Assembly: GCA_963767925.1 (NCBI GenBank)
Contig: CAVYGB010000008.1
Span: 2,816,001 to 2,880,000 of the forward strand
Length of the DNA: 64,000 nt
Source of the DNA: an uncultured delta proteobacterium
GTDB taxonomy: Bacteria > Myxococcota_A > Polyangia > Fen-1088
Direction: 5' to 3'
Shown here: piece by piece, positions 1 to 64,000 of the stretch
Layout: every line of letters starts with the position of its first letter
Numbering within the stretch: position 1 is the stretch's first letter
Notes under the pieces: generated by a model
What the model was told of the DNA's origin: nothing
Seen by the model: the letters and a program-made list of their open reading frames with translations, nothing else
Database searches by the model: none
Position numbers and translations under genes: made by a program

Positions 1-782
1 AGGCCCGAGCCGACCGCCGCACCCGCCCCGCTCGAGGAGCCACCGCTGGCCCGCTCCGGATCCCAGGGGTTCCGGCAGAAGCCGGTGTGGGGGTTCATGC
101 CGGTGACCCCCAGGCCGATCTCGTGCATGTTTGTCTTGCCCACCAGCAGGGCCCCGGCCGCGCGCAGGCGGGCGACCGGGGTGGCGTCGGCGCGGGCCGG
201 CGCGGTCCCGAAGACGCGGGTGCCGGCGGTCGTGGGATAGGGGACCTGGTCGAGCTCGTCCTTGACCGCGACTGGCACGCCGTCGAGCAGGGACAGCGGA
301 TTGCCCCGGCGCCAGCGCTCGGCCGAGGCGCGGGCCTGCTGGCGGACGTCCGCCTCGTCGCAGGCGATGATGGCCCGCAGCGGCGGCGAGCGCTGGTTCG
401 AATCGCGGATGCCAGCCAGCACCGCCTCGGCCACCCCCTCGGGGCTGACGCGGCCGTCGCGGTAGGCCTGTCCGTAGTCGCGGGCGCCGATGCGTCCCCC
501 CGCCGGGGGCGCGGCCGCGGCCAGCCGGTCGAGCTCGGCGGCGGTGACGGCCGGGCGGGCCCGGCTGTCCGGGTCAGGCTCGATCCACGGCAAGAAGGTG
601 GGCGCCGCCTCGCTGGGCCGGCGGCGGAGCTGGGTGATCCCCATATCGGCCAGCAGCTTTGGCGCGAGGAGGGCCCGGAGCAGCGGCACCTCGAGGACCC
701 GGGCCAGCAGGCGGAGGGCCCCGCCGGTCAGCCGGGGCGCCTTCACCGGCGCGAGATCGTAGGACACGTACCGGAATAACAT
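1..782 (-). CDS. Amidase-signature family enzyme, running off the left edge of the window
   Basis: Manual minus-strand translation gives LDGVPVAVKD, GKTNMHEIG and NPWDPERASGGSSSGAGAAV, the amidase signature. Start is ATG 782 or GTG 767. Confidence 0.88.
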   Translation of the reverse strand, partial: MLFRYVSYDLAPVKAPRLTGGALRLLARVLEVPLLRALLAPKLLADMGITQLRRRPSEAAPTFLPWIEPDPDSRARPAVTAAELDRLAAAAPPAGGRIGARDYGQAYRDGRVSPEGVAEAVLAGIRDSNQRSPPLRAIIACDEADVRQQARASAERWRRGNPLSLLDGVPVAVKDELDQVPYPTTAGTRVFGTAPARADATPVARLRAAGALLVGKTNMHEIGLGVTGMNPHTGFCRNPWDPERASGGSSSGAGAAVGSG

Positions 783-853
783 GTCCCGGGGCAGGCACGG
801 AGCGGCGATTGGCTCCGGCCGGCCCCACCCGCTACGCTGGATCGAGCCCCCCG

Positions 854-2001
854 ATGACCGAGCTGCACGAGCCCACCATCGCCACCGAAGGCCTGCGCCC
901 GACCCACGTCGAGATCGATCTCGACCGACTGGCGGCCAACTACCAGGCCATCGCCGCCCACGTGGCCCCCGCCCGGGTGATGCCCATCCTGAAGGCCAAC
1001 GCCTACGGGCACGGGCTGGTGGAGGTCGCGCGCGTGCTCGAGCGGATCGGGGCCCCCTACCTGGGGGTGGCCTACCTCGAGGAGGGCCTGCGCCTGCGGC
1101 AACAGGGCGTGCGCATGCCGGTGCTGGTGCTGGGCGGGATCATCGGCTCGCAGATCCCCCGCTTCCTGGAGAACGACCTCACGTTGACCGCCTCCTCGGT
1201 CGACAAGCTGCGGGCCATCGAGGAGCAGGCGGCGGCGGCCAACACGACAGCCACCGTCCACCTCAAGATCGACACCGGCATGGGCCGGATCGGCGTGCAG
1301 TGGTACAGCGCCGAGGCCCTGCTGGAAGAGTCGCTGCGCTGCCGGCGGGTGCGGGTCGAGGGGATCTTCACCCACCTGGCCAACGCCGACGGCCCCGACG
1401 TGAGCCACGCCCGCCTGCAGCTCGAGCGCTTCGCCGAGGTGCTCCGCTTCTACGAGCGGCGCTCGCTGCCCACGCCGCTGCGCCACGCGGCCAGCTCGGG
1501 GGCGATCCTGCAGCTCCCCGACAGCTACCTCGACCTGGTCCGGCCGGGCATCCTGTTTTACGGCGCCACCCCGGCGGCCGGCCTGCCGCTCACCGTGCCG
1601 GTGGCTCAGGCCGCGCGCTGGATCACCCGGGTGGTCTTCTTCAAGGTGGTCAAGCCCGGCAACCCGGTCAGCTACGGCTCGGAGTGGACGCCCGCCCAGC
1701 CCACCCGGGTCGTGACGCTGCCGGTGGGCTACGGCGACGGGTACGGCCGGGCGATGTCGGGCAAGGCGCAGGTGCTCCTGCACGGCAAGCGCTACCCGGT
1801 GGTCGGCCGCATCTGCATGGATCAGGTGATGGTCTCGGTCGGCTGGGACTCGGCCTACAACGGCGACGAGGCGGTGCTGCTCGGCAGCCAGGGGCAGGCG
1901 TCGATCCCGATCGAGGAGCTGGCCGGCTGGGCCGGCACCATCCCCCACGAGGTGCTGACCACCATCAACACGCGTGTCCCCCGCGTGTATCGTGGGGGCT
2001 G

Positions 2002-2002
<1 letters not shown>
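854..2002 (+). CDS. alr: Alanine racemase
   Basis: PLP-lysine motif ILKANAYGHG, plus KIDTGMGRIG, PVGYGDG and GRICMDQ. Confidence 0.96.
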
Positions 2003-3206
<1,204 letters not shown>

Positions 3207-3210
<4 letters not shown>

Positions 3211-4244
3211 ACGACCCCACGGCCCAGCCCCACCGGCGGCGCAACCCCCTCACCGGGCAGTGGGTGCTGGTCTCGCCGCACCGGCTGGATCGGCCCTGGC
3301 AAGGCCGGACCGAGCCGCCGCCGGGCGGCAGCGGGCGGCCGGCGCACGATCCCGGCTGTTATCTCTGCCCGGGCAACCGGCGGGCGGGGGGCGCGGTCAA
3401 CCCGGACTACCGGCAGACCTTCGTGTTCGACAACGACTTCAGCGCCTTGCGCCCCGCTGTCCCCGCGCCCGCCGACGCCGTGGCCGTCACGGCCGATCCG
3501 CTGTTCGAGAGAGAGGCGGTGGCCGGGACCTGCCGGGTTGTCTGCTTCTCCCCCCGCCACGATCGCACCCTGGCCGACCTCCTCCCGGCCGAGATCGAGA
3601 CCGTGATCGAGACCTTCGCCGCCGAGACCGCGGCGCTGGGCGCCCGCTACCGCTGGGTGCAGGCCTTCGAGAACAAGGGGGAGATCATGGGCTGCTCGAA
3701 CCCCCATCCCCACGGCCAGGTCTGGGCCACCAGCAGCCTGCCGAACGAGGCGACCCTGGAGGACCGGGAGCAACGGGCCTACTTCCAACGGCAGGGCCGG
3801 CCCTTGCTGCTCGACTACGCCGAGCGCGAGGCGGCGGCCGGCACCCGGGTGGTGCTGGAGACGCCCAACTTCCTGGCGGTGGTCCCCTTCTGGGCGGTGT
3901 GGCCCTTCGAGACCCTGATCCTCGCCCGCCAGCCCCTGGCCCGCCTGCCCGACCTGGCGCCGGCGCAGCGGCAAGACCTGGCGCAGGCCCTGGGCCGCCT
4001 GCTGCGCGCCTACGATCGCCTGTTCGGGGTCTCCTTCCCCTATTCGATGGGCTGGCACGGGGCCCCCTTCGAGGCCGGGTCCCAGGCCCACTGGGTGCTG
4101 CACGCCCACCTCTTTCCACCCCTGGTGCGGTCGGCGGCGATCAAGAAGTTCATGGTGGGCTACGAGATGCTGGCCGAGCCCCAGCGCGACCTGACGCCCG
4201 AGTCCGCCGCCGAGCGCCTGCGGGCGCTCGTGACGGGCCCTTGA
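3207..4244 (+). CDS. galT: Galactose-1-phosphate uridylyltransferase
   Basis: HRRRNPLTGQWVLVSPHR, CYLCPGN and the HPH active site in GCSNPHPHGQ. ATGA overlap with galK. Confidence 0.96.
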
Positions 4245-4256
4245 CTTCGTCTCCGT

Positions 4257-4271
4257 TTAGACGCAGTCTAA
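4257..4271. promoter_or_regulatory. Candidate PerR/Fur-family operator TTAGAC-N3-GTCTAA overlapping a putative promoter
   Basis: Perfect 6-3-6 inverted repeat. TTGACT at 4241-4246 lies 17 bp before CAGTCT. A related site occurs upstream of ahpC. Confidence 0.6.
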
Positions 4272-4276
4272 GTGAC

Positions 4277-4690
4277 GTGAAGGAGACGCTGGTCGACATG
4301 CTCAAGGAGCGGGGGATTCAGCCCTCCGCGCAAAGGATGGCGGTGGCGCAATACGCCCTCACCACCACCGAGCACCCCTCGGCCGACCAGGTCTGGGACC
4401 GGGTCCGACGCAGCTTCCCGTTCATCTCCCGGGCCACCGTCTACAACACCCTCAACCTGTTCGTGACCAAGGGCCTGCTGCAGCCGCTGGTGCTGGCGGA
4501 GGGCAAGGTCGTGTTCGACCCCAAGACGGAGCCCCACCACCACTTCATCGACGACCAGACCGGCAGCATCCACGACGTCGCGTGGGACGCCCTGGAGGTC
4601 AAACACGTGCAGAGCCTGCGGGGCTACGACGTCCGGGCCTACCAGGTGGTCATGCGCGGCCGCCGCAAGGGGGGCACGCGCAGCACCTGA
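4277..4690 (+). CDS. Fur-family transcriptional regulator, PerR-like
   Basis: HPSADQV, ISRATVYNTL and HHHF motifs, no CxxC, directly upstream of ahpCD. Start is GTG 4277 or ATG 4298. Confidence 0.88.
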   Translation: MKETLVDMLKERGIQPSAQRMAVAQYALTTTEHPSADQVWDRVRRSFPFISRATVYNTLNLFVTKGLLQPLVLAEGKVVFDPKTEPHHHFIDDQTGSIHDVAWDALEVKHVQSLRGYDVRAYQVVMRGRRKGGTRST

Positions 4691-4718
4691 CCGGCACCTC
4701 CTCCGCTGCCCATCGGGC

Positions 4719-4741
4719 GGTCGCTGCGGCGACCTTTTTTT
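4719..4741 (+). terminator. Rho-independent terminator
   Basis: GGTCGC-tgcg-GCGACC followed by T7. Confidence 0.75.
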
Positions 4742-4752
4742 GGGCACCTAGA

Positions 4753-4767
4753 TTAGACAGATTCTAG
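4753..4767. promoter_or_regulatory. Second copy of the candidate PerR-type operator (TTAGAC-aga-TTCTAG) in the ahpC promoter
   Basis: Same left half-site and spacing as 4257-4271, within an AT-rich intergenic stretch. Confidence 0.5.
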
Positions 4768-4845
4768 ATCACAACTCAATCTAGTTAAATAACAATTCCA
4801 GAACAAGACCATTACAGGACCGTAACAAGCAAGGAGCTGGCACAG

Positions 4846-5385
4846 ATGTTGACCGTAGGAGACAAGTTCCCGTCCGTGACCGCCACGGCGGTTGTTAGCC
4901 TCGACAAGGGCAAGGAGTTCGCGCAGGTGAACACCGGCGGTAGCCCCGACAAGTGGAAGGTGATCTTCTTCTGGCCGAAGGATTTTACCTTCGTTTGTCC
5001 GACCGAGATCGCGGCCTTCGGCAAGCGCTACAAGGACTTCAAGGAGCGCGACACCGAGGTGTTCGGCGTCAGCCACGACAACGAATACGTCCACCTGGCC
5101 TGGCGCAAGACCCACCCCGATCTGAAGGACATCCCCTACCCGATGGTCGCCGACGTCAAGCAGGAGCTGACCTCCGCCGCCGGGGTGATCCACAAGCAGG
5201 ACGGCGTCCCCCTGCGGGCCACCTTCGTCGTCGACCCGACCGGGATCGTCCGGCACGTCAGCGTCAACGACCTCTCGGTCGGCCGCAGCGTGGAGGAGAT
5301 CCTGCGCCTGATCGACGGCTTCCAGACCGACGAGCTGTGCCCCTGCAACTGGCAGCCGGGACAGCCCACCCTGGAGGCGGCCTAG
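4846..5385 (+). CDS. ahpC: Peroxiredoxin (alkyl hydroperoxide reductase C)
   Basis: FWPKDFTFVCPTE and ELCPCNW. Confidence 0.96.
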   Translation: MLTVGDKFPSVTATAVVSLDKGKEFAQVNTGGSPDKWKVIFFWPKDFTFVCPTEIAAFGKRYKDFKERDTEVFGVSHDNEYVHLAWRKTHPDLKDIPYPMVADVKQELTSAAGVIHKQDGVPLRATFVVDPTGIVRHVSVNDLSVGRSVEEILRLIDGFQTDELCPCNWQPGQPTLEAA

Positions 5386-5387
5386 TC

Positions 5388-5945
5388 ATGCCCGGGCTCG
5401 ACGCCATCCGTGAGGCTCTGCCCGAGGCGGCCAAGGACATCCGACTGAACCTCGGCTCGGTCTTGCAAGGTGGGGCGTTGAGCCCGGGCCAGCGGTGGGG
5501 GGTGGCGGTCGCCTCGGCGATCGCCGCCCGCAACCCCGCCCTGCGCGACGCCGTGCTGGTCGACGCCGGGGCCGCCGGGATCCCGGCGGCGGTGGTGGAG
5601 GACGCCCGCGCGGCCGCCGCGCTCATGGCGATGAACAACGTCTACTACCGCTTCCGCCACCTGATCGGAAAGGCGGCCTACTCCGACAAGCCGGCCCGCC
5701 TGCGCATGAACCGGCTGGCCAGGCCGCTCACCAGCAAGGTCGACTTCGAGCTCTATTCGCTGGCGGTCAGCGCCATCAACGGCTGCGAGAACTGCCTGCG
5801 CTCCCACGAGGAGGCGGTGCTGGCGGGCGGGCTCAGCGAGGAGCACGTCCACGACGCCGTCCGCATCGCCGCCACCATCCAGGCCGCGGCGGTGAGCCTG
5901 GAGCTGGGCGCCGGGGCCGACCTGTCGGTCGGCGCTGCCGCCTGA
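5388..5945 (+). CDS. ahpD: Alkylhydroperoxidase AhpD
   Basis: AKDIRLNL, MAMNNVYYRF and VSAINGCENCLRSH; directly follows ahpC. Confidence 0.93.
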   Translation: MPGLDAIREALPEAAKDIRLNLGSVLQGGALSPGQRWGVAVASAIAARNPALRDAVLVDAGAAGIPAAVVEDARAAAALMAMNNVYYRFRHLIGKAAYSDKPARLRMNRLARPLTSKVDFELYSLAVSAINGCENCLRSHEEAVLAGGLSEEHVHDAVRIAATIQAAAVSLELGAGADLSVGAAA

Positions 5946-5981
5946 CCGAAGAAAAGAGGAAAAGGAGAGAGCCGCCGGCAG

Positions 5982-6008
5982 GTGCGGGACCCCCTCCGGG
6001 TCCCGCAC
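5982..6008. terminator. GC-rich hairpin after ahpD (terminator or stability element)
   Basis: GTGCGGGACCC-cctcc-GGGTCCCGCAC, an 11-bp stem with no U-tract. Confidence 0.45.
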
Positions 6009-6240
6009 ACACGTGGCACGCGACACGGCTGTCGTGGTCTCCGGCCTGTACGAGGGGCGTCTCGCCGGGAGAACGGTTCGCAGCGGCGGGGCGCAGCGCC
6101 GGCCCTGCCAGGCCACGTGTGAAACGCTGCCGCCCCTCGGCACGGCGCCTTAACGTGCCGGCGTGTCGATCCGCCGCCGAACGCGGTGAAGCTTCGCCGG
6201 CGGGGCTGCGCGGGCGCGTGTTAAATTAGCCCTCTGGCTC

Positions 6241-8859
6241 GTGCGAGTCCCGCGCGCGAGCCGAGGCCGTCCCGTGCAAGCCTTCGAAAAACGCGAGAAC
6301 CCGCACAGAGGCCGCGCTCGGATCGCGGCCCTCCGGCTTTCCGCGGCGCTCCTGCTGTCCGCGACGGTGGCGCTGCCCGCGGCGGCCGCCGAGCTCCCCG
6401 AGGCGGAGAAGCTGCTGGCGACCGGCAAATATGCCGAGAGCGAGGCGGCGGCCCGGCAGGCCATCCGGGAGGGCGCCGCGGGCCTGGGCTGGAACCAGCT
6501 CCTGGCGCGGGTGCTGCTGGTCACTGGCCAGCGCAGCAAGGCCGCCGAGCTGGTCGGCGTGCTCGTCGATCGCTACCCGTCCGACCTCGAGACGCTGGCC
6601 CTGGCCCACGACATCTACCGGGCGGCCGGCGAGAGCGAGAAGGCCGCCGCGGTGTTGACCCGCCTGCGGGCGGTGGCGAGCGCCCCCGGGGCCCTCATCG
6701 ACTCGGCCGAGGGGCTGGTGGCGGCCGGCCGGGCGGCGCTGCTGGCGGGCGACGAGCCGAAGAGCGTCCTGTCGACCTACTTCGAGGAGGCGACCCGCCG
6801 CGATCCCAAGTGCAAGGCGGCCTACCTGGCCGCCGGCGCCCTGGCGCTCGAGAAGAACGACGACAACCTGGCGTCCGAATGGTTCCGCCGGGGGCTGGCC
6901 CGCCTGGGGGCCGACGCCGACCTGCACGCCGGCCTGGCCCGGGCCTTCTACGAGTCCGACCGGCTGGAGATGGTCGCCGCCATCGACGCCGCCCTTCATC
7001 TGAATGCGCGTCATCCGGGCGCGCTGCTCCTGCGCGCCGAGCACGAGATCGATGGCGAGGACTACGCCGGCGCCCGCAAGACGCTCGAGCGCGTCCTGGC
7101 CGTCGACGCCGCCGAGCCGTCGGCCTGGGCCTTCCAGGCGGTGATCGCCCACCTGCACAACGACCCGGCCGCCGAGGCCCGGGCCCGGCAGCGGGCCCTC
7201 GCTACCTTCCCGAAGAACCCCGCGGTCGACGCCCTCATCGGCCGCAAGCTGTCGCAGAAGTACCGCTTCACCGAGGGGGCGGCCGCCCAGCGGCGGGCCC
7301 TGGCCTTCGACCCCGGTCACCTCCCGGCCAAGGCCCAGCTCGCCCAGGACCTGCTGCGCCTGGGACACGAGAAGGAAGGCTGGCAGCTCGCCGAGGAGGT
7401 GCACGAGCGCGACGGCTACGACGTGGTGGCCTACAACCTGGTCACGCTGCGGGGCAACCTGGCCAAGTTCGAGACCCGCAAGCAGGGCAGCTTCGTGGTC
7501 CGGATGGACCCCCGCGAGGCCAGCGTCTACGGCGACGAGCTGCTGGCCCTCCTGAAGGAGGCCAGCGCCCGGGTCGACCCCAAATACGGCTGGCAGGCCA
7601 GCGCCCCGGTGACGGTCGAGGTGTTCCCCGACCAGGCCGACTTCGCGGTGCGGACCTTCGGCATGCCCGGCGGAGCCGGCTACCTCGGCGTCTGCTTCGG
7701 CCCCCTCATCACCATGAACAGCCCTGCGGGCACCGGCGCCGCGATGGTGAGCTGGCGGTCGGTGCTCTGGCACGAATACACCCACGTCGTCACGCTGGGG
7801 CTCACCGGCAACAAGATCCCCCGCTGGCTGAGCGAGGGGATCTCGGTCCACGAGGAGCTGTCCCGGGACCCCACCTGGGGCCAGGGCATGACCCCCCGCT
7901 ACCGGGAGATGGTGCTGGGCGGCGAGCTGACCCCCATCTCGAAGCTGAGCAGCGCGTTCCTCAGCCCCCGCACGCCCGAGCACCTGGTGTTCGCCTACTA
8001 CCAGTCGGCGCTGGTGGTGGAGTTCCTTGTCGAGCGCTACGGGCACGAGGCCCTGCGGGCGGTGCTCAAGGACCTCGGCGCGGGGGTGGAGATCAACAAG
8101 GCGCTGGCCAGCCGGGCGGCGCCCCTGGCCGACCTGGAGAAGGCCTTCGACGCGTTCGCCCGCACCCGGGCCGAGGCCCTGGCCCCCAAGGCCGACTTCG
8201 AGCAGCCCGAGGTGGCGGAGATGCGCGGGGAGATCGGCGCGGTGGCCGCCCGCTGGCGGCGCCGCCACCCCAACAGCGTATGGGCCCTGGTCGAGGAGGG
8301 GCGCCAGCTCGTGGCCTCGGGCGAATACGCCCGGGCCCAGCCCCTGCTGGAGAAGGCCATCGCCCTGCACCCCGAGCAGCGGGGCGCGGACAACGCCTAC
8401 CTGCTGCTGGCCACCGTCCACCGGAAGCTGGGCCGCACCGCCGAGGAGCGGCGCACCCTGGAGCAGCTCGCGACGCGGGCCTCGGACGCCCTGCCCGCCT
8501 ACAGCCGCCTGATCGAGCTGGCCGACGCGGCCCGCGACAACCGGGCGCTCGCCGCCAACGCCGATCGCTTGCTGGGCGTCAGCCCCATGGGCGAGGCGGG
8601 GTGGCGCGCGCTCGGGCGGGCCCTCGAGGCGGGCGAGGGCGCCGATCCGACCCGGTCGGCGGCGGCCTACGAGCGCCTGCTCCTGCTGGAGCCGGCCGAT
8701 CAGGTCGACACGCGCTACCGCCTGGCCCGGCTGCTGCGGGGGCGCAACCTCAAGCGCGCCCGCCACCACCTGCTGGAGGCGCTGGCCGAGGCGCCCCGGT
8801 TCCGGGAGGGTTACCGGCTGCTGCTCGAGCTCGGGGGGAAGAAGGAGGCGAGCCGATGA
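6241..8859 (+). CDS. Secreted TPR-repeat protein with a central peptidase MA-like (gluzincin) domain
   Basis: Signal-like hydrophobic segment, helical TPR-like repeats, and LWHEYTHV (HExxH) followed by PRWLSEG. Start uncertain. Confidence 0.8.
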   Translation: MRVPRASRGRPVQAFEKRENPHRGRARIAALRLSAALLLSATVALPAAAAELPEAEKLLATGKYAESEAAARQAIREGAAGLGWNQLLARVLLVTGQRSKAAELVGVLVDRYPSDLETLALAHDIYRAAGESEKAAAVLTRLRAVASAPGALIDSAEGLVAAGRAALLAGDEPKSVLSTYFEEATRRDPKCKAAYLAAGALALEKNDDNLASEWFRRGLARLGADADLHAGLARAFYESDRLEMVAAIDAALHLNARHPGALLLRAEHEIDGEDYAGARKTLERVLAVDAAEPSAWAFQAVIAHLHNDPAAEARARQRALATFPKNPAVDALIGRKLSQKYRFTEGAAAQRRALAFDPGHLPAKAQLAQDLLRLGHEKEGWQLAEEVHERDGYDVVAYNLVTLRGNLAKFETRKQGSFVVRMDPREASVYGDELLALLKEASARVDPKYGWQASAPVTVEVFPDQADFAVRTFGMPGGAGYLGVCFGPLITMNSPAGTGAAMVSWRSVLWHEYTHVVTLGLTGNKIPRWLSEGISVHEELSRDPTWGQGMTPRYREMVLGGELTPISKLSSAFLSPRTPEHLVFAYYQSALVVEFLVERYGHEALRAVLKDLGAGVEINKALASRAAPLADLEKAFDAFARTRAEALAPKADFEQPEVAEMRGEIGAVAARWRRRHPNSVWALVEEGRQLVASGEYARAQPLLEKAIALHPEQRGADNAYLLLATVHRKLGRTAEERRTLEQLATRASDALPAYSRLIELADAARDNRALAANADRLLGVSPMGEAGWRALGRALEAGEGADPTRSAAAYERLLLLEPADQVDTRYRLARLLRGRNLKRARHHLLEALAEAPRFREGYRLLLELGGKKEASR

Positions 8860-9653
8860 GATGGCGCACGCGGCGACTGCTGATTCCGGTGGCGCTCCTG
8901 GCCGGGGGCATCGCCTTCGCCCAGACCGGCGACGAATACCTCGTCGACCGGGAGGGGGTGCCGACCTGGGAGAACGACAAGGAGAACCCGGACGACGTCT
9001 TCACCTTCGTGCGCATCAAGTACCCGAGCTACGGGCGGCGCTGGCGCGACGGCTGGTCGACCGACTACCCGGCCAGCGACCTCTACATGTCGTACCGCTT
9101 GCAGCAGCTCACCTCCCTGAAGGTGAACCCCAACCCCAAGGTGCTCGAGCTGACCGACCCGGCCCTGCTCGACTATCCCTGGATCTACGTCATCGAGCCG
9201 GGGGACATGGCCCTGGGGGACGAGGAGGTCAAGGCGCTGCGCCGCTACCTGCTGGGCGGCGGCTTCATGATGGTCGACGACTTCTGGGGCGAGCGGGAGT
9301 GGGCCAACTTCTACCAGGAGATGAAACGCGTCTTCCCCGAATACGAGCCGGTGGAGCTGGACGTCAGCCACCCCATCTTCAGCGCGGTGTTTCCCTTGAA
9401 GGAGAAACCCCAGGTCCCCTCGATCCACGCCTTCCGGGGTGGCCTCAGCTACGAGCGCTTTGACGCGCAGACGCCGCACTACAAGGCGCTGTTCGACGAC
9501 CAGGGCCGGATGATGGCCATCATCTGCCACAACACCGATCTCGGCGACGGCTGGGAGCGGGAGTCGGAGGACCCGGAGTACTTCCGGAAGTACTCCGAGC
9601 CGAAATCGTATCCAATGGGTATCAACATCATCTTTTACGCCATGACCCACTGA
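8856..9653 (+). CDS. DUF4159 domain protein
   Basis: FTFVRIKY, WSTDYP, YLLGGGFMMVDDFWG, HNTDLGDGWE and MGINIIFYAMTH. ATGA overlap with the upstream gene. Confidence 0.85.
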   Translation: MRWRTRRLLIPVALLAGGIAFAQTGDEYLVDREGVPTWENDKENPDDVFTFVRIKYPSYGRRWRDGWSTDYPASDLYMSYRLQQLTSLKVNPNPKVLELTDPALLDYPWIYVIEPGDMALGDEEVKALRRYLLGGGFMMVDDFWGEREWANFYQEMKRVFPEYEPVELDVSHPIFSAVFPLKEKPQVPSIHAFRGGLSYERFDAQTPHYKALFDDQGRMMAIICHNTDLGDGWERESEDPEYFRKYSEPKSYPMGINIIFYAMTH

Positions 9654-9683
9654 GCCGGGTCAGACTCGATCGGATTTGCGACG

Positions 9684-10697
9684 ATGACGAACTCCGAGGA
9701 GCAGCAGCGGCATTACGAAGACGAGCGGGAGGCGGTGGCCCAGATCCGCCAGGCGCGGCAGAAGATCGCGGCCGAGCTCGGCAAGGTGATCGTCGGCCAG
9801 AGCGCGGTCATCGACCAGCTCCTGATCGCGGTGCTGTCGGGCGGGCACGGCCTGCTCACCGGCGCACCCGGGCTGGCGAAGACCCTGCTGGTAAAGTCGC
9901 TGGCCCAGCTCTTCGATCTGCGCTTCCAGCGCATCCAGTTCACGCCCGACCTCATGCCGGCCGACATCACCGGCACCGAGATCCTGCAGGAGACCGATCA
10001 GGGCCGGCGCATGGTGTTCGTCAAGGGCCCCATCTTCGCCAACGTGATCCTGGCGGACGAGATCAACCGGACGCCCCCCAAGACCCAGGCCGCCCTGCTC
10101 GAGGCGATGCAGGAGCAGCAGGTCACCGCCGCCGGCGTGGCCCACGTCCTCGAGCGCCCGTTCTTCGTGCTCGCCACCCAGAACCCGATCGAGATGGAGG
10201 GGACCTACCCCCTGCCCGAGGCCCAGCTCGATCGCTTCATGCTCAACGTCCTCATCGACTACTTGCCGGAGGACGACGAGCTGGCGGTGGTCATGGCGAC
10301 GACCTCCCAGCAGGCCCCCAAGCTGTCCCCGGTGTTCAGCGGGCCGGACCTGCTCCGCTTCCAGAAGGTCGTGCGCGGGGTCCCCATCGCCGAGGAGGTC
10401 GGGCGCTACGCGGTGCGGCTGGCGGCGGCCTCCCGGCCGCGCCGGGCCGGCACCCCCGAGTTCGTCAACGAGTGGGTGCGCTGGGGCGCGGGCCTGCGGG
10501 CGGCGCAGTTCCTCGTGCTCGGGGCCAAGACCCGGGCCCTGCTCGAGGGGCGCTTTCACGTGACCACCGACGACATCCGGGCGCTGGCGGCGCCGGTGCT
10601 GCGCCACCGGGTGCTGCTCACCTACCGGGCCGAGGCCGAGGGGGTGACCGTGGAGACCTTGATCGGGCGGCTGGTCGAGGCAGTCCCCGGGTTGTAG
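9684..10697 (+). CDS. moxR: MoxR-family AAA+ ATPase
   Basis: GAPGLAKT, RIQFTPDLMPADITG, LADEINRTPPKTQAALLEAMQE and GTYPLPEAQLDRF. Confidence 0.95.
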   Translation: MTNSEEQQRHYEDEREAVAQIRQARQKIAAELGKVIVGQSAVIDQLLIAVLSGGHGLLTGAPGLAKTLLVKSLAQLFDLRFQRIQFTPDLMPADITGTEILQETDQGRRMVFVKGPIFANVILADEINRTPPKTQAALLEAMQEQQVTAAGVAHVLERPFFVLATQNPIEMEGTYPLPEAQLDRFMLNVLIDYLPEDDELAVVMATTSQQAPKLSPVFSGPDLLRFQKVVRGVPIAEEVGRYAVRLAAASRPRRAGTPEFVNEWVRWGAGLRAAQFLVLGAKTRALLEGRFHVTTDDIRALAAPVLRHRVLLTYRAEAEGVTVETLIGRLVEAVPGL

Positions 10698-10710
10698 TCG
10701 GGAGGCGCCG

Positions 10711-11664
10711 GTGAGCCAGGCCAAGCACCCCGACCGCGCCCAGCCCGCCCCCTCGCCGAACACCCCCCGCAGCGGGGGCATCGACGTGGCCGCCCTGATG
10801 CGGATCCAGTCGCTCGAGCTGCGGGCCCGCGGGCTTGTCGAGGGGCTGTGGCGGGGCCTGCACCGGAGCCCCTACCACGGCTTCTCGGTCGAGTTCACCG
10901 AATACCGCCCCTACAGCCCGGGCGACGACGTGCGCTTCCTCGACTGGCGCCTCTACGCCCGCAGCGATCGGGACTACATCAAGAAGTTCGAGGACGAGAC
11001 CAACCTGCGCTGCCACCTGCTGTTCGACCACAGCCGGTCGATGTCCTACGGCTCGCGCGGCTGGAGCAAGGCCGACTACGGGGCCACGCTGGCCGCCACC
11101 CTCGCCTCCTTCCTGTTCCAGCAGGGAGACGCGGTCGGCCTCACGACCTTCGCCGGCCAGATCGACGATCACCTGCCGGCGCGCAACCGCCCCGGCCACC
11201 TGCGGCGGCTGCTGGCCGCCCTGGAGCGGCCGGCCGAGGGGCGGGCCACCGCGGTGGGGCGGGCCCTCGAGCACGCCGCCGAGCTGCTGCGCCGGCGGGG
11301 CATGGTGGTACTGCTGTCCGACCTGCTGGTGCCGCTGGCCGAGTGCGAGCGCCCGCTGGCCGCCCTGCGGGCGGCCGGCCACGAGGTGGTGGTCTTCCAG
11401 ATCCTCGATCCGGCCGAGCGCACGCTGGACCTGGAGGGGCCCAGCCTGCTGCGGGACCTCGAGTCCGATCAGCTCCTGCACGTCGACCCGACGGCCGCCC
11501 GGCCCGCCTACCAGCGGGCCCTCGAGCGGCACCTGACCGAGGTGACGAGCCTGTGCGCCCGGCTGGGGGTGGACCGCCACCTCTACCTCACCGACCGGCC
11601 GCTCGAGTCGGCCCTGCTGCAGTTCCTCGGCGAGCGGGCGCAGCGGGGGAGGCAGCGGCGGTGA
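10711..11664 (+). CDS. DUF58 domain protein
   Basis: GLHRSPYHGFSVEFTEYRPYSPGDD and DHSRSM; typical MoxR partner. Confidence 0.92.
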   Translation: MSQAKHPDRAQPAPSPNTPRSGGIDVAALMRIQSLELRARGLVEGLWRGLHRSPYHGFSVEFTEYRPYSPGDDVRFLDWRLYARSDRDYIKKFEDETNLRCHLLFDHSRSMSYGSRGWSKADYGATLAATLASFLFQQGDAVGLTTFAGQIDDHLPARNRPGHLRRLLAALERPAEGRATAVGRALEHAAELLRRRGMVVLLSDLLVPLAECERPLAALRAAGHEVVVFQILDPAERTLDLEGPSLLRDLESDQLLHVDPTAARPAYQRALERHLTEVTSLCARLGVDRHLYLTDRPLESALLQFLGERAQRGRQRR

Positions 11665-13850
11665 GCTTCCTCTACCCCCTGTTCCTGCTGGCCCTCGGCG
11701 GGCTGGCGGTGCCGGTCGTCCTGCACCTGGCCCGCCGGCGCACCCGGCGCGAGATCCCCTTCAGCTCCCTGCGTTTCCTCGACCCCAGCCCGCCGAAGTT
11801 CGAGAGCCGGCGCCGCATCGAGAACTGGCTGCTGCTGGTCCTGCGCTGCCTGGCCATCGCCCTGCTGGCCGGCGCCTTCGCCCGCCCCCTGTTCACCCGG
11901 CCGCTGCCGGGGATGACGGCGGCCGAGGGGCGCCGCCTGCTGGTGCTCGTCGACACGAGCGCCTCGATGCGCCGGGAGGGCCTCTGGTCGCAGGCGGTGA
12001 CCCGGGTGCGCGGCCACCTCGACGGCGCCGCCACGAGCGACCGGGTGGCCCTGCTGGCCTTCGACCGGCGCACCCGCCCGCTGATCCGGTTCGAGGAGTG
12101 GGCGGAGGCGACCGCCAGCGCACGTGCCGGGCTGATCGCCGCCCGCCTGGAGGCGGCGGCGCCCACCTGGGCGGGCACCGACCTGGGAGCGGCGCTGGTT
12201 GGCGCCGCCGAGGCGCTGCTCGACGACGAGGCCTCGCGCCGGGGCGGGCCGGCCATCGGCGAGCAGGTGGTGGTGCTGGTGAGCGATCTGCAGCAGGGCA
12301 GCCGGCTGTCCGCGCTGGGGGCCAGCGACTGGCCCCCGGGGGTCCGACTTGTCGTCGACCCGGTGGCCGACCCGGCGAGCGCCGGGGCGGGCGCCAACCT
12401 GGGCCTGGCGGCGGTGGCCGAGGCCCCCACCGGGGTGTCCGTCGAGCAGGCCGCGCCGAAGATCGGCGTGCGCGTCCTGGCCAGCGGGGAGCCCGGCAGC
12501 CGCGGCCGGGGGTCCCTGCGCTGGGAGACCGGACCCGATGGGGGCGCGGCGACCGCCCGGCCCCTCGAGGTGGAGCTCACCGCCGGCGAGAGCCGGGTGC
12601 TGCGGGTGGCGGGCCCGGCGGTCGGGCCGGGCGGGCTGTCGGGCGTGCTGGCGCTCACCGGCGACCCCCACCCCTTCGACAACCGGCTGGCCGTCGCCCC
12701 CAGCATCGCCCTGGCAGTCGAGGTGCTCTACCTCGGCAACGACGACGGCAAGGACCCCGGCGGCCCCCTGTATTTCCTCGAGCGCGCCCTGCCGGCGACC
12801 CGCAGCCGCGCGCCCCGGATCACGGCCCTGCGGCCGGGCGCGCCCGGCGCGGTCGAGGCGATCGCCCGGGCCCACCTGGTGGTGGTCACGGGCGATCCGC
12901 CGCCCGCGACCGTGGCGGCGCTGAAGGCCCACCTCGAGCGGGGACGGACGCTGCTGACCCTGCCCACCGGCGCGGGGGGCGGCCAGCTCCTCGGCGCGCT
13001 GACCGGGGCCAGCGGCAACCTGGCGCTGCGCGAGGCCCCGCCGGGGCGGGAGGTGGTCCTAACCGAGCTCGACCTCGGTGACCCGGTGCTGGCGCCGTTC
13101 GCCGACGGGCGCTTCAGCGACTTCACGAAGGTCCGCTTCTGGAAGCGGCGGCTGCTCGATCCCCGGCCCCTGCCCGGCGCGCGGGTGCTGGCCCGCTTCG
13201 ACGACGGCTCGCCCGCCTGGGTGACCGCCCGGGTGGGGCGGGGCCTGCTCTGGGTGATGACCTCGAGCTGGCACCCCGCCGACAGCCAGCTCGCCCTCTC
13301 CTCCAAGTTCGTGCCCCTGCTCTGGAGCCTGCTCGAGAGCAGCGCCGGGCTGGGCTCGGGGCAGGCCCAGTTCTTCGTGGGAGACGAGGTTGGGTTGCCG
13401 CCCTGGGCGGTCGCCGCGGGCGCGGGCCTGACCGTGCGCACCCCCGCGGGCACCCGCACGCCTCTGCCCGCCGGGGCGGCCGTCTTCGCGGGCACCGACG
13501 AGCCGGGCCTGTACGCCCTCGAGGCGCCCGGGCAGCCGGCCCTCGTGTTCGCGGTGAATTTGCCGCCGCCCGAGAGCGTCGTGGTGCCGATGCCGGTCGA
13601 GCAGCTCGAGCGGCTCGGGATCCAGCTCGCCGAGACCGGCACGGCGGCGCAGGCCAGCGCCACCCGGCCGGTGCCGGTCGAGGAGCGGCGGCGACGCTCG
13701 GCGTTTTTCCTCGAGCTCGAGGCGCAGCAGCGCACCTGGCGATGGCTCCTCGCGGCGGCCCTGCTCGTGCTGGTGGCAGAGACGCTGCTGGCGGGCCGCC
13801 TGCGGCGCCCGACCCGATCCCTCACACAGACTGCGGAGGAGGTCCCGTGA
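11661..13850 (+). CDS. BatA and vWA domain membrane protein
   Basis: N-terminal SFLYPLFLLALGGLAVPVVLHL (BatA), MIDAS motif DTSASM, VSDLQ and a C-terminal TM helix. Confidence 0.85.
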   Translation: MSFLYPLFLLALGGLAVPVVLHLARRRTRREIPFSSLRFLDPSPPKFESRRRIENWLLLVLRCLAIALLAGAFARPLFTRPLPGMTAAEGRRLLVLVDTSASMRREGLWSQAVTRVRGHLDGAATSDRVALLAFDRRTRPLIRFEEWAEATASARAGLIAARLEAAAPTWAGTDLGAALVGAAEALLDDEASRRGGPAIGEQVVVLVSDLQQGSRLSALGASDWPPGVRLVVDPVADPASAGAGANLGLAAVAEAPTGVSVEQAAPKIGVRVLASGEPGSRGRGSLRWETGPDGGAATARPLEVELTAGESRVLRVAGPAVGPGGLSGVLALTGDPHPFDNRLAVAPSIALAVEVLYLGNDDGKDPGGPLYFLERALPATRSRAPRITALRPGAPGAVEAIARAHLVVVTGDPPPATVAALKAHLERGRTLLTLPTGAGGGQLLGALTGASGNLALREAPPGREVVLTELDLGDPVLAPFADGRFSDFTKVRFWKRRLLDPRPLPGARVLARFDDGSPAWVTARVGRGLLWVMTSSWHPADSQLALSSKFVPLLWSLLESSAGLGSGQAQFFVGDEVGLPPWAVAAGAGLTVRTPAGTRTPLPAGAAVFAGTDEPGLYALEAPGQPALVFAVNLPPPESVVVPMPVEQLERLGIQLAETGTAAQASATRPVPVEERRRRSAFFLELEAQQRTWRWLLAAALLVLVAETLLAGRLRRPTRSLTQTAEEVP

Positions 13851-16800
13851 CCCAACCGTCCCTCAACGTTCAGCTCGGCGATCTCTTGCGGAGCGCGCTC
13901 GAGCCCCTCATGGGCCGCGAGCGACGCCGCCAGCTCCTGGCCGCCTGGGCGGTCGTCGGGGCAGTCGCGGCCGCGCTGGCGCTGGCCCTGCGGCTGGGCG
14001 AGGAGCACCGGGGCTGGGCGGTCGGGCCGCTCTGGTGGGTGCTCCTGGCCACCGCCGCGGCGGCCGCCTTCGTGGCTTGGCTCCGGGTCCGGCGCCGGTC
14101 CCTCGACGTGCGACGGGCGGCCCGGCTGGTCGAGGAGGCCAACCCCGAGCTGTCGGCCATCTTGTTGACCGCGGTGGCGCAGGCCCCGCGCGACGCGGGC
14201 GGTCGGCTGAGCTACATGCAGGAAGAGCTCGTGCGCGAGGCCCTGCGCCGCAGCGACCCGCGCTGGGCGGAGGCGGTCTCGCGCCGGCGGCTCAACCTGA
14301 CCGGCGCGGGGGCGGCGCTGGCCGGCGGGGTGGTGCTCTACTGCGCGGTAACCGCCCTCTGGCCCGACCTGCCCTCGCTGTTCGACGACGAATACGGGGC
14401 CCGGGTCAGCCCGGGGCACACCGAGGCCGAACGGGGCAGCAACGTCCTCGTGCTGGCCCGCTTCGACAAGAAGGTCCCCCCGGGGGCCACCTTGACCGTG
14501 CGCCGGCCCGGCAAGCTCCCCCTGCGGATCGAGATGCGCCGGACGCTCGACGATCCCGTGTTCGGCGCCATGACGCCCGCGCTCGACGGCGAGCGGGCCG
14601 AATATTTCGTGGAGTACGGGGGCATCCGCTCTCCGCGCTTCCGCATCTCGGTGTTCGAGATCCCGGAGGTCGACCGGATCGACGCCCGGGTCGAATATCC
14701 CCGGCAGCCGTCCCTGTCGGCCAAGGAGATCAGCGACACCCGTCACCTCACGGTGGTGGCCGGGGCGCGCGTCACCGTGAGCGTGCACCTCAACACGCAG
14801 GCCCGGGAGGTCGCGCTGGTCGGCGGCGAGGCCCAGCCCTTGCGGCTGGCCAGCCGGACGGGGAGCGACGGGCGCGTGTTCTGGGGCGTGCTCACGCCGG
14901 ACCGGACCCGCAAATACGAGATCCTCGTGCGCGACGAGAAGGGGCGCAGCAACAAGGTCCCCTCGCACCTGGTGGTCGAGATCAACCCCAACCAGCCGCC
15001 GCAGATCTCGCTGTCCTTCCCGGGCAAGGACCAGCGCGTGTCGCCGCTCGAGGAGCTGGCGCTCGAGGCCAAGGTCCGCGACGACGTGGGGGTCCTGGCC
15101 TACGGCATCAAGTACCGGCTGGCCGGCCAGCCCGAGAAGGACCTCCGGCTCGGTGGCGTGACCGACAACCGCAAGGCCGTCGCGGCACTTGTGGCCAAGG
15201 CGGCCATCTCCCTCGAGGAGCTGAAGGCGGCGCCCCACCAGCTCCTCACCTACCACTTCTGGGCCGAGGATCTGGACGCCGCCGGCAAGCGGCGCCGGTC
15301 GGGCAGCGACCTCTACTTCGCCGAGGTCCGCCCGTTCGAGGAGCGCTTCCGGGAGGCGCCGGCCGGCGGCCAGGGCGAGATGGGCGAGGGGGGTGAAGGC
15401 TCCCCCGCGGGAAAGCTCGCCCGGGTCCAGAAGGACGTCATGAACGCCAACTGGCGGCTCGAGCGCGACGCCCGGGCAGGGCGGCCCACCCCGGAGCTGG
15501 TCCCCGACGTGGAGACGGTGGTCACCGCCCAGAAAGGGGCCAAGCAGACGGCCGAGGAAATGCGCAGCGAGGTCGGCCACCCGCGCGCCCGGGCCGCGCT
15601 CGGCGAGGCCATCGGGGCCATGGACGAGGCGCTGAGCCGGCTGCGTGGCGCCACCGGCTCGGATCCGGTCGGCTCGCTGGTCAGCGCGCTGGAGGCCGAG
15701 CAGCGGGCCTTCGCCGCCTTGCTCCGGCTGGCCGAGGAGCAGCGGAACGTGAGCCGGCGCAAGGGCGGCGGCGGCGGCGGCGGGGGCGAGGCCAACCTGT
15801 CGGAGCTGTCGAACCTCGAGCTCAAGCAGAAGGACAGCCGCTACGAGACCCGCAGCGAGGCGGCCAGCGCGCGCAAGAAGGCCGGCGCGGCCGACCGGGA
15901 GTCGCTCAGCCGTCTGCAGGAGCTGGCCCGCCGGCAAAAGACGCTGGCCGAGCGGCTGCGCGAGACCCAGGCCGCCCTGGCGGCCGAGAAGGACCTCGAG
16001 GAAGAAGAGAAGCGCCGGCGCCTCAAGCGGCTGCGCGAGGAGCAGCAGGAGCTGCTGGCCGAGCTCGATCAGGTCGCCCGACAGCAGCAGCAGGGCCAGC
16101 AACAGGGGCAGAGCCCGGAGCAGGGGCAGAGCCAGGAGCAGGGCGAGCAGCGCGCCTCCGCGAACGAGCTCGAGCGATCCCGGCAGGAGGCGGCGGCCGC
16201 CAGCCAGGCGCTGGCCGAGGGCGAGATCGGGCGTGCGGTGGGGGCCAGCACCCGGGCGGCCCGCGAGCTCGAGCAGGCCCGCCGCGAGCTGGAGAGAGAG
16301 GTCGGCAGCCGGTTCGAGCAGCAGATGCGCGAGCTGCGCGAGGACGCCCGTCGGGTCGACGAGGAGCAGCAGCGGATCGGCCAGGCGCTCGGCGCCAGCA
16401 GCGGCGGGCAGCTCCCCAACCCCACCGAGGTGCGGCGGCTCGCCTCTGCGGCCGGCAAGCAGAAGGGGGAGACCCAGCGGCTGCTCGACAAGGTGCAGGA
16501 GCTGAGCAGCGAGGCCGAGCCGTCGGCGCCGCTGCTGTCGCGCAAGCTGTACGAGGGGCTGCGCAAGGCCAAGCTGGCCGAGGTCGAGAACGCCCTCGAC
16601 ATCACCGGCCAGCTCCTCGAGCGCAACCTCGCCGACGAGGCCCGCCAGACCGAGCAACACGCCCGCCAGGCCATCGGCGAGCTGCGCAGCAGCGTCGAGG
16701 AGGCCGCCAAGGGGGTCCTCGGCGACGAGGCCCAGGCGTTACGCCGGGCCAAGGCGGAGCTCGACGGGCTGGTGGCGCAGGCCGCGCGCGAGCGCGCGCA

Positions 16801-17488
16801 AGCGCAGGCCGGGGCCGAGGGGCAACCCGGGCAGCAAGGCCAGGGTCAGCCGGGCGCGCAGCCGGGGCAACCGGACGGGCAGCCTGGTCAGCAGGCAGGG
16901 CAGCAACCCGGGCAGCGCGGAGCCCAGGCCCAGGGGCAGCAGCCCGGGCAACCGGGACAGCAGGGCGGGCAGCAACCGGGACAGCAGCCCGGGCAGCAGG
17001 GGCAGGCCTCCGGGCAGCGCGGACGCGGGCAGCAGCCCGGGCAGGAGAGCGGCGGGGGCGGCGGCGAGACCGCCTCGCTGGAGGAGCCCTCCGGGGGCGG
17101 CGAGCCCTCGGGCGGCGGCAGCGGTGGCGGCCCCAACGGCGGCAGCGAGGCCCCCATCACCGGCGAGGGGTTCCGCAGCTTCTCGGACCGGCTGCGCGAC
17201 CTCGAGGACATGCTCGCCGACTCGCGCATGCGCAACCGGGCCGCCCAGGTGCGCGACCGGGCCCGGGCCATGCGCTCGGACTTCCGCAACAGCGGCAAGC
17301 GCCCGGTCCAGAATTTGTTCGAGCAGCAGGTCCTCACGCCGCTCACCGAGCTGCGCGAGACGGTGAACGAGGAGATCGCCCGCCTCGAGCAGGACAACAA
17401 GCTGGTGCCGATCGACCGCGACCCGGTGCCCGGCCAGTACTCCGAGCTCGTGCGCCGGTACTGGAAACGCCTCAGCGAGGGTCGATGA
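13847..17488 (+). CDS. Large membrane-anchored coiled-coil protein, DUF4175-like
   Basis: N-terminal TM helices, a beta-rich region (DDVGV, YHFWAED, SDLYFAEVRPFE), long coiled coils, Q/G-rich linkers and C-terminal PVPGQYSELVRRYWKRLSE. Confidence 0.75.
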   Translation: MTQPSLNVQLGDLLRSALEPLMGRERRRQLLAAWAVVGAVAAALALALRLGEEHRGWAVGPLWWVLLATAAAAAFVAWLRVRRRSLDVRRAARLVEEANPELSAILLTAVAQAPRDAGGRLSYMQEELVREALRRSDPRWAEAVSRRRLNLTGAGAALAGGVVLYCAVTALWPDLPSLFDDEYGARVSPGHTEAERGSNVLVLARFDKKVPPGATLTVRRPGKLPLRIEMRRTLDDPVFGAMTPALDGERAEYFVEYGGIRSPRFRISVFEIPEVDRIDARVEYPRQPSLSAKEISDTRHLTVVAGARVTVSVHLNTQAREVALVGGEAQPLRLASRTGSDGRVFWGVLTPDRTRKYEILVRDEKGRSNKVPSHLVVEINPNQPPQISLSFPGKDQRVSPLEELALEAKVRDDVGVLAYGIKYRLAGQPEKDLRLGGVTDNRKAVAALVAKAAISLEELKAAPHQLLTYHFWAEDLDAAGKRRRSGSDLYFAEVRPFEERFREAPAGGQGEMGEGGEGSPAGKLARVQKDVMNANWRLERDARAGRPTPELVPDVETVVTAQKGAKQTAEEMRSEVGHPRARAALGEAIGAMDEALSRLRGATGSDPVGSLVSALEAEQRAFAALLRLAEEQRNVSRRKGGGGGGGGEANLSELSNLELKQKDSRYETRSEAASARKKAGAADRESLSRLQELARRQKTLAERLRETQAALAAEKDLEEEEKRRRLKRLREEQQELLAELDQVARQQQQGQQQGQSPEQGQSQEQGEQRASANELERSRQEAAAASQALAEGEIGRAVGASTRAARELEQARRELEREVGSRFEQQMRELREDARRVDEEQQRIGQALGASSGGQLPNPTEVRRLASAAGKQKGETQRLLDKVQELSSEAEPSAPLLSRKLYEGLRKAKLAEVENALDITGQLLERNLADEARQTEQHARQAIGELRSSVEEAAKGVLGDEAQALRRAKAELDGLVAQAARERAQAQAGAEGQPGQQGQGQPGAQPGQPDGQPGQQAGQQPGQRGAQAQGQQPGQPGQQGGQQPGQQPGQQGQASGQRGRGQQPGQESGGGGGETASLEEPSGGGEPSGGGSGGGPNGGSEAPITGEGFRSFSDRLRDLEDMLADSRMRNRAAQVRDRARAMRSDFRNSGKRPVQNLFEQQVLTPLTELRETVNEEIARLEQDNKLVPIDRDPVPGQYSELVRRYWKRLSEGR
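16818..17046 (+). repeat. Coding GQPGQQ-type low-complexity repeat
   Basis: Repeated cagcccgggcag-like units encoding a Gly/Gln/Pro linker. Confidence 0.7.
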
Positions 17489-17510
17489 CGCCCGCCCGGA
17501 CCGGTCCCGC

Positions 17511-19823
17511 ATGAGCGCAGGCAACCTCAGCTTCGGCAACGCCGGCTGGCTCGAGCCAGTCCTCCTGCTGTTCGCGGTGGGGGTGATCGCGCTCGTCCTC
17601 GGCTACCGGCGGCTGCCGCCCGATCGGGGCCTGCGCTGGGCGCTCGCCCTCAAGCTCGCCAGCTTGACCCTGCTGGCCCTGGCGGTGCTCGAGCCCTCCT
17701 GGTCGACGCCCCAGGCCCGCCCGGGGGCCAACTTCTTCCTGGTGGTGGCGGACAATAGCCAGAGCCTCCGGCTCAGCGACCGGGGCGACCGCCAGAGCCG
17801 GGGGCAGCGGATGCGCGATCGCCTCACCGGCGACCCGACGCCCACCTGGCTCGGCACCCTCGGCGAGACCTTCCAGCTCCGCCGCTATCTGTTCGACGCC
17901 CGCCTGCGCCGGGTGCCCGACTTCGAGGCCCTGGCCTTCGACGGAGAGGCCTCTCACCTGGGGGGCGCCCTGCGCACGCTGGCCGAGCGCTACCGGGGGA
18001 CGCCCCTGGCCGGAATTTTACTGTTCAGCGACGGCAACGCGACCGACCTCGACCAGCGGCCCCCCGACACGACCGGGCTGCCCCCCATCTACCCGGTGGT
18101 GGTGGGCGGCGACGCCGCCCAGTCGGACGTGGTGCTGGCCCGGCTCGGCGCCAGCCAGACCGCCTTCGAGGACGCGCCCGTCACCATCGAGGCCCAGATC
18201 GACACCGCCGGCCAGTCGGGGCGCCGCCTCACCGTCGAGCTGCGCGACGATCGGGAACAGCTCCTCGAGTCCCAGCTCGTGACCGTGGCCAGCGACGATC
18301 AGACGGCCAACCTCCGCTTCCGGGTCAAGCCCGACCGCCCGGGCCTGCGCCCCTACCGGGTCAACGTGACCGGCGGCGTCCGCGAGGCCACCGCCGCCAA
18401 CAACAGCCGGGTGGTCCTTGTCGAGCGACCGCCCGGGCCCTTCCGGGTCCTCTACGTCGGGGGGCGGCCCAACTGGGAGTACAAGTTCCTCCGCCGGGCC
18501 CACGAGGCCGAGCGGCTGATCGAGCTGGTGGGGCTGATCCGGGTGGCCCGGCGCGAGCCCAAGATGGTGTTCGCCTCCCGGTTCGGAGAGGCGTCCAACC
18601 CCCTTTACCGGGGCTTCGGCGACAAGGGCGAGGAGGCCGAGCGCTACGACGAGCCGGTGCTGGTCCGCCTGGGCACCCGCGATGCTCAGGAGCTGCGCGA
18701 CGGCTTCCCCAGGGTGGCCGAGGTGCTGTTCGGCTACCACGCCCTGGTGCTCGACGATGTCGAGGCCGCCTTCTTCAGCGCCGACCAGCAAGCCCTCGTC
18801 GAGCGGTTCGTGAGCGAGCGCGGCGGCGGCCTGCTCATGCTCGGCGGCCAGGAGTCGTTCCGGCAGGGGGGCTACGAGCGCACGCCCATCGGCGAGCTGC
18901 TGCCCGTGTACCTCGATCGGCTGCCCCAGCAGGGCGCCGTGCCGCCGATGCGCTTCGACCTGAGCCGCGAGGGCTGGCTCGAGGCCTGGGCTCGCCTGCG
19001 CGACAACGAGGCGGCCGAGCGGAACCGGCTGAGCGCGATGCCGGCCTTCCGGGTGCTCAACCGCAGCCGGGCCCTCAAGCCGGGGGCCACCTTGCTGGCC
19101 ACGCTGGGCACCGGCGCCGCCAGCTACCCGGCGCTGGCCGCCCAGCGGGCGGGGGCCGGGCGCGCCGCCGCCCTCACCGTCGGGGACCTGTGGCGCTGGG
19201 GCATGCGCCAGGAGCCCGGGCAGGACGACCTCGGCAAGTTCTGGCGGCAGACCGTGCGCTGGCTGGTCAGCGACGTCCCCGCCCCGGTCGAGGTGCGCCT
19301 GACCCCCCACCCCACCGAGCCCGGCGCCCTCGAGGTCCGGGCGCGGGTGCGGGACAAGGCCTTCCGCCCGGCGGAGAACGCCACCTTGTTGCTCGAGGCC
19401 AGCGGCCCCGACGGCAAGCGCGCGCCGCTGGCCGCCGAGCCGTCGAGCACCGAGCCGGGCGTGTTCGAGGCCAGCTACACCCCGCGCGGCGCCGGCGTGT
19501 ACCGGGCCCACCTGCGGGCCAGCGCGGCCGATGGATCGTTCCTCGGCGACGCGGAGGCGGCGGTGGCGCTCGACCTGGCGGCCGAGGAGAACCGGTCGAT
19601 CCGGCCCAACCGGGCCCTGCTCGAGGACCTGGCCCGGCGCACCGGCGGCACGGTCGTGAGCCCGACCGGCCTGGACGCCTTCGTGCGCGCCCTGCCCGAC
19701 CGCCCGGCGCCCGTGCTCGACACGCGAACGCGGCCGCTGTGGCACTCCTGGATCGTGCTCTTGCTGGCGCTGGCTGGCTTCGCGCTCGAGTGGACCCTCC
19801 GCCGCTCGCGGGGGTTGCCGTGA
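17511..19823 (+). CDS. Membrane protein with vWA-like and glutamine-amidotransferase-like domains
   Basis: N-terminal TMs, DNSQSL, FSDG, GRPNWEYKFLRRA, GGGLLMLGG and a C-terminal PLWH...EWTLRRSRGL tail. Confidence 0.8.
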   Translation: MSAGNLSFGNAGWLEPVLLLFAVGVIALVLGYRRLPPDRGLRWALALKLASLTLLALAVLEPSWSTPQARPGANFFLVVADNSQSLRLSDRGDRQSRGQRMRDRLTGDPTPTWLGTLGETFQLRRYLFDARLRRVPDFEALAFDGEASHLGGALRTLAERYRGTPLAGILLFSDGNATDLDQRPPDTTGLPPIYPVVVGGDAAQSDVVLARLGASQTAFEDAPVTIEAQIDTAGQSGRRLTVELRDDREQLLESQLVTVASDDQTANLRFRVKPDRPGLRPYRVNVTGGVREATAANNSRVVLVERPPGPFRVLYVGGRPNWEYKFLRRAHEAERLIELVGLIRVARREPKMVFASRFGEASNPLYRGFGDKGEEAERYDEPVLVRLGTRDAQELRDGFPRVAEVLFGYHALVLDDVEAAFFSADQQALVERFVSERGGGLLMLGGQESFRQGGYERTPIGELLPVYLDRLPQQGAVPPMRFDLSREGWLEAWARLRDNEAAERNRLSAMPAFRVLNRSRALKPGATLLATLGTGAASYPALAAQRAGAGRAAALTVGDLWRWGMRQEPGQDDLGKFWRQTVRWLVSDVPAPVEVRLTPHPTEPGALEVRARVRDKAFRPAENATLLLEASGPDGKRAPLAAEPSSTEPGVFEASYTPRGAGVYRAHLRASAADGSFLGDAEAAVALDLAAEENRSIRPNRALLEDLARRTGGTVVSPTGLDAFVRALPDRPAPVLDTRTRPLWHSWIVLLLALAGFALEWTLRRSRGLP

Positions 19824-20860
19824 GGCGGCCGGGGATGGCCCTCGCCGTCGCGATGTCAGCGGCGGCGGTCGCGCTGGCGCCGGCGGGTCCCGCGCGCGCC
19901 TCGGGCCCGGGAGAGCCGGCCATCCTCCTGGTGCTGGGGGCCGAGGGGAACCCGGAGTACGGCGCCCGCTTCCGCAGCGCCGCCGAGCGCTGGCAAAAGG
20001 CCGCCGAGCGCGCAGGCGCACGCACCACCGTGATCGGCCTGCACGCGGGCGGCGCCGCCGACCGGCGCCGGCTGCAAGACGCCATCGGCGAGCTGGGGGC
20101 GGCGGGGCCGGATCCGCTCTGGCTGGTGCTGATCGGCCACGGCACCTTCGATGGTCGCACCGCCCGCTTCAACCTGCGGGGGCCCGACGTGGCCTCCGAC
20201 GAGCTGGCGGCCTGGCTGAAGCCGAGCAAGCGGCCCCTCGTGATCATCAACGCCGCCTCGGCCAGCGCGCCCTTCCTCGAGCCGCTGAGCGGGCCCGACC
20301 GGGTCATCATCACCGCCACCCGCTCCGGGTCGGAGAAGAACGCCACCCGCTTCGGGGGCTACTTCGCCGACGCCATCGCCGACACCGCCGCCGACCTGGA
20401 TCAGGACGGGGGCATCTCGGTGCTCGAGGCGTTCCTGTTCGCCGCCAAGCGGGTCGAGTCCTCCTACAAGGACGAGGGCCTGCTGGCGACCGAACACCCG
20501 CTGCTCGAGGACAACGGCGACGGCCGCGGCACCCCCGCCTCCTTCTTCAAGGGTCTGGCCCCGGGCCAGCGGGCGGCGGAGGCCGCCGAGCCCGACGGCC
20601 ACCGGGCCCACCAGCTCGCCTTGCTGGCCGCCTCGCCCGAGAAGGCCTTGCCGCCGGCCGTCCGCCGCCGCCGGGACGAGCTGGAGCTGAAGGTGCTCAA
20701 GCTGCGCGACGGCCGCGGCAAGCTCTCGGTCGACGACTACCACGCCCGCCTCGAGCCCCTCCTGCTCGAGCTGGGACGCCTCTACCAGCGCCACGACCCA
20801 CCCCGCCCCGCCGCCCCCGCCCGTCCGACGCCCACCCTGCCGGTTCCCTCCGACCCGTGA
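19820..20860 (+). CDS. Secreted hypothetical protein with a caspase/C13-like fold, last gene of the MoxR operon
   Basis: Signal peptide, LVLIGHG, IINAASASAPF, ITAT, DLDQDGGISVLEAF and EHPLLEDNGDG. Confidence 0.6.
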   Translation: MRRPGMALAVAMSAAAVALAPAGPARASGPGEPAILLVLGAEGNPEYGARFRSAAERWQKAAERAGARTTVIGLHAGGAADRRRLQDAIGELGAAGPDPLWLVLIGHGTFDGRTARFNLRGPDVASDELAAWLKPSKRPLVIINAASASAPFLEPLSGPDRVIITATRSGSEKNATRFGGYFADAIADTAADLDQDGGISVLEAFLFAAKRVESSYKDEGLLATEHPLLEDNGDGRGTPASFFKGLAPGQRAAEAAEPDGHRAHQLALLAASPEKALPPAVRRRRDELELKVLKLRDGRGKLSVDDYHARLEPLLLELGRLYQRHDPPRPAAPARPTPTLPVPSDP

Positions 20861-20909
20861 ACGGCGGGCGCCAGGGCGCGCAGCGGGCATGACAGGCGCG
20901 CGCCGGCAA

Positions 20910-20969
20910 ACGGACACGGCGACGGGTACGGCGACGGGCACGACAAGGGAAACGAAAACGGCAACGGCG
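20910..20969. repeat. Intergenic degenerate hexamer tandem repeat (ACGNNN) x10
   Basis: ACG recurs every 6 bp from 20910 to 20964, with one AGG exception. Confidence 0.7.
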
Positions 20970-21101
20970 CCACCGAGTCAGGGCCGGAGTCGACCGCTTC
21001 TTGACCGAAGCGTCGCGGCAAAAGTATACTTGGGTGGTTCGACGTACGGCTGCCGCCGGGCGTGTGGGGTCCCGGGGGCGAACGCGCAAGGAGGGAGCTT
21101 G

Positions 21102-21437
21102 ATGGTGCTGAACGTGGCCTGTCGCGACTCTGAGCTGAGCGGGTACGACCGAAGGTGGGTGGAGGCGTTCTCGCTGCGCCTCGAGCGGTACTTCACCGAC
21201 ATTCTCACCGTCGAGTGGGATCTCACCCAGGAGGGGAACGGCCATCTCGCGGTCTGCCGCGTGCACAGCCGGCAAGGATTTTACCGGGCCACTGCCCAGG
21301 CGAAGACCGCCCGGCACGCCATGCACACCGCGATCGACCGGCTGACCCAGCAGCGGCGGAAGGCAAAGAAGATGGCCGGCAGCGCGCGCCGGGAAGGGCG
21401 CGCGTCGATCGCCGCTCAGCCGAGAGCGATGCCGTAG
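21102..21437 (+). CDS. HPF/RaiA-family ribosome-associated protein
   Basis: RLERYF...A.A...MHTAIDRLTQQRRKAK pattern; RBS GGAGGGAG upstream of ATG 21102. Confidence 0.65.
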   Translation: MVLNVACRDSELSGYDRRWVEAFSLRLERYFTDILTVEWDLTQEGNGHLAVCRVHSRQGFYRATAQAKTARHAMHTAIDRLTQQRRKAKKMAGSARREGRASIAAQPRAMP

Positions 21438-22129
21438 CCAGCGAGCTGGCGCTCGGCCTGACCGGCCCAGTCCCGGTTGGCGGCAGGGCTGGCCGGGCTG
21501 GGGTGCAAGATGGTGCCGAGGGCGACGCCGGTCTCGGCGAGCGCCGTGCGGGCCCGGCCCTCGGCGAAGGCGCCCACCCCGATGACGTGGGTCGGGCGCA
21601 GCAGCTCGACCGCCTCCTGCAGGGCCCGGTCGCAGACCTGGAAGAGCCGCGCGCGCTCCCGGGGTGAGAGCTTGTCCGGGGTGCGGTTGCGCCCCGAGCG
21701 CTCCATGAAGGCCAGCGGGCAGTAGTTGACGACGAAGAAGCGGCGAAAGAAGCGCTCGGCGTCGCCGAAGCGATCCCGCGCCCAGCCCCACAGGCGGGTG
21801 CCGCTGACCTCGCCCCGGGGGCAGGCGAACCCCGCCACCGGCCGGGCGGGGTGCGGGCGGGCGGGGCTGCCCACCGCCGCCTCGATGCCGAGGAAGTCGC
21901 GCACCATCGTGACGTCGCCGAAGGGGACGCCGGTCTGGGCCATCCCGAAGGGGCCCGGGTTCATGCCGAGCAGCACCACCCGGCCCGGGCGCTTGCCGAA
22001 GCGCTCGAGGTAACGCTCGTGGGGGGCGCGGGCGTAGACCAGCGGGTTGTACACGTGGCTGGTCGGCGGCCCGAACCGCATCTCCTCGAGATCGGCGGCG
22101 AGGCGCCGGCTGACGTCGACCAGATCCAT
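21416..22129 (-). CDS. SMUG1-type single-strand-selective uracil-DNA glycosylase
   Basis: VYNPLVYA, GMNPGPFGMAQTGVPFG, EVSGTRLW, NYCPL and LHPSPASP. Confidence 0.92.
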   Translation of the reverse strand: MDLVDVSRRLAADLEEMRFGPPTSHVYNPLVYARAPHERYLERFGKRPGRVVLLGMNPGPFGMAQTGVPFGDVTMVRDFLGIEAAVGSPARPHPARPVAGFACPRGEVSGTRLWGWARDRFGDAERFFRRFFVVNYCPLAFMERSGRNRTPDKLSPRERARLFQVCDRALQEAVELLRPTHVIGVGAFAEGRARTALAETGVALGTILHPSPASPAANRDWAGQAERQLAGYGIALG

Positions 22130-22189
22130 TGGCCTGCGCATTTACCACGCCCGGTTTGCAGCCGCCCGCAACCGCGGCAGACTCCGGGC

Positions 22190-23596
<1,407 letters not shown>

Positions 23597-23636
23597 TCGC
23601 CGCCCGCCAACCTGGTGCACTACTCACCGTCGCTGC

Positions 23637-23657
23637 ACCGTCAAGCATCTTGACGGT
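23637..23657. promoter_or_regulatory. Perfect 9-3-9 inverted repeat overlapping a TTGACG -35 upstream of Hsp20
   Basis: ACCGTCAAG-cat-CTTGACGGT. Confidence 0.5.
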
Positions 23658-23719
23658 CGATCCCCAGTGGTTAACTCCACGATACGCAAGCAGAACGGCA
23701 AGCGAAGGAGGAACGAATC

Positions 23720-24163
23720 ATGTGGGGCTATCGTTTTTCGGATCTCGATCGAACCCTGGCGGCGGTGGATGGGCTGCGGCGGATGGGCCGCGTGTTCGTG
23801 GACGTCGACACACGGGGGCCGGCCACCGGAAACGCCTGGCCGCGCACGAACGTGTACGAGACAAAAGACGCGCTCGTGGTCGTGGCAGAGGTCCCGGGCC
23901 TGACCGAGAAGGACCTCGAGGTCACGATCGATAAACGGGTGCTGACGCTGTCGGGTGAGCGGAAGCTGAACCTGCCCGAGGGGCTGCTGGAGCAAGCGCC
24001 GGAACGGCAACCCGAGCGCTTCTCGCGCAGCTTCACCCTGCCCGAGCGGATCGCGACCGACGGCCTGACCGCGGAGCTCAAGGACGGCGTCCTCACGGTT
24101 CGCCTCCCCAAGGTCCCCGAGGAGCAGCCGCGCAAGATCGCCATCAAGGCGCCGGGCGCCTGA
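23720..24163 (+). CDS. Hsp20/alpha-crystallin small heat-shock protein
   Basis: AEVPGL, LTLSGERK, FSRSFTLP and AELKDGVLTVRLPK; strong RBS AAGGAGG. Confidence 0.93.
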   Translation: MWGYRFSDLDRTLAAVDGLRRMGRVFVDVDTRGPATGNAWPRTNVYETKDALVVVAEVPGLTEKDLEVTIDKRVLTLSGERKLNLPEGLLEQAPERQPERFSRSFTLPERIATDGLTAELKDGVLTVRLPKVPEEQPRKIAIKAPGA

Positions 24164-24196
24164 CGCGAGCGCAAAAGGGCCAGCAAGGCGCGGTGA

Positions 24197-24224
24197 CCCC
24201 CGAGCCGGGACGCCGGCTCGGGGG
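24197..24224. terminator. 12-bp GC hairpin after Hsp20
   Basis: CCCCCGAGCCGG-gacg-CCGGCTCGGGGG. Confidence 0.5.
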
Positions 24225-24247
24225 CGAGTTGTGGTAGGAACACGCGC

Positions 24248-25285
24248 ATGAAAGCGCTCGTCCTGACCGCCTACAAGGAGTTCGAAGTCCAAGACATGCC
24301 GGAGCCGGACGTCGGCGCGCGCGACGTGCTGGTACGGGTCGCGGCCTGCGGGATCTGCGGCAGCGACGTCCACGGCATGGACGGCAGCACCGGCCGCCGC
24401 CGCCCGCCCATCGTCATGGGGCACGAGGCCTCGGGCGTGATCGAGCGGGTCGGCCCGGACGTGCGCGACTACCGGGTGGGCGACCGGGTCACCTTCGACT
24501 CGACGATCTACAACCCGGACAGCTTCTTCTCCCGGCGCGGGCTGATCAACCTGTGCGACGACAGGCGGGTGCTGGGCGTGTCCTGCGAGGACTACCGGCA
24601 ACACGGGGCCTTCGCCGAGCTGGTGGCGGTGCCGAGCCACATTCTCTATGCCCTGCCGCCCGCCATGACCTTCGAGCAGGCGGCCCTCGTCGAGCCGGTC
24701 TCGATCGCGGTGCACGCGCGCCACCTGACCCCCATCGAGCCGGGGGACACGGCGATCGTGTTCGGGGCTGGCCTGATCGGGGTGATGACCGTGCAGGTGC
24801 TCAAGAACACGCCGGCCAAGCAGATCATCGCCGTCGACATCGACGCCGGCAAGCTGGCGGTGGCCCGCGAGGTGGGTGCCACCCACGTGATCAACTCCGC
24901 CAGCGGTGACGTGGCGGCGCAGGTCAAGGACCTGACCGAGGGCCGGGGGGCCGACGTGGCCTTCGAGGCGGTGGGGATCGAGGCCACCGTGCGAGCGGCG
25001 GTGGCGAGCGTGCGCAAGGGCGGCACCGTGACCCTGGTGGGCAACCTGGCCAAGGACGTGTCGATCCCGCTGCAGGCGGTCGTGACCCGCCAGATCCGGC
25101 TGCAGGGCTCCTGCGCCTCGAGCGGCGAATACCCCGAGTGCCTCGACCTCATCAGCTCGGGCAAGGTGGACGTGGACCGGTTCATCTCGGCCACCGCCCC
25201 CCTCGAGGACGGCGCCTCCTGGTTCGATCGCCTCCACAAGCGCGAGCCCGGCCTCATGAAGGTCGTGCTCAAGCCGAACGGCTAG
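24248..25285 (+). CDS. Zn-dependent polyol/sugar dehydrogenase (MDR family)
   Basis: CGICGSD, GHEASG, EPVSIAVHA and GAGLIG. Confidence 0.9.
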   Translation: MKALVLTAYKEFEVQDMPEPDVGARDVLVRVAACGICGSDVHGMDGSTGRRRPPIVMGHEASGVIERVGPDVRDYRVGDRVTFDSTIYNPDSFFSRRGLINLCDDRRVLGVSCEDYRQHGAFAELVAVPSHILYALPPAMTFEQAALVEPVSIAVHARHLTPIEPGDTAIVFGAGLIGVMTVQVLKNTPAKQIIAVDIDAGKLAVAREVGATHVINSASGDVAAQVKDLTEGRGADVAFEAVGIEATVRAAVASVRKGGTVTLVGNLAKDVSIPLQAVVTRQIRLQGSCASSGEYPECLDLISSGKVDVDRFISATAPLEDGASWFDRLHKREPGLMKVVLKPNG

Positions 25286-25445
25286 TGCACCGTCTTCGAA
25301 CTAGCATCAATCAATCGGCGACGATCCTGCGCCCCCGCTTCGTTGCTCCTCCTCGGAATATGCCCGATATTCGTCGTCGTCGCGCCTCGCGGGAACGCAG
25401 GCTTGTCGCCGCCTGATTGACGCTACTTCGAAGACGGTGCACTAG
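25282..25445. mobile_element. 164-bp palindromic MITE-like element flanked by CTAG
   Basis: 31-bp inverted repeats at 25283-25313 and 25414-25444 with 2 mismatches, further internal complementarity, and CTAG at both ends. Confidence 0.8.
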
Positions 25446-25489
25446 CCCTGGTTCGATAGACCCCTCTGCTGCTGGAGACTCCGAACATC

Positions 25490-26275
25490 ATGGTGAAGAA
25501 CTTCTTCGATCTTTCCGGGCGCACGGCGCTGGTCACCGGGGCCAGCCGGGGCCTGGGGCAATATTTCGCCCGCGCCCTGGCCCAGGCCGGGGCAGACCTC
25601 ATCGTCACCGCCCGCAACGGCAACGACGCCGAGCCCTTCGCCGCCGAGATCCGGGCGCTGGGGCGCAAGGTGACGACTCTGTCGCTCGACGTGCGCGACG
25701 AGGCCAGCATCCGCAAGATGGCCGACGACGCCCAGGCCGCCGTCGGCAAGATCGACATCCTCGTCAACAACGCCGGCTGCAACGTGCGCAAGCCGACGAT
25801 GGAGATAAGCTGGGACGACTACAACAAGGTGCTGGAGACCAACCTGCGCGGCACCTTCTTCGTGGCCCAGTCGGTCGCCCGCCACATGATCCCCCACAAA
25901 TACGGGCGCATCGTCAACATCGGCTCGGTGACCTCGGTGTTCGGCTACGCCAACATCGCCCCCTATTGCGCCAGCCGGGGCGGCGTCAAGCAGCTCACCA
26001 TGGCCCTGGCCGACGAGTGGGGCCGCCACGGCATCACCGTCAACTGCCTGGCCCCGGGCTGGTTCCGCACCGAGCAGAACAAGGTGCTGTACGACAACAA
26101 GAAGTGGGTCGACTACATCTGCGACCGCATCCCGGTCGGCCGCCCCGGCAAGCCCAACGACCTCGACGGCGCGGTGGTGTTCCTGGCCTCACCGGCCAGC
26201 GAATACGTCACCGGCCAGACGCTGCTTGTCGACGGCGGCATCTCCACCGGCGCCACGAAGGCCTCGGTCGACTAG
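25490..26275 (+). CDS. SDR-family oxidoreductase (gluconate 5-dehydrogenase/KduD-like)
   Basis: TGASRGLG, LVNNAG, YCASR (YxxxK variant) and YVTGQTLLVDGG. Confidence 0.9.
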   Translation: MVKNFFDLSGRTALVTGASRGLGQYFARALAQAGADLIVTARNGNDAEPFAAEIRALGRKVTTLSLDVRDEASIRKMADDAQAAVGKIDILVNNAGCNVRKPTMEISWDDYNKVLETNLRGTFFVAQSVARHMIPHKYGRIVNIGSVTSVFGYANIAPYCASRGGVKQLTMALADEWGRHGITVNCLAPGWFRTEQNKVLYDNKKWVDYICDRIPVGRPGKPNDLDGAVVFLASPASEYVTGQTLLVDGGISTGATKASVD

Positions 26276-28136
26276 AAGGTGAAGGCGACGCCGCTGCCGA
26301 GCTCGAAGGCGACGGCGGACGAGGGGAACCCGATGATGGTGCGGACCTCGGTCGGCCAGGAGATCCGGTTGGTGAAGTTGTAGACCACGCCTCCGCCCAC
26401 CCCGAACAGGAGGGGCCCGCCGCGCACCGTATCGCTGCGCACCAGCTCGACCGAGCGATCCGCCGGCACCCGCAGCCGGAAGCCGTCGCCGCCGCCGACA
26501 CAGGCGCTGACCAGGCCCTGCAGCCGGTCCTCGATGAGGTCGAGGGTGTACGAGCCTCGGGCCAGCAGGGAGAAGGCCCGGTTGGCGGGCGTCCCGCCGA
26601 TGGCGTCACCGAAGCCGTCCTCGGGGACGTATTGCAGGCGGGCCTGCAGCGACACCGAGAAGTTCTTCATGAGCTGGTAGCCGACCTCGGGCAAGATGTG
26701 GAACAGCCCGCCGGGCAGGCCGCCCGAGGTGATCTCGCGCTCCTGCCGGAACTCCAGCTTGCCGCCCGGCTGCCAGCCGTAGGCGGTGCCGAGGCCGAAG
26801 CTGGCCCAGAACCGTCCGATGGCCCGACGGCGGCCCGTGCGCGCCGACTCGCCCCTGCGCACGGGGCTGTCGTCGTCGTCCCGGCTGGCCCGGATCTGCT
26901 CGGGCTCGTCGGCGGGCTCGTCGCCGCCACCCCGGAGCTCCTTGGCCACCGCCTCCTCGACCGGCATGGCACCGTCTTTGACCACCAGGAGGTTGGGGCT
27001 GTCGGCGCTGCCGCTGTTGGCCTCGCCCGCGCCTTCGCCCTGGACGAAGAACTGCAACGTCTTGCCCTCGGTGGCGCTGGCGGGGATCACGCCCCGGAAC
27101 CAGCCACGCAGCGAGCGGGGCATCGCCACCGGGGTGAAGTCCTCGGTGCCCGCCGGCCGGAAGTGGAGCACGAGCTGCGAGACCTTGAGGTCGGGGCGCA
27201 CGGCGCAGGTGACGACAACCTCGGTCTCGGGCGGCGTCTCGATGGGAATCGGGCAATACACCGGATCGTTGCGCCCCTCGGGATAAGGCGAGTTGCTGCG
27301 GGCGGCGCTGGCGGCGGCGGCAGCGCTGGAGCTGGAGGCGACGGCGCGGACCGGCGGCTTCTCCGGCGGGGCGCTGGCCGGCTCTCGGCGCTGGCTGGCT
27401 TCTCGGCGCTGGCCGGCTTCTCGGTGAGGATGGAGAGCACGTCGGTGCTCCGCGAGGCGGCGCTCGAGCGGGCGGGCGGCTCGGGCTCGGCCGGGGGAGG
27501 CGCGGGCGCGCGGACGGCGGGGGCGGCGGGCTTGCGGGGGGGACCGTCGAGCAGCTCGCGGGCCAGCGCCTCCGAGCTCCGGCGGGCCGGGGTCGCCGGC
27601 TCGGCCTCGGGCTCCGGCTTCTCGGCCGCGCCGGGGGCCTCGTCCTGGTCGAGCGGCCCCGACGGATCCGCGGCGGTCTCGTTCATCACCTTGTCGGCGG
27701 GATCGGACGCCTCGCTGTCGGACTCGGCGCTCGCGGTGCCGGTGGCCTTCTGGCGGGCGATGGCCAGCGCCTTGCGGGCCCGGGGGGTGGCCATCCCGGA
27801 GGGGATCTTGGCGTCGGGCGTGGCGTCGAGCGCCTCGCTCATGTAGGCCACCGCGCGCTTCTCGTCCTTGAAGGACTGGGCATAGATCGCGCCGAGGGCC
27901 ATGCGGGTCCGGCTGGTCAGCGGGTCGCGGCCCAGGCCCCACTCGCCGGCCATCTTCTCCGCCTCCAGCAGCCGCTTGCGCGCGGCCGAGGCCTGGCCGT
28001 CCCGGGCCTCGATGAGCGCCTCCCGCTGCATGGTCGTGATCTGCTCGCGGGCCTTCTGCTGGTTGGCGCAGGCCGCGCTGAGAAACACGAGGGAGAGGGC
28101 CAAACCCAGGAACTTCACACGCGTTCGACACATCAT
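26272..28136 (-). pseudogene. Myxobacterial-type lipoprotein (TPR-like N-terminus, beta-rich C-terminus) with a single-base frameshift near 27383
   Basis: Lipobox LSAAC. The N-terminal half is in ORF 27087..28244 and the C-terminal half in ORF 26272..28131. The join lies in an 18-bp repeat copy lacking one base; may be a sequencing error. Confidence 0.65.
27370..27422. repeat. Three copies of an 18-bp unit (EKPASA), one lacking a base
   Basis: ggcgctggccggc-tctc / ggcgctggctggcttctc / ggcgctggccggcttctc. Confidence 0.8.
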
Positions 28137-28389
28137 CGGAGCGCCTAGCTTAACGCTCGGGACCCTGGCGGTGTCATGCCGAAAGTGCTCTCCGCGGCAG
28201 CCCAAAGGTGGTGTCCGATTTCCATTGCTCAGGCCGAGATACATCCTGTTGCCCCCTTTGGACGTGGCGTCTATTTCCAGGCCCGCGGCGCCGCCCGCGC
28301 GTGGACCCCTCTCTTTTAGCCGAAGGCGCTGTGCCCTCCTCCCAAAAACTCCGCCATCGTCGACACGCTGGTACGACTGGCCGCGGCGC

Positions 28390-29163
28390 GGCCCTCCTGC
28401 AAACCAAGCTGGCCCAGGCGGTCCGGCGGCTGCCCCGCGACATCGACCCCCCGGTGGTCTCGAAGACCAACCCCGAAGACCAGCCCATCATGTGGGTGGG
28501 CGTGTCCGGGCCCTATTCGCCGCAGCTCCTGGCCGACATCGCCCGCTACCGGGTCAAGGAGAAGCTGCAGACCATCCCCGGCGTGGGCGAGGTCGGCATC
28601 GGCGGCTCGATCGAGCGCAACATCCGCATCTGGGTCGACGCCGTCCGCCTCGACGAGCGGGCCCTCACCGTCCACGACGTCATCACCGCCTTGCAGCGCC
28701 AGCACGTCGAGGTGCCGGCCGGGCGGCTCGACGCCGAGGGGGGAGATCAGCGTGCGGCTGCTGGGCGAGGCCCTCGACCTGCAGACCCTCCGCCGCATCG
28801 TCGTGCGCGAGGTGGCGGGGGCGCCGGTCTACCTCGAGGACGTGGCCCTCGTCGAAGATGGGTTCGAGGGCGTGCGCCGGGCCCGGGTCGACGGCTCGCC
28901 CGAACAGGGGCTCGTTATCCGCAAGCAGCGGGGGGCCAACGCCGTCCAGGTCGCCCACGACGTCAAGCGCACCCTGGCCGAGATCCATGGCCGTCGCGGT
29001 GATCGGGGGGCTGCTGGTCTCGACCGCCCTCAGCTTGCTGGTGGTGCCCGCCTTCTATGTCGTCGCGGACCGGGCGGTCACCCGCCTGCGGCGCAAGCGG
29101 CGCCCGCACGAGACAGAGTCGGAGGCGGCCGGCGCGGGGCGCGAAGCCACCTCCACGCCGTGA
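28390..29163 (+). pseudogene. Collapsed AcrB/RND efflux permease relic
   Basis: LPRDIDPPVVSK...TIPGVGEV...EVPAGR; frameshift near 28740; VYLEDVALVEDG...GANAVQVA joined out of frame to the final TM MAVAVIGGLLVSTALSLLVVPAFY. Confidence 0.85.
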
Positions 29164-29172
29164 AAAGGCGCC

Positions 29173-29892
29173 TCAGCCCTTGACGGGGTGGAGGCCACAC
29201 TCCTTGTTCTCGGGGTTCTCCCACCACCAGCGGCCAGCGCGGGGATGTTCGCCCGGCTGGATGGCGCGCGTGCAGGGGGCGCAGCCGATGGAGGGGTAGC
29301 CCTTGCGGTGCAGGGGGTTGACCGGCACCCGGTTGGCGTCGGCGTAGGCCCAGAGGTCGGCGTCGCTCCAGCCGATGATGGGGTTGACCTTGGCGATGCC
29401 GCCGTGGCCCCGGTCGAGATCGATGGCCCCGGTGTCGGCGCGGGTGACGGCCTGATCCCGGCGCAGCCCGGTGACCCAGCCCTCGAGCGTGCCGAGCATG
29501 CGTCCCAGCGGCTCCACCTTGCGGATGCCGCAGCACTCGCGCCGGTTCTCCAGCGACTCCATGAAGCTGTAGGACCCCTTTGCGCGCAGCAGGGCCTCCA
29601 CCTTGGCCCGCTCGGGGAAGAGCCACTCGATCTCGATGCCGTATTTGTCGCGCACCCGATCGGCGGTCTGGTAGGTCGCTTCGGGCAGCCGGCCGGTGTC
29701 GAGGGCAAACACCCGCACCCCGGCGTCGATCCGGTGGGCGAGGTCGATGACGGCGCAATCCTCGATCGAGAAGCTCGACGCGATGGCCAGCGAACGACCG
29801 AAACGCCCGAGGGCCCAGCGGAGCACCTCCTCGGGAGGAGCGCCGTCCAGGCGGCGGGTGGCCTCGGCGAGCTCGTCTTCGGTGGGCTTCAT
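29173..29892 (-). CDS. cysH: APS/PAPS reductase, Fe-S type (CC and CxxC present)
   Basis: LDTGRL, ECCGIRKVEPL, GYPSIGCAPCT and KECGLH. Confidence 0.94.
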   Translation of the reverse strand: MKPTEDELAEATRRLDGAPPEEVLRWALGRFGRSLAIASSFSIEDCAVIDLAHRIDAGVRVFALDTGRLPEATYQTADRVRDKYGIEIEWLFPERAKVEALLRAKGSYSFMESLENRRECCGIRKVEPLGRMLGTLEGWVTGLRRDQAVTRADTGAIDLDRGHGGIAKVNPIIGWSDADLWAYADANRVPVNPLHRKGYPSIGCAPCTRAIQPGEHPRAGRWWWENPENKECGLHPVKG

Positions 29893-29940
29893 GGCGGTGC
29901 CTTATAGCGCATCGTCGTGCTAGAACGCGCGGCGCCTGCC

Positions 29941-31236
29941 ATGGCGAAGCCGACGTCCAAGGTGCATCTCCAGTATGGCCGCGATGGCCTGGAGGTCGAG
30001 CTGCCGCCCGGGCGCATCCGCGTCATCGAGCCCACCTTCGTGCCCGGTCTCGCCGACGAGGCGGCCGCCTTCGTCGACGCGGTCCGGAACCCGATCGGGG
30101 GCCGGCCCCTGCGCGACTGCGTGGCCGCCCACGAGCGGGTGGCGGTGGTCATCCCCGACATCACCCGCCCGCTGCCGAGCGACCGCCTGCTCCCCTGGCT
30201 GTTCGCCGAGCTGGCCCACCTGCCGCCGGAGAACGTCACCATCCTCAACGGCACCGGCTCGCACCGGAGCAACAGCCCCGCCGAGCTGGCGGCGATGGTG
30301 GGGCCCGCGGTGCTGGCCCGCTACCGCGTCGTCAACCACGACGCCCAGGCGCCCGCCGGGATGGCCCTGGCCGGCCAGACCCGTGACGGCCGCCCGGTCC
30401 ACCTGGCCCGGGACTACGTGCAGGCCGACCGGCGCATCGTCCTCGGCTTCATCGAGCCGCACTTCATGGCCGGCTTCTCGGGGGGCTACAAGGGCGTGTT
30501 CCCCGCCCTCGCCGATCTCGACGCCATCATGCACTACCACCGGGCGGAGGCCATCGGCCACCCCGCCAGCACCTGGGGCGTGCTCGAGGGCAACCCCACC
30601 CAGGAGCAGATCCGCTGGGCGGGGAGCCTGCTGCCCGTGGATTTCCTGGTCAACGTCACCCTCAACCGCAAGCGCCAGATCACGGGCTACTTCTGCGGCG
30701 AGGTGGCGGCCGCCCACCAGGCCGGCTGCGACTTTGCCCGGCATACGGCCATGGCGGCCTGCGAGCGCCGCTACCCCATCGTGATCACCACCAACGCCGG
30801 TTATCCCCTCGACCAGAACCTCTACCAGGCGGTCAAGGGGATGCACGCCGCCTTCCAGGTCGTCGAGCAGGACGGCCTCATCGTGGCCGCCTCCCGCTGC
30901 GACGACGGCTTTCCGGGGCACGGCAACTTCAAGCGGCTGCTGTTCGAGCACGGCAGCCCGCAGGCGCTGCTCGACGCCATCACCGCGCCCGGCTTCTCGG
31001 TCTACGACCAGTGGGAGGCACAGCTCCTGGCCATCATCGCCCTGCGGGCCCGGGTGGCCCTCAAGAGCGAGCTCGATCCGGGCGAGGTCCGCCGCGCCCA
31101 CCTCGAGCCGGTCGAGGACATCGCCGCCCGCGTCCGCAGCGAGCTCGATCGCCGCGGCGACGTCCCCATCGCCGTCTTGCCCGAAGGACCCATGACCATC
31201 CCCTACCTCGCGAGCCCCGCCGGTGCCCCCCAGTAA
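29941..31236 (+). CDS. larA: Nickel-pincer lactate racemase family protein
   Basis: DITRP, GTGSHR, NHD, EPHFMAGFSGGYK and GYPLDQNLYQAVKG. Confidence 0.9.
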   Translation: MAKPTSKVHLQYGRDGLEVELPPGRIRVIEPTFVPGLADEAAAFVDAVRNPIGGRPLRDCVAAHERVAVVIPDITRPLPSDRLLPWLFAELAHLPPENVTILNGTGSHRSNSPAELAAMVGPAVLARYRVVNHDAQAPAGMALAGQTRDGRPVHLARDYVQADRRIVLGFIEPHFMAGFSGGYKGVFPALADLDAIMHYHRAEAIGHPASTWGVLEGNPTQEQIRWAGSLLPVDFLVNVTLNRKRQITGYFCGEVAAAHQAGCDFARHTAMAACERRYPIVITTNAGYPLDQNLYQAVKGMHAAFQVVEQDGLIVAASRCDDGFPGHGNFKRLLFEHGSPQALLDAITAPGFSVYDQWEAQLLAIIALRARVALKSELDPGEVRRAHLEPVEDIAARVRSELDRRGDVPIAVLPEGPMTIPYLASPAGAPQ

Positions 31237-31237
31237 G

Positions 31238-32281
31238 GTGCCCTCGGCCCGTCCGGCCATCGACCGTATGTCGGGGTACGTGCCGGGCGAGCAGCCCGGT
31301 CCTGGCGACAAGGTCGTCAAGCTCAACACGAACGAGAACCCCTACCCGCCCAGCCCCCGGGTCATGGCGGCGATCCGCGGCCTCGACCCGGAGTGGCTGC
31401 GCCGCTACCCCAACCCGAACGCCGATGGCTTCCGGGAGGTGGCCGCCCGGGTGCACGGCGTCTCGCCCGACATGGTCATCGCCGGCAACGGCAGCGACGA
31501 GATCCTCGCCATCGTGGTGCGCACCTTCCTCGACCCCGGCGACACCGTGGCCTGGCCTGATCCCACTTATTCGCTGTACCCGGTGCTGGCCGAGATCGGC
31601 GAGGTGCGGGCGGTGGCGGTCCCCTGGGAGGCGGGCTGGCGGCTGCCGGTGGCCGCGCTGCTGGCGGCCGGCCCCCGGGCGATCTTCTTCGCCAACCCCA
31701 ACGCCCCCTCGGGGACCGTTGTGGCGCCCGAGGTGGTGCGCGAGCTGGCCGAGCGCAGCCCGGGGATCGTGCTGGTCGACGAGGCCTACGTCGACTTCGC
31801 CGACGGCGACTGCCTGGAGCTGCTGTCCCGCTGCCCCAACGTCATCGTGAGCCGCACCCTCAGCAAGGGCTACGCCCTGGCTGGCCTGCGCTTCGGATAC
31901 GCCCTGGCGGCGGCGCCGCTGGTGGCGCAGATGAACAAGGTGAAAGACAGCTACAACTGCGACGCCCTCGCCACCGCCGCCGCCCAGGCCGCCCTGCTCG
32001 ACCGGGAATATGCCCGCGCGGGGTGGGACAAGGTGCGCGCGGAGCGGACCCGTCTGCAGACCGCGCTGGAAGGACTGGGGTGGCAACCCATCCCCAGCCA
32101 GGCCAACTTTCTCCTGGCGGCGGTGCCGGGCGGCGATGGCGGCGCGGTCTACCGCTACCTGAAGGAAAGAGGGATCCTGGTTCGATATTTCGCCCGACCG
32201 GGCCTGACCGACATGGTCCGCATCACCATCGGCCGCCAGGACGAGAACGACGCGCTCCTGCGCGCGCTGCGGGACGCATGA
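31238..32281 (+). CDS. hisC: Histidinol-phosphate aminotransferase
   Basis: KLNTNENPYPPS, GNGSDE, NPNAPSG, VDEAY and RTLSKGYALAGLR. Confidence 0.94.
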   Translation: MPSARPAIDRMSGYVPGEQPGPGDKVVKLNTNENPYPPSPRVMAAIRGLDPEWLRRYPNPNADGFREVAARVHGVSPDMVIAGNGSDEILAIVVRTFLDPGDTVAWPDPTYSLYPVLAEIGEVRAVAVPWEAGWRLPVAALLAAGPRAIFFANPNAPSGTVVAPEVVRELAERSPGIVLVDEAYVDFADGDCLELLSRCPNVIVSRTLSKGYALAGLRFGYALAAAPLVAQMNKVKDSYNCDALATAAAQAALLDREYARAGWDKVRAERTRLQTALEGLGWQPIPSQANFLLAAVPGGDGGAVYRYLKERGILVRYFARPGLTDMVRITIGRQDENDALLRALRDA

Positions 32282-33501
32282 GCGTCATCGACCGGCCACG
32301 CGAACGGCTGCTCGGCGCCCTGCTGGCGACGGCGGAGAAGCGGGGGGTCATGGCGCAGCCGACCGCCCTGCCCGACCTGCCCTGGATCACGCTCGTCGCC
32401 TTGCCCGAGCTGGCCTCGGGCGTCGCCCTGTTCGAGCGGGGCGAGGTGGCCGCCCCCGAGCTGCGCTCGCGCCTCGACCGGGTGCTGGCGGCCCACGCCC
32501 AGGGGGTCCTCTTCCTGGTGCTGGTGGGAGGCACCGCCCAGGACCGCGACATCCTCGAGGCGGCCGACCGGGACGCGCCCGATCCCAACCGCCTGGGCGT
32601 CTACCACCTCGACGGCGGGGGCCGCTTCGAGCGGGTGGCCGGCCGGCGCTCCGGGCTGCTGGCCGAGGCCGGCCGCCGCGCCGGGCAGGCCACCCCCATC
32701 GGCAACGACGAGCTGGCGGCGATCGCCGAGCGGATCCGCCACGAGCAACAGGAGGCGCTCAGCTTCGCCACCGCGCTCGAGAAGCGGCCCCAGACCGCGA
32801 CCCGCCTGCTGGGCGCGGCCTGCATCCTGTATTACATCCTCTCGCAGATCTGGGGCGCCCAGGGCTTCGGCGAGGCGCTGGTGCGGATGGGGGCCAACAG
32901 CGGCCCGCTGGTCGAGGAGGGCGAGCTATGGCGGTTGATCTCGCACGCCTTCTTGCACGGGAGCTTCTTTCACCTCGCGATAAACCTCGTCGCCCTCATC
33001 AGCTTCGGTGGCTTTCTCGAGGGCCTGCTGGGCTGGCGGCGCTACCTGCTGCTCTACGGCCTTTCGGCCCTGACCGGCGGGATCGCCAGCGCGCTGCTGG
33101 CAGGGGTGGTCCTGTCGGTCGGCGCCTCGGGCGCGATCTGGGGGCTGATGGCGGCGGGCGTCGGGCTGGTCTGGTTTCGACCGGCGCTCTTGCCGCGGGC
33201 GGTGGCGGCGCGGCTACGCCCGCGCTTGCTGGGCGTGCTGGTGCTGAACTCGGCGTTCTCCCTGTTGCCGCTGTTCCTGCCCGGCACGGTGCGGATCGAT
33301 CTGTATGCCCACGGCGGCGGCGGCCTCGTCGGATTCGCGCTGGCCGCCACCGGGCTGCTCACGCGCGGCCTGACCGACCCCGGCGCACGCGAGCCGGCGG
33401 CCTTGCGGATCGGCGCGGCGGGCATGTTGCTGCTGCTGGCGGCGGCGATCGGGCTGGCTCTGTTTACAGGGCAGCCCTGGCGGCAGTCAGGCGCTATATA
33501 G
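32278..33501 (+). CDS. Rhomboid intramembrane serine protease with a soluble N-terminal domain
   Basis: ELWRL, FLHGSFFH, VGASGAIWG and AHGGG. Confidence 0.9.
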   Translation: MSVIDRPRERLLGALLATAEKRGVMAQPTALPDLPWITLVALPELASGVALFERGEVAAPELRSRLDRVLAAHAQGVLFLVLVGGTAQDRDILEAADRDAPDPNRLGVYHLDGGGRFERVAGRRSGLLAEAGRRAGQATPIGNDELAAIAERIRHEQQEALSFATALEKRPQTATRLLGAACILYYILSQIWGAQGFGEALVRMGANSGPLVEEGELWRLISHAFLHGSFFHLAINLVALISFGGFLEGLLGWRRYLLLYGLSALTGGIASALLAGVVLSVGASGAIWGLMAAGVGLVWFRPALLPRAVAARLRPRLLGVLVLNSAFSLLPLFLPGTVRIDLYAHGGGGLVGFALAATGLLTRGLTDPGAREPAALRIGAAGMLLLLAAAIGLALFTGQPWRQSGAI

Positions 33502-33532
33502 TTTGGAGGCGGTTGATCGCCGCCCGTCCACC

Positions 33533-34594
33533 ATGGCCAAGCCAGCGCAAGACGACGACGCCCGGGACGAGCGGGAGGGCGAGGGCGACGGCGCAGGCGA
33601 CGGCGAGGGCGAAGGCGACGGTGAAGACGAGGGGGAGCGGGACGGTCTGGTCCAGGTCATCGCCGAGCCCGAGGTTCTCCGCCGTCCCGGCCGCGAGGAG
33701 GCGGGGCCCGAGGAGCCGAGCCGGCTCGAGCCGCTGCGCAGCCCCCTGCACCGCTTCCTGGCCGAGACGCGCCGCTACCCGCGGCTGTCCGAGGAGGAGG
33801 AGAAGCGCCTCATCGGCGAGGTGCGCGGGCAGGGCGACACGCGGTCGGCCCGCACCCTCGTCGTGCACAACCTGCGCCTGGTCGTGAGCATCGCCTACCA
33901 GTACCGCCAGGCCTGGACCAACGTGCTCGACCTCATCCAGGAGGGGAGCGTGGGGCTGCTCGAGGCGGTCAAGCGCTGGGACCCCACCCTGGGGACCCGC
34001 TTCGGCTCGTACGCCGCCTACTGGATCCGGGCCTACATCCTCAAGTTCCTCATGACCAACGCGCGCCTCATCCACGTGGGCAACACGCGCGCCGGTCGCA
34101 AGCTGTTCTTCCGGCTGGAGCGCGAGCGGTCCAAGCTGCTGGCCGCCGGGTTCGATCCCACCCCCAAGCTGCTGGCCGCCAAGCTGGACGTGGACGTGGC
34201 CGACGTCGAGGAGGTCTCGGCCCACCTCGCGTCCCGGGAGATCTCGCTCGACCCCCGCCCCGACGACGAAGGCATCGCCCTCGAGGAGCGGCTGCCGGGC
34301 GCGGGCGCCTCCCCCGAGTCGCAGGCCGCCCGCAGCGAGCTGTCGGGCGCGGTGGCCGACCTCATGAAGAAGTTCGCCGCCGGCCTCACCGACCCGCGCG
34401 AGCGCGCCATCTGGCACGAGCACCTGTCGAGCGCGGACGACCCGGTGCCGCTGGGGGCCCTGGGGCAACGCTTCGGGGTGTCCAAGCAGCGCATGGGCCA
34501 GATCGCCGACAAGCTCAAGAAGCGCTTCCGGGAGGAGATCCTCCGGAGCCTCGGCACCGAGATCCAGCTCGAGTGGCAGCAGGAGGCGGACTAG
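33533..34594 (+). CDS. Sigma-70 family factor, RpoH/SigB-like, with an acidic N-terminal repeat
   Basis: NLRLVVSIA, DLIQEG, YAAYWIRA, RpoH-box-like RKLFF and HTH GVSKQRMGQI. Confidence 0.9.
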   Translation: MAKPAQDDDARDEREGEGDGAGDGEGEGDGEDEGERDGLVQVIAEPEVLRRPGREEAGPEEPSRLEPLRSPLHRFLAETRRYPRLSEEEEKRLIGEVRGQGDTRSARTLVVHNLRLVVSIAYQYRQAWTNVLDLIQEGSVGLLEAVKRWDPTLGTRFGSYAAYWIRAYILKFLMTNARLIHVGNTRAGRKLFFRLERERSKLLAAGFDPTPKLLAAKLDVDVADVEEVSAHLASREISLDPRPDDEGIALEERLPGAGASPESQAARSELSGAVADLMKKFAAGLTDPRERAIWHEHLSSADDPVPLGALGQRFGVSKQRMGQIADKLKKRFREEILRSLGTEIQLEWQQEAD

Positions 34595-34596
34595 CG

Positions 34597-35451
34597 GTGG
34601 CCAGCGAGCCGCCCTGCCCGCCGGCGACGTCGCCCTTCGAGGTGGTGGCGGTGCGGGTGGAGGCCGAGGCCGGCTGGGTCTCGACCGCGGCAGCCGACAC
34701 CCTGGCGGTCGAGGCGCCGCTCGAGATCCGCACGCCGGGCAGCTCCTCGATCACGATGCGCACCCCGGGCGCCGATCGGGAGCTGGCGATCGGCTTCCTG
34801 TTCTCCGAGGGCATCGTGCGCCACGCCGCCGAGGTGGCCGCCATCGCCGAGCTCGAGCCCGATCTCGTCGAGATCGATCTGACCGGGCCGGCGCGGGAGC
34901 GGGCGGCCGGCCGCGAGCGGCGCACAACCATCACCTCCGCCTGCGGGGCCTGCGGCAAGGCCACCCGGGCCGACGCCCTCCGCCTCGAGCCCCCCTTTCC
35001 CCCGCCGCGGTCCGACCGCCCGCGGCTGACGCCCGCGCTCATCGTCTCCCTGCCCGACCGGCTGCGGGCGGCGCAACCGGCCTTCGCCCGCACCGGAGGG
35101 CTGCACGCGGCCGGGCTGTTCGACGCCTGGGGGACCGCGCTGCTGGTGCGCGAGGACGTCGGCCGCCACAACGCCGTCGACAAGGTGATCGGGGCCCGCC
35201 TGCTGAGCGGAGGCCTGCCCGCCAGCAACCACCTGCTGGTTGTGAGCGGCCGGGCCAGCTTCGAGCTGGTGCAGAAGGCGATCCTGGCCGGGATCCCGGT
35301 GCTGGCGGCGGTGGGCGCCCCCTCCACCCTGGCGGTCGAGCTGGCCAGCGCCCACGGGCTGACCTTGCTGGGGTTCGTGCGCGACGGGCGCTTCAACATC
35401 TACAGCCAGGGAGACCGCGTCGACCTCTCGGTCGACCGGCGCGGCGCATGA
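34597..35451 (+). CDS. fdhD: Formate dehydrogenase accessory sulfurtransferase
   Basis: TMRTPG, SACGACG, TGGLHAA and EDVGRHNAVDK. Confidence 0.95.
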   Translation: MASEPPCPPATSPFEVVAVRVEAEAGWVSTAAADTLAVEAPLEIRTPGSSSITMRTPGADRELAIGFLFSEGIVRHAAEVAAIAELEPDLVEIDLTGPARERAAGRERRTTITSACGACGKATRADALRLEPPFPPPRSDRPRLTPALIVSLPDRLRAAQPAFARTGGLHAAGLFDAWGTALLVREDVGRHNAVDKVIGARLLSGGLPASNHLLVVSGRASFELVQKAILAGIPVLAAVGAPSTLAVELASAHGLTLLGFVRDGRFNIYSQGDRVDLSVDRRGA

Positions 35452-37766
35452 GCGGGGGTGGCCCGGAGCGGCCCCCGGAACAGACCCCCGACGACAGCGG
35501 CGACGTCCGCACCGGTGAGCCGGCCGCGGCGGCCGGTGGGCTGGGCGCCATCACCGCCACCCTGGCGCACGTGCTGGCCGGTCCCGGCCTCGTCCGCGGC
35601 GTGCGCGCGCTGGCGGCGATGAACCAGCGGGAGGGCTTCGACTGCCCCGGCTGCGCCTGGCCCGAGCCGGGTGGTGACACCGGCGTCCGCAGCGAGCTCG
35701 AGTTTTGCGAGAACGGGGCCAAGGCCATCGCCTCCGAGACCGCGCGCGGCCGGCTCGACGCCGCGTTCTTCGCGCAGCACAGCGTCGCCGACCTGGCCGG
35801 CCGATCCGACCACTGGCTGGCGGCGCAGGGGCGCCTGACCGAGCCGCTCGTGCGCGGGCCCGGCGACGAGCACTACCGCCCCATCGGCTGGCCGGAGGCC
35901 TTCGAGCTGGTGGCGCAGGAGGTGCGGGCCCTGGCCTCGCCCGACGAGGCGGTGTTCTACACCTCGGGGCGGACCAGCAACGAGGCGGCCTTCCTGTACC
36001 AGCTCTTCGTGCGCCAGCTCGGCACCAACAACCTCCCCGACTGCTCCGACATGTGCCACGAGTCGAGCGGGGTGGCCCTGCGCGAGTCGATCGGCGCGGG
36101 CAAGGGGACCGTCCAGCTCGCCGACTTCGACGAGGCCGACGCCATCTTCGTCATCGGCCAGAACCCCGGCACCAACCACCCCCGCATGCTGGGCACCCTG
36201 CAGGCCGCCGCCCGCCGCGGCTGCCGCATCGTCAGCATCAACCCCCTGGCCGAGGCGGGCCTCGTGCGCTTCCGGCACCCCCAGAACCCCCTCGAGATCC
36301 TGGGACCCGGGACCCGCATGGCGGCCCTGCACCTGCCGGTGCGCATCGGCGGCGACATCGCCCTCCTCAAGGCGCTGGCCAAGGAGCTGCTGGAAGAGGA
36401 GGCGCGTCACCCCGGCACGGTGCTCGACCGGGCCTTCATCGCCGCCGGCACCGAGGGGTTCCAGGCCTTCGCCGACGACATCGCCGCCGAGCCCTGGGCC
36501 GAGCTGCTCGAGGAGAGCGGGATCGCCCGCCCCCTTGTGCGCCAGGCGGCCGAGGTGCTGCTGGGCGCGCGCCGGGTGATCGCCTGCTGGGCCATGGGGT
36601 TGACCCAGCACCGCCACGGGGTGGCCAACATCCAGGGTGTGGTCAACCTGTTGCTACTCGGTGGGCACATCGGCCGGCCGGGGGCGGGGGTCTGCCCGGT
36701 GCGGGGCCACAGCAACGTCCAGGGCGACCGCACCATGGGGATCTTCGAGCACGTCGACGAGCCGTTCTTCGGCCGGCTGGGGCAACGCTTCGGCTTCTCC
36801 CCGCCGCGCCGGCCCGGGTTCGACACGGTGAAGACCATCCACGCCATGGTGGAGGGCCGGGTGGGCGTGTTCTTCGCGCTGGGGGGCAACTTCCTCTCGG
36901 CCACCCCCGACACCGCGCAGACCGCCGCCGGCCTGGCCCGCTGCCGGTTGACCGCCCACGTCTCCACCAAGCTCAACCGGTCGCACCTGGTGACCGGCCG
37001 GACCGCCCTCATCTTGCCGTGCCTGGGGCGCAGCGAGCAGGACGTCACGGCGGCCGGCGCGCAGTTCGTGACGGTCGAGGACTCGATGAGCATCGTCCAC
37101 CGCTCGCGCGGGACCTTGCCCCCGGCGGGGCCGGCCCTGCGCAGCGAGCCGGCCATCGTGGCCGGCCTGGCCCGCGCCGTCCTCGGCGATCGCAGCCGGG
37201 TCCCCTGGGAGGATCTCGTCACCGACTACGACCGGATCCGCGACGAGATCGCGGCCGTGATCCCCGGCTTCGAGGACTTCAACCGCCGGGTCCGCGGGGG
37301 CGACGGCTTCGTGTTGCCCAACCCGGCGCGCGAGCGGCGCTTCGCCACCGGCTCGGGGCGGGCCCACTTCGTCGTGCACCCCCGGCCGCGCATCGCGCTC
37401 GCGCCGGGCCAGCTCCTCATGATGACCATCCGGAGCCACGACCAGTTCAACACGACGGTCTACGGCCTCGACGACCGCTATCGGGGGATACGGGGGGGCC
37501 GGCGGGTGGTCCTGATGTCGCCCGAGGACATCGCCGCCCTCGGCCGCCAGCCGGGCGAGGTGGTGGATCTGTGCAGCCACTTCGACGGCCAGGTCCGGGT
37601 GGCGCGCCGTTTCGTCGTGGTTTCCTATCCGATCCCGCGTGGTTGCGCCGCGACCTATTTCCCCGAGGCCAACCCCCTCGTTCCGCTCGACGCCGTGGCC
37701 GCCAAGAGCAACACCCCCGCCTCCAAGTCGGTGGTGATCACGCTGCACGATCCCGCCGTCGCCTGA
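35448..37766 (+). CDS. FdhF/YdeP-family molybdopterin oxidoreductase
   Basis: GFDCPGCAWP, EFCENGAKA, NNLPDCSDMCHES and RSHDQFNTT. Confidence 0.93.
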   Translation: MSGGGPERPPEQTPDDSGDVRTGEPAAAAGGLGAITATLAHVLAGPGLVRGVRALAAMNQREGFDCPGCAWPEPGGDTGVRSELEFCENGAKAIASETARGRLDAAFFAQHSVADLAGRSDHWLAAQGRLTEPLVRGPGDEHYRPIGWPEAFELVAQEVRALASPDEAVFYTSGRTSNEAAFLYQLFVRQLGTNNLPDCSDMCHESSGVALRESIGAGKGTVQLADFDEADAIFVIGQNPGTNHPRMLGTLQAAARRGCRIVSINPLAEAGLVRFRHPQNPLEILGPGTRMAALHLPVRIGGDIALLKALAKELLEEEARHPGTVLDRAFIAAGTEGFQAFADDIAAEPWAELLEESGIARPLVRQAAEVLLGARRVIACWAMGLTQHRHGVANIQGVVNLLLLGGHIGRPGAGVCPVRGHSNVQGDRTMGIFEHVDEPFFGRLGQRFGFSPPRRPGFDTVKTIHAMVEGRVGVFFALGGNFLSATPDTAQTAAGLARCRLTAHVSTKLNRSHLVTGRTALILPCLGRSEQDVTAAGAQFVTVEDSMSIVHRSRGTLPPAGPALRSEPAIVAGLARAVLGDRSRVPWEDLVTDYDRIRDEIAAVIPGFEDFNRRVRGGDGFVLPNPARERRFATGSGRAHFVVHPRPRIALAPGQLLMMTIRSHDQFNTTVYGLDDRYRGIRGGRRVVLMSPEDIAALGRQPGEVVDLCSHFDGQVRVARRFVVVSYPIPRGCAATYFPEANPLVPLDAVAAKSNTPASKSVVITLHDPAVA

Positions 37767-37799
37767 GCGGCGGACGCGGCGACGTGTTATCCACCGGGC

Positions 37800-38075
37800 A
37801 TGGAGCACGTCGAAGAGCGAGAGTTCGTCGTCCGCCTGGAGATCCGCTGCGCGTTCCCGGAGGACTACGATGGCGACGAGGACGGTTACGCCTGGTACGA
37901 GGCATTTCGCCCCATCGCCAACGAGATCGCCCGCGCCGCCGCGACCGCCGTCCGCGAACGTCCAGGCTGGCGCGTTCGGCCCGGAAACCGGGGTCGCCCT
38001 GCCGACGAGGAGATCCTCCTCATAGTCGACCGGGTCGTATCGACCGATCCCGGGCCCTCAACGCCGATAAGATAA
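37800..38075 (+). CDS. Small hypothetical protein
   Basis: Clean 91-aa ORF with protein-like composition (FPEDYDGDEDGYAW). Confidence 0.6.
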   Translation: MEHVEEREFVVRLEIRCAFPEDYDGDEDGYAWYEAFRPIANEIARAAATAVRERPGWRVRPGNRGRPADEEILLIVDRVVSTDPGPSTPIR

Positions 38076-38117
38076 TGTGTTGCTGATCTAACGAAATAAT
38101 TATTGGAACATTACTGT

Positions 38118-38324
38118 TTAGTTATTTTGCCGCTTTACGTTCGATGCGTGGAGTCCTTTCGGACCCTGCACGATCTCGAATTCCACCAACTGACCCTGGC
38201 TCAGCGATCGGTACCCATCGGCCTCGATTGCGGAATAGTGCACGAATACGTCCTCCTCCCCGTCCCGCGCGATGAACCCATACCCCTTGGAATCACTGAA
38301 CCACTTCACCTTACCGGTTGCCAT
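38118..38324 (-). CDS. Cold-shock protein (CspA family)
   Basis: GKVKWF, KGYGFI and [17 protein letters not shown]. Confidence 0.96.
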
Positions 38325-38406
38325 TCACGACCCTCCTACTAACAACGAACTGCGATCGATTTCTGTCCCGGACGCTCCCCCTTTTCGAGAGGCTAGCAAC
38401 GGCAGG

Positions 38407-38434
38407 AAAGTATCGGGCTTCCAGAGCCTGTCAA
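38407..38434 (-). promoter_or_regulatory. Sigma70-type promoter of the csp gene
   Basis: Minus-strand TTGACA-N16-TACTTT about 80 nt upstream of the start. Confidence 0.55.
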
Positions 38435-38502
38435 GGGTCAAAACGAAAGGACAGGTGCGCCGCCAGGCGGCGTGATCTCCGACGGAAACCGATCGACCAA
38501 CC

Positions 38503-39153
38503 TTAGTTCTGCGCCAGGAGGCGAGCAAGAAACGCCGTTGTTTCAGCTTCTGGATCGACGGCGCTCGCAATGGCCCTGATGCACGCGACGCCGGCGGCGC
38601 CCGCCGCCCGGCACAGCGGGGCGGCGTCGGCGGTGATCCCGCCCAGGGCCAGCACGGGCATCGGCGAGAGCGCGCACGCCGCCGCCAGCGCCGAGAGGCC
38701 GCGCGCGGCGAGCAAACCCTGTTTGCTCGGCGTCTCGAACACCGGACCGAACACGACGAAGTCGGCGCCCGCCCGCGCCGCCGCCGCCACCTCATCGAGA
38801 GTGTGCGTGGACACACCGACGCGCAGCCCGGGTGCGAGCGCGCGCACCTGCCCCGGATCGAGGCCGTCCGCGGGGAGGTGAACCCCCTGCGCGCCCGCGG
38901 CCAGGGCCACGTCGATCCGCCCGTTGACGAACAGCTCGGCGCCCGCCGCCCGGGTCAGCGCGGCAATCTCGCGGGCCAGCCCGGACAGCTCGGCGATCGG
39001 GAGGTCCTTCTCGCGGAGCGACACGGCGAGCGGCGACGTGCCGTCGGCGCGGCGGAAGCGGCTCGCGCCGCGCAGGGCGGCCGCGACGACCGCCGCCAGG
39101 GGGCGGCCGCCGGTCGCCCGCCGATCGGTGATGAGGTAGATCGCCGGCGCCAC
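38503..39153 (-). CDS. thiE: Thiamine-phosphate synthase (ThiE/TenI family)
   Basis: YLITDR, LREKD, GVHL, GVSTH, GPVFETPSK and ALGGI. Confidence 0.88.
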   Translation of the reverse strand: MAPAIYLITDRRATGGRPLAAVVAAALRGASRFRRADGTSPLAVSLREKDLPIAELSGLAREIAALTRAAGAELFVNGRIDVALAAGAQGVHLPADGLDPGQVRALAPGLRVGVSTHTLDEVAAAARAGADFVVFGPVFETPSKQGLLAARGLSALAAACALSPMPVLALGGITADAAPLCRAAGAAGVACIRAIASAVDPEAETTAFLARLLAQN

Positions 39154-39163
39154 GGGCCGGGCG

Positions 39164-40159
<996 letters not shown>

Positions 40160-40208
40160 CGGTGGTAGAGAATAGTCGGGAGCGCCTCCGCGCGCATCCT
40201 TCCCTCCC

Positions 40209-40676
40209 ATGCGCTGCCCTTTTTGCCAGGCGATCGAAGACAAGGTCGTGGACACCCGACCGAGCGACAACGAGCAGGTCATCCGCCGGCGGCGCGAGTG
40301 CGTCGGCTGCAGCCGCCGCTTCACCACTTACGAGCGGGTCGAGGAGATGCTGCCCCTGGTCGTGAAGAAGGACGGCCGCCGCGAGCCGTTCGACCGGGCC
40401 AAGCTGCTGGCCGGCCTGCAGAAGGCCTGCGAGAAGCGGCCGGTCCCGATCGAGGCCTTGACCGCCGAGGTCGACTCCGTCGAACGGTCCCTGGTCGAGC
40501 TGGGTGAAAAGGAGGTGCCCTCCTCCAAGCTCGGCGACGCCAGCCTGACAGCCCTGCGGCGGCTTGACGACGTGGCCTATCTCCGGTTCGCCTCGGTCTA
40601 CCTGTCGTTCCGGGACGCGGGGGAGCTGATGCGGGAGGTGCAGCGGGTGCTGGCGTCCAAGGGCACCCCGCCGTGA
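40209..40676 (+). CDS. nrdR: Transcriptional repressor NrdR
   Basis: [18 protein letters not shown] cone and [10 protein letters not shown]. Confidence 0.96.
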
Positions 40677-41863
40677 GCGGCGCGCGCCGCGCGGCCACAG
40701 CTTCCGAGCTCTCGCAGGCCGACCGGCGGTTCATGGGCCAGGCCCTCCGGCTGGCAGAGCGCGGCCGCGGCACCACCCGCCCCAACCCGGTCGTGGGGGC
40801 GGTGCTGGTGGCGGGCGGGCGGGTGATCGCCCGCGGCTACCACGCGCGGGCTGGCGGGCCCCACGCCGAGATCGTCGCCCTCGACGCGGCGGGCGGCCGG
40901 GCCCGGGGGGCGACCCTCTACGTGACCCTCGAGCCGTGTTGCCACGTCGGGCGCACGGGGCCCTGCACCGACCGGCTGCGGGCAGCCGGGCTCAAGCGGG
41001 TGGTCGTCGGCTGCATCGACGAGAACCCGCGGATGGCGGGCCAGGGGGTGACCCGCCTGCGCCGGGCCGGGCTGCGGGTCGACGTCGGCTGCCTGGAGGC
41101 GGAATGCCGGGCGGCCAACCGGGCCTTCTTCGTCTGGATAACGCAGCAGCGCCCGCTGGTCACCCTCAAGGCGGCCACCACCCTCGACGGGTTCATCGCC
41201 CCCGCGGCGCCACTGCGATCGGGCGCCGTCCACTGGATCACGGGTGAGCCGGCCCGGCAGGAGGCGCACGCCCTGCGGGTCGAGCACGACGCCATCCTCG
41301 TCGGCGCCGGGACGGTGCTGGCCGACGACCCCCGCCTGACCGCGCGGCCGGGCGGGCGCCGGGGCCCGCCGATCTTGCGGGTGGTGCTCGACGGGCGGCT
41401 CCGCACCCCACCGCGCGCCCGCCTGCTCGCCGAGCGGGGGGGGCCACCTCCCTTGATCGTGGGGACGACCGGCAGCGGCCGCCGCGACGGCCAGGCCCGG
41501 CGCCAGGCGGCCCTCGAGGCGGCGGGGGCGGAGGTGCTCCTGCTGCCGGGCGGACGGAACCGGCGGGTGCCCCTGCCCCGCTTGCTGCGGGTCCTCGCTC
41601 GCCGGGAGGTGCAGGCGCTGCTCGTCGAGGGGGGCAGCCGGGTCCACAACGCCTTCATCGTCGGGCGGCTTGTCGACCGGGTGGCGTTCTTCTTCGCGCC
41701 CCGCCTGCAGGGGGCGGGGGTGCCGCTGTCGGCGGGCGAGCGGGGGCTGCCCTGGTCGGATCCCCTCCGGCTGGGCCCCGTCGAGGTGCGGCGTTTTTCG
41801 GGTGATATACTCCTTTCGGCTGACGTGCTCCCCGTCGGGAAACCGTCGCTCGTGAGGGACTGA
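40673..41863 (+). CDS. ribD: Riboflavin deaminase/reductase RibD
   Basis: [23 protein letters not shown] and VEGG. Confidence 0.95.
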
Positions 41864-41864
41864 C

Positions 41865-42500
41865 ATGTTCACCGGCATCGTCGAAGCGCAGGGACGCGTC
41901 GAGGGGCTGCGCGCGCAGCGCCTGTCGATCTCGACCACCCTCGACCTGCGGACGGTGCCCCACGGCGGGTCGATCGCGGTCAGCGGCGTCTGCCTGACCG
42001 TCGTCGCGCGCCGCGCCCGGCGCCCGGGCTGGACCTTCGAGGCCGACCTGGGCCCCGAGACCCTGGCCCGCACCACCCTCGGCGAGCGCCAGGCCGGCGA
42101 CCCGGTCCACCTCGAGCGCCCGCTGCGGGTGGGCGATCCCCTCGGTGGGCACCTGGTGGCCGGGCACGTCGACGGGGTGGGCCGCCTGCGCAAGGCCATC
42201 CGCCGGGGCGAGGCCCTCGAGCTCGAGGTGGCCGCGCCCGCGCAGATCGCTGGCTACCTGACGCCGAAGGGCTCGGTGACCATCGACGGGGTCAGCCTCA
42301 CCGTCAACAAGGTTGCCGGGCGGACCTTCTCGGTCACGCTCATCCCCCACACCCTGGCCGTGACCCACCTCGGCGCCCTGCCGACCGGAGCCCGCGTCAA
42401 CCTCGAGGCAGATATGCTCGCCAAGCAGGTGGCGCGCTTGCTCGATCGGCGCCGGACCGCAAGAACCCCCAGCAACGGGAGAGCCCGCCGTGTCATCTGA
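41865..42500 (+). CDS. ribE: Riboflavin synthase
   Basis: [24 protein letters not shown] and VNLEAD. Confidence 0.95.
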
Positions 42501-43689
42501 AGCCCCAACGCCCCACCTGAACATCGACGCCGCCATCGCCCAGATCCGGGCCGGGCGCATGGTCGTCGTCGTCGACGACGAGGACCGGGAGAACGAGGGC
42601 GACCTCACCATGGCCGCCGACCTCGTCACGCCCGAGGCGGTAAACTTCATGGCCCGGCTGGGCCGGGGGTTGATCTGCCTGTCGCTCACCGAGGACAAGG
42701 TCACGACGCTCGGCTTGCCGATGATGACCCACGAGAACCGCTCGCCGCGCGGCACCGCCTTCACGGTCAGCATCGACGCCCGCCACGGCATCACCACCGG
42801 CATCTCGGCCCGGGAGCGGGCCCACACCATCCTCACGGCGGTGTCCCCGACGGCCACCGGCGGTGACCTCGTCACGCCCGGGCACATCTTCCCCCTGCGC
42901 GGTCGCCGGGGTGGCGTGCTGGTGCGCTCCGGCCACACCGAGGCGGCCATCGACCTGGCACGGCTGGCGGGGCGCGAGCCGGCCGGCGTGATCTGCGAGA
43001 TCATGCGGGAGGACGGCGAGATGGCCCGGCTGCCGGATCTGGAGCGCTTCGCCGCCGATCACGGGCTGGGCATCGTTCGCATCGCCGATCTCATCCAGCA
43101 CCGTCTCTCGCGCGAGCTGCTGGTGCGGCGGGTGCGCGAGGGGACCGTCCGCCCGCGCGGACCGGGGCTGACCAAGGAATATCGGGCCATCGTGTACGCC
43201 ACCGACGTGGAGGACACGCAATACCTGGCCCTGGTGCTGGGGGATCTCCGGCCCGACACACCGACCCTGGTGCGGGTGCAGAGCGCGCGGGTGGCGCGGG
43301 ACGTGTTCGGGCTGCTGAACGAGGGCCCCACCCCCGCCTCCTGGCTGCGCATGATCGAGGAGGAGGGGCGGGGCGTGTTCCTCTACGTGGTGGCCGGGGG
43401 CGGCTTCGACCTGGGCCTGGACCTGCCGAACGTCCCGGCGGCGCCCGCCGAGGCGGGCGCGCCAGGGGGACCCGGCCCGGCCGAGGCGATGCCCCTGCCG
43501 GGGACGCCGCTGCGCGACTTCGGCCTGGGGGCCCAGGTGCTCGCCCACCTCGGCGTCCGGGCGGTCCGGTTGCTCACCAACAAACCGCGCCGTATCGCCG
43601 GCCTGGACGGATACGGCATCCACGTCACCGAGTGCGTTCCCAGCCGCTCGCCCGCTGTGGTAGTCCCTCTGCGAGAGGAACAAGGCTGA
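42490..43689 (+). CDS. ribB: DHBP synthase with a degenerate GTP cyclohydrolase II domain (RibBX type)
   Basis: [17 protein letters not shown] and GHTEA are intact. The C-terminal domain has [12 protein letters not shown] in place of the Zn-binding Cys motif. Confidence 0.9.
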
Positions 43690-44183
43690 TGCCGACCACC
43701 CACGAAGGCGCCCTGCGCGCCGACGGCAAGCGCTTCGCGGTCATCGCCGCCCGCTTCAACGACTTCATCGTCGACAAGCTGGTCGAGGGTGCCCTCGGCG
43801 CCCTCCGCCGGGCCGGGGCCGCCGACGAGGACGTGGAGGTCTTCCGCTGCCCGGGGGCCTTCGAGATCCCGGCGGTGCTGCGCCTGGTGGCCGACTCGGG
43901 GCGCTTCGCCGGAGCGATCTGCCTGGGGGTCGTCATCCGGGGGGCCACGCCGCACTTCGATCTGGTGGTGGGCGAGAGCACCTCGGGCATCGCCCGCGTC
44001 GCCGCCGAGGCTAAGCTGGCCGTCGGGCTGGGCGTGCTGGCCTGCGAGACCATCGAGCAGGCGATCGAGCGGGCGGGCAGCAAGGCCGGTAACCGCGGGG
44101 CCGACGCCGCCCTCGTCGCGGTCGAGATGGCCAACCTGTTGGCCGGGACCGCGGGGAAACCGCGGCCGGCGTCGCAGCGTTGA
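43689..44183 (+). CDS. ribH: Lumazine synthase
   Basis: ARFN, PGAFEIP, LGVVIRGATPHF and KAGNRG. Confidence 0.95.
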   Translation: MPTTHEGALRADGKRFAVIAARFNDFIVDKLVEGALGALRRAGAADEDVEVFRCPGAFEIPAVLRLVADSGRFAGAICLGVVIRGATPHFDLVVGESTSGIARVAAEAKLAVGLGVLACETIEQAIERAGSKAGNRGADAALVAVEMANLLAGTAGKPRPASQR

Positions 44184-44185
44184 CG

Positions 44186-44644
44186 ATGGTCAGCCCACGT
44201 CGCCAGGGTCGCGAGGTCGCCCTGCAGATCCTCTGCGCGGTGGATGCCAGCCCCGCGCCCGACGTGGCCGGGGCCCTCGATCTCTATTTCTCGCACCTGG
44301 CGGCGGGAGCCGAGGAGGAGGCGGACATGCCCGGCCTGGGCAAGGACGCCTTCGATCGGCCCTTCGTCGATGCCCTGGTGCGGGTGGCCCTGGAGAACCG
44401 GGAGGCGATCGACGCCGCCATCACCCAGGTCTCGCGGAGCTGGCGGCTCGATCGCATGGCCCGGGTGGACCGCAACATCCTCCGGCTCTCGGTGGCCGAG
44501 ATGCTCTACCTGCCCGAGATCCCGGGCCGGGTCAGCATCAACGAGGCGGTCGAGCTGGCCAAGCGCTTCGGGGCGGCCGAGAGCCCGGCCTTCGTCAACG
44601 GCCTGCTCGACTCGGCCATCAAGGCGCTGGACGTCCGCAAGTAG
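44186..44644 (+). CDS. nusB: Transcription antitermination factor NusB
   Basis: WRLDRM, DRNILR, INEAVELAKRFG and FVNGLLD. Confidence 0.95.
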   Translation: MVSPRRQGREVALQILCAVDASPAPDVAGALDLYFSHLAAGAEEEADMPGLGKDAFDRPFVDALVRVALENREAIDAAITQVSRSWRLDRMARVDRNILRLSVAEMLYLPEIPGRVSINEAVELAKRFGAAESPAFVNGLLDSAIKALDVRK

Positions 44645-44685
44645 CGGGGGGTCCAGCGCCTGGCCGGTGGCGGTCTCCCTGGCGG

Positions 44686-46230
44686 TCAGGGTGTCGGGAC
44701 GGTCACGAGCACGGTCGAGCCGCTGCGCCGTACCCGCAGGACCAGAGGGCCGGTGCGGGTGGCCTTGATCGCCTCCACCGCCTCGTCGGCGGTCTGCACC
44801 TGCTTGCGGTTGACCTCGAGGATCACGTCCTCGGCCCGGAGCCCGGCCTTCTCGGCGCGGCTGCCGGAAAGGACCTCGGTGATGAGGGCGCCCCGGGTCC
44901 CCTGCGGCAAGTTGAGGAAGCGGCCGATGTCGGGGGTGACGTCCTGCAGGTCGACGCCGATGGCGTCCTTCTGCGGCTCGGCGCTCCCGCCACCGCCGCC
45001 GCCACCGCCGCTGCGGCGGGCGACCCAATCCGGCTCGGTGGGGAACTCGGCCAGGGTGACCTGCATGGTCAGCGGGCGGCCGTCCCGGAAATAGGCCAGG
45101 GTGACCCGCGAGCCGATCGGCCTGGAGGTGACGTACTCCGAGATGTCGCCGGGGTTCTGCACCTTGCGGTCGTCGATGCGGGTGATGAGGTCGCCCGGCC
45201 GCAGTCCGGCCCGGGCGGCGGGGCCGTCGGGCGTGACCTGCGAGACGAGGACCGCCTCCTTGGTGCCGCCGGGGAGCCGGTCGGCGGTCCCCTCGGGCGC
45301 GCCGCGGAGATCCCCCATGACGATGCCGAGGTAGGCGTAGCGGATCTTGCCGTCCTTGATGAGCGCGTCGGCCACGGTGCGCGCCTGGTTGATGGGGATG
45401 GCGAAGCCGTAGGCGCCGCCGGGGCCGGTGTTGATCAGGGTGTTGATGCCGATGACCTCGCCCTCGAGGTTGACCAGCGGCCCGCCGGAGTTGCCGGGGT
45501 TGATCTTGGCGTCGGTCTGCACGTATTCGCGGACCTTGGTCGCCATCATGTTCGGCGTGCGCCCGCTGCCGAGCTTGCCCTTGCTGCTGACGATGCCGGC
45601 GGTCACGGTCTGGTCCATGCCGAGGGGGCTGCCCACCGCCAGCACCCACTCGCCGATCTCCACCTCGTCGGAGTTGCCGAGTCGGGCGGCGACGAGGCCG
45701 CCGGGGGGCTTCTCCAGCCGGACCACCGCCACGTCGGTCAGGCTGTCGCGGCCGACAACCTTGGCGGGCAGCTCGAGGCCGTCGGAGAAGATGACCGTCA
45801 CCTTCGAGGCGTTGTCCACCACGTGGCTGTTGGTCACGATGTTGCCCTGGGTGTCGAGCAGGAAGCCGGAGCCGGTGCCACGACCGGGACCGGGCTGGGG
45901 ACTGCCGTCGAAGTCGAAGAAGCGCTCGAAGAACTCGCGCAGGTCGGGCTCACCCCGCCCGGGCTCGCCGCGCCGCCCGCGGTTTGATGCAACGCGCGGA
46001 TTCTCCGCCTCGACGTCGAGGCGCACCACGCTGGGCCGGAGGGCCCGGGCGACGCCGGAAAACGCCTTCGACAGGGACCGCGCCTCGGGTGGAGCCTGCA
46101 TTTTCGGCGTGACGGCCGCCGGGGCGGCGTGGCCCGGGGAGTTAACCTGAGGGACGAGCCAGAGGGCGCCCGCCGCCAATCCGGCCGTGGCCATCGCTGT
46201 CATCCGCTTGGTTACCCGCATGCGCCTCAT
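44686..46230 (-). CDS. DegP/HtrA serine endoprotease with two PDZ domains
   Basis: GSGF, TNSHVV, TDVAV and INPGNSGGPL; signal peptide; start uncertain. Confidence 0.93.
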   Translation of the reverse strand: MRRMRVTKRMTAMATAGLAAGALWLVPQVNSPGHAAPAAVTPKMQAPPEARSLSKAFSGVARALRPSVVRLDVEAENPRVASNRGRRGEPGRGEPDLREFFERFFDFDGSPQPGPGRGTGSGFLLDTQGNIVTNSHVVDNASKVTVIFSDGLELPAKVVGRDSLTDVAVVRLEKPPGGLVAARLGNSDEVEIGEWVLAVGSPLGMDQTVTAGIVSSKGKLGSGRTPNMMATKVREYVQTDAKINPGNSGGPLVNLEGEVIGINTLINTGPGGAYGFAIPINQARTVADALIKDGKIRYAYLGIVMGDLRGAPEGTADRLPGGTKEAVLVSQVTPDGPAARAGLRPGDLITRIDDRKVQNPGDISEYVTSRPIGSRVTLAYFRDGRPLTMQVTLAEFPTEPDWVARRSGGGGGGGGSAEPQKDAIGVDLQDVTPDIGRFLNLPQGTRGALITEVLSGSRAEKAGLRAEDVILEVNRKQVQTADEAVEAIKATRTGPLVLRVRRSGSTVLVTVPTP

Positions 46231-46393
46231 GAAAGAATCCTCCTTGATTCTGATGCCCTGCACGTTTCCTGCCGAGAGTGTGCTCTTAACAATCGCGGAC
46301 CTGGCTGGTTTCTTCCGGAGGGCCTGACGGCCGCACTTGCCCTGCAATCGACTTTACAGATGCAGGCGCGCGCGGCAAAACGCTGCCAGCCGT

Positions 46394-46837
46394 ATGTACT
46401 GGCACCAGACCTCCATACCGTTGAGACGCCGCCCGCGCGGCTTTCATCTGGTGACCTCCGAGATCTTAACCGCATTGCCGGAGCTTCGCCGCCTGGAGGT
46501 GGGATTTCTGAGCCTGTTCCTCCAGCACACCTCGGCGTCGCTGGCCATCAACGAGAACGCCGACCCGGATGTGCGCAGCGACCTCGAGCGCTGGGCGAAC
46601 CACGCCGTGCCCGACGATGCGCCCTATTTCGAGCACACGGTCGAGGGGCCCGACGACATGCCCGGACACGTCAAAGCGGCCCTCTTCGGGGTGTCGCTGA
46701 TGATCCCGGTGGGAGGCGGGCAGCTCCAGCTCGGCACCTGGCAGGGCATCTACCTCGGCGAGCACCGCGATCACGCCACCTCCCGCACCGTCGTGGCGAC
46801 GGTGTGGGGACAGGCCGCCCCGGCGGGCGGGAAGTGA
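46394..46837 (+). CDS. YjbQ/UPF0047 family protein
   Basis: HTSASLAINENAD, EGPDDMPGH and LGTWQGIYLGEHR. Confidence 0.93.
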   Translation: MYWHQTSIPLRRRPRGFHLVTSEILTALPELRRLEVGFLSLFLQHTSASLAINENADPDVRSDLERWANHAVPDDAPYFEHTVEGPDDMPGHVKAALFGVSLMIPVGGGQLQLGTWQGIYLGEHRDHATSRTVVATVWGQAAPAGGK

Positions 46838-46850
46838 CCGCGGCGGCGGC

Positions 46851-47025
46851 GGCGGGCGGGGGGCCGGGAGCGACCGCCGAGGCTGGCGCGGCGACGACGG
46901 GCGGAGGGCGTCGAGCCGCCGCGGAGGCCGTCGCGGCGACGACGGCGGGCGGTGGGCTGGGAGCGGCCGCGGAGGCCGGGGCGGCGGGCGGTGGGCTGGG
47001 AGCGGCCGCGGAGGCCGGGGCGGCG
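46851..47025. repeat. About four degenerate 39-48 bp G-rich tandem units
   Basis: Exact 39-bp duplication at 46944-46982 and 46983-47021, with degenerate copies upstream. Confidence 0.7.
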
Positions 47026-47090
47026 GCGCCGGGGTCGCAGAAGGCCGGGAGCGTCGGGGCCGGGGGACCGGGATCGGCTATCGTGCGCCG

Positions 47091-48152
47091 GTGCGCTTCG
47101 GCCCCTGGATTCCGATCGATCAGGCGTCCGCGGTGGCGCCGGAACGGCCCGGTGTCCTGCAGGCGCGCGGGGACGGGCTGCTCGATCTGCCGCTCGGAAA
47201 GAGCGCGATGGTGTTCTATGCCGCGTCGGGCGCGAGCGAGGCGCTACGAGACTTCCTGCGTGGTCCGGGGGCCGCGGCGCTGGCGGCGGCGGCCAGCGCC
47301 GGCGCGCGCTGGATCCGCTTCGCGGAGGTGGATCAGCCGGGCGATCGCCTGGCCCGCCTGCTCCGGCAGTTCTCCGAGCGCTTCGGCGCCGTCCCGCTCG
47401 CCAACCGCCAGGCCTACGGCGACAGCGATGGCTCCGGGGACAGCGCGGTCGATCCTCGGCTCGCGCCGGGAGCGCCGGCGATGAAGATCGGGGTCCTGGT
47501 CTCGGGCGGAGGCAGCAACCTGCAGGCGCTGATCGACGCGGGCGTCGCCGGGACGCTCGGGCCGGCCCGCATCGCCCTCGTGGGGAGCAACGTCCCCGGA
47601 TGCCTGGCGCTCACCCGGGCCGAGCGGGCCGGCGTGCCCACGTTTTCCCTCGACCACCGCAGCTTCCCGAACCGGGTGGCCTTCGACGAGGCGGTCGCCG
47701 CCCGCCTGGCGGAGGCCGGCGTCGAGCTGGTCGTGCTGGCCGGCTTCATGCGGATCCTCAGCGGGGAGTTCGTGCGGGCCCACGCCGGCCGCCTGATCAA
47801 CATCCACCCCGCCCTGCTGCCCGCCTTCCCCGGCCTGCATCCCCAGCGGCAGGCCCTGGACCAGGGGGTCAAGTTCTCGGGCTGCACCGTGCACTTCGTC
47901 GACGAGGGGACCGACAGCGGGCCGATCATCGCCCAGACCATCGTGCCGGTGCTCGAGGGCGACGACGAGAACACCCTGGGACAGCGGATCCTCGCCGAGG
48001 AGCACCGCCTGCTGCCGGCGGTGGTCCGCGCCATCGCCGAGGGGCGCACCAGCCTCGAGGGGCGCCGGGTGCGGATCGCGGGCGGACCGGCGAGCAGCGG
48101 TGGCCGCGACGCCGATGGCGGCTTCGCCATGATGCGTCTGCGAAGCCTCTGA
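47091..48152 (+). CDS. purN: Phosphoribosylglycinamide formyltransferase (domain from 47481) preceded in frame by a ~130-aa unknown domain
   Basis: MKIGVLVSGGGSNLQA, LAGFMRIL, NIHPALLP and GCTVHFVDEGTDSGPII; no stop between 47091 and 47481. Confidence 0.88.
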   Translation: MRFGPWIPIDQASAVAPERPGVLQARGDGLLDLPLGKSAMVFYAASGASEALRDFLRGPGAAALAAAASAGARWIRFAEVDQPGDRLARLLRQFSERFGAVPLANRQAYGDSDGSGDSAVDPRLAPGAPAMKIGVLVSGGGSNLQALIDAGVAGTLGPARIALVGSNVPGCLALTRAERAGVPTFSLDHRSFPNRVAFDEAVAARLAEAGVELVVLAGFMRILSGEFVRAHAGRLINIHPALLPAFPGLHPQRQALDQGVKFSGCTVHFVDEGTDSGPIIAQTIVPVLEGDDENTLGQRILAEEHRLLPAVVRAIAEGRTSLEGRRVRIAGGPASSGGRDADGGFAMMRLRSL

Positions 48153-48191
48153 GGAGGGTGCGCCCGGGCCCCCGGGTGCTAGGCTAGGCCC

Positions 48192-48725
48192 ATGTCCCAG
48201 TCGCTTGCCGCCCGCTGGCAGACGTGGCGGGAACGCAGAAAAAAGGCCGCGGAGGCACGCCTCCGGCCGCCGCTGCGGGCCCGCTTCCGGACCTGGTTCG
48301 AGCGCAAGAAGGCCGCCGTGGCCCAGGCCGTCGACAAGCCCCGGGACGCGGAGGGGATCGCCGACCGCGCCGCCGAGAAGGTCGTCCGGGAGGGCAAGAT
48401 CCGCAAGACCTGGTCGGACATCCAGCTCCTGGTCCGCCTGGTGCGCGCCTGGGCCCGGGGCGATTACCGGGACGTCTCCCGCGGCACCATCGCCCTCGTC
48501 ATCGGCGCCCTCGCCTACTTCGTCGCCCCCCTCGACGCCATCTTCGACCACCTCCCGCTGGGCGGGTACATCGACGACGCCGCCGTCATCGCCTGGGTGG
48601 TCAGCGAGATCCGCGCCGAGCTCGAGGCCTTCAAAGCCTGGGAAGCCAAGCGCCTCCTCCCCGCCCCCCCCACCACCCCACCCCCGCTGGAGAGCCCCCC
48701 CAGCTCCACCCAGCCCGTGACCTAG
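48192..48725 (+). CDS. YkvA/DUF1232 family membrane protein
   Basis: ALAYFVAPLDAIFD and GYIDDAAV. Confidence 0.88.
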   Translation: MSQSLAARWQTWRERRKKAAEARLRPPLRARFRTWFERKKAAVAQAVDKPRDAEGIADRAAEKVVREGKIRKTWSDIQLLVRLVRAWARGDYRDVSRGTIALVIGALAYFVAPLDAIFDHLPLGGYIDDAAVIAWVVSEIRAELEAFKAWEAKRLLPAPPTTPPPLESPPSSTQPVT

Positions 48726-48848
48726 GCGCCTCCGACCGCTCCGACCCGCGGACGCCGGCGGTCGAGCCGTTCGTAGCGCGCGGTCGCCGCGCGCCCCCCT
48801 CACGCCGCTGCTGACCTCCGCCCCGGCAAGCATTAGGATCACCCCGCC

Positions 48849-48933
48849 GCCGGGGTGGCGAAATGGTAAACGCGGCGGACTTAAAATCCGCTCTCGCGAA
48901 AGCGTGTTACGGGTTCGAGTCCCGTCCCCGGTA
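48849..48933 (+). tRNA. tRNA-Leu (anticodon TAA), CCA not encoded
   Basis: Acceptor GCCGGGG/CCCCGGT; D-loop aaatggtaaac; anticodon stem GCGGA-cttaaaa-TCCGC; long variable arm CGC-gaaa-GCG; T-loop GGTTCGAGTCC. Confidence 0.97.
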
Positions 48934-49071
48934 CTGCGAGATCCTTGCCGGATCCGGGGGCGCATCGGCGGCGGTGCGTGCTGCTGCCGCGCCACGTGGG
49001 CCTCAAGTGGGGCCTCTTGCGCGCTGCTCGCTCCGTCCCTGACGCGAGCTCCGGTCGGCGGCTGGGGAACG

Positions 49072-49131
49072 CTGTACCTCGAGAGCCCCATGGGCACGGC
49101 CATCAGCTACACGCTCAACGACTGGGAGGCG
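49072..49131 (+). mobile_element. IS66-family transposase fragment (relic)
   Basis: ESPMGTAISYTLNDWEA resembles the conserved IS66 TnpC segment P.S.LG.AI.Y.LNQW.AL. Confidence 0.55.
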
Positions 49132-49755
49132 ACTCCACACGCTTTCGGGACAACTCTCGCTTCCCGGACAGTTGCGTCCATCCGGAGAGGAGATCAGGGC
49201 CTCAGAACACCTCCGACGGCCGCGAACTACCGCCAGCCCCCGCCCGGCAAAGGTTGACCCGTTCCGCACGCCTCATTCCACTGCCGAGGTAGATGATGGA
49301 TGGCAGGAAATCCCATACCGCCGCTTTGCCGAACTCAGCTCCATGCCGAAACAGGCAAGTCGGTGAGAATCCCGCGAAGCTTCCGGCGTTGTTCTTGCGG
49401 CGGTGTCGGCGCCAGATGAATGAGCAACGACAGGAAAAATTCTGGCTTCTGTGCCCTTCTGCGATCGTCTTTGCGACGTCTATTCCCACAACCCGACGTC
49501 CTCGTCGAGGTTGCCCGCCCGTGCGACAGCCGCCCTCTCGAAGGACCGACACCCGCCTGGCGCTGAGGTACACGCCGGCATGATCAAGCGCGATCTTCCG
49601 AAGTTGCGCATCCCAGGCAAACCCGCCGGTCGCTACCAGCCTGCTGCGATGAGGAGTTCAGGAGACAAAAGGACAGCAAAGACGGCAACCTCCCTTTGTA
49701 ATATTACGAAATAGAGAACAGGGAAGAGCCGCGGGCCACCGAGATCGAGAAGCAA

Positions 49756-50166
49756 GTGCGAGCGAAACTGGCTCCTGACCACCTCAAAGCACTTGGCCTC
49801 GAAAGTGTTTCTCTGGACGAGATCGACTGCGAGCTAGCTCGTGCCGAGGCAATTGTATCTTGGTCCCAAGAAGACGCGGTTGCCGTCAGCATATCATTGA
49901 CCGCGAATGCGACAGATCCACTCTACTATCTCCAGGTGAAGGACGGCCGGCTTGCCCATGGGACGTGGCGTGTCCCTGCTAAACCTGGAGAGCTTCTCGA
50001 TCCGCACTCGAGAAGCCGTACAGTCCGAGTCAGACTTCGTGATGGTCGCTTCTTCGTAGAGCAGATTCTGCTTTTCAGTGAAGACGACATTCATCCCGAC
50101 GACTACAAGATCGCGAGGAACGCGGATCCGGCTGCGGCTCGCTCGGTGAGCTTGCCTTCGAATTAG
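49756..50166 (+). CDS. Hypothetical protein, atypical codon usage, possibly 5'-truncated
   Basis: Lower-GC ORF next to the tRNA. The reading frame continues upstream past an in-frame TAA near 49699. Confidence 0.45.
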   Translation: MRAKLAPDHLKALGLESVSLDEIDCELARAEAIVSWSQEDAVAVSISLTANATDPLYYLQVKDGRLAHGTWRVPAKPGELLDPHSRSRTVRVRLRDGRFFVEQILLFSEDDIHPDDYKIARNADPAAARSVSLPSN

Positions 50167-50297
50167 CGGCGCTGGCATCGTCCCTTCTCGTCGCCGTCGC
50201 GCAGGAGGAGGCACATCGGCGGTGTGCGCGCCGATTTCTGGCGCCGAGCGAGAAGCCCGGGGACGTTCGCCACGACGGGCGCGGGCCGGGCTGAGGA

Positions 50298-50621
50298 TCA
50301 GTTCAGTTCTTCGTCGCGGGGGGTGCGCTCGGGGGCGGCTGCGGGATCGGGGGCGGTGGTCTCGGAGCTGGGCGCGGCGGCGGTGGCGGCGCCGTCGGGG
50401 CGGGCGCGGCTCAACGACTGGGCGCCGAGGGTGGCGATGGCCTGCGAGACGGTGGCGCTGAGGTCGGCCAGCGCTTCGGGATGGAGGGCCATCGTGATCG
50501 GGCCCACCGTGAGGTAGAGGTCGCCGCAGCCGCAGCGGTCGAGGCGGGTGACAGTTCCGGAGGCGATCACCTCTCGCACGAGGGTCACCTGGTCGCTGTC
50601 CCGGTTCGTGTTGCGCTTCAT
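50298..50621 (-). CDS. Small hypothetical protein with a CxC motif (RCGCGDLYLTVGPIT)
   Basis: RBS GGGAGG before ATG, GC3-rich codons, downstream of a Fur-boxed promoter. Confidence 0.7.
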   Translation of the reverse strand: MKRNTNRDSDQVTLVREVIASGTVTRLDRCGCGDLYLTVGPITMALHPEALADLSATVSQAIATLGAQSLSRARPDGAATAAAPSSETTAPDPAAAPERTPRDEELN

Positions 50622-50805
50622 GGAGCCTCCCTGGAGATCGGGGCGCGGCCGGGGCTGTGCTTCGGTCGCCGCGCTACGTGGCCATACACCCCAGGGCGGC
50701 GGCTCGAGGATCCAGGATGGTTCGGAGGACTGGAATCCCCGGGCCGCCGCCTTTCCCTACACCCGGGCGGCATCCCCTGACCGCCGCCCGCCACAGGAGA
50801 AAGAT

Positions 50806-50833
50806 GATTATGATTTCCACTATCATCTGTCAA
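50806..50833 (-). promoter_or_regulatory. Fur box plus -35 (site 1)
   Basis: Minus strand TTGACA-N3-GATAGTGGAAATCATAATC, 15/19 match to GATAATGATAATCATTATC. Confidence 0.8.
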
Positions 50834-50900
50834 CGAAGAAGAGCGGGGCCCGGGCCTTCAGGCCCCTAAAACGCCGCGGCGGCGGCGGATTTGCCTCAGC

Positions 50901-51395
50901 TCACTTGCGGCGGCGGCAGGGGCCACACAGCCCGAACAGCTCGTGGCGGTGGCGGCGGAGCACGAAGCCGTGTTCGGTGGCGATCTTGTCCTGGAGCTTC
51001 TCGATGGGCTCGCTGAAGAACTCGACGATGGCGCCACAGCGCTCACACACGAGGTGGTCGTGGTGATCGCGCCCGAGGGCCACTTCGTACACGGTCGAGC
51101 CGGAGCCGAAGTTGCGGGCGTCGGCCAGGCCGGCCTGCTCGAGCAGCTTCATCGTCCGGTACACGGTCGCCATGCCCACGGCGGGGTTCTTGGTCCGCAC
51201 CTTCTGCAAGAGGTTCTCGAGCCCGGTGTGCTCGCGGGTGGTCAGGAAGGTGTCGACCACCAGATCCCGGATCTTCGAGGAGTGCAGGCCGTTCTCCTTC
51301 TCGAAGGCGCGCAGCGAATCTTTCCAGCCCTCGACGGTGGTGCCGCGCTCGCGTTCGCTGGCGGCGCCCTTGGACCTGACCGAAGCCCTTGCCAT
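50901..51395 (-). CDS. fur: Fur-family transcriptional regulator
   Basis: VGMATVYRTMKLL, HHDHLVCERCG and HELFGLCGPC. Confidence 0.92.
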   Translation of the reverse strand: MARASVRSKGAASERERGTTVEGWKDSLRAFEKENGLHSSKIRDLVVDTFLTTREHTGLENLLQKVRTKNPAVGMATVYRTMKLLEQAGLADARNFGSGSTVYEVALGRDHHDHLVCERCGAIVEFFSEPIEKLQDKIATEHGFVLRRHRHELFGLCGPCRRRK

Positions 51396-51643
51396 GGCGG
51401 GTGTTTTAGCAGGAATCACCCGACCGCGACACTTCGCTTCCGTGCCGTCACGGGCGCGTCGCTGATCAGGGCCCCTCCCGCGGGCGCCGACCGCCGCCGG
51501 CGGCACCTCCGCAGGCCGGGGTGTGCGGTGAGCCTGGTATTCGCCGCGGGCGCGTGTCGCCGGAGCGCGCTCGCTCCCCTGGGTGGCACGGGCCTGCACG
51601 CGCCAGCGGGGACCGGGGCGGGACCGGGGAGCGCGCTTTTCAG

Positions 51644-51671
51644 TTGACTAGTGATTGTGAAACTCATATTC
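51644..51671 (+). promoter_or_regulatory. Fur box plus -35 (site 2)
   Basis: TTGACT-N3-GATTGTGAAACTCATATTC, 13/19 match. Confidence 0.72.
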
Positions 51672-51679
51672 ATATTTGT

Positions 51680-51955
51680 ACTTGTCTTCGATGAAACCCA
51701 GAACCGGCTCGCCGGGGGTGTGGGGGTTGGACGTTCTCCGCTCGTCCGACTCCGCTCCTTCGGCGCTTCTCCGGAACATCGGCCAGGCGCCCGCGGTCAT
51801 GCGCGGGCTGCAGGCTGGTGAGGCCGGGGCGGACACCGGGTCGAGGGATCCCGGAAGGATGGGCGGGAGAGTGGGCGTGGCGGGGGACGCGAGGGGAAGC
51901 CGCAAGGTGAGCGCGTTCTCCGCCACAGCCCCGGTAGGGGCGAAAGGCAACCACG
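51680..51955 (+). ncRNA. Candidate structured leader RNA or sRNA
   Basis: About 275 nt of non-coding sequence with long hairpins containing plus-strand G-U pairs (51877-51891 with 51912-51926), an internal GCC-GCAA-GGT tetraloop, and a hairpin at 51714-51760. Confidence 0.5.
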
Positions 51956-52219
51956 ATGCCCCACGATGAAGCCGTCAAGGAAGCGAGCAAGGCGCCTGGC
52001 AAGGGCGTCGGGCCGGGCGATGCCCCGCGCAGCGACGCCGTGACGACCGGCGAGGTCCGCTGCGGATGTGGCTCGCTGCTGGCGCGGGTGTCCGCGGCCG
52101 GGGTGGAGCTGAAGTGCCGGCGCTGCCGCCGCTTCATGCTCGTGAGCCTGGGTGCCGACGGCCGCTATGTGGCGCGGGGCAATCTGCTCCAGACCATCAC
52201 CGGCCCCACCGACGACTGA
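51956..52219 (+). CDS. Small Com-like zinc-ribbon protein
   Basis: EVRCGCGSLLARV...VELKCRRCRR follows the Mu Com pattern RC..C.KLL...IEIKC.RC; purine-rich RBS gaaagg. Confidence 0.7.
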   Translation: MPHDEAVKEASKAPGKGVGPGDAPRSDAVTTGEVRCGCGSLLARVSAAGVELKCRRCRRFMLVSLGADGRYVARGNLLQTITGPTDD

Positions 52220-52367
52220 GCCGCGCCGGGGCGACGCCTCGGCCGGAGCATCGCTCACCGACCACAGCAACGGCGTCCGGCGCGAGGTCATGTGTCGCCG
52301 TACGCTCCCTGTCCCATCCCCTGACCGTACCCCCCCGTACAGGGAAACGCCTCCGAAGGGTCAGAGC

Positions 52368-52859
52368 TCAGTTGGCGAAGTCCGCCGGATCGCCGGGGCG
52401 GGGGCTGCTGTTGCGGGCGCGGCAGGCGGAGCAGATGCCGTAGAGCTCGTGGCGGTGGGTGCGCAGCTCGAAGCCGAGCTCCTCGGCGATCTGCTGCTGC
52501 ATCTGCTCGATGGCTTCGCTCTGCCACTCCTCGATGGAGCCGCAGACGGTGCAGATGAGGTGGTCGTGGTGGGCGCGCTCCCGTACGGCTTCGAAGCGGG
52601 TGGGCGCGCCGTCGAAGGCGTGGCGCTCGACGAGCCCCGCTTCTTCCAGGAGCTTGAGGGTGCGGTGGACGGTGGCGAGGCCGATGCGGGGGGCCCGCTT
52701 GCGGGCCAGGGCCACGATCTCCTCGAGGGTGAGGTGGGTCTCGGTGCCGAGGAAGACCTCTGCCACCGCCCGCCGGGAGGTGGTCTCCTTGAGCTGGTTG
52801 CGGTAGCAGAAGCGCTCCCACTCCTCGAGGCGTTGTCGCAGGGCCGCTGGACGTTTCAT
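52368..52859 (-). CDS. fur: Fur-family transcriptional regulator (second paralog in the island)
   Basis: IGLATVHRTLKLL, HHDHLICTVCG and HELYGICSAC. Confidence 0.92.
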   Translation of the reverse strand: MKRPAALRQRLEEWERFCYRNQLKETTSRRAVAEVFLGTETHLTLEEIVALARKRAPRIGLATVHRTLKLLEEAGLVERHAFDGAPTRFEAVRERAHHDHLICTVCGSIEEWQSEAIEQMQQQIAEELGFELRTHRHELYGICSACRARNSSPRPGDPADFAN

Positions 52860-52887
52860 CGCTTGTGGAGGCGGGCGCGCCTCAATT

Positions 52888-52906
52888 GAAAAACAATGTC
52901 ACTTTC
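52888..52906 (-). promoter_or_regulatory. Fur-box-like site upstream of fur (site 3, possibly autoregulatory)
   Basis: Minus strand GAAAGTGACATTGTTTTTC, 12/19 match, in an AT-rich patch. Confidence 0.55.
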
Positions 52907-53001
52907 ATCATCAGATCTGCACCGGGCCGAGGAGAGATGTCAAGGCCTGCGACGGGCTGGGGTTGCGCGCGATCGCGGGATTCGCCTGCTGACCGGCGGG
53001 G

Positions 53002-53031
53002 ACGGGGACGGGGACGCGGACGGGGACGCGT
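53002..53031. repeat. Intergenic hexamer repeat (ACGGGG-like) x5
   Basis: ACG at 53002, 53008, 53014, 53020 and 53026. Confidence 0.65.
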
Positions 53032-53050
53032 CGGACGAGGGGGGAGATGG

Positions 53051-54439
53051 TCAGGGGGTGGGGTCGTTGTGGAAGGGGAGGATCCAGGCGGGGGGGAGCT
53101 GGTCGGCGGCCAGGTCGATCTCGGGATCGACGAGGGGGCGGAGGGGGCGGCCGTTGAGGCTGACCAGGACTTCGGCGTGGACGGCCACGCCGGGGCCTTC
53201 CTTCCGGGCCAGGGCGCGGGCGAAGTCCCGGATCAGGTCGGGCTGGGTGGACATCATCTTGATCTGCAGGGGGGTCAGGTGGTCGCGCAGGCGCACCGGG
53301 CGGCGCTTGCCCGTGCGCCGATCCCGCAGGGTGAAGTCGGCTACCCCCGTCTTCTCCATCAACATGACGTGCCAGGAGAAGCGGTAACCCTGCTCGCTCC
53401 ACAACACGTGGCCGGGGTACAGGTGCTGGCGCAGCGGGAAGAGGGTCTGGAACAGGACGTAAACCAGCAGGGCCGCCGTCGCGAGCCGGCCGAGCGGCGG
53501 CGCCTGTGAGGCCGGGCGGGGCGATGGGGGCACGCGCGGCAGACGAAGCAGGCGAAGCAGGCGGCGGGGCCAGTCGGGCGAGAGGAACAGCAGCGAGCAG
53601 CCGATCATGAAGAAGGGGAACATGCCCAGGCGGAACAGGCGGACGGTCAGCAGGTGGAAGGCCACCGCGGCGATGAGGGCGAAGGGGCGCGAGCGGCGCC
53701 AGAGCAGCAGGAACGGCACGAAGGTGTCGAAGGCGGCGCCGGCCCAGCTCGCGAGGTGCGCGGTCTCGGGGCGCATGAGCAGGGGGCCGAGCAGGGGAAA
53801 GTCGCCGTTGGTGGGCAGCCAGATCCGCAGGGGCAAGGCCTGCAGCAGCCAGTCGCTGCGCCACTTCGCCACGCCGGCGAAGAAGTAGACGCACCCGACC
53901 TGGAAGCGGAGCAGCCCCAGGGTCCAGGCCGGGACGGTGGGCTCGACGCCTCCGCGGCGGAGGGCGTCGAGCGACCAGATGCGCGCGCTCGGCACCACCG
54001 CCAGCAGGGCGGTGAGCAGGGTGACGAGGTAATAGTGGTTGAGGTAGTGGGTCAGGTCGGAGAAGTGTGCGTAGCTGAACAGCAGGCAGAACAGGCCCGC
54101 CGCCGGTCGGGCAAACAGGCCAACCATGAGGCAGGTGGCCAGCAGGCTCAGCAGGCCGAACAGCAGGTACATCGCCGGGGGTGACAAGGGCGCCAGCCCG
54201 GACCACAAGGGGAAGAAGAAGGTCGGATCGACGAAGGCCTCGCGGATCATCCCCTTGGCGGCGTAGCGAATCACCGCCACCAGCAGCAGCGCCCCGAACA
54301 CGACGCGGAAGGCGGCCAGCCCGGCCGCGTCCACCGGCGCGGCCAGACGCCGCCGGAGGCGCAGGAGTCGGCCCGCTCCGGCTCGCGGAGGGTCAGTCCC
54401 CGTCGTTGTCGGAGAAGCCGATGCTGACGCCAAGGGCAT
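53051..54439 (-). CDS. HTTM-domain protein (vitamin K-dependent gamma-carboxylase homolog)
   Basis: LAAFRVVFG, YLNHYYL, VYFFAGVAKW, YRFSWHVML, MSTQPDLI and VSLNGR; multiple TM helices. Confidence 0.9.
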   Translation of the reverse strand: MPLASASASPTTTGTDPPRAGAGRLLRLRRRLAAPVDAAGLAAFRVVFGALLLVAVIRYAAKGMIREAFVDPTFFFPLWSGLAPLSPPAMYLLFGLLSLLATCLMVGLFARPAAGLFCLLFSYAHFSDLTHYLNHYYLVTLLTALLAVVPSARIWSLDALRRGGVEPTVPAWTLGLLRFQVGCVYFFAGVAKWRSDWLLQALPLRIWLPTNGDFPLLGPLLMRPETAHLASWAGAAFDTFVPFLLLWRRSRPFALIAAVAFHLLTVRLFRLGMFPFFMIGCSLLFLSPDWPRRLLRLLRLPRVPPSPRPASQAPPLGRLATAALLVYVLFQTLFPLRQHLYPGHVLWSEQGYRFSWHVMLMEKTGVADFTLRDRRTGKRRPVRLRDHLTPLQIKMMSTQPDLIRDFARALARKEGPGVAVHAEVLVSLNGRPLRPLVDPEIDLAADQLPPAWILPFHNDPTP

Positions 54440-55562
54440 TGAACACCCCGGTGGCCAGCGCGGCCTTCACCAGGCGGAGGGCAGCGATGGCCCGCACCAC
54501 CGGCTCCGACTCGGCGCCGGCGGTCCGCACCGGCCGGGGCACGGCCCCGACCAGCTCCCGCGCCGTGGCCAGCGTCCGGAGCATCTGGGTGTCGGCGTTG
54601 GCGTTCATGTCGCGCACGGCGTCCGCCACCGAGACCACCGCCACGACATCGGGCCGGGCCCGGGGCCGCCCGGTGTAGAGCGCCTCCAGGCCGGCGAGGT
54701 CCTCGAGAATGTCGGGCACCACCTGGTCGCTGCGCGTGGCGACGGGCAGGCCGACCTTGGTGGTCATCCCGCCGGTGGCCAGCCGGAGCACGTCGATGGT
54801 GCGGTCGGCGATGGCCAGCGATTTGTTGAGGAGGGCGTTGAGGGCGTCGCGCTCGAGCGCGAACTGGGTGCTGCCCCGCCCCGCCCGGGCCAGCTCCTGC
54901 CCGAACTGCGCCCGCCAGCCCTCGACCACCGCGCCGAGCTTGGCGTCGAGATCGCCGCCGAGGAGCCCGAGGTAGAGCGCCCGCCGCGGTCCCTGTGGCC
55001 CGGCGAAGGTCTGGGCGGTGGCCTCGGGGGTGGCGTCGGCCGGCTCGAACAGGAGGTATTCGATGGCCAGGAAGCCCCGCTGGTTGGCCCCCAGGCTGCG
55101 CACCGCCGTGGCGTCTAGCGGGGTGGCGGCGGCCAGCAGGCGCTCCAGCCGGGCGGCGTCGGTCGGCTCGTCGATGATCCCGCTGGTCACGCCGAGGTCG
55201 TCGGCGGGGCCGATGCCGTAGGCGTTGGTGCGGCGCCAGAGCGCGCGGGTGGCCCGCCAGGTTTCCCGGGCGGCGGCGATGTTCTCCGCGGTCGGCGCCC
55301 CCGCCGCGCTGGTCAGGGCGGCGGCCAGCTCGGCCGAGCCGGTCTTCAACGCCTCGTAGTCGGGCAGCGCCACCACCCGCACCAGCTCGGCCAGCACGAC
55401 CTGGCGATCGGGGCGGGCCGCGGGCGGCCCCTCGACGGCGGCGGCGTCCGGCGTCTGCGCGGGTGCGCCGTCCACCTCGGCCGGCGCGGGCGCCGGCTTG
55501 CGCTCGCAGGTGGCGAGCACCGGGAGCAACAGGAGCAGCAGACCGGTCCGCGTCGTCGACAT
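54393..55562 (-). CDS. Imelysin-family lipoprotein lacking the GxHxxE histidine
   Basis: Lipobox LATC, ARETWRATR and QRGFLAIEYLLF; C-terminal IGFSDNDGD. Confidence 0.85.
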   Translation of the reverse strand: MSTTRTGLLLLLLPVLATCERKPAPAPAEVDGAPAQTPDAAAVEGPPAARPDRQVVLAELVRVVALPDYEALKTGSAELAAALTSAAGAPTAENIAAARETWRATRALWRRTNAYGIGPADDLGVTSGIIDEPTDAARLERLLAAATPLDATAVRSLGANQRGFLAIEYLLFEPADATPEATAQTFAGPQGPRRALYLGLLGGDLDAKLGAVVEGWRAQFGQELARAGRGSTQFALERDALNALLNKSLAIADRTIDVLRLATGGMTTKVGLPVATRSDQVVPDILEDLAGLEALYTGRPRARPDVVAVVSVADAVRDMNANADTQMLRTLATARELVGAVPRPVRTAGAESEPVVRAIAALRLVKAALATGVFNALGVSIGFSDNDGD

Positions 55563-57059
55563 CACAGGGAATCCAGGAACATGATGAGCGCCTCCCGATC
55601 GGGCTTGGGCAACTGCTTGTAGGCCTCGCGGCTGCGTTCGGCCTCGCCGCCGTGCCACAAGATAGCCTCGGAGAAGCCCCGCGCGCGACCATCGTGCAGC
55701 AGATAGCGGTGGCGGTTGACCGCCTGCACGAGGCCGAGCCCCCACAGGGGTGGGGTCCGCCACTCGCTGCCCGAGGCCTGGAAGTCGGGTCGCCCGTCGG
55801 CGAGGTCGGGGCCCAGGTCGTGCAGGAGAAGATCGCTGAACGGCCGGATGGTCTGGCCAGACAGCTCGGGCAGCTCGGGGTGGGTCCCGGTCTTCAGCAC
55901 CGGCGTGTGGCAACCCGTGCATCCCAGCTCGGCGAAGACGACCTTGCCCCGCCGGACCTCGGGCACCATGGTGCGGCGACGGCCCGGGACGGCCAGCGTC
56001 GACACGTACGACACGACCGACTTCAGGAAGGACTCGCTGAGCTGCGGCGCCTCGTTGCCCGGCTCCGCGGTGGGGGCGGCCTGGCAGGCCTCCTGGGTGG
56101 AGGTGCAGCTCTCGGCCGGGAACATCGCGGAGGTGATGCCGATGTCGCCGTTGAATGCCCCCGCGGTCTGCTGGCGCAGGTTGGGCTGGTTGGCCTTCCA
56201 GCCGAAACGGCCGAGGGCCGGGCGCTGGTTCTCCTGGTCCCACACCAGGTTGGGGCGCCCCGAGATGCCGTCGCCGTCGAGGTCGTCGGGATCGGCGCGG
56301 GCGAGCAGGGTCTCCTCGGGCACCGCCTCGAGCAAGCCCAGCCCGACCAGGTGCGCGCCCACCCGCGGAGAGATCATCACGTCGGGGGCCAGCGGGCCGT
56401 AGCCCAGGCTCTCCACGGTGTAGCTCGGTTTGCGCAGCGAATACGGCTCGCCGTCGGCGAAGCTGCCCGGCACCTCCTGGTAGGCCACCCGGCCCCGGCC
56501 TTCGCCCGGAACGCCGGGGATCGAGGCCCCCTGGAGCTGCCCGCCATAGCTCGGCTCGGGCAGCGGGGCCGCCGTGCGAGTCGGCGCCAGGCACCGACAG
56601 GCGGAGCAACATCGAGCTGAAGTTCTCGTCCGGCCGATCGGGGGGCCGGCCCCGGCCGTCCCGGATGTGACAGGCCGAGCAGTTCGTCGCGTTGAAGACC
56701 GGCCCCAGCCCGTCCATGCCGGTCACCGAGGCAGGGGCGATGATCCAGCCCCGGTTGAAGATGGCGTTGCCCACGAAGAACTCGTCTTCGTGCTCGGGCG
56801 TGAGGGTCGGGACGGCCTGGGAGAAGGCCTTGCTGCCCGTGTCGAACACGGTCGCCGCACCGCCAGAGAAGGCCTCGCCGGGATCCTCCAGCCAGGAGTC
56901 CGAGCCGGTGTCGGCCGGCTGGGCGTCCGCCTCCAGCGCGTCGGGCGGGTCGGACACTGCGGCATCGAGGAGCGGCGGGTCGCCCGGGGGCGACCCGCCT
57001 TCTCCACACGCCGACGCCGTGAGGACCAGACCTGCGACGAGCGTGGCGGCGATGCGCAT
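55562..57059 (-). pseudogene. Di-heme oxidoreductase (DHOR) lipoprotein with a +1 frameshift at 56565-56568
   Basis: GLGPVFNATNCSACH in one frame; GLGLLEAVP, GRFGWKA, CTGCH, WRTPPLWG and YLLHDGRA in another. Removing one G restores HGGPLPEPSYGGQLQ; may be a sequencing error. Confidence 0.85.
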
Positions 57060-57081
57060 CAGGATGGGCGTCGAGCGCCGC

Positions 57082-58470
<1,389 letters not shown>

Positions 58471-58572
58471 TGGCAAGAACCTCATCTGGATATTGGTGGC
58501 ACGGGGCGCTGGGGCCTCTGACCTCCGACCTGTGTTGATGTACGTGGATCTACGTAGAGCCACGCCCGGATC

Positions 58573-58600
58573 GAATATGACGTTCATTTTCAGTTGTCAA
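58573..58600 (-). promoter_or_regulatory. Fur box plus -35 (site 4), imelysin operon promoter
   Basis: Minus strand TTGACA-N3-GAAAATGAACGTCATATTC, 13/19 match. Confidence 0.78.
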
Positions 58601-58632
58601 GCTGCTGAAACAGCGCCGTCTCGCGATCCCCG

Positions 58633-58678
58633 TTGCCAGCGAGGCCCTGCGCCGTTATGGTCTTGAAAGTTACTTTCA
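58633..58678 (+). promoter_or_regulatory. bfd promoter with a 7-1-7 Fur-box-like palindrome (site 5)
   Basis: TTGCCA-N17-TATGGT followed by the perfect palindrome TGAAAGT-T-ACTTTCA (58664-58678). Confidence 0.72.
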
Positions 58679-58703
58679 TGAAACCGACGGGGCCGGTCCG
58701 GGG

Positions 58704-58928
58704 ATGATCGTCTGTGTCTGTCGCGCGGTCGGCGAGCGGCAGCTCCGCGCCGTGGTGGAGCGCGGCGCCTGCACGCTCGAGGCGGTGGAGCGGGCCTGCG
58801 GAGCCGGCGGCGACTGTGGCACCTGCCAGCCCGAGATCGTGGCCCTCATCGTGCGGCACGGGCAGCCGGCGGCCGCCCGCTTCTCGGTAGTGGCGCCGCC
58901 CGCGGAGGGTCCGCGGGCCAGCGAGTGA
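58704..58928 (+). CDS. bfd: Bacterioferritin-associated ferredoxin (2Fe-2S)
   Basis: MIVCVCRAV...GAGGDCGTC. Confidence 0.9.
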   Translation: MIVCVCRAVGERQLRAVVERGACTLEAVERACGAGGDCGTCQPEIVALIVRHGQPAAARFSVVAPPAEGPRASE

Positions 58929-58986
58929 GCGGGCGCCGGCGCGCCTGCGGTTGCGCTCCCGGCTTGCCTCTCGATTACGCCCTCGC

Positions 58987-59757
58987 CTATTTGGCGGCGG
59001 GCGCGGCGGCGGCGCGGGCGGGCGGCTTCGGGGCGGGCGGTGAAGGGAGGCCGCTCGGCCTGACGAAAGACAGCGTGGTGGTGTAGCTCGCCAGGTCGTA
59101 CTTCTCCTCGGGCTTGCCGGCGGCGGCGGGGCGCTGGCCCGGGGTGTTGTCGACGTGGCGGATGGCCACGAGGTACGACCCCTTCCAGGGCAGGTTGAAG
59201 CTGATCTTGCCCTGCTCGTCGGTGTGGCCCTCCTGGCCCCAGCCCGAGGCGGCCTTGATGCCGATCTCGGCCTTCGGCAGCGGCTGGCCCCGGAAGACCA
59301 CCTGGAACTCGCCCACCTTGCCGGTGGGCACCACGTCGAGGGTGAGCTTGGGCTGCTGGGCGGTGAAGTCGGTGATGTAGCGGGCGGCCGGGCTCCAGAA
59401 GGTGCGGGTGGTCTTCTCGCCGGCCTTGCGCTCGATCACCGGGTAGTTCGGCTCCTGCACCACCAGCGTCTCGCCCTTCTTGATGCGGGCCTCGCTGGAG
59501 AAGCTGCTGGCGGTCTTCGCCAGGGTGACCGGCTGCTCGCCCTTGCCGGTGAGGTGGGTGCCGGTCGGGCCGGGGAACTTGTCGAGGTAGCCGGGCGACG
59601 ACTCGCGCACGTTCTCGGCGAACTCGCCGAAGTACAGCTTGGCGCCGGCCTTGTCCTGCTCGAGCCAGATCTGGTGGGCCGGCGCGGCGGCGGGTCCGAG
59701 CAGGACGAGGGTGGCGGCCAGCAGGCCGAGAGGTCGGGTGAGGTGGGTCTTGTTCAT
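58987..59757 (-). CDS. DUF4198 family periplasmic protein
   Basis: Signal peptide then AHQIWLE, LYFGEF, VVFRGQPL and TDEQG. Confidence 0.8.
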   Translation of the reverse strand: MNKTHLTRPLGLLAATLVLLGPAAAPAHQIWLEQDKAGAKLYFGEFAENVRESSPGYLDKFPGPTGTHLTGKGEQPVTLAKTASSFSSEARIKKGETLVVQEPNYPVIERKAGEKTTRTFWSPAARYITDFTAQQPKLTLDVVPTGKVGEFQVVFRGQPLPKAEIGIKAASGWGQEGHTDEQGKISFNLPWKGSYLVAIRHVDNTPGQRPAAAGKPEEKYDLASYTTTLSFVRPSGLPSPPAPKPPARAAAAPAAK

Positions 59758-59807
59758 GGTGGTCTTGCCTCCTGGGTCGAGTCTCGGCGCCGGTCGGGCG
59801 GAGCCCG

Positions 59808-60866
59808 TCAGCGGCGCGCGGTTGCGAGGGGCGCGCCGGGTCCGGACTCCCAGCTCGCGCGGATGATCTCTTCGACGCGGCGGCGGCGGGCGGTCACGTC
59901 GGGGGAGCCGACGACGGCGGCGTCTTCGGCCAGGGCGAAGATGCCCGCGTGCTGGGTGGTGCCGTCCACCCCCCGGCGCAGGGCCAGGCGGGGGCCGGCC
60001 GCGGCCACCTTCTTCCAGACCTCGCGCACGTCCCGCCAGAAGGTCTCGGTCCGGCTCCAGTAGTCGCGGGCCACCTGGAAGTCACGGGCCCGGGTACGCT
60101 GGTAGGTGTTGACCCCGTGCTCGCGCACCAGCGCGCGGGGGGCCCCGCGCAGGATCACCTTCGTGCTGTCTTGCTCGTGGCCCCAGCCGGTCGGGGTGAT
60201 GACGTGGCGGTTGAACCCGATGATGACGTCGTAGTCGCTGCGGGTCGTGTATTCGCGGCGGGGCAAGGGGCGCCAGGTCTCGTTGGAGGTCCACGAGGAG
60301 GTGCCGGCCATGTGTTGCCAGCGGCCCCAGCCCTCGTAGCGGGGAGCGTCGTTGACCTCGAAGACCGCCTGGCTCCACGCGCAGCGGACCTGCTCGCCGG
60401 GCAAGCGTTTCACCTCCCAGGTGCCGTCGCCGCGGAACTCGAGCAGCTCGGTGTCCTCGAAGACCCAGTCCTGGCGCCAGTGCTTGATCACCCGCGCCTC
60501 GGCGGGGGGGCCCACCACCAGCAGGTGCTGGAGCGCGATGCGGGTCGGGGACTCCTCGGCCACCACCACCAGCTCGTGCCCGTCGACCAGATAGGTGTCG
60601 CGGGGCTTGTACCCGGCCTGCAGGGCCAGGTTCTCCTGGAAGGAGAAGCGCACCTCGTATTCGCCGGTCATGGCGAGGATCGCGGCCCGGTCGCGGGCGG
60701 GGTCGCAGGTGGCGGGGGCAGCCGGCGTGCCGGGGGGCAACGTGAAGGCGGACTGCACCGAGGCGCTGCTACAGGCGGCCGTGAGGACGACGGCGATCAG
60801 GGGGAGCCACGCGGGCGCACCAGCCGCGTCCGGCCGGCTGGTCGATCTGGGGGGGACTGCGGTCAC
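59808..60866 (-). CDS. DUF6607-like lipoprotein
   Basis: Lipobox LTAAC, DRAAILAMTGEY, LQHLLV, KHWRQDW, WRPLPRREY and GWGHEQD. Confidence 0.75.
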   Translation of the reverse strand: MTAVPPRSTSRPDAAGAPAWLPLIAVVLTAACSSASVQSAFTLPPGTPAAPATCDPARDRAAILAMTGEYEVRFSFQENLALQAGYKPRDTYLVDGHELVVVAEESPTRIALQHLLVVGPPAEARVIKHWRQDWVFEDTELLEFRGDGTWEVKRLPGEQVRCAWSQAVFEVNDAPRYEGWGRWQHMAGTSSWTSNETWRPLPRREYTTRSDYDVIIGFNRHVITPTGWGHEQDSTKVILRGAPRALVREHGVNTYQRTRARDFQVARDYWSRTETFWRDVREVWKKVAAAGPRLALRRGVDGTTQHAGIFALAEDAAVVGSPDVTARRRRVEEIIRASWESGPGAPLATARR

Positions 60867-60880
60867 CGTCTGCCTCGATT

Positions 60881-60899
60881 GATTATGATAGTCAGTTTC
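60881..60899. promoter_or_regulatory. Fur box (site 6)
   Basis: GATTATGATAGTCAGTTTC, 15/19 match, 15 bp upstream of the DUF6607 start. Confidence 0.78.
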
Positions 60900-60922
60900 A
60901 TCAGACACACAAGGGCTATCGC

Positions 60923-61115
60923 GCGGTCGAGCTGTTCGATCCGCCGGCGCCTGCGCCGGCGCCGCCCCCCCCCATCCCCCGCCGCCGGAGCCGCCCGCCC
61001 CGCCGCCTCCCGCGCCCGGATGAAGGCGGCGCTGGCCCCTGCCCCGGCCCAGGCCGCCGAGGTGGTGGCGAAGGAGCCAGCCGCCGAGGAGCCGCTCGAT
61101 CTGACCTCGTCCTCT
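60923..61115 (+). pseudogene. Probable TonB-like gene relic (Pro-rich spacer fragment)
   Basis: AVELFDPPAPAPAPPP / PPPPEPPAPPPPAP / KAALAPAPAQAAEVVAKEPAAEEPLDLT across shifting frames, with no TM anchor or C-terminal domain. Confidence 0.45.
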
Positions 61116-61200
61116 CCCCACGCCGCAGACGTCCGCGGGGAGAGGGCAACCGGGCAGCGGGGTTGCCTGCTCACCGCTTGCCGATCGCCAGCGCTCGATC

Positions 61201-61578
61201 TCAGGCAGGCGGCGCGACGATGGCGGCGCCCTCGGTCCGGGGGCGCTCGAAGTAGCCGGGGAAGGCCAGCGCCAGCCCCTGGGCGATGGCCCCGAACCAG
61301 AGCGCGGTCAGCAGACCGGTCATCAACACCTTGCCCCAGCGGCTCGCGTCGGTCACCCGGTTCCGCCACAGCCACCGGTGGATCAGCCGGGCCACGAGGA
61401 AGATGGTGCCCAGCCAGAGCAGCAGCCCCGCCACCGCCACCACGGGAAACACCGCCCGCGCGTAGCGCAGGCAGAGGGTCGCCGCGATCCAGGTGAAGGC
61501 CAGCACGAACAGCGGCGATCCCAGGGTCGCGACGACCTCGGCGAGCCGGCGTGCAGTACCGGCACGAGCAGGTTCCAT
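61201..61578 (-). CDS. Small membrane protein (about 3 TM helices)
   Basis: Three hydrophobic segments and GC3-rich codons. Confidence 0.6.
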   Translation of the reverse strand: MEPARAGTARRLAEVVATLGSPLFVLAFTWIAATLCLRYARAVFPVVAVAGLLLWLGTIFLVARLIHRWLWRNRVTDASRWGKVLMTGLLTALWFGAIAQGLALAFPGYFERPRTEGAAIVAPPA

Positions 61579-61844
61579 CGGCCGCGCAGCATGACACGCG
61601 CGCCCCCCCCGCGGGGAGCCACCGCGATCAGGGGGCCGCCGGCCGGCGCCGGCCGAGGCCCCCGACGTCCTGGGCCAATGGGAGACCAGACTCATCTTCG
61701 CGGCTTTGTCGGGCCGTCTCGGGCCCGGCCCCGCCGGCAGAGGTTCGCATTTCGAGCAGCCCAGATCTCCCCCCCCGGCGCCGACGCGAACATTTGCGAG
61801 ACAGAGTACGTTCTTGCCGCTCTATGACCTGCGGGATGGCGGGC

Positions 61845-62678
61845 TCAGCGGCGGACGTCGACGTCCTTGTCGGTGAAGCGGTAACCCAGCCCGCGCACCG
61901 TCTCGATCAGGCGGCCGGCGGGGCCCAGCTTGTCGCGCAGGCGCTTGATGCAGACGTCCACCGTGCGGCTGCTGACGCTGGGCTGGTATCCCCAGACGGA
62001 GGTGAGCAGCAGCTTGCGCGAGCAGAGGAACCCCTGCGACTGGCAAAAATAGATGAGGAGCTGCATCTCCATCGCCGACAGGGGCACCTCCTGGCCGTTC
62101 ACGTAGGCGTGGCACCCGTCGACGTCGACCTGCAGCGGGCCAAAAGAGAACGAGCGCCGCGGGCGAGGCTCGGCCCCGGCGCTGGCGCTCAAGCCGGCCG
62201 GCGCGGTCAGCCCCAGGACCGGCAGCGCGCCCGAGGCCCGGGCCCGCAGGCGGGCGTCCATGCGCAGCTTGAGCTCGCGGAAGCTGAAGGGCCGGACCAG
62301 GTAGTCCTCGGCCGCCACCTCGTGGTGGGCGATCCAGTCGATCTCGTCGCTCCACAGGTTCAGCATGAAGAAGATGCTGGGCCGCCGCTGCCCCCCGCTG
62401 GCCTGGATGGCCCGCCAGACCTCGAGGCCGGAGATGCCCGGCAGGGTCAGGTCGAGGAGCACGAGGTCGACCTCGAGCTGGGACCAGATGCGCAGGGCCG
62501 CCTCCCCGGAGTCGACGGCGCAGACCTGGTGGCCCCAGTTCTCGAGGTTCTGACAGAGCAGCTTGCGCTGCTCGGCCTCGTCCTCCACCACCAGCACCCG
62601 ATACCACCCGGCCGTCGCCGCCTTGAGGGTCGTGTCGTCGACAAAGACGTGAGCCGTCGCTTCGCTGCGTGCCGCCAT
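61845..62678 (-). CDS. Orphan OmpR/PhoB-family response regulator with an atypical receiver
   Basis: VLVVEDE, DLVLLDLTLPG and winged helix SRTVDVCIKRLRDKL...IETVRGLGYRF; RPF in place of KPF. Confidence 0.88.
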   Translation of the reverse strand: MAARSEATAHVFVDDTTLKAATAGWYRVLVVEDEAEQRKLLCQNLENWGHQVCAVDSGEAALRIWSQLEVDLVLLDLTLPGISGLEVWRAIQASGGQRRPSIFFMLNLWSDEIDWIAHHEVAAEDYLVRPFSFRELKLRMDARLRARASGALPVLGLTAPAGLSASAGAEPRPRRSFSFGPLQVDVDGCHAYVNGQEVPLSAMEMQLLIYFCQSQGFLCSRKLLLTSVWGYQPSVSSRTVDVCIKRLRDKLGPAGRLIETVRGLGYRFTDKDVDVRR

Positions 62679-62689
62679 GGTGGATGGAT

Positions 62690-62717
62690 GATTATGATTT
62701 TCAATTTCGTTTGTCAA
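62690..62717 (-). promoter_or_regulatory. Fur box plus -35 (site 7)
   Basis: Minus strand TTGACA-N3-GAAATTGAAAATCATAATC, 15/19 match. Confidence 0.82.
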
Positions 62718-62895
62718 GGCACCCGCGCGCCTCGAGCTCCGGCGCGAGGCGATCCAGCCGGCGAGGGTGCCCAGCAGCGCCTCGGCGTCCCGGCGGTGCC
62801 TGGTCGTGGAGGCGAGGCCCCGGCGGGGTAACGGCCCCAGGGCGTACTGGCGCCACCCGACGCCGCCCGGGACGCTCCGCCGTCCGGAATCCACG

Positions 62896-62929
62896 TTGAC
62901 GGCAGATCCCGAAAATGCAATTCATTCTC
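62896..62929 (+). promoter_or_regulatory. Fur box (site 8) upstream of YceI
   Basis: TTGACG at 62896, then GAAAATGCAATTCATTCTC (62911-62929), 14/19 match. Confidence 0.65.
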
Positions 62930-62975
62930 GCTCGTAAGGCCCTCACGCACGTCCACACAACCGGAGGCGATTGCC

Positions 62976-63482
62976 ATGCGTCGAGCCAAAGGAACCATTC
63001 AGGTCTTCACCTTCAAGGAGGGGTTGCTGTCCGCCGTGGCGCACGACCTCCAGATCCAGCTCGAGAAGTTCGACATCACCCTCGACGGAGAGAACGTCAC
63101 CGGCGAGTTCCCCCTGCAGTCGCTCAACCTGGTGGGCCCCGTCGAAGACGGCCAGGTCAAGCCCGACAAATACGACGCCGGCAAGCGGGCCGACGTCCAC
63201 AAGGCGATGAACGAGGACGTCCTCAAGACCAGCAAACACCCCACCGCCCGCTTCAGCGGCCGCGCTGCCCCCAAGGGCGACGGCTACAGCGTCAGCGGCG
63301 AGCTCGAGCTGGGTGGCCAGAAGAATCCCCTGGCCTTCGACGTGGCCAAGAGCGCCACCGGCTACGACGGCGAGTTCGAGATCCAGCCCAGCCGCTGGGG
63401 GGTCGAGCAGTACAAGGCCATGCTCGGCGCCATCCGCCTCAAGGACCAGATCAAGGTCCGCTTCGCCCTCACCGATGCCTGA
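62976..63482 (+). CDS. YceI-like protein
   Basis: FTFKEGLLSAVAHDL, VLKTSKHPTARF, VSGELEL and YKAMLGAIRLKD; RBS GGAGG. Confidence 0.8.
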   Translation: MRRAKGTIQVFTFKEGLLSAVAHDLQIQLEKFDITLDGENVTGEFPLQSLNLVGPVEDGQVKPDKYDAGKRADVHKAMNEDVLKTSKHPTARFSGRAAPKGDGYSVSGELELGGQKNPLAFDVAKSATGYDGEFEIQPSRWGVEQYKAMLGAIRLKDQIKVRFALTDA

Positions 63483-63538
63483 AAGGTTCCGGCGGCGTGA
63501 GCGCGCATAGCGCTCTCGCCCGTATGGTTTCGAGATCC

Positions 63539-63573
63539 CGCGCGGAACCCTCCGAGGGTTCCGCGCGTTTTTT
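63539..63573 (+). terminator. Rho-independent terminator after YceI
   Basis: CGCGCGGAACCCT-ccg-AGGGTTCCGCGCG followed by T6. Confidence 0.85.
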
Positions 63574-63581
63574 GCGCGCGC

Positions 63582-63752
63582 TCAGCGGACCTTCACGAAC
63601 TGGTAGGTCCAGCCGCGGACCTCGAAGGCGTGGGTGGCCTTGCCGTCCTTGATCTCGTAGGCCTGGGTCGCCTTCCACTCCTCGCCGGGGACCAGGGCGA
63701 ACATGCGGCCGTCGAGGTTCAGCGGGGCGTAGGCCGCCGCCCAGACCGGCGT
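63582..63752 (-). pseudogene. C-terminal fragment of an unknown gene
   Basis: TPVWAAAYAPLNLDGRMFALV...WTYQFVKVR has coding-like codons, but upstream sequence is the antisense of a GH2 fragment. Confidence 0.45.
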
Positions 63753-63768
63753 CAAGGACGACCTCCCC

Positions 63769-64000
63769 CTCGCCGTCCTGTGCGACAACGGCCGCGACCT
63801 CGAGCGGATCCCCTCGAGCCTGAGCGACTTCATGCTCTACGGCGGCATCCACCGCCCGGTCAACCTGGTCCACGTGCCCGCGGTCTCGCTCCAGCGCGTC
63901 CTGGTGGACAGCGCGGTCGATCTGTCCCGGAGCCGGTCCGCTGGGGGACCCGCGACGAGAACAAGATGATCAAGGTCTACTCGAACTGCCCCGAGGTGGA
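63769..64000 (+). pseudogene. Collapsed glycoside hydrolase family 2 relic
   Basis: LAVLCDNGRDLERIPSSLSDFMLYGGIHRPVNLV (N-terminal sugar-binding domain) is joined out of frame to PVRWGTRDENKMIKVYSNCPEVE (post-catalytic domain). Confidence 0.65.

Follow-up and report, generated by a model that had tools for sequence, protein, structure and literature searches.

Two small cysteine-containing proteins behind predicted Fur boxes, one of them a chromosomal relative of phage Com, at an iron-related locus of an uncultured delta proteobacterium

What does a locus do in which two predicted Fur-controlled promoters, each followed by a long non-coding leader and a gene for a small cysteine-containing protein, alternate with two fur genes? 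This arrangement is found in a 64,000-nucleotide stretch of DNA (contig CAVYGB010000008.1 of assembly GCA_963767925.1; hereafter the window) from an uncultured delta proteobacterium, and a first-pass annotation proposed that the two leaders are Fur-repressed structured RNAs that form, together with the small proteins, a post-transcriptional module of the iron response. The reading that we prefer, with a probability of roughly 0.6, is an iron-starvation (Fur) regulon cassette within an island of iron-uptake genes, the two small proteins being likely accessory post-initiation regulators. The features of the locus are collected in Table 1.

Table 1. Features of the locus, in coordinates of the window.
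Feature	Position	Strand	Description	Basis
107-aa protein gene	50298..50621	minus	107-aa CxCG small protein	GC3 ~0.9, homologues
Leader 1	50622..50797	minus	non-coding, ~177 nt from inferred start to ATG, SD GGGAGG	flat GC3
Promoter 1	50804..50833	minus	TTGACA 50833-50828, N3, 19-bp Fur-like box 50824-50806 over -10	sequence
Hairpin	50845..50866	minus	terminator-like hairpin after fur1	
fur1	50901..51395	minus	Fur-family regulator, 164 aa, HHDH motif and two CxxC	PF01475
Spacer	51396..51643	none	fur1 to promoter 2, ~80% GC	
Promoter 2	51644..51671	plus	TTGACT 51644-51649, N3, Fur box 51653-51671	sequence
Leader 2	51672..51955	plus	non-coding, ~276 nt from inferred start, several hairpins	
Com-like gene	51956..52219	plus	zinc-ribbon protein, 87 aa, CxC ... 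CxxC core residues 36-57	177 homologues
fur2	52368..52859	minus	Fur-family regulator, 163 aa, convergent with Com-like gene	PF01475, NCBIfam
fur2 upstream region	52888..52943	minus	TTGACA 52943-52938, then weaker AT-rich Fur-like box 52906-52888	PWM 18.4 bits

At both promoters the 19-bp Fur box takes the form of an AT-rich inverted repeat overlapping the promoter; with a position weight matrix (PWM) trained on the genome it scores 28.3 bits at promoter 1, where a promoter scan found 1 site against 0.1 expected, and 23.9 bits at promoter 2, and the two boxes share 15 of their 19 positions. The consensus of the Fur box is GATAATGATAATCATTATC, to which the two boxes have 5 and 6 mismatches. Across the whole genome the matrix gives 25 strand-wise matches of at least 24 bits against ~3 expected in first-order Markov sequence, an enrichment that is somewhat inflated because the matrix was trained on consensus-like sites of this genome only, and 9 of the 14 distinct sites fall within one 105-kb stretch that contains the window. 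The promoter architecture pointed out by the first-pass annotation, TTGAC(A/T) followed by three nucleotides and the 19-bp box, is present in the sequence at both sites, but it is not unique to them: TTGAC(A/G/T)-N3-box occurs at five promoters of the genome, and the architecture is therefore not special to these two units. Both boxes are predicted sites of Fur binding, and the transcription starts of both units are placed by prediction as well. The iron context that had been noted also holds, with imelysin, DHOR, HTTM and Bfd genes close by.

The two Fur paralogues of the earlier account are well supported, fur1 matching PF01475 with an E-value of 2.6e-31 (108.7 bits) and fur2 with 1.2e-34 (119.5 bits), where the cut-off is 23.1 bits. 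Their best NCBIfam models are likewise Fur (E 2.6e-27 and 2e-30, respectively), with all scores below the equivalog cut-offs. No promoter for fur1 was recognised in the GC-rich spacer upstream of it, whose fold z on the fur1 strand is 0.44. A weak, sub-threshold Rfam match to BjrC68 overlaps the terminator-like hairpin behind fur1. Outside the window, 4 kb upstream, lies a third Fur-family paralogue. With so many paralogues at hand, the boxes could be imagined to serve another Fur-family regulator (Zur, Mur or PerR-like), one of the two "fur" genes encoding it and the response being to zinc, manganese or peroxide; the operators of Fur-family regulators resemble one another, and the two small proteins, rich in Cys, may bind zinc. 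We regard this as very unlikely, since Fur scores well above PerR and Zur among the NCBIfam models for both paralogues, and since boxes of the same type, here and in relatives, precede the iron genes for imelysin, Bfd, TonB-dependent receptors and ferritin.

Sequence comparison identifies the 87-aa protein as a homologue of phage Com that is encoded on the chromosome. Its four cysteines (C36, C38, C54 and C57) are invariant among 23 sequences and make up two knuckles, the first of them CxC, and its alignment aligns to gpCom of Escherichia phage Chuche with an hhalign probability of 94.4% (E 9.1e-8, 33 columns), which bears out the link to Com that had been suggested for it. With tblastn alone the E-value is 0.7, and the Com model PF10122 gives no match to the window's protein at E up to 1, while matching weakly 6 of the 23 family members (best E 0.004). 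In the structure model the core has a pLDDT of ~95, and fold searches with it returned nothing at E up to 0.001. From the homology, and from the conserved element downstream of the gene in relatives (see below), we predict RNA binding and translational activation by the Com-like protein. Species-representative genomes hold at least 262 Com-like loci, and a survey of the best 80 of these 262 finds, in 40, a box that scores at least 24 bits and lies no more than 600 nt upstream of the Cys core, 36 of the 40 boxes being 51-124 nt from the core, against a background of 15 boxes in 381 kb; the other half has no box at 24 bits with a matrix trained on this genome only. Among the same best 80 loci, a fur gene stands upstream on the same strand in 21. 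Directly after the Com-like gene a TonB-dependent receptor gene is found at four loci (L058, L059, L082 and L096) and an imelysin gene at another (L109).

The 107-aa protein belongs to a large family of 1007 representative clusters, which no Pfam or NCBIfam model matches. In its subfamily C30 and C32 are invariant, and all 15 close homologues begin with MKR. The AF2 model (pLDDT 81.7) has four strands and one helix; its best fold match is a weak one to repeat III of PURA (Z 5.0, 56 residues aligned, rmsd 4.4), followed by a further weak match to a PC4 homologue (Z 4.6), Foldseek gives E 0.56, and the profile of the protein finds no match among PDB sequences. A Fur box lies within 500 nt upstream in 15 of 28 loci of the family (background 4 boxes in 68.8 kb), and the genes downstream of the relatives include TonB_C/Plug, imelysin and ferritin genes. 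For both families, then, the co-occurrence with Fur boxes that had been proposed as a check is found, and boxes at the same place before homologues in other genomes lend weight to the predicted Fur control of both genes at our locus. The two families are also linked with each other: of the 80 Com-like loci 4 hold a gene of the 107-aa family, and of the 28 loci of that family 2 hold a Com-like gene. An RCGCG motif does occur in each of the two small proteins, one behind each promoter as had been described, but the likeness is local, and a common origin of the two by way of this motif was rejected, hhalign giving a probability of only 20% over 12 columns.

In relatives, the Com-like gene is coupled to an RNA element of its own. 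At 57 of 83 loci a conserved element outside Rfam lies downstream of the gene and always on its strand, whereas control loci have it in 1 case of 30; in most relatives it falls into the leader of the gene that follows. The covariance model that we built of it (R1) consists of a GGCC-N-G-N-GG hairpin and a CCCAG-N-GCCC core adjoining the Com-like gene. A search for covariation in the Myxococcaceae spacer between com and the receptor gene showed only 2 of 31 predicted pairs changed on both sides, the sequences there being too similar. The Com-like gene of the window stands alone, with neither a downstream element nor an uptake gene behind it: R1 has no match at E up to 10 in positions 50,600-52,400, which include both leaders, its best match in the window (15.1 bits) lies outside that interval, and its best match in the genome (23 bits) lies within a long ORF, so that neither regular-expression nor covariance-model searches detected the element in window or genome.

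The same survey bears on whether the small proteins might instead act on proteins or metals, the Com-like protein modulating Fur as an anti- or co-repressor and the CxCG protein serving as an iron or Fe-S sensor or chaperone with an intersubunit Cys site. Such a role would explain the fur-com operons implied by the 21 loci with fur directly upstream, and it agrees with the conservation of Cys (and His) residues in both families and with the two fur genes that flank the Com-like gene here. It nevertheless seems to us rather unlikely, as the Com-like core can be aligned to a phage protein that binds RNA, the strand-specific element after the gene speaks for a nucleic-acid target, and the fold matches of the 107-aa protein, weak as they are (Z at most 5.0), are to binders of single-stranded nucleic acid, the PUR repeat and PC4.

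There remain the leaders, which in length set this locus apart. The ATG of the first unit (50621) lies 184 nt from its box and that of the second (51956) 284 nt, and these distances are taken as real because the N-termini of homologues support both start codons. At the remaining Fur promoters of the window plausible starts lie 11-112 nt from the box, and nearly all relatives have the box within a few to some tens of bases of the start codon, which makes the long leaders a peculiarity of this locus. It was from their hairpins that the first-pass annotation argued for regulatory RNA, and loops resembling an anti-Shine-Dalgarno sequence are indeed seen in the minimum-energy folds, with UCCUCC in the loop of a long hairpin in leader 1 and UUCUCC in a hairpin loop in leader 2; the stability of these folds, however, is ordinary for leader 1, which is no more stable than its shuffled versions (z -0.03 and 0.19 in two runs). 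Leader 2 surpasses 199 of its 200 shuffles in stability (z -3.25 and -3.22), yet among 39 other gene-free gaps of the contig four fold with a z value at least as low, so that its stability stays inside the intergenic range. Leader 2 contains three copies of TTCTCC, a hexamer that the genome carries at 0.31 per kb per strand. Other identities for the leaders were considered and set aside. An ORF at 51691-51966 (GC3 0.80-0.87) would make much of leader 2 coding, but it has no homologue and is absent from the protein collection, and neither leader is a repeat or mobile element, each being unique in the genome and unlike the other save for one 11-mer.

That 11-mer, CACAGCCCCGG, stands 22-38 nt before the ATG in both leaders and has only 11 copies in the genome; together with the threefold TTCTCC it hints at a cis element. 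Among the leaders of homologues it shows no conservation. Another genomic pair of CACAGCCCCGG, at C2:1,550,409 and 1,550,571, turned out to be an inverted repeat in non-coding sequence, unconnected with iron. At its 5' end leader 2 also holds GAAACCCAGAACCGG, which resembles the core of R1 and is the sole genome match to a regular expression written after GAAACCCAGAACCGG had been seen. With an unbiased PWM of the core the site scores 8.5 bits, less than any of the 30 training sites (13-22 bits), and 1322 genome positions score as high or higher, which corresponds to P ~0.02 for a leader of 284 nt.

If the leaders were riboregulators repressed by Fur, acting as switches in cis or like sRNAs in trans through their anti-SD loops and forming one module with two metal-binding mini-proteins, then their length relative to relatives and neighbouring Fur promoters, the z value of leader 2, the UCCUCC and UUCUCC loops, the three copies of TTCTCC, the shared 11-mer, the coupling of Com-like genes elsewhere to a conserved RNA and the R1-like site would all find a place. 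We hold this to be doubtful, given the unremarkable fold of leader 1 and the control gaps that equal leader 2, the low score of the R1-like site, the lack of conservation of CACAGCCCCGG in homologues and the failure of R1 to match either leader. No internal terminator that could free an sRNA is present within leader 1 or leader 2. Rfam yields five matches at E up to 10 in positions 49,000-54,000, none of them near the gathering score and none on the sense strand within the leaders. A search for orthologous leaders gave one distant locus in a metagenome scan and none in the contigs of species-representative genomes, and at the DNA level 89 genomes of the order yielded fur, a few pieces of the Com core and low-complexity GC sequence but no homologous leader among the matches listed; this comparison covers relatives beyond the closest ones of both proteins (~70-75% identity), which are known only as metagenome proteins. 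Two of the latter, P0003 and P0123, both come with a longest contig of 3133 bases and may share it. As a conserved module, then, the structured RNAs are not borne out, there being no Rfam match and no homologous leader among those listed, and the boxes of relatives adjoining the ATG. Most likely the leaders are lineage-specific untranslated regions and not members of a conserved RNA family, and perhaps they would give local translational masking.

Taken together, the evidence points to a real Fur-regulon small-protein cassette of undescribed kind. When iron-loaded Fur leaves the boxes, which overlap the spacer and -10 of two promoters of sigma-70 type, both small proteins would be made. In other bacteria members of both families are the short opening genes of Fur-box operons that encode TonB-dependent receptors or imelysin, or, for the Com-like gene, behind fur, and from this first-gene position both proteins are most likely accessory regulators of iron uptake, presumably acting after transcription has started; here the two genes stand alone on either side of fur1, with unusually long, GC-rich 5' leaders. 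A bolder version, which we think quite improbable, would make the Com-like and CxCG proteins an undescribed post-transcriptional arm of the Fur response in which, at this locus, the Com-like protein acts on both leaders through CACAGCCCCGG and the anti-SD hairpins and closes, with the two Fur paralogues, a self-contained iron-responsive feedback circuit.

A literature search found nothing on either of the small-protein families linked to Fur boxes. Fur regulons are textbook material, and yet no model describes these two widespread families, whose genes lie immediately downstream of Fur boxes; the Com-like family, which has its own conserved RNA element, would be a domesticated relative of a translational activator from a phage. 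If it is true that these proteins tune the translation or read-through of iron-uptake genes, Myxococcota, Binatia, Nitrospirota and other groups would control iron through a further layer that has been overlooked so far. In the window the two families are, in addition, found together with two fur paralogues, and the long leaders there should not be mistaken for the Com-linked RNA element.

Three known systems invite comparison. The analogy drawn by the first-pass annotation is with the FsrA sRNA and FbpA/B/C of Bacillus subtilis and with Fur-repressed sRNAs of the RyhB and PrrF type, as a Fur-repressed post-transcriptional layer of RNA and small basic proteins; the RNAs of the window differ in being 5' leaders of protein genes, with neither an internal terminator nor an Rfam match, and its proteins belong to no named family. 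Comparable in position are HemP/HmuP/ChuP, a small first gene of Fur-repressed TonB-receptor operons, the same place that relatives of both our families occupy; ChuP is proposed as a post-transcriptional activator of receptor genes (PMC9131926). What they share with the proteins of our locus is position and proposed role, not sequence, neither small protein matching the Pfam family at E up to 1, and the window differs in that both of its proteins contain cysteines and no receptor gene follows at the locus. The mechanistic analogue would be the Com-mom system. Com of phage Mu is a zinc ribbon; by binding an mRNA leader it turns on the translation of the gene that follows, and in the phage com precedes mom. 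The Com-like gene differs in being chromosomal, predicted to be under Fur control and linked to iron uptake instead of to a DNA-modification gene, and its product in having CxC rather than CxxC as first knuckle and in falling below the Pfam threshold. The product is, like Com, a small, basic four-Cys zinc ribbon whose core can be aligned to gpCom of a Mu-like phage, and in most relatives the gene is followed by a same-strand element in the leader of the next gene, just as com stands before mom.

The comparative evidence shifts weight from the RNAs of the cassette to its proteins. Two small-protein families, both conserved and neither of them named, recur regularly in Fur-box iron-uptake operons; one is a domesticated form of Com, the translation activator of phage Mu, with its own conserved RNA partner in other genomes. 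The window has a GC content of 71% (source genome 9.3 Mb, 13 contigs), and by third-position GC content four genes stand out cleanly between 50,298 and 52,859, namely those of a 107-aa CxCG protein (p107) and an 87-aa Com-like zinc-ribbon protein and two Fur-family genes, fur1 and fur2, whose top NCBIfam models are iron Fur, not PerR or Zur, with scores below the equivalog cut-offs. The boxes of the two small-ORF promoters agree at 15 of their 19 positions. Upstream of fur2, between a TTGACA and the start of the gene, there is a third AT-rich box, weaker than these two, and a terminator-like hairpin separates fur1 from the promoter of the 107-aa gene. A third fur-like stretch (G000:C8:2812013-2812419; DNA 76% identical to fur1) is found about 4 kb upstream of the window, which brings the Fur-family genes of this genome to at least three in 57 kb. 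Just before the cassette, about 1.1 kb of markedly lower GC (0.45-0.58; 49000-50150) comes after a tRNA-Leu(TAA) gene (48849-48934); this low-GC stretch holds one 136-aa ORF with no family assigned and may be the remnant of an integrated element.

Features of the cassette (window positions) and instances of the conserved element downstream of Com-like genes (locus positions)
Feature	Position	Strand	Basis or sequence
107-aa ORF	50298-50621	minus	third-position GC
fur1	50901-51395	minus	third-position GC; PF01475 E 2.6e-31
87-aa ORF	51956-52219	plus	third-position GC
fur2	52368-52859	minus	third-position GC; PF01475 E 1.2e-34
Promoter of 107-aa ORF	50833-50806	minus	TTGACA-GAT-box
Promoter of 87-aa ORF	51644-51671	plus	TTGACT-AGT-box
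Com-linked element	L059:3218-3307, L096:3198-3287, L082:3195-3284, L058:3233-3321, L061:3189-3277, L088:3162-3250, others		

A search of the protein collection with the 87-aa protein gave 177 homologues, and JGI names several of these "phage FluMu protein Com". The core RCxCGSLLARV...ELKCRRC is invariant. The window's protein falls short of the Pfam Com model, which 6 of 23 relatives reach only weakly; the likeness to Com drawn in the first-pass annotation is borne out by a family profile, which matches gpCom, as annotated in a Mu-like phage of E. coli, with 94.4% probability (E 9.1e-8). The first knuckle of the Com-like family is one residue shorter. The AF2 model has a confident ribbon core, and a fold search with it added nothing. 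Among the best 80 of 262 relatives in species-representative genomes, half (40/80) show a Fur box no more than 600 nt ahead of the Cys core, against a background in the same loci of 15 boxes elsewhere in 381 kb; 36 of these 40 boxes lie 51-124 nt from the core, which places the end of the box between a few and about 30 nt ahead of the ATG. A fur gene lies upstream on the same strand in 21 of the 80 loci. The next gene encodes a TonB-dependent receptor in Corallococcus, Pyxidicoccus, another Myxococcaceae genome and a Bdellovibrionota MAG, and in a Nannocystaceae MAG the Com-like gene is followed by a p107-like gene and an imelysin gene.

The 15 close homologues of p107 share the nearly invariant core VTLVREVIA.G.VTRLDRC.CGDLYLTVGP.T.ALHPEALADLSAT, and a profile search against 1.84 billion representatives returned 1007 clusters at E<=0.001 (235 at E<=1e-10), mostly of 70-100 aa, with the wider consensus C.R.RLAE ... 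VD.C.CG..HLH.GA.TLRL.P.A..EL..TLG.A and often a C-terminal RGEA. None of 55 family members matched Pfam or NCBIfam. The AF2 model (pLDDT 81.7) has four strands and a long helix; its closest structural neighbours, PUR repeats and PC4-like domains, reach Z<=5.0, which is within background, so that this likeness is a lead only. In 401 genomes of the phylum, 27 (the window's own included) gave 28 loci, 15 of which carry a Fur box in the upstream 500 nt, in most cases at 8-75 nt from the match (background 4 boxes elsewhere in 68.8 kb). Genes downstream include those of a TonB_C/Plug receptor, imelysin (twice), a Plug-domain receptor and ferritin. The Fur control proposed in the first-pass annotation for the two small-protein genes is supported by the boxes here and by their same position in relatives' loci of both families.

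Homology between the families is not detectable beyond the CxCG motif, and shared operons are a minority (a p107-like gene in 4/80 Com-like loci, a Com-like gene in 2/28 p107 loci). The clearest case of both acting in one unit is L118 (G227:C40:1-2606, another genome), where a single operon comprises a Fur box, a Com-like gene, an RNA element (784-831), a p107-like gene (876-1148) and a TonB_C/Plug receptor gene (1141-2604). This element is strand-specific and conserved directly downstream of Com-like genes: a small GGCC-N-G-N-GG hairpin precedes a CCCAG-N-GCCC core, whose 3' part begins another hairpin that is terminator-like or contains the ribosome-binding site of the next gene. With a covariance model trained on 30 instances, it was detected in 57 of 83 Com-like loci from several phyla, about two dozen of them outside the training set and every time on the gene's strand, and in 1 of 30 p107-family loci taken as a control, a locus that carries a Com-like gene too. 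No Rfam family corresponds to the element, which appears to be the RNA partner of these chromosomal Com homologues. It is absent from the window's Com-like unit and was not found in the 84%-complete assembly of this genome.

The surroundings of the cassette (HTTM, DHOR-imelysin fusion, imelysin, Bfd-like ferredoxin, DUF4198, DUF6607, YceI) fit the Fur-box reading. The 19-bp Fur consensus with up to 5 mismatches gives only 18 sites genome-wide, and a PWM from consensus-like sites gives 25 strand-wise matches at >=24 bits against about 3 expected in first-order Markov sequence, an enrichment somewhat flattered by the self-training of the PWM; 9 of 14 distinct sites fall within 105 kb around the window. 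At 53051-58587, 58573-58591 and 58704-58928, a minus-strand row of HTTM, DHOR/imelysin and imelysin genes lies behind a TTGACA-N3-Fur-box promoter and is divergent from the Bfd-like ferredoxin gene, and more boxes (60881, 62690, 62911) precede DUF6607, a response regulator and YceI. The identical architecture reported for the two small-protein promoters is confirmed at both, but TTGACx-N3-box occurs at five promoters of the genome and is the organism's ordinary Fur-promoter layout and no mark of these two units.

The first-pass annotation noted real sequence features. The leaders, which measure 184 nt (leader 1, 107-aa gene) and 284 nt (leader 2, 87-aa gene) from box end to ATG, are indeed unusually long, as judged from plausible starts 11-112 nt from the box at the window's remaining Fur promoters and from the short distances in relatives. 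The proposal that they are structured RNAs of a post-transcriptional iron-response module is not supported. Leader 1, with flat codon-position GC, gains no stability over shuffles (z -0.03; repeat 0.19), and leader 2 (z -3.25 / -3.22) lies in the upper tenth when set against 39 other gene-free gaps of 200-420 nt on its contig (mean z -0.96, sd 2.1; 4/39 at -3.25 or lower), which is not exceptional. Its GC3 signal is weak, and a coding reading was rejected, the ORF having no homologue. Neither leader matches Rfam, the Com-linked model, other places in its own genome or anything among the matches listed in 89 genomes of the order; the closest relatives of both proteins are known solely as proteins from metagenome contigs. 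Toward a cis function we counted the UCCUCC and UUCUCC in the hairpin loops, three TTCTCC in leader 2 (0.31 per kb per strand genome-wide) and the 11-mer CACAGCCCCGG, common to both leaders 22-38 nt ahead of the ATGs; the 11-mer has 11 copies in the genome, on both strands, and is not kept in the homologues' leaders. Elsewhere, a gene-free stretch (G000:C2:1550409-1550640; L153:2010-2240) holds two inverted copies of CCACAGCCCCGG-N-T-Y-GTCGGCC, 160 nt apart, with no iron link. The 5' end of leader 2, GAAACCCAGAACCGG, is like the core of the Com-linked element, and a regex of this type is unique in the genome but was written after the site was seen; with an unbiased PWM the site scores 8.5 bits, less than any of the 30 true sites, and 1322 positions in the genome score equally well, which gives P ~0.02 for a leader of such length. 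The resemblance is a lead only.

At this locus the two small-protein genes stand alone to either side of fur1, and their long leaders have at most a putative function. Full-text searches yielded no account of Com homologues linked to Fur, nor of the CxCG family; the nearest analogue on record, in position and in proposed role, is the HemP/HmuP/ChuP group (PMC9131926).

Follow-up and report, generated by a model that had tools for sequence, protein, structure and literature searches.

A probable structured orphan leader between a predicted Fur-box promoter and a Com-like zinc-ribbon gene

Among the closest described parallels to the locus reported here is the com-mom system of phage Mu, where the zinc-finger protein Com recognises the motif CC(N)2-3GAG and binds to a short hairpin; beside this hairpin is the translation-inhibition stem in which the mom start codon lies (PMC6483171). 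At the present locus the gene for a small Com-like protein follows a stretch of DNA that was proposed, in a preliminary description, to encode a switching leader RNA. A further point of reference is Bacillus subtilis, with its Fur-regulated FsrA sRNA and small basic Fbp proteins.

Within the window (the whole 64,000-nucleotide stretch of DNA that was analysed; features in Table 1) a putative Fur-box promoter spans 51644-51672, 5' of the leader, with the layout TTGACT-17-TATTCA and a Fur box that overlaps the spacer and the -10 hexamer. Against the E. coli consensus the box scores 13/19, a modest match, and the promoter was not flagged by a strict sigma-70 consensus scan. The relatives L017 and L020 have their promoters arranged likewise, as TTGAC(A/T)-17 nt-TA..(C/G)A overlapped by a Fur box. 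Across the zinc-ribbon gene family, Fur boxes of at least 13/19 preceded the first Cys codon by 40-520 nt at 62 of 151 homologous loci, against 4/134 and 8/127 control regions (41% vs 3-6%). As in promoters of the Fur regulon, the predicted box overlaps the promoter and may be bound by Fur. A fur gene lies inside the homologous locus in 20/86 and 12/80 cases, and here fur paralogues are found on both sides, the second of which is the last gene of an imelysin-DHOR-imelysin-HTTM operon.

Transcription would start at about 51677-51681, judging by the spacing to the -10-like hexamer, and because this family-type promoter sits at 51644-51672 the stretch is very probably a transcribed leader, as the preliminary description had claimed. 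Its length is atypical. The gap between Fur box and zinc-ribbon gene is approximately 285 nt here, whereas in relatives the first in-frame ATG of the same gene family usually lies 0-40 nt past the box (most of 62 loci), and from the box to the first Cys codon there are 408 nt here, while 62 relatives have a median of 108 and at most 249.

Table 1. Positions of the predicted and annotated features of the locus within the window.
Feature	Position	Strand	Remarks
fur paralogue 1, divergent neighbour	50901..51395	-	PF01475, E 2.6e-31
-35-like hexamer TTGACT	51644..51649	+	read from sequence
Fur-box-like operator GATTGTGAAACTCATATTC	51653..51671	.	13/19 against E. coli consensus
-10-like hexamer TATTCA	51667..51672	+	placed by spacing; alternative CATATT 51665-51670
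Segment of 175 nt absent in related contig of run X2	51678..51852	+	one T in its place; joint 51677/51853; includes repeat copy 1
Predicted 5' leader, ~275 nt, 71% GC	51680..51955	+	putative; fold z -3.07 on +, +0.82 on -
Open frame 5' of the zinc-ribbon gene; ATG at 51691, 92 codons	51691..51969	+	TGA overlaps zinc-ribbon gene start by 14 nt
5' arm of predicted long-range helix	51705..51729	+	pairs with 51948-51974 (AUG region), probability 0.96-0.99
Long imperfect hairpin, CU-rich 5' arm, GA-rich 3' arm	51731..51872	+	-83.2 kcal/mol; contains repeat copy 1 (51732-51741)
15-bp stem with two G-U pairs	51877..51926	+	arms 51877-51891 x 51912-51926; pair probability 0.997
5-bp GC hairpin GCCCC-GGUA-GGGGC	51928..51941	+	probability 0.992 in full leader
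Shine-Dalgarno-like AAAGG	51943..51947	+	8 nt 5' of ATG; from sequence
Com-like CxxC...CxxC zinc-ribbon gene, 87 aa	51956..52219	+	GC3 0.89; mean codon score +0.30
fur paralogue 2, convergent neighbour	52368..52859	-	PF01475, E 1.2e-34

Searches with the zinc-ribbon protein returned 301 and 412 relatives, and its start codon at 51956 is the conserved one, with the N-terminus MPHDE aligning to MARDE of the two closest relatives. The sole Pfam match of the protein is PF13717 (E 0.37), with no match to PF10122 (Zn_ribbon_Com) above the gathering score; two of seven aligned family members match PF10122 weakly (best E 6e-4), and several relatives carry the JGI label 'phage FluMu protein Com'. No tblastn match was obtained in 50,697 phage records, and comparison with PDB sequences gave just seven weak, unrelated matches (best E 0.16). 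Full-text word searches of one literature collection found no paper that links Com-like proteins to Fur. In the same-genus genome G001 a TonB-like gene stands beside the fur1 homologue, and the zinc-ribbon gene was not found there with the query used.

The leader has a real, strand-specific structure as computed. The whole leader folds on the + strand with z -3.07 and none of 200 shuffles was as good, whereas on the - strand z was +0.82 and 159/200 shuffles did as well; the lowest z among 134 background windows of 296 nt was -2.76, and the control spacer 51396-51640 gave -0.80. The 142-nt hairpin is likewise better than all 200 shuffles (z -3.32; - strand -0.74), and the most extreme sub-domain is the twin hairpin at 51873-51945, with z -4.55. 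Its 15-bp stem, which encloses a mini-hairpin with a GCAA tetraloop (GCC-GCAA-GGU, 51899-51908) and carries repeat copy 2 (51914-51923) in its 3' arm, was confirmed as first described; it was not matched by any of 300 dinucleotide shuffles, which reached a maximum of 13 bp, and among the 32 stems of at least 12 bp on both strands of the window none is longer. This stem had been called viable only on the transcribed strand. That strand is indeed favoured, at -45.1 kcal/mol for the twin hairpin, but 'only' was too strong, as the complement folds at -31.7 kcal/mol (z -2.75).

Further predicted pairing involves the start codon. In the computed full leader the AUG at 51956 is unpaired with a probability of 0.02 (pairing 0.98); the Shine-Dalgarno-like AAAGG is computed to be free with a probability of 0.80-0.96. 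Burial of the AUG by the long-range helix is marginal in these models, with an equally good duplex in 7% of 1000 shuffles and an equally hidden AUG in 4% of 150 shuffled 5' parts. The nearby spacer 50622-50830 folds on its + strand at z -3.26, and strong hairpins may therefore be common in the GC-rich spacers of this genome and need not be functional.

No DNA match to the leader was found in 88 genomes of the same family or order, nor upstream of homologous genes at 166 loci (86 from genomes and 80 from metagenomes), and 60 relatives gave just two 35-nt GC-rich matches, in other families (E 7e-5 and 2e-4). A single-sequence model of the twin hairpin (R1) reached a best E of 0.54 at the 166 loci and matched only itself in its own genome. 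In that genome of 9.34 Mb the leader is single-copy, its next best match having an E of 0.008 over 48 nt; a repeated element of the MITE or REP type was rejected as the leader matches only itself, as do both ORFs in tblastn.

Closely related sequences are mosaic, with differing left flanks at 51631, 51633 and ~51698. Relative X1 keeps 51631-51884 with five changes; two of the four that fall inside the upstream open frame are synonymous, which is uninformative. The related contig of run X2 keeps 51633-51677 with 6 changes in 45 nt and 51853-51945 with 5 changes in 93 nt, and retains the 15-bp stem; because it is without 51678-51852, repeat copy 1 is not a conserved partner. A third relative, the P0001 contig, keeps 51698-51836, the core of the long hairpin, and differs from the window by 1 nt in length at the G5 run 51722-51726. 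A - strand ORF match on this contig was rejected as a true homologue, being an antisense ORF call on related DNA with frame changes relative to the window. Runs X3 and X4 yielded short pieces inside the coding region only, and nothing is concluded from parts of the stretch that no contig covers. By sequence comparison the leader would be a lineage-specific, modular addition, and the promoter of the relatives is placed almost directly on the start codon.

The preliminary description read the leader as a riboswitch or other conformational switch, and every sequence and position that it gave was exact: the 10-nt repeat CGTTCTCCGC is at 51732 and 51914, its only two + strand copies within the window, the partner GCGGGGGACG is at 51880, GCCCC at 51928 and 51958, and GGGGC at 51937. 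In a genuine switch a metal, haem or a protein, such as the Com-like product, would shift the CGUUCUCCGC/GCGGGGGACG and GCCCC/GGGGC/GCCCC pairing and open or close the start region. The alternative pairings do exist in the sequence, and their cost of +8.7 and +6.3 kcal/mol above the MFE could be paid by a ligand. The MFE structure of the first 197 nt is the local hairpin whose loop holds repeat copy 1, and this hairpin could therefore form during transcription; the 3' alternative (a longer stem together with GGGGC x GCCCC) is the main state (0.62-0.94) in RNA that starts exactly at 51873, and Mu Com activates translation via a hairpin beside a stem that hides the start codon (PMC6483171). At equilibrium in the full leader, however, the two proposed pairings reach only 4e-6 and 2e-4 in probability and no two mutually exclusive folds of comparable stability were found, and the 3' alternative is at 0.05 or below in 7 of 8 other truncations. 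The repeat is at chance, an equal or better local match of the two segments occurring in 19% of 200 shuffles, and its first copy is missing in X2. In line with the first remark that no known RNA family was recognised, cmscan of 50500-53500 against Rfam (E up to 10) placed none of its matches, three weak hits, inside 51680-51962. No aptamer conserved across lineages was seen in the 88 genomes, the 60 relatives or the 166 loci, and the R1 model has no match at the homologous loci or elsewhere in the genome. The model of the RNA element that is conserved next to Com-like genes in relatives (R2) also fails to match the leader, and the Mu-type motif CC(N)2-3GAG was found 0 times in 51680-51990 against 1.4 expected. 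Nothing in these models supports a two-state or ligand-sensing switch, which we regard as very doubtful for this leader; convincing-looking alternative pairings in RNA of 71% GC can arise without any evidence of switching. It is extremely unlikely that the promoter serves a Fur-regulated sRNA that ends at the twin hairpin, is iron-sparing in the manner of RyhB, PrrF or FsrA through CU-rich, anti-Shine-Dalgarno-like stretches, and leaves the zinc-ribbon gene to read-through. The Fur-box promoter, two UCUCC-containing repeats, CU-rich arms and the very stable 3' hairpin pair would suit such an RNA, but the CU-rich stretches are paired rather than exposed in the predicted fold, and the sequence shows no further promoter from which the downstream gene could be transcribed. 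The GC hairpin plus U-tract of an intrinsic terminator, attenuator or sRNA end is likewise absent, with no U-run after 51941 and no site in the leader by terminator scan.

Another explanation, which we consider somewhat unlikely, is that the region is or was recently translated, either as the upstream open frame, as a decayed N-terminal coding part of the gene, or in frames that were split by a one-base homopolymer assembly error. Ribosomes on the upstream frame would melt the hairpins, terminate 11 nt past the zinc-ribbon AUG and couple both translations. Translation of this frame may be entertained because the region has a 3-nt GC periodicity in its phase (0.83/0.67/0.65, p=0.006, with both halves in the same phase), which is absent in two control spacers (p 0.25-0.32). 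Its ATG at 51691 lies 19 nt past the Fur box, a typical start distance in the family, its stop overlaps the zinc-ribbon start, and the X2 deletion is of net 174 nt and therefore in frame, bringing the in-frame ATG 51859 to ~13 nt after the -10 hexamer. An assembly error would be in keeping with the G4 and C4 runs in the 51937-51962 junction, with a nearby DHOR gene that is frameshifted at a C4 run and with a genome that comprises 13 contigs yet is only 83.8% complete; the loss of a single base from 51937-51940 or 51959-51962 would join the upstream frame to that of the zinc-ribbon gene. Codon usage argues against translation, at -0.06 per codon compared with +0.30 to +0.39 in neighbouring genes, as does a log-likelihood of -4.02 per codon, which is above the 1% quantile (-4.10) but below the 5% quantile (-3.73) of genuine coding windows and resembles non-coding controls, whereas the true zinc-ribbon N-terminus scores -3.63. 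No true homologue of the frame was found in two protein libraries, where the sole match, of low complexity to an 821-aa protein (E 4.5e-5), was rejected; the closest relatives begin at the position of ATG 51956, and the P0001 relative has its 1-nt length difference within the frame. It is improbable that the structure is without function, the leader being spacer DNA that remained when a rearrangement took the Com-like gene away from an operon head, and its GC-rich, CU/GA-skewed sequence folding incidentally. The orphan state of the sequence among the 88 genomes, the different gene next to the fur homologue in G001, the mosaic relatives, the equally good fold of the spacer 50622-50830 and the marginal burial of the AUG are consistent with this. 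Against it speak the z of the twin hairpin, a 15-bp stem that beats all 300 shuffles and the retention of the twin hairpin in X2, where it has 5 changes per 93 nt and the promoter 6 per 45 nt.

The best reading, which we put forward tentatively, is that of an orphan, constitutively folded 5' leader of a Fur-repressed mRNA that possibly hides its AUG. Fur would repress the promoter, with its -35 at 51644 and its Fur box at 51653-51671, the mRNA would probably start near 51680, and its product would be the small Com-like zinc-ribbon protein that begins at ATG 51956. As computed, the RNA would adopt one dominant fold, in which the 142-nt CU/GA hairpin (51731-51872) is followed by the 15-bp and 5-bp hairpins (51877-51941), and the long-range helix between 51705-51729 and 51948-51974 would bury the AUG and leave the Shine-Dalgarno sequence free. 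The effect would likely be constitutive, with translation of the zinc-ribbon gene damped or gated, and the conserved 3' hairpin pair would perhaps stabilise the transcript. Iron control would be exerted by Fur, at the promoter. Taken alone, such an orphan structured 5' region is of modest interest, and its context matters more.

That context is a widespread family of Com-like zinc-ribbon genes that has gone unstudied. Its members occur in Myxococcota, Binatia, Nitrospirota and other groups, are linked to Fur boxes, fur genes and feoB, and have a covarying RNA element behind them. In relatives this CCAGAG-type element, which has a separate consensus and a covarying 3-bp hairpin, is found 20-60 nt downstream of the Com-like gene. 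Its best match in the window is at 58493-58536 on the - strand, within the leader of the adjacent iron operon. The sequence TGAAACCCAGAACCGG (51692-51707) was considered as the family's downstream element and rejected, at -7.7 bits in an ungapped PWM and rank 614 of 127,934. The Com-like protein might be an iron-starvation-induced, RNA-binding regulator that in most lineages acts on the conserved CCAGAG hairpin which follows its gene where iron-uptake operons begin. Here, with the gene unplugged from the operon, the protein's target in trans would be the CCAGAG-like element of the imelysin-DHOR-HTTM-fur2 operon leader, with its own expression gated by the orphan twin-hairpin leader, possibly as autoregulation. 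This proposal is quite improbable as a whole, and it would place a second, post-transcriptional layer under Fur. Were these proteins, like Mu Com, to regulate translation by binding RNA, bacterial iron homeostasis would gain a protein-based post-transcriptional arm, and this locus, where gene and presumed target lie apart, would be an informative exception.

The locus shares features with several known systems. Like the FsrA/Fbp system of B. subtilis, it would pair a Fur-controlled, small basic and probably RNA-binding protein with a structured RNA, although the sequences are unrelated and there is no evidence here for a separate sRNA. As with the metal-sensing riboswitches (NiCo/czcD class) and Rfam cis-regulators, a 5' leader precedes a metal-related gene, but this one is without an Rfam match or a two-state ensemble and is conserved in very close relatives only. 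Gene family and Fur context are shared with the CCAGAG-type element, which differs in lying 3' of the gene in relatives and is not matched by the leader. Classical Fur-repressed promoters also have an AT-rich 19-bp box over the -10/-35 hexamers, whereas the operator here is predicted, from a modest 13/19 match to the consensus, and the long leader behind it is atypical among the Fur promoters of the zinc-ribbon gene family. Compared with com-mom of Mu, the structured RNA here precedes the Com-like gene itself rather than a downstream target gene, the homology of the zinc-ribbon protein to Mu Com is remote, and the gene is chromosomal and Fur-linked. What the two have in common is a small four-cysteine zinc-ribbon protein with the pattern RCxxC...KCxRC and stable hairpins immediately before a start codon, for which pairing is predicted here.

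The predicted 5' leader of the Com-like zinc-ribbon gene is part of the 560-nt spacer that separates this 87-codon gene (plus strand) from a fur paralogue (fur1, minus strand), in a window of 71% GC. All the sequence strings named in the preliminary description of the leader were found at their coordinates, and its claim that this RNA is structured held up: the minimum free energy (MFE) fold of 51680-51975 reaches -161 kcal/mol, and none of 200 dinucleotide shuffles folds as well as the plus strand of the leader (z -3.07). On the minus strand (z +0.82), 159 of 200 shuffles were equally good. The same strand difference was seen for the long hairpin (z -3.32 plus, -0.74 minus) and for the twin hairpin at 51873-51945, comprising the 15-bp stem and the 5-bp hairpin (z -4.55 and -2.75). 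The other half of the spacer (51396-51640), used as a control, gave -0.80 (plus) and +0.22 (minus). Across the 64 kb, 134 windows of 296 nt had a mean z of -0.23 (sd 1.07) and a minimum of -2.76, and the second lowest overlaps the leader. An uninterrupted 15-bp stem was attained by none of 300 shuffles (maximum 13 bp); the window has 32 stems of at least 12 bp, of which this is the longest. As modelled, the leader structure is real, above chance and strand-specific.

Features of the leader and its surroundings (window coordinates)
Feature	Position	Strand	Remark
fur paralogue (fur1)	50901-51395	-	PF01475, E 2.6e-31
AT-rich island	51634-51705		holds candidate promoter and Fur box
Candidate promoter, TTGACT and TATTCA	51644-49 and 51667-72	+	17-nt spacer
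Candidate Fur box	51653-71		13/19 to E. coli consensus
Upstream ORF	TTG 51676 or ATG 51691 to TGA 51967-69	+	
Long-range helix	51705-51729 x 51948-51974	+	in MFE
Long hairpin	51731-51872	+	in MFE
15-bp stem	51877-51891 x 51912-51926	+	in MFE; two G-U pairs, inner GCC-GCAA-GGU hairpin
5-bp hairpin	51928-51941	+	in MFE
Changes in contig X1	51679 T>C, 51720 G>A, 51724 G>A, 51727 T>G, 51852 C>T	+	
Com-like zinc-ribbon gene	51956-52219	+	87 codons
Second fur paralogue (fur2)	52368-52859	-	convergent, downstream of zinc-ribbon gene; PF01475, E 1.2e-34
Candidate Fur box of iron operon	58573-58591		

Two further structured regions were seen in the locus. A second GC-rich spacer (50622-50830; z -3.26 on the plus strand with 0/200 shuffles as good, -1.78 on the minus) is flanked by a Fur box of 15/19 at 50806 and by a 107-codon minus-strand ORF (50298-50621), whose product has an RCGCG motif and matched no family. 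Right behind the fur1 stop, two GC hairpins (50836-50915, minus strand) probably form the fur1 terminator region; the Rfam family BjrC68 matches there weakly (21.2 bits, E 0.021), under its gathering score.

The leader had also been proposed to act as a switch, in which two copies of a 10-nt repeat (copy 1, 51732-51741; copy 2, 51914-51923) compete for 51880-51889. This proposal is not supported: the repeat is at chance level, the predicted population is negligible, and conservation is lacking even in the few close relatives. The direct repeat is unremarkable, since 19% of 200 shuffles align locally as well or better. Partition-function folding of 51680-51990 gives a probability of 0.997 for the 15-bp stem and 0.992 for the small hairpin; pairing of copy 1 with 51880-51889 has 4e-6, and that of GGGGC (51937-41) with GCCCC (51958-62) has 2e-4, and forcing them costs 8.7 and 6.3 kcal/mol, respectively. 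The latter, 3' alternative dominates (0.62-0.94) only in an RNA made to begin at 51873; it stays at or below 0.05 in seven of eight folds beginning at 51853 or 51860 (0.41 in the remaining one) and at or below 0.001 in full-length folds. Folded alone, the first 197 nt adopt as their MFE structure a local hairpin whose loop carries copy 1, and this hairpin may therefore act kinetically while the RNA is being transcribed. In the long-range helix the AUG is buried (unpaired probability 0.02), and the Shine-Dalgarno beside it stays accessible (0.80-0.96). The duplex energy of this helix is -34.6, against -29.9 +/- 3.0 in shuffles (7% of 1000 equally good), and the AUG was hidden equally in 4% of 150 shuffled 5' parts; the predicted burial is therefore only marginally beyond chance.

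Searches of 88 further genomes from the family (here the same set as the order), of 166 homologous loci and of the rest of its own genome found no match to the leader DNA, and 60 relatives yielded only two 35-nt GC-rich matches in other families. In G001, a genome of the same genus that is 86% complete, a TonB-like gene adjoins the fur1 homologue (77% identity). Relatives were found in contigs of two public DNA runs, X1 and X2, and in a third contig known from P0001, a protein-database entry that is an antisense ORF call. X1 spans 51631-51884 with five changes. Two of them preserve MFE pairing (G-U to A-U, G-C to G-U), another falls in a bulge, a further one precedes the structure, and the remaining one disrupts a U-A pair whose other base X1 does not cover. 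X2 spans 51633-51677 (six changes) and 51853-51945 (five changes) with a single T at the joint; it lacks 51678-51852, so that copy 1 is dispensable there, and diverges past 51945. The P0001 contig conserves 51698-51836; its G5 run at 51722-51726 differs in length by 1 nt, and the sequence upstream of the shared part is unrelated. The promoter and 3' twin hairpin are thus common to the window and X2, and the long hairpin to the window, X1 and the P0001 contig; judged by these differing shared segments, the leader is modular.

The zinc-ribbon product (87 aa; RCxCGxLLAR...ELKCxRCxR) belongs to a large family: genome contigs gave 344 candidate stretches, of which 301 were confirmed, and metagenome contigs 601, of which 412 were. 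Several members carry the JGI name 'phage FluMu protein Com', and two of seven aligned members match PF10122 weakly. The window protein had no significant Pfam or NCBIfam match, no match among phage records and only weak, unrelated matches to PDB sequences (best E 0.16), so its resemblance to Com appears remote.

The best 80 of the 301 and the best 80 of the 412 were retained, and Fur boxes in homologous loci were scored against the E. coli consensus. In 62 of 151 loci a box of at least 13/19 is present 40-520 nt 5' of the first Cys codon; the control regions gave 4/134 (downstream) and 8/127 (far upstream), or 3-6%. Among the 31 loci with at least 15/19, the stereotyped form cTTGACA...GAAAATGATTTTCAATTTC is common to many. 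A fur gene is present inside the fetched locus in 20/86 and 12/80 cases (32/166 in total), usually immediately upstream on the same strand, and feoB in 6/86 and 5/80 (11/166). On this sequence evidence the family is tied to iron control. In one locus (L018, G052:C340) the Com-like gene begins 8 nt past a same-strand fur stop, giving an operon-like appearance. The first in-frame ATG is usually 0-40 nt past the box in the 62 loci, so their mRNAs would be leaderless or nearly so, and many Com-like genes appear leaderless behind a TTGACA...GAAAATGATTTTCAATTTC promoter. The distance from box to first Cys has a median of 108 nt and a maximum of 249 in these loci but is 408 nt in the window; the long leader is therefore an exception and not a family trait. 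A strict sigma-70 scan did not call the candidate promoter at 51644-51672. Additional Fur-box-like sites of 14-15/19 occur at 60881, 62690 and 62911, so that the window holds clustered, probably Fur-regulated promoters; AT-rich islands lie at 52879-52923 and 62675-62723.

We tentatively read the region, at slightly under an even chance, as a 5' leader, orphan and constitutively folded, that follows a promoter under Fur control. Its main rival, which we consider unlikely, is that it is a translated upstream ORF, or a decayed or mis-assembled N-terminal extension. Codon usage in this ORF scores -0.06 per codon against +0.30 to +0.39 in three neighbouring genes, and its log-likelihood (-4.02 per codon) equals the best frames of two non-coding controls and lies above the 1% quantile (-4.10) but below the 5% quantile (-3.73) of real coding windows of 88 codons; the low-complexity N-terminus of the zinc-ribbon gene gives -3.63. 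GC by phase over 51691-51955, however, is 0.83/0.67/0.65 (permutation p=0.006), with the phase unchanged between the two halves, against p=0.25-0.32 in two control spacers, which argues against a purely non-coding reading. ATG 51691 is 19 nt past the Fur box, like starts in relatives, and the indel in X2, net 174 nt, places an in-frame ATG (51859) beside the promoter.

The ORF has no homologue among 5.8 billion clustered proteins, and 1.84 billion representatives gave one low-complexity match (E 4.5e-5; an 821-aa protein, six stretches). Its stop overlaps the zinc-ribbon start, and the two frames would become one if a single base changed in the G4 or C4 runs at 51937-51962; these points, with the GC periodicity, ATG 51691 and the X2 indel, keep the rival in play. 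A nearby di-haem oxidoreductase gene (DHOR, PF06537; minus strand) is split at a C4 run within 56560-56640 into two frames covering profile positions 7-88 and 125-499, so that the gene is a pseudogene or the assembly (13 contigs, 83.8% completeness) carries a homopolymer error there. Against an extension, the two closest relatives of the zinc-ribbon protein (75% identity) start MARDE..., aligned with MPHDE... of the window protein, which supports ATG 51956 as the true start.

Taken alone, the folded leader is modestly interesting; the family of Fur-linked Com-like genes merits follow-up together with its RNA element. This conserved, strand-specific element lies downstream of the Com-like gene in relatives, where CCAGAG occurs on the sense strand in 74 of 149 loci and on the complement in 12 of 149, mostly 20-60 nt past the stop. 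Its consensus is AGCGGCCAG[CA]GGTCnnGAACCCAGAGCCCGG (alignment A4, 61 loci), and its 3-bp hairpin has 97.8% of cells paired with 24 double-sided changes; 0/500 shuffles were as high, and sliding the partner lowers pairing to at most 60%. Neither a PWM nor R2, a covariance model of the element, found it in the window leader or 3' of the zinc-ribbon gene, and a search of the whole genome yielded no match at E up to 1. Within the window, R2 matches best at 58493-58536 (minus strand; 18.7 bits, E 0.086 with filters off), 37 nt past a Fur-box promoter, TTGACA-17-TATTCG, and 23 nt before the ATG of the first gene in an imelysin-DHOR-imelysin-HTTM-fur2 operon, within its leader of about 95 nt. The core of the match, GAGGTCAGAGGCCCC, is unique in the 9.3-Mb genome, as a pattern picked after the match was seen. 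The Com-like protein might act on this site in trans, which we regard as a lead and not a finding. The CCAGAG element is similar to the bipartite GAG..CC motif that has been reported for Mu Com (PMC6483171).
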